Origin: an uncultured Methanosarcinales archaeon
GTDB lineage: Archaea; Nanobdellota; Nanobdellia; Woesearchaeales; CAZJJJ01
NCBI GenBank assembly: GCA_964583935.1
Contig: CAZOXV010000003.1
Location: forward strand, 5,463 to 20,406
DNA length: 14,944 nucleotides
Direction of reading: 5' to 3'
The notes under the pieces are model-generated. The model searched no databases. It saw nothing but the letters and a program-made list of their open reading frames with translations, and was not told where the DNA came from. This document shows, one piece after another, positions 1 to 14,944 of this stretch (its first letter is position 1; each line of letters opens with the position of its first letter). Both the position numbers and the translations under genes were made by a program.

Positions 1-135
1 TATGAAGAGGATATATTTTCAACAATTGTCGGTGCGGTTTTTTGGCCACTGGCTGCTTTTATCATTATCTTCGGACTAACAGTCAAAGGATTGGGAAAAA
101 TATATGAGTATTTTAGAAATAACAAATCCAAGTGA
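1..135 (+). CDS. 3' end of an upstream gene that starts before the window; the C-terminal 44 aa include a hydrophobic helix (IVGAVFWPLAAFIIIFGL)
   Basis: Frame 1 is open from the window edge to TGA at 133-135. It overlaps the start of the next gene by 32 nt in another frame. No start is visible because it lies upstream. Confidence 0.3.
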   Translation, partial: YEEDIFSTIVGAVFWPLAAFIIIFGLTVKGLGKIYEYFRNNKSK

Positions 136-421
136 TATAAAGAAAGAAGGTGCTTCTGTACTGTTTGTAGCATTCAACACTGCTCCTTGTAGAAAGTTTA
201 TGAACTACGCAAGGCAAGCTATTGGAATACTTGAAAGTAAAGGAAAGGAAATCTCTTATTTTCAAATAACAAATACTCCAGAAGTAAAGGAAGCTCTTCA
301 TATTAGTGCGATGCCAACTACAATCATTTATGTTGACGGTGAAGAGAAGAGAAGATTTGTTGGACATTTGTGGAGCCATTTTGAAATTGCTGGAAAGATA
401 AACGAGGGGATAAACAAATGA
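104..421 (+). CDS. Thioredoxin-fold protein in which the CxxC motif is degenerated to a single Cys (monothiol, TAPCRKF)
   Basis: ORF from the track. The protein aligns colinearly with E. coli thioredoxin as I remember it: VLFVAFNTAPCRKF matches ILVDFWAEWCGPCKM, and AMPTTIIYVDGEEKRRFVG matches GIPTLLLFKNGEVAATKVG. Confidence 0.6.
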   Translation: MSILEITNPSDIKKEGASVLFVAFNTAPCRKFMNYARQAIGILESKGKEISYFQITNTPEVKEALHISAMPTTIIYVDGEEKRRFVGHLWSHFEIAGKINEGINK

Positions 422-720
422 AGGTATTTTTAGATGATGAGAGACAAACACCAGAAGGCTGGAAGAGAGTTTACTGGCCTGATGAAGCAATAGAACTATT
501 GAAGACAAACAAAGTTACAGAGATAAGTTTGGATCACGACCTTGGTGACGACGAAAGAGGAACTGGTTATGATGTAATTAGATGGATTGAAATGGCTGTT
601 GCTATGGATGAATTCAAGCCACCTGTAATAAAAGTTCACTCTGCTAATACATCAGCAAGGCAGAAAATGGAACTTGGTATAAAATCAATTGAGAGGCTTA
701 GTAGAAACAATGAAGTTTAA
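418..720 (+). CDS. Receiver-like (CheY-fold) domain protein of the cyclic-phosphate-processing receiver (CPR) type
   Basis: The signature MKVFLDDER..PEGW…EISLDHDLG…GYDV..W…VHSAN matches my memory of the CPR domain family linked to RNA-repair systems. It overlaps the upstream gene by ATGA. Confidence 0.5.
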   Translation: MKVFLDDERQTPEGWKRVYWPDEAIELLKTNKVTEISLDHDLGDDERGTGYDVIRWIEMAVAMDEFKPPVIKVHSANTSARQKMELGIKSIERLSRNNEV

Positions 721-1309
721 GGAATTGATTTCAGATACGGATTGGGATAGTGTAGCAAATTCTCTAAAGTCAAACTATGACATTAGTGATGATTCATTAG
801 AATCTCATAGAGATGTTTACTTCACTATTATCAATGCTGAATCTTATGAAGAAACTGCTATGAGAATTTGCGTTGAGTTTGTTGAGCCTGACGGAGATTT
901 GATTGAAGAAGGATACTGGAGTGTTTTTGGAATGAATGGAACGCTTCATAAGGATACTGAAGACGCAGAACTCTTTCCGAACTCTAGTGAAGAATGGTTG
1001 AACTCAGAAGTTACCTATGCTCTTGAGTTCAAACATTGGAGTGAGTGGTTGAATATGGAAATTGACGAGAGTACCGCTAACAATATTCAACTTATGAAAG
1101 CCGACATTGTTGCTCATTGTCTTTGGGAAATGACATACATTAGTTACGACGAGGATGAAATTCAGGAGACTCTTGAAGACTTGAAGAACCAGGTCAAAGA
1201 GATTGAAAATATGACCGATGAAGAAAGAGGAAAGTCATTCAAGTCAGTTGATGAAATGATGGATTACATTGAGAATCTAAAAGACGATGAGGATGAAGAA
1301 GATGGATAA
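710..1309 (+). CDS. Hypothetical, highly acidic protein (D/E-rich, acidic tail DDEDEEDG)
   Basis: The track ORF starts at a TTG at 689. The first in-frame ATG is at 710 (MKFKELISD…). Codon usage is consistent with neighbours. No recognisable domain. Confidence 0.45.
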   Translation: MKFKELISDTDWDSVANSLKSNYDISDDSLESHRDVYFTIINAESYEETAMRICVEFVEPDGDLIEEGYWSVFGMNGTLHKDTEDAELFPNSSEEWLNSEVTYALEFKHWSEWLNMEIDESTANNIQLMKADIVAHCLWEMTYISYDEDEIQETLEDLKNQVKEIENMTDEERGKSFKSVDEMMDYIENLKDDEDEEDG

Positions 1310-1505
1310 TAGAATCGATTTACCAAATGGGTGTTCTCTTTTTTGGGATGATAATAAAGTTGGTGGAAGAATTTATTATTCAGATGAAGTTGGTGGTGGA
1401 GTTACTGTTTGGGATACATCTTTGGTTGACTTATCAACAATGTTAGCTGCCATGACTCAAGAGATGAAGTTACAAAAAGAGGAGTCAATAAATGGTAAGA
1501 TATAG
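1302..1505 (+). CDS. Hypothetical small protein
   Basis: The track ORF runs 1287-1505. ATG 1302 follows a GAGGA and overlaps the upstream stop (TAA 1307-1309). The true start is uncertain among 1287, 1293 and 1302. Confidence 0.35.
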   Translation: MDNRIDLPNGCSLFWDDNKVGGRIYYSDEVGGGVTVWDTSLVDLSTMLAAMTQEMKLQKEESINGKI

Positions 1506-1863
1506 ATATAACTACAACGATTGGCCTGTTGGCGAAGGATGGTATCCTATCATAGAAGAAATGATAACAAAGATTGCTGTCTTAGCAGAAGACTTTGAAG
1601 TCAATATACTTGACATCAAAGAAAAGTTTGGAGGTCTGCAAATCTGGACAGATAAACCAACAGAAGAAATATATGAAGTTATTAGAGAATATGAAGATAA
1701 ATCTTATACTGTTTGTGAATTTTGCGGAGAGCCTGGAAAATATAGAGGCTCTCTCGCTTGGAAGAGAACTCTTTGTGATTCACATTTTGAAGAAGAGAAA
1801 CAGCGTCAAAAGAAATATGCGGCAGAATTAGGAGTAGATGAGATTGACGAAGAAATGTACTAA
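1492..1863 (+). CDS. Hypothetical protein with a C..C…C.H putative zinc site (CEFCGEPG…LCDSH)
   Basis: ATG follows AGAGGAG with a 7-nt spacer. The ORF is tightly packed against its neighbours. Confidence 0.55.
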   Translation: MVRYRYNYNDWPVGEGWYPIIEEMITKIAVLAEDFEVNILDIKEKFGGLQIWTDKPTEEIYEVIREYEDKSYTVCEFCGEPGKYRGSLAWKRTLCDSHFEEEKQRQKKYAAELGVDEIDEEMY

Positions 1864-2203
1864 GTGTGGTAAATGCTGTCAGTTCGTGGCAATACCAATA
1901 CCACAACCAAACATAATGGATGGACACACTATTGACTACTGTAAGTGGATAATAGCTCATAAGAATATGAGTTTGGCTGTAAATGAGAAAAACGAGTGGG
2001 CTATTATTGTAAATGATGATTGTAAGTATTATGATAAGATAAACGAATATAGTGGCGTTTGTACGATATACAATGACAGGTTTGGAGTATGTCGTATGTT
2101 TGATCCGAACAATTGTATGGGTAATGCGAACAATTCTCAGTGGAAGACTTACGACACAGAGAACCAATTTGATAGAGAGGTAAATCCTTACTATGAGGAA
2201 TAA
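1838..2203 (+). CDS. Putative zinc/iron-chelating protein with a CxxCxxCC motif (YkgJ/UPF0153-like)
   Basis: N-terminal CTKCGKCC matches the CxxCxxCC signature of PF03692-type proteins. Further Cys residues lie downstream. The ATG is preceded by TAGGAG with a short spacer. Confidence 0.5.
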   Translation: MRLTKKCTKCGKCCQFVAIPIPQPNIMDGHTIDYCKWIIAHKNMSLAVNEKNEWAIIVNDDCKYYDKINEYSGVCTIYNDRFGVCRMFDPNNCMGNANNSQWKTYDTENQFDREVNPYYEE

Positions 2204-2450
2204 AGAGAAGAAGCTTGAGTTCTTTGATATGATGAAAGAACTTGCTGAACTACAAAGTAAAACTCCAGATGAGACATTGGCTAATCAGCTTGAGAGAATA
2301 ATAAATGGATTGCTGAGAGAAACAATGTCCTTAGAAAGTGCCATAAGGTTTGTGGAAAATAGAATAAAATCTGCTAAGAGGGCTGAGAGCATCGCTTTTT
2401 GGGCTACAATAACGAAAGTCATCAAAAAGTATTTTGAATTGATATCTTGA
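2193..2450 (+). CDS. Hypothetical helical protein
   Basis: ORF from the track. Its stop TGA (2448-2450) is embedded in the -35 TTGACA of the next promoter. Confidence 0.4.
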   Translation: MRNKEKKLEFFDMMKELAELQSKTPDETLANQLERIINGLLRETMSLESAIRFVENRIKSAKRAESIAFWATITKVIKKYFELIS

Positions 2451-2476
2451 CACACATCCGGTAATATGTTATATTA
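2447..2476 (+). promoter_or_regulatory. Sigma70-like promoter: TTGACA (2447-2452), 17 bp spacer, TATATT (2470-2475, TGtTATATTATAAT context)
   Basis: Direct read. This is one member of a six-copy promoter family in the window. AAGGAG and the pncA ATG lie ~30 nt downstream. Confidence 0.55.
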
Positions 2477-2505
2477 TAATTGAACAATCAAAAAAGGAGT
2501 TGTTT

Positions 2506-3045
2506 ATGAAGGTCTTTGTTGACGTTGATACTCTCGGTGACTTTTTCGAGGGTGGAGCACTGCCTGTCCCTGATGCCGACGAAATACGTCCTACTCTTGA
2601 GAAGATAACAAAATTCGCTAAGAGCCAAAAAATTCCAGTTCTCAAATTCAACGACTCACATGACGGGACTGAGCCAGAAATGAAAGCCAACGGTGGACCT
2701 TTTCCACGGCACTGTATGATTGATACAGAGGGTGCCGCAAGTATTCGTGAGACTTCGTGTAAGAATGCTCTTATCTTTGAGAAGCAGACTTACGATGCGT
2801 TTGATACAAAACTTGGAAACAAAAAGATTGATGGTTGGTTGAAAGAAAACAAAGTTACAGAAGCTTGGGTTTATGGAGTAGCTACTGATTGGTGTATCAA
2901 GGCTGCTGTTTTAGGTCTTCTCAAAAGAGGAATAAGAGTTTATGTTTTCAAAAATGCTATAAAGGGCATTGATGAAAAAGCATCCAAGCAAGCTATCGAT
3001 GAAATGAAGAAGGCCGGAGCATTGATGGCTGTTGCTAAACTCTGA
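2506..3045 (+). CDS. pncA: Nicotinamidase (isochorismatase-family Cys hydrolase, PncA)
   Basis: VDVDTLGDFFEGGALPVP matches E. coli PncA VDLQNDFCAGGALAVP (catalytic Asp). A conserved Lys lies in FEKQTYDAF. GVATDWCI matches GLATDYCV (catalytic Cys). ATG 2506 follows AAGGAG with a 7-nt spacer. The track start at 2500 is a TTG. Confidence 0.8.
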   Translation: MKVFVDVDTLGDFFEGGALPVPDADEIRPTLEKITKFAKSQKIPVLKFNDSHDGTEPEMKANGGPFPRHCMIDTEGAASIRETSCKNALIFEKQTYDAFDTKLGNKKIDGWLKENKVTEAWVYGVATDWCIKAAVLGLLKRGIRVYVFKNAIKGIDEKASKQAIDEMKKAGALMAVAKL

Positions 3046-3055
3046 TGGATAAAAT

Positions 3056-3265
3056 ATGAAAGTGAAATTTTATACTTATTGTGGTGAAGCAGGAGACCTT
3101 CAAGGAATGATAGTTGCTGAGATACGAGGGGGTATAAAGTTTCGAAGACTATTTACTCGTACTGGATGGTTTGCTTTGTGGAGTCTTAGAAGAGCCAAGA
3201 AAAAGTTGATGAACCAAATTGAATTGACGACAGGGCAGATGCCTGTTGAAGTTGAAAATTTTTGA
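3056..3265 (+). CDS. Hypothetical small basic protein
   Basis: ORF from the track. The RBS is weak. It fills the gap between pncA and nadE. Confidence 0.35.
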   Translation: MKVKFYTYCGEAGDLQGMIVAEIRGGIKFRRLFTRTGWFALWSLRRAKKKLMNQIELTTGQMPVEVENF

Positions 3266-3279
3266 AAGGAAGTTTACAA

Positions 3280-4134
3280 ATGAACTACGAAAAAGTCGCG
3301 ACAAACATTCGCAGAGAACTGGCGGATTATATTGTGTCTAATGGTTTACATAGTCTTGTGTTAGGAATATCCGGAGGTATAGATTCGGCAGTGTGCGCCG
3401 CTCTTGCTCGTCCTGTATGTGATGGACTTGGTATTCCTCTCATTGGAAGAAGTATCCCTATTCAGACTAACAAGGAAGATGAGCTTGACAGAGCACGGAA
3501 GGTTGGCAAGATTTTTTGTACAGACTTCAAAGAAGTGGACCTTGGTGGAGTTTACAGAAAATTTGAGGAAAGAATCCACATTGCTGAGAATAGGGAGAAT
3601 AGCAAGATTGCCAAAGGTAATATCAAGGCAAGAGTTCGTATGATTTACCTTTACAATATTGCTGGAATGAATAACGGTATGGTTTTGAGTACTGACAATT
3701 ACACCGAACTTCTTCTTGGATTCTGGACATTACATGGAGATGTAGGAAATTTTGGGATGATTCAGAACCTGTGGAAGACTGAAGTCTATGAACTTGCGAG
3801 ATACCTTGCTGATGACCTGAGAAATGATGCTGCTAAGGAAGCATTGAGAGCTTGTATTGCGGCAACACCCACGGACGGGCTTGGTATCAGTAATAGTGAC
3901 CTTGAGCAGCTTGGTGCTGATACATACGATGAGGTAGACAATATTCTTCAGGAGTACATTAAGTACGACAATCTCATGAAGAATAAAGAACTTCTTTACG
4001 ATGTAGAATTCGAGAATCGTGTCAAAGATAAGATAGAAAAGCTTAGGTCGAACCCCGTTATTATTCGTCACTTGACAAGTCAATACAAGAGAGAAGACCC
4101 GTATAACATTCCAAGAAACCTCATAATGAAATAA
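3280..4134 (+). CDS. nadE: NH3-dependent NAD+ synthetase (NadE, single-domain form without a glutaminase domain)
   Basis: PP-loop motif SGGIDS, and a length and architecture typical of NadE (~285 aa). ATG 3280 follows AAAGGAAG with a 7-nt spacer. The track start at 3262 is a TTG. Confidence 0.85.
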   Translation: MNYEKVATNIRRELADYIVSNGLHSLVLGISGGIDSAVCAALARPVCDGLGIPLIGRSIPIQTNKEDELDRARKVGKIFCTDFKEVDLGGVYRKFEERIHIAENRENSKIAKGNIKARVRMIYLYNIAGMNNGMVLSTDNYTELLLGFWTLHGDVGNFGMIQNLWKTEVYELARYLADDLRNDAAKEALRACIAATPTDGLGISNSDLEQLGADTYDEVDNILQEYIKYDNLMKNKELLYDVEFENRVKDKIEKLRSNPVIIRHLTSQYKREDPYNIPRNLIMK

Positions 4135-4143
4135 GGAGTGAAA

Positions 4144-4455
4144 ATGGCTGAAGAAAAAAATCAGATGACTGAAGAAGAAGTAAAAGAGTACGCTGAGAAG
4201 AGAAAGAAAGAATGGGAAGAATTTTACGAAGACTTGAATTCAAATCCAGATGAGCCTGTAACAAAGGGTGATTTGAAAAAAGCAGTCGATTTTCTTTTCG
4301 AAGATTTCGCAGCACTATCTCAGATGGTACAGATTAACTCTCACAATACGAATGTGCTCAATCAGAACTTCAATCAGATTGTTTCTGTGCTACAAGGTGG
4401 AAAACCAGGAATGCCTGGTGGACAAAGAACAAAGGGTGGAATAGTCCTTCCATAA
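4144..4455 (+). CDS. Hypothetical protein: acidic and helical N-terminus, Gly-rich C-terminus (GGKPGMPGGQRTKGG)
   Basis: ATG 4144 lies 5 nt after AAGGAG (4133-4138). The track start at 4138 is a GTG. Confidence 0.5.
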   Translation: MAEEKNQMTEEEVKEYAEKRKKEWEEFYEDLNSNPDEPVTKGDLKKAVDFLFEDFAALSQMVQINSHNTNVLNQNFNQIVSVLQGGKPGMPGGQRTKGGIVLP

Positions 4456-4465
4456 GGAAATTTAG

Positions 4466-5083
4466 ATGAAAAGAGTTGGAATATTTGGTGGGTCTTTTAA
4501 TCCACCAACCACTTCGCATAAAGATATTGTTGACGGATGTATAGCTAATGGAGTCGTTGACGAAGTTTGGATTATTCCTTCCAACAACCACACCCAGAAA
4601 AATAACAAGGTATCATTCCGTCATCGTGTGAATATGTGTAAGATAATGTTCAAAAGGTTGTTTCATCCTGTCAAGGTGAAGAACGACGACTTACACAACC
4701 ACTCCGGTAGAACATTTGATTTGATGAATATTCTGAACTTTCTTTACAACAGAACAAACATATACCGAGATAAGAAATACGAATTTTACATCATTATTGG
4801 AGAGGACTGTGCTGATAATATAGAAAGTTGGTATGAATGGGAAAGGTTGATAAGCGAGTATAAGTTCATAGTTGTAAAGAGAAACGACTACTTTAGACAC
4901 GATTCTAAAGATTGGTATAAAAAGAATCCTCACAAGTTTATTTCTATTGATGGATGCTGGTTTAGTTCCACATATCTTAGGGGAATGTTTAGTAAAGGAT
5001 ACTTCAATTTGGCAGCATTATTGACAAGTCCTAAGATAGTTAGGTATGTTACAAAAAATTCGCTTTACATTCAGGAGAAGTAA
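4466..5083 (+). CDS. nadD: Nicotinate-nucleotide adenylyltransferase (NadD-like NaMN/NMN adenylyltransferase)
   Basis: N-terminal nucleotidyltransferase motif GIFGGSFNPPTTSH is a variant of (H/T)xGH. YIIIGEDCADNIESWYEWERLISEYKFIVVKRNDY aligns closely with E. coli NadD [34 protein letters not shown]. There is a C-terminal ISSTxLR motif. Confidence 0.75.
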   Translation: MKRVGIFGGSFNPPTTSHKDIVDGCIANGVVDEVWIIPSNNHTQKNNKVSFRHRVNMCKIMFKRLFHPVKVKNDDLHNHSGRTFDLMNILNFLYNRTNIYRDKKYEFYIIIGEDCADNIESWYEWERLISEYKFIVVKRNDYFRHDSKDWYKKNPHKFISIDGCWFSSTYLRGMFSKGYFNLAALLTSPKIVRYVTKNSLYIQEK

Positions 5084-5670
5084 TGAGAATCAAAGATAAT
5101 AAAGTCATTTCAGAAACGCCTTTTCTCAAATTCAATAACACTGAGTATGAGGATAATCTTGGCAACACCAAGCATTGGGTCTGGTGTCAACGTCCTGGTG
5201 GAGTAAAAGCTGTTGTGATAGTGGCTGTAGTTGATAGAGGTTTTGTTCCACCGTGGACCGAAATTGGGTACAAAAGAAACCTGGGAATTGTTGTGATAAA
5301 AGAGAAAAGAATACCACTCAATGACTTTGAGTATGGTTTTCCCGCAGGTCTTGTCAATGAAGGAGAGAGTCCAATAGAAGCGGCTAAAAGAGAACTAACG
5401 GAAGAGACTGGTTTGAAAGTTAGGAGAGTCATAAAACACAGTCCTTACATTTACAGTTCTGCTGGTATGACAGACGAATCTGTGTCTATGGTTTATGTTG
5501 AATGTGAAGGTGATGTTAGTAGTGAATTCCTAGAATCATCAGAAGATATAGAAGCGTTCGTAATGAGCCAGCGAGATGTAATCAATTTACTTGAAGACCC
5601 AAATAAGAAGTTCGGTGCCAAGGCTTGGATTGTTCTTGATTACTTCGCTCGTAACGGAGATGTCATATGA
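5083..5670 (+). CDS. Nudix hydrolase, probable ADP-ribose pyrophosphatase
   Basis: Nudix box GLVNEGESPIEAAKRELTEETGL fits Gx5Ex7REUxEExGU. The start overlaps the nadD stop (TAATG). An AGGAG for this gene lies inside the end of nadD. Confidence 0.75.
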   Translation: MRIKDNKVISETPFLKFNNTEYEDNLGNTKHWVWCQRPGGVKAVVIVAVVDRGFVPPWTEIGYKRNLGIVVIKEKRIPLNDFEYGFPAGLVNEGESPIEAAKRELTEETGLKVRRVIKHSPYIYSSAGMTDESVSMVYVECEGDVSSEFLESSEDIEAFVMSQRDVINLLEDPNKKFGAKAWIVLDYFARNGDVI

Positions 5671-5704
5671 TAAAAGATTTACTTGATAAATTTGATGAAA
5701 ACTA

Positions 5705-5734
5705 TTGACGATTTTATGTGAATATGTTATAATT
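5705..5734 (+). promoter_or_regulatory. Sigma70-like promoter: TTGACG (5705-5710), 17 bp spacer, extended -10 TGtTATAAT (5725-5733)
   Basis: Direct read. The upstream AAAACTATTGAC context is shared with the other promoters. It drives the MVP-like gene. Confidence 0.6.
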
Positions 5735-5756
5735 GAATAAAGGAGTTTATGATGAT

Positions 5757-13058: not shown

Positions 13059-13454
13059 ATGAGAGAAAACAAAGACATATTCGAGATTGATGGTAATGTC
13101 GTGGTTTGTACCAACGTCAGTGGAAAGAAAGATACTATCACTAAGAATAGTTGTTCTTGTGCTGGGTTTGGCTTTCGTAAGAACTGCCGTCATTTCACAG
13201 AAGCTAAGAGTCTCGGAATGCTGGACAAGATTGAAAACAAAGCTACAAAAAATTCCACAAACAAACGTAGTGCGCATCCTCAGCTTATAGAGTTCAGAAA
13301 GAAGGCAATCAAAGCATTCATAGAATCGAATGGACTTGAGGCTCCACAGTCACTAATAAATGTCGTTGAGCCTTACGTTACAAGCACTATGAAGCCTAAG
13401 AGATTTCTTGAGATTGTGAGAAGACTTTTAGAAGTTCGCAAAGAAAACTCTTGA
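13059..13454 (+). CDS. SWIM zinc-finger protein (CxCxnCxH: SCSCAGFGFRKNCRH), probably translated from a leaderless mRNA
   Basis: The track ORF 13011-13454 begins at a TTG that translates the promoter itself. The first ATG (13059) lies 6 nt after the -10, which is about the expected transcription start site, and it has no Shine-Dalgarno. Its stop TGA 13452-13454 is embedded in the next -35. Confidence 0.45.
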   Translation: MRENKDIFEIDGNVVVCTNVSGKKDTITKNSCSCAGFGFRKNCRHFTEAKSLGMLDKIENKATKNSTNKRSAHPQLIEFRKKAIKAFIESNGLEAPQSLINVVEPYVTSTMKPKRFLEIVRRLLEVRKENS

Positions 13455-13480
13455 CAATGACTGTGTAATTGATTATATTA
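13451..13480 (+). promoter_or_regulatory. Sigma70-like promoter: TTGACA (13451-13456), 17 bp spacer, TATATT (13474-13479)
   Basis: Direct read. GAAAGGA and ATG 13509 lie downstream. Confidence 0.6.
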
Positions 13481-13508
13481 TATATGTAATCAAAAGAAAG
13501 GATTCCCA

Positions 13509-14345
13509 ATGGCAAGATCAATGCTAACTAACGACAAAGTCCGCGATGAGATTAACGGACTCATTGAAATGTTCAAGGAGCCTGAGTCTCTTGAGACAAT
13601 CGCAAAGTCAATGTTTCGTCGTGGTCAAGATATCCCTTCCGACAACTGGTCGATCCTCAACCGTCTCATTATGATGCGTCATGGTTCGATGGACGCAAGA
13701 GGTCCGAAGACTTGGTTCAAAATTGGGCGTAAGGTAATGAAGGGTGGCTCATTCTGTATCATTGCTCCAAAGATGTTTCAGATTCCTGAGAAGGATGAAA
13801 ACGGAAATCCTATTCTTGACAGTAACGGAAAGGAAAAGAAAAAGGTAATTCTGGTTGGCTTCAAACCAATTCCCGTCTGGCCTGTTGAGAAGACTGAGGG
13901 TAAGGAAGTCGACTACAAGATGGACAAGGATTTGCCTGAGTTCATGTGTAAGGAAGTTGCCGAAAAGTGGGGTATCAAGGTCAAGCAGACTTTCGATAAC
14001 CCATCATTCTATGCTTACTTTTCTCCTGAAAAAGGAGAAATCGTTATGGCGACTGATAACCAGCAAACATTTTTTCACGAATTAGCGCATTGCGCGGACG
14101 CTAAAGTTCAGGGAAAAATCAAGACTGGTCAGGACGAAGTCCAGGAGATCGTCGCAGAGTTCGGAGCTTCTGTACTTATGAGAATGTTTGGGCTAAAGGC
14201 AGGAACCAAGAATACCTATGAGTATGTCAAGAAGTACGCAGACAATCTCAGTAAGGACCCAATCGATGCCGTGATTCCTCTTGTTAGTAGGATTAGTAAA
14301 GTAATCGAGCTTATTCTCAAAGAGAGCGAAAATCTTCAAAAGTAA
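13509..14345 (+). CDS. ardC: ArdC-like antirestriction protein (N-terminal ssDNA-binding DUF1738-like domain plus C-terminal HExxH metalloprotease-like domain)
   Basis: N-terminal …WFKIGRKVMKGGS… resembles the ArdC-N motif W.TF.QA..LGG.VRKGEKG. C-terminal FFHELAHCADAK matches the ArdC FHELxH zincin motif. The overall length fits. Confidence 0.55.
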   Translation: MARSMLTNDKVRDEINGLIEMFKEPESLETIAKSMFRRGQDIPSDNWSILNRLIMMRHGSMDARGPKTWFKIGRKVMKGGSFCIIAPKMFQIPEKDENGNPILDSNGKEKKKVILVGFKPIPVWPVEKTEGKEVDYKMDKDLPEFMCKEVAEKWGIKVKQTFDNPSFYAYFSPEKGEIVMATDNQQTFFHELAHCADAKVQGKIKTGQDEVQEIVAEFGASVLMRMFGLKAGTKNTYEYVKKYADNLSKDPIDAVIPLVSRISKVIELILKESENLQK

Positions 14346-14358
14346 GAAAGGATTAGAT

Positions 14359-14565
14359 ATGCTTACCTTCATTATGTGGTGTGCCATTTGTTTGTTCTTC
14401 CTTCGCAGAGTAATGGATATGATAGGAGACATGGTGAGAGCTTTTGATAGGTCAGACAATGAAGGAGAATTTGTGGGTGCTATGTTAGGAATTATTATTG
14501 GTCAAGGTCTCGACTGGATTTTCGCCATCTTCGCAATCAGGTACATTTTCAATTCAGTAATTTGA
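14359..14565 (+). CDS. Small membrane protein with two predicted TM helices
   Basis: ATG follows AAAGGAT. Hydrophobic segments FIMWCAICLFFL and GAMLGIIIGQGLDWIFAIFAI. Confidence 0.5.
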   Translation: MLTFIMWCAICLFFLRRVMDMIGDMVRAFDRSDNEGEFVGAMLGIIIGQGLDWIFAIFAIRYIFNSVI

Positions 14566-14589
14566 CACATCAACAATAAATAGAATACA

Positions 14590-14874
14590 ATGTTTGACTG
14601 TGAGCCTACTTGGCAAGAAAAGAAATCTGACAGAAAGAACAAGGTTGATAATATAAGACACTTCAAAATTGTTCATGTCTGTATGTGTTGTGGAAGAAAG
14701 ATTGAAACATTCTGGGACAATAATCACGAACTTGACGGAAGGTGGATGGCTTTTGGTGTTGAGTTCAGTGATTTATTCAATTGCTTTGTAGCATGGCCCA
14801 ATAAGGTTTTGTGTAATTGGTGCTTTGGTACTGGAGAATGGAAGAAGAGAGGATTGAATCTGAAGTTCAAATAG
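14590..14874 (+). CDS. Cys-rich putative zinc-ribbon protein (HVCMCCGRK … CNWCFGTGEW)
   Basis: ORF from the track. The spacing of the Cys residues suggests a metal site. The RBS is weak. Confidence 0.4.
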   Translation: MFDCEPTWQEKKSDRKNKVDNIRHFKIVHVCMCCGRKIETFWDNNHELDGRWMAFGVEFSDLFNCFVAWPNKVLCNWCFGTGEWKKRGLNLKFK

Positions 14875-14884
14875 GATTGTCATT

Positions 14885-14944
14885 ATGAGAACGTACAAGT
14901 ATCCGAGAACATTTCATCTCCCTTGGTCTCCGGGAGCAACCAAT
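14885..14944 (+). CDS. 5' end of a gene that runs off the window (MRTYKYPRTFHLPWSPGATN…)
   Basis: ATG 14885 lies 7 nt after AGGAT and the frame is open to the window edge. The KYPRT(F/P)HL(P)WS N-terminus reminds me of the start of some nucleic-acid ligase or repair enzymes, but I cannot confirm that from 20 residues. Confidence 0.35.
   Translation, partial: MRTYKYPRTFHLPWSPGATN

Follow-up and report, generated by a model that had tools for sequence, protein, structure and literature searches.

The NadD-like and Nudix genes described here probably form part of a phage auxiliary-metabolism operon that, together with a separately placed PncB gene, would carry out deamidating nicotinamide salvage, the Nudix enzyme serving to clear ADP-ribose (ADPR). 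The analysis established which genes are present, which families and folds they are assigned to, that their synteny is conserved and that they come apart in a natural deletion variant; we infer the substrates, the direction of flux and an anti-defence purpose. The original prediction had interpreted the pair as a split version of NatV, the fused enzyme of vibriophage KVP40. As a homology statement this is refuted by the sequence comparisons, on which the pair can be likened to NatV by function only and not by ancestry.

Gene content and organisation of the block

The window, by which we mean the whole 14,944-nt stretch of DNA analysed, contains the following genes and candidate signals:

418..720, + strand: cREC (cyclic-phosphate-processing receiver) protein (PF20274, 4.3e-29), a further ADPR-related gene of the island
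2447..2475, + strand: sigma-70-like promoter candidate just 5' of PncA (TTGACA-17-TATATT, extended TG; 11/12 consensus matches)
2500..3045, + strand: PncA-type nicotinamidase (PF00857, 4.3e-26; PRK11609 nicotinamidase, 1.8e-20), likely true start ATG 2506
3056..3265, + strand: orf69, a small ORF between PncA and NadE (no Pfam or PHROG match)
3262..4134, + strand: NadE, NH3-dependent NAD+ synthetase (PF02540, 4.4e-45; TIGR00552, 139.5 bits, cut-off 63.65), likely start ATG 3280
4138..4455, + strand: orf105, a conserved member of the module, likely start ATG 4144 (no PHROG match, weak sub-threshold Pfam match)
4466..5083, + strand: NadD ORF, 205 aa, NadD-family nicotinate(nicotinamide)-mononucleotide adenylyltransferase
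5083..5670, + strand: Nudix ORF, 195 aa, predicted two-domain NUDT5/NudF-type ADP-ribose/ADP-sugar pyrophosphatase
8736..9230, + strand: NADAR-domain protein (PF08719, 7.6e-51)
11076..12293, + strand: PncB nicotinate phosphoribosyltransferase, the PRPP-consuming step (PRK05321, 472 bits, cut-off 379; TIGR01514, 407 bits, cut-off 269.55)

The genes from PncA onwards form a putative operon, PncA-orf69-NadE-orf105-NadD-Nudix, of which NadD and Nudix are the last two. By consensus match alone, the promoter-like site at 2447-2475 is its putative start, and the + strand from 2500 to 5670 shows no terminator-like site. PncA contains the sequences DSH...FPRHC, which we take to be the metal-binding signature, and ATDWC, presumably holding the catalytic cysteine. 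PncA, PncB, NadD and NadE all lie within 2500-12293 on one strand. The only phosphoribosyltransferase (PRTase) found in the window is PncB, which shows a weak match to the phage Nampt family phrog_448 (1.3e-8), and a Pfam/NCBIfam profile search found no Nampt among the window genes. Rfam and tRNA scans of the window gave no matches.

A block of PncA, NadE, NadD, Nudix, NADAR and PncB recurs in related loci, which carry L numbers here (L004, L005, L006-8, L041, L043 and L045). Among the relatives, L041 has no NadE nearby, and L044 and L040 have no NadD nearby. Homologues of orf105 adjoin NadD in L004, L005, L006-8, L017, L041 and L043, and NADAR lies adjacent to or near Nudix in L017, L005, L041 and L045. 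Among 21 IMG/VR NadD loci, only those of the close clade have this Nudix gene downstream; NadD genes of more distant phages have PncB, NadE, kinase or phosphatase genes as neighbours instead. Searches of GenBank phages gave no match by megablast with positions 2400-9300 and weak matches only by tblastn with each ORF (NadD 24-29% identity, Nudix partial), KVP40 not being among them. Joint acquisition of the pair from bacteria was also considered and is unsupported, the Nudix homologue P0104, from a 5.6-Mb bacterial genome, standing alone there and having no NadD neighbour.

One relative, L017 (IMG/VR 3300005976_000005), is a phage of ~149 kb that is 92-97% identical to the window and carries clean deletions of NadE, the NadD interior and PncB. 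In its NadD gene 353 nt are swapped for 27 nt and the frame is shifted, while PncA, orf105, Nudix (98% aa identity) and NADAR are kept. Because L017 lost all three, NadE, NadD and PncB behave as one dispensable unit; because Nudix and NADAR are intact there, Nudix can be separated from NadD and has an equally close tie to NADAR. This retention shows that the main value of Nudix need not be feeding the NAD pathway. Nudix could instead act mainly in anti-defence alongside NADAR and cREC, degrading ADPR itself or immune signals derived from it (gcADPR isomers, His-ADPR, ADPR off ADP-ribosylated DNA), its link to NadD being incidental packing. Such a role would suit L017, where Nudix directly abuts NADAR and NadE, NadD and PncB are gone, as well as L040, where NADAR and Nudix overlap and NadD is missing. 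The presence of cREC and NADAR in the same island fits it too, as does the prediction of Iyer et al. (2022) that phage Nudix, NADAR and cREC proteins counter soluble ADPR signals (PMC9503650). We nevertheless consider it unlikely to be the principal explanation, since six lineages, the window and five others, retain the overlap of NadD with Nudix at NadD identities down to 42%, this Nudix clade is nearly always found near PncA, PncB or NadE (L044 included), and pocket residues like those of NUDT5 suit linear ADPR or ADP-sugars. It is compatible with deamidating salvage, the explanation that we prefer, and the two are not exclusive.

The junction between the NadD and Nudix genes

Two elements were located where the genes meet:

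5073..5077, + strand: AGGAG Shine-Dalgarno of the Nudix gene, within the NadD coding sequence
5081..5085, + strand: TAATG stop/start overlap (NadD TAA 5081-5083, Nudix ATG 5083-5085, 1 base common to both)

Reading of the junction (...TTCAGGAGAAGTAATGAGA...) confirmed two claims of the original prediction, that the NadD stop codon overlaps the Nudix start codon and that the ribosome-binding site of Nudix lies inside nadD; the spacing between AGGAG and ATG is 5 nt, which is optimal. The overlap by itself says little, since overlaps occur at 10 of the 25 junctions between successive genes of the window. The feature that exceeds chance is the conservation of the NadD to Nudix overlap across lineages. 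Adjacency in related phages had been suggested as a check, and NadD and Nudix are indeed kept as neighbours in five further lineages: in L004, L005, L007, L041 and L045 the Nudix start overlaps the 3' end of NadD by 4-20 nt (NadD identity 42-50% where measured). With the window included, the overlap lengths in the six lineages are 1, 4, 4, 14, 20 and 20 nt, and the sequences differ too. Purine-rich boxes equivalent to AGGAG are present 5-8 nt 5' of the Nudix ATG in L004, L005, L007 and L017. TAATG is unchanged in L017 although NadD is a pseudogene there, and in L043 one ORF, the orf105 homologue, stands between NadD and Nudix.

The pair had further been described as translationally coupled. 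The two genes are tightly packed and their neighbourhood is conserved, but the pair is not obligate, as NadD is broken and Nudix intact in the near-identical phage. Because Nudix owns its AGGAG, coupling is probably facilitative and not obligatory. It is quite possible, though not the reading we favour, that the stop/start overlap has no regulatory meaning and that the adjacency reflects phage genome compaction alone. Compaction would account for the frequency of overlaps in the window, for the optimally spaced AGGAG, for the persistence of Nudix behind the L017 pseudogene, whose translation ends ~200 nt upstream, and for the ORF that parts the two genes in L043; it would account less readily for an overlapping adjacency conserved in six lineages with differing lengths and sequences. 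According to the salvage operon reading, NadD and Nudix would be co-expressed through operon membership and the 1-nt overlap.

The adenylyltransferase, the Nudix hydrolase and KVP40 NatV

Domain searches bore out the assignment of a nadD-like gene (PF01467, 3e-16; TIGR00482, 2.4e-29) and of a Nudix gene (PF00293 NUDIX, 1.9e-13). The match of the NadD ORF to TIGR00482 (NadD) covers model positions 1-194 of 194 at 102.8 bits, just under the 112.45 cut-off. All 17 matches in a PDB sequence search were NadD or NadD-like (one of them an unnamed protein, VPA0413), the best being B. subtilis 1kam (2.1e-14, residues 2-201). The motifs (H/T)xGH and SxTxxR, which we take to be the nucleotide-binding motifs of NadD, are present as P13-T-T-S-H18 and S167-S-T-Y-L-R172, and 20 relatives show no variation at the catalytic H18, at S167 or at R172. 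The full set of family-invariant residues comprises H18, D32-E-V-W35, R54, G112, D114, W122, R139, S167 and R172. The HxGH motif reads TTSH in the window protein; across the clade its first position is H, T or Q and the Gly is often Ser. By these matches the window adenylyltransferase is of the bacterial NadD type. Because PncA, PncB and NadE occupy the same block, its most likely step is NaMN to NaAD rather than NMN to NAD.

The signature of the second enzyme is encoded as follows:

5347..5415, + strand: Nudix box, residues G89-L111, GLVNEGESPIEAAKRELTEETGL, fitting GX5EX7REUXEEXGU

The fit is exact, and the box was rightly called canonical; E95, R103, E104, E107 and E108 do not vary across the 36 aligned family sequences. 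In the AF2 model (pLDDT 93.3), N-terminal strands (residues 2-36), matching a beta-sheet dimerisation domain, precede the Nudix fold. Human NUDT5 was matched at 3e-12 with the single sequence and at 5.6e-28 with the family profile, both domains being covered, and a Foldseek search with the model matched NUDT5 over its full length (E 1e-14, TM 0.78). All 50 PDB matches listed by Foldseek are to NUDT5, a Bdellovibrio NDP-sugar hydrolase, a B. methanolicus Nudix/ADPRase and the E. coli/Klebsiella ADPRase; the next Nudix matches after NUDT5 are NudE and the B. methanolicus, T. thermophilus and E. coli/Klebsiella ADPRases. We take W28, W46, R51, R84, L98, E112, E116 and E166 of NUDT5 to be its ADPR-contact and catalytic residues, E166 as the catalytic base. 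W46, R51, R84, L98 and E112/E115/E116 of NUDT5 align with W32, R37, R76, L90 and E104/E107/E108 of the window protein, all invariant in 36 relatives. NUDT5 W28 is replaced by F14, the sole mapped contact residue that is not invariant, and E47 by V; the invariant E154 was matched by eye, outside the aligned stretch, to NUDT5 E166.

As a heuristic, ADPRases are marked by a proline some 16 residues beyond the Nudix box. This position (NUDT5 P134) is A127 in the window protein, Ala in most relatives and Pro in few, for example P0019 and P0029. Scores against NCBIfam models all fall far below the cut-offs (NudE 39.2/169, NudF 34.1/248, YffH/AdpP 30.5/79.55 bits), identity to the nearest characterised relative is about 25%, and residues ~51-66 are a clade-specific insertion. 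By sequence, the protein belongs to a distinct clade and is no equivalog of the E. coli enzymes; its predicted identity is a NUDT5/NudF-type two-domain ADP-ribose/ADP-sugar pyrophosphatase. An NrtR-like Nudix regulator was ruled out, as the protein is 195 aa long, lacks an HTH domain and keeps its catalytic residues; so was an NAD+ diphosphatase of the NudC type.

E. coli NudE takes NADH and Ap3A besides ADPR. The NudE 'ADP compounds hydrolase' is the best NCBIfam match of Nudix (4.9e-10), and among the PDB families matched by the Nudix profile NudE 1vhg ranks second (3e-16). Nudix might on this footing be a brake on the pathway, hydrolysing NAD(H), NaAD or Ap3A in the manner of NudE or NudC and thereby tuning the dinucleotides of NadD and NadE; Iyer et al. 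have suggested that the Nudix of NadM regulates NAD+ (PMC9503650). We hold this to be highly improbable. The longest and strongest matches of Nudix are to ADP-sugar/ADPR enzymes, that to NudC is marginal (E 0.0036) and covers the Nudix box alone, and co-expression is hard to square with destruction of the product of a costly four-gene pathway.

The NatV sequence used for alignment was KVP40.0162 (L016:44508-45533); KVP40.0211, annotated 'nadR', was ruled out as NatV, its domains being NMNAT and AAA_28. NatV is a NadM-Nudix protein that matches PDB 2qjo (7e-51) and 2qjt (9e-45), PRK05379 (272 bits) and phrog_395 (4.5e-85) over its full length, and it also matches archaeal NMNAT structures. Alignment of both ORFs to the NatV halves, the check proposed for the split NatV claim, gave similarity confined to superfamily motifs: the NadD alignment to NatV is limited to the N-terminal HIGH-motif region (BLASTP E=2; hhalign probability 25% over 59 columns) and that of Nudix to the Nudix box (BLASTP, 46 aa; hhalign, 37 columns). 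The best BLASTP HSP between NadD and NatV (E 0.003) is spurious, pairing the middle of NadD with the Nudix domain of NatV. Neither window protein matched any PRK05379 model at E<=0.01, NadD meets phrog_395 at residues 3-71 only (1.4e-5), and Nudix had no phrog_395 match in the PHROG search. No NadM-Nudix chain occurs among the 50 listed fold matches or the 60 shown profile matches of Nudix. The adenylyltransferase and the Nudix protein of the window are two separate ORFs and not one polypeptide.

We therefore regard it as very unlikely that the pair is the unfused evolutionary counterpart of NadM-Nudix, catalysing the same reactions (NMN to NAD+; ADPR to AMP and ribose-5-phosphate, R5P). NatV and the pair have in common the HIGH motif of nucleotidyltransferases and the Nudix box, the order is the same (adenylyltransferase, then Nudix) and the ADPR-hydrolase half is functionally plausible; but the likeness stops at these generic motifs, NatV has full-length family matches that the window proteins lack, and the NMN-making Nampt/NadV is absent, PncA, PncB and NadE pointing to the NaMN route. 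Of the claim that the two activities of NatV are encoded here, what stands is the presence of an adenylyltransferase gene and an ADPR-pyrophosphatase-type Nudix gene; the presumed NMN to NAD reaction gives way to NaMN to NaAD as the likelier one. By these comparisons the same functional pairing arose here separately, out of branches of the two superfamilies that are unrelated to those of NatV. A tempting annotation shortcut is thus corrected: a phage with 'adenylyltransferase + Nudix' does not necessarily encode NatV.

Proposed pathway and comparison with known systems

In the proposed pathway, PncA would convert nicotinamide to nicotinate, from which PncB, encoded 5.4 kb downstream of the operon, would make NaMN with PRPP. 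NadD would then convert NaMN and ATP to NaAD, and NadE would convert NaAD, ATP and NH3 to NAD+. Nudix, as a homodimer, would most likely split free ADPR into AMP and R5P. This ADPR could come both from NADase defence effectors, as their second product, and from NADAR-type de-ADP-ribosylation. Its cleavage would remove a reactive or inhibitory by-product, and carbon and adenylate might return to the PRPP/ATP pools used by PncB, NadD and NadE, host Prs and adenylate kinase being required; R5P to PRPP would depend on the host because no Prs was found among the window ORFs scanned. The role in NAD+/ADPR metabolism originally linked to PncB is plausible, with this PRPP-consuming step encoded nearby. 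More tentatively, and with less confidence than in salvage itself, PncA-NadE-orf105-NadD-Nudix with PncB and NADAR may add a fourth pathway, with a mechanism of its own, to those by which phages reconstitute NAD+. By the deamidated route it would use both NADase products (nicotinamide via PncA/PncB; ADPR via Nudix to AMP and R5P, and on to ATP and PRPP) and defeat NAD+-depleting defences, among them Thoeris, DSR, Sir2-HerA and RES, with orf105 as an accessory factor.

Reconstitution of NAD+ by phages counters NADase immunity (bioRxiv 10.1101/2024.02.11.579819; PMC13464706) and is a current topic of phage-bacterium conflict. Three routes, NARP1-3, are experimentally defined, and none of them uses NadD, NadE, PncA or PncB; no paper on a 'NARP4' was found in the literature, and NadD goes unmentioned in a 2022 survey of viral NAD+ systems (PMC9503650). 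The locus is a variant of known phage NAD+ salvage and a compact, conserved candidate for a deamidating route in which one enzyme is dedicated to clearing ADP-ribose; for this candidate the near-identical phage without exactly NadE, NadD and PncB is a ready natural control.

NARP1 (Adps + Namat) and NARP3 (PnuC + NadR) likewise rebuild NAD+ after NADase attack. However, NARP1 re-uses ADPR directly through ADPR-PP, whereas the window route would dismantle it to AMP and R5P, and NARP3 imports nicotinamide riboside, unlike the window route; no Adps, Namat, PnuC or NadR homologues were identified among the window ORFs scanned. NARP2 (Nampt + Nmnat) is represented by KVP40 NadV + NatV, a pathway that counters an NAD+-depleting defence (bioRxiv 10.1101/2024.02.11.579819). 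It resembles the locus as phage NAD+ salvage from nicotinamide with an adenylyltransferase and an ADPR-type Nudix. In KVP40, NadM and a NadM-type Nudix domain are fused and two steps lead via NMN; in the window, two genes encode NadD and a NUDT5/NudF-type two-domain Nudix, and the route would take four deamidated steps (PncA, PncB, NadD, NadE), with PncB as the only PRTase in place of NadV/Nampt.

With human NUDT5 and bacterial NudF/ADPRase, the window Nudix shares the N-terminal beta-domain and Nudix fold, the box, counterparts of the ADPR-binding Trp and Arg residues and the catalytic Glu; it differs from NUDT5 in its ~25% identity, the insertion at ~51-66, W28 to F, E47 to V and A127 in place of the marker proline. 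The bacterial PncA-PncB-NadD-NadE branch (Preiss-Handler) draws on these four enzyme families too and in an identical logical order, but in the window a phage carries the genes as a cluster, most of them in a single operon, with ADPRase, NADAR and cREC attached. Phage-encoded Preiss-Handler genes clustered as a unit are also known from the 'NAD-jumbo phages' (>200 kb), for which pncB-nadD-nadE clusters were reported on bioinformatic grounds (Microbiome 2024; PMC11662467). For that cluster only pncB, nadD and nadE are named, with 0 occurrences of Nudix and 0 of NADAR in the report, whereas the relative described here is a phage of ~149 kb and the module adds PncA, the ADPRase and the conserved orf105.

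The NAD gene set and the NadD/Nudix junction

The genes of the window all lie on one strand in a phage-like run, and the presence of PncA, PncB, NadD and NadE among them indicates that the entire deamidating nicotinamide-to-NAD+ pathway is present.

Features of the window (coordinates, strand, description)
418-720, +, cREC (cyclic-phosphate-processing receiver) protein (PF20274, 4.3e-29)
689-1309, +, DUF6557 protein (5.7e-28), following the cREC gene
1838-2203, +, CxxCxxCC zinc/iron-chelating-domain protein, flanking the NAD island
2500-3045, +, PncA nicotinamidase (PF00857, 4e-26), with recognisable WPxHC-like and catalytic-Cys motifs
3056-3265, +, orf69, without Pfam or PHROG match
3262-4134, +, NadE, NH3-type (139.5 bits, exceeding the cut-off)
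4138-4455, +, orf105, without PHROG match, one weak sub-threshold Pfam hit
4466-5083, +, NadD ORF, 205 aa (PF01467, 3e-16; TIGR00482 over its whole length)
5073-5077, +, AGGAG upstream of the Nudix ATG
5081-5083, +, TAA, NadD stop
5083-5085, +, ATG, Nudix start, overlapping the NadD stop by 1 nt
5083-5670, +, Nudix ORF, 195 aa (PF00293, 1.9e-13), textbook Nudix box at residues 89-111
5757-8672, +, major vault protein (MVP) homologue, 971 aa (MVP_shoulder 5e-27, Vault_3 2.5e-10)
8736-9230, +, NADAR protein (7.6e-51)
11076-12293, +, PncB (472 bits; cut-off 379)
13509-14345, +, MPTase-PolyVal zincin-like protein (weak), flanking the NAD island

A promoter-like site (2447-2475, 11/12 consensus) is located directly 5' of PncA, and no terminator-like hairpin was found on the + strand between this site and the Nudix stop; PncA-orf69-NadE-orf105-NadD-Nudix thus plausibly form a single transcription unit. 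Read directly in the window, the NadD/Nudix junction is TTCAGGAGAAGTAATGAGA. The overlap, the position of AGGAG and the canonical Nudix box were found in the sequence and ORF reading as originally predicted. Since 10 of the 25 consecutive gene junctions in the window overlap, the overlap alone is unremarkable; it would probably aid co-expression of NadD and Nudix, and the Nudix gene has an independent Shine-Dalgarno sequence besides.

The small ORF orf105 encodes an acidic, coiled-coil-like product of ~100 aa. It adjoins NadD in most relatives examined, is absent in locus L045, lies between NadD and Nudix in locus L043 and is kept in the deletion variant L017; orf105 may thus belong to the NAD module without having been recognised as part of it. 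A DUF6557 gene also precedes the NAD module in L006, L041 and L045, and both genes flanking the NAD island are syntenic in L041.

The MVP gene belongs to a self-contained cassette (5705-8719) between the Nudix and NADAR genes, with its own promoter-like site (5705-5733, 11/12) and a strong terminator hairpin (8694-8719). The homologue matched no PHROG family, and its matches among GenBank phages are limited to three 'huge phage' records (~45% identity), one of which, LR756501, carries NadD ~12 kb from MVP; MVP homologues number more than 5,800, many of them bacterial. In a 2026 preprint, a NADase domain of bacterial immunity has reportedly been linked to the vault protein TEP1, so a connection of MVP to NADase immunity is conceivable. 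As an upstream ATG of the NADAR ORF (8688) falls within the MVP terminator hairpin, the real NADAR start is probably ATG 8736 (MKFTFF...).

Identity of NadD and Nudix and relation to NatV

Against TIGR00482 the NadD ORF scored slightly below the cut-off (E 2.4e-29; 102.8 bits, cut-off 112.45), and its structure matches were exclusively of the NadD type (best 1kam, 2e-14). The HIGH motif reads TTSH in the window, the first position being H, T or Q across the family and the second His (H18) being invariant in the family alignment. Together with the further invariants (DEVW 32-35, R54, G112, D114, W122, R139 and S167/R172 of SxTxxR), this fits an active nucleotidyltransferase. Because PncA, PncB and NadE are present and no Nampt was found, the context favours NaMN over NMN as substrate, two compounds between which the NadD sequence cannot discriminate.

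The closest solved relative of the Nudix protein by sequence is human NUDT5, an ADP-sugar pyrophosphatase (3e-12, residues 6-147 including the N-terminal domain). With a Nudix family profile this match improved to 5.6e-28, followed by NudE, the B. methanolicus ADPRase/activator and the T. thermophilus and E. coli ADPRases. A confident AlphaFold2 model built from a 36-sequence alignment (pLDDT 93.3) again placed NUDT5 first in a Foldseek search of the PDB (E 1e-14, TM 0.78, full length), ahead of a Bdellovibrio NDP-sugar hydrolase, a B. methanolicus Nudix and the E. coli/Klebsiella ADPRases; the 50 matches listed contain no NadM-Nudix chain. The ADPR-contacting residues of NUDT5 (W28, W46, R51, R84, L98 and E112/E115/E116) correspond in the pairwise alignment to F14, W32, R37, R76, L90 and E104/E107/E108, and E154, outside the aligned stretch, was paired by eye with the catalytic base E166. 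F14 excepted, all these counterparts are invariant across the family. As the protein falls far short of the NudE, NudF and YffH cut-offs of NCBIfam and has an alanine (A127) at the marker-proline position downstream of the Nudix box, it is filed as a distinct clade of putative NUDT5/NudF-type ADP-ribose/ADP-sugar pyrophosphatases.

The original prediction likened the pair to a split form of NatV, the adenylyltransferase-Nudix fusion of vibriophage KVP40. NatV was located in NC_005083 (KVP40.0162, L016:44508-45533) and had the domains expected of it (CTP_transf_like, residues 5-58; NUDIX, residues 211-337). When the window NadD was compared with NatV by BLASTP, the match was insignificant (E=2, HIGH-motif region alone), and a second HSP (E 0.003), aligned to the wrong domain, was rejected as spurious; a NadD family profile of 20 sequences reached 25% probability over 59 N-terminal columns. 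The window Nudix aligned over 46 residues in the region of the Nudix box, and its 36-sequence profile over 37 columns. NatV itself matched the NadM-Nudix structures 2qjo (7e-51) and 2qjt (9e-45), archaeal NMNATs, PRK05379 models (272 bits) and phrog_395 (4.5e-85); the window NadD reached phrog_395 at residues 3-71 alone, and the window Nudix matched neither phrog_395 nor, at E<=0.01, PRK05379. Combined, these short motif-region alignments and the independent classification indicate that the pair is not a split NatV. Instead, the same general activities have been brought together independently, from other branches of the two superfamilies. The original interpretation is partly supported: the functional analogy to NatV stays plausible, and homology to NatV and NMN chemistry are unsupported.

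Conservation and separability of the pair

The exact window proteins are present on a 20.4-kb NCBI contig, and the adjacency recurred, with overlapping genes, in several related loci.

NadD and Nudix in related loci
L004: NadD 49% identical; Nudix start and NadD 3' end overlap by 20 nt
L005: NadD 42% identical; overlap of 4 nt
L006-8: NadD 46% identical; overlap of 14 nt
L041/42: overlap of 20 nt
L045: overlap of 4 nt
L043: orf105 homologue separates NadD from Nudix
L044: Nudix alone, no NadD nearby; PncB-NadE 2.3 kb away
L040 (5498-6597): NADAR and Nudix overlap by 4 nt, no NadD nearby

Where NadD and Nudix overlap, the genes are ordered PncA ... NadE-orf105-NadD-Nudix, then usually NADAR and PncB, and a purine-rich box lies 5-8 nt 5' of every Nudix start. 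Among 21 IMG/VR NadD loci, this Nudix is found downstream of NadD in the close clade only, and a 48%-identical Nudix stands alone in one 5.6-Mb bacterial genome. The NADAR/Nudix overlap in L040 points to a functional link between these two. A more distant phage-like NadD (P0137) occurs on ENA/Logan contigs L009-L011 in a conserved NadE(Gln)-BtpA-PP2C phosphatase-NadD-Ser/Thr kinase cluster, near a TnpB/IS605 element, UDG and a LAGLIDADG endonuclease. NadE is glutamine-dependent in L004 and L009 (CN_hydrolase + NAD_synthase, 552-660 aa) and of the NH3-type in the window, L043 and L045; L041 has a Laminin_G_3 protein at the NadE position.

The relative L017 (IMG/VR 3300005976_000005, 149 kb) is 92-97% identical to the window in nucleotide sequence and lacks four cleanly deleted segments.

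Segments missing from L017 (window coordinates)
2952-4108: NadE
4550-4902: NadD interior, 353 nt swapped for 27 nt
5696-8725: MVP cassette
9481-12262: 2.8 kb including PncB

The NadD remnant, MKKVGIFGGSFNPPTISHKDIADGCIANSTNSKGK*, is a pseudogene with its C-terminal part in a different frame. PncA, orf105, cREC and NADAR are kept, the AGGAG...TAATG junction is intact, and so is the Nudix gene (98% identical). L017 thus amounts to a naturally occurring knockout of NAD building, and the joint loss of NadE, NadD and PncB is what membership of a single pathway would lead one to expect. Retention of Nudix without NadD argues that its function and translation are independent of NadD, and that Nudix is tied to NADAR no less strongly than to NadD.

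Proposed route and known NAD+ pathways

The analysis shows which genes and families are present, the fold, the operon-like arrangement, the conservation of synteny and the separability of the pair; the chemistry inferred would run as follows. PncA would deamidate the nicotinamide that NADases release, PncB would consume PRPP to form NaMN, NadD would adenylate NaMN to NaAD, and NadE would amidate NaAD to NAD+. Nudix would cleave ADP-ribose, supplied by NADases and by NADAR-mediated de-ADP-ribosylation, into AMP and ribose-5-phosphate; this could serve both detoxification and recycling into PRPP and ATP via host Prs and Adk, no Prs gene having been found among the scanned window ORFs. The cREC family is predicted to process cyclic ADPR derivatives (Iyer et al. 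2022, PMC9503650).

The same survey gives the enzymes of NAD+ synthesis in phages as NadV, NadM and NadR, leaves NadD unmentioned and describes phage Nudix domains as mostly of the T4 NudE or NadM type (PMC9503650). Jumbo phages with pncB-nadD-nadE clusters are described in a survey from 2024 that includes no experiments and does not mention a Nudix (PMC11662467), and a literature search for 'NARP4' found no paper. The locus is valuable mainly because it offers a clean candidate, open to testing, for a phage route that would reconstitute NAD+ by deamidation and has its own predicted ADPR hydrolase; L017 adds a natural loss variant of the same locus.

Three phage NAD+ reconstitution pathways are known: NARP1 (Adps and Namat) and NARP2 (Nampt and Nmnat of KVP40; bioRxiv 10.1101/2024.02.11.579819), and NARP3 (PnuC and NadR; PMC13464706). 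Besides NadV and NatV, KVP40 encodes a NadR-like NMNAT + AAA_28 protein of the ribosylnicotinamide-kinase type (KVP40.0211, L014:13615-14595) and, ~1 kb downstream, an annotated PnuC-like transporter (KVP40.0215, L014:15550-16215), the same gene pair as defines NARP3. None of NARP1-3 employs PncA, PncB, NadD or NadE. The window locus has all four; by comparison with the literature it is a variant of known phage NAD+ salvage rather than a new kind.
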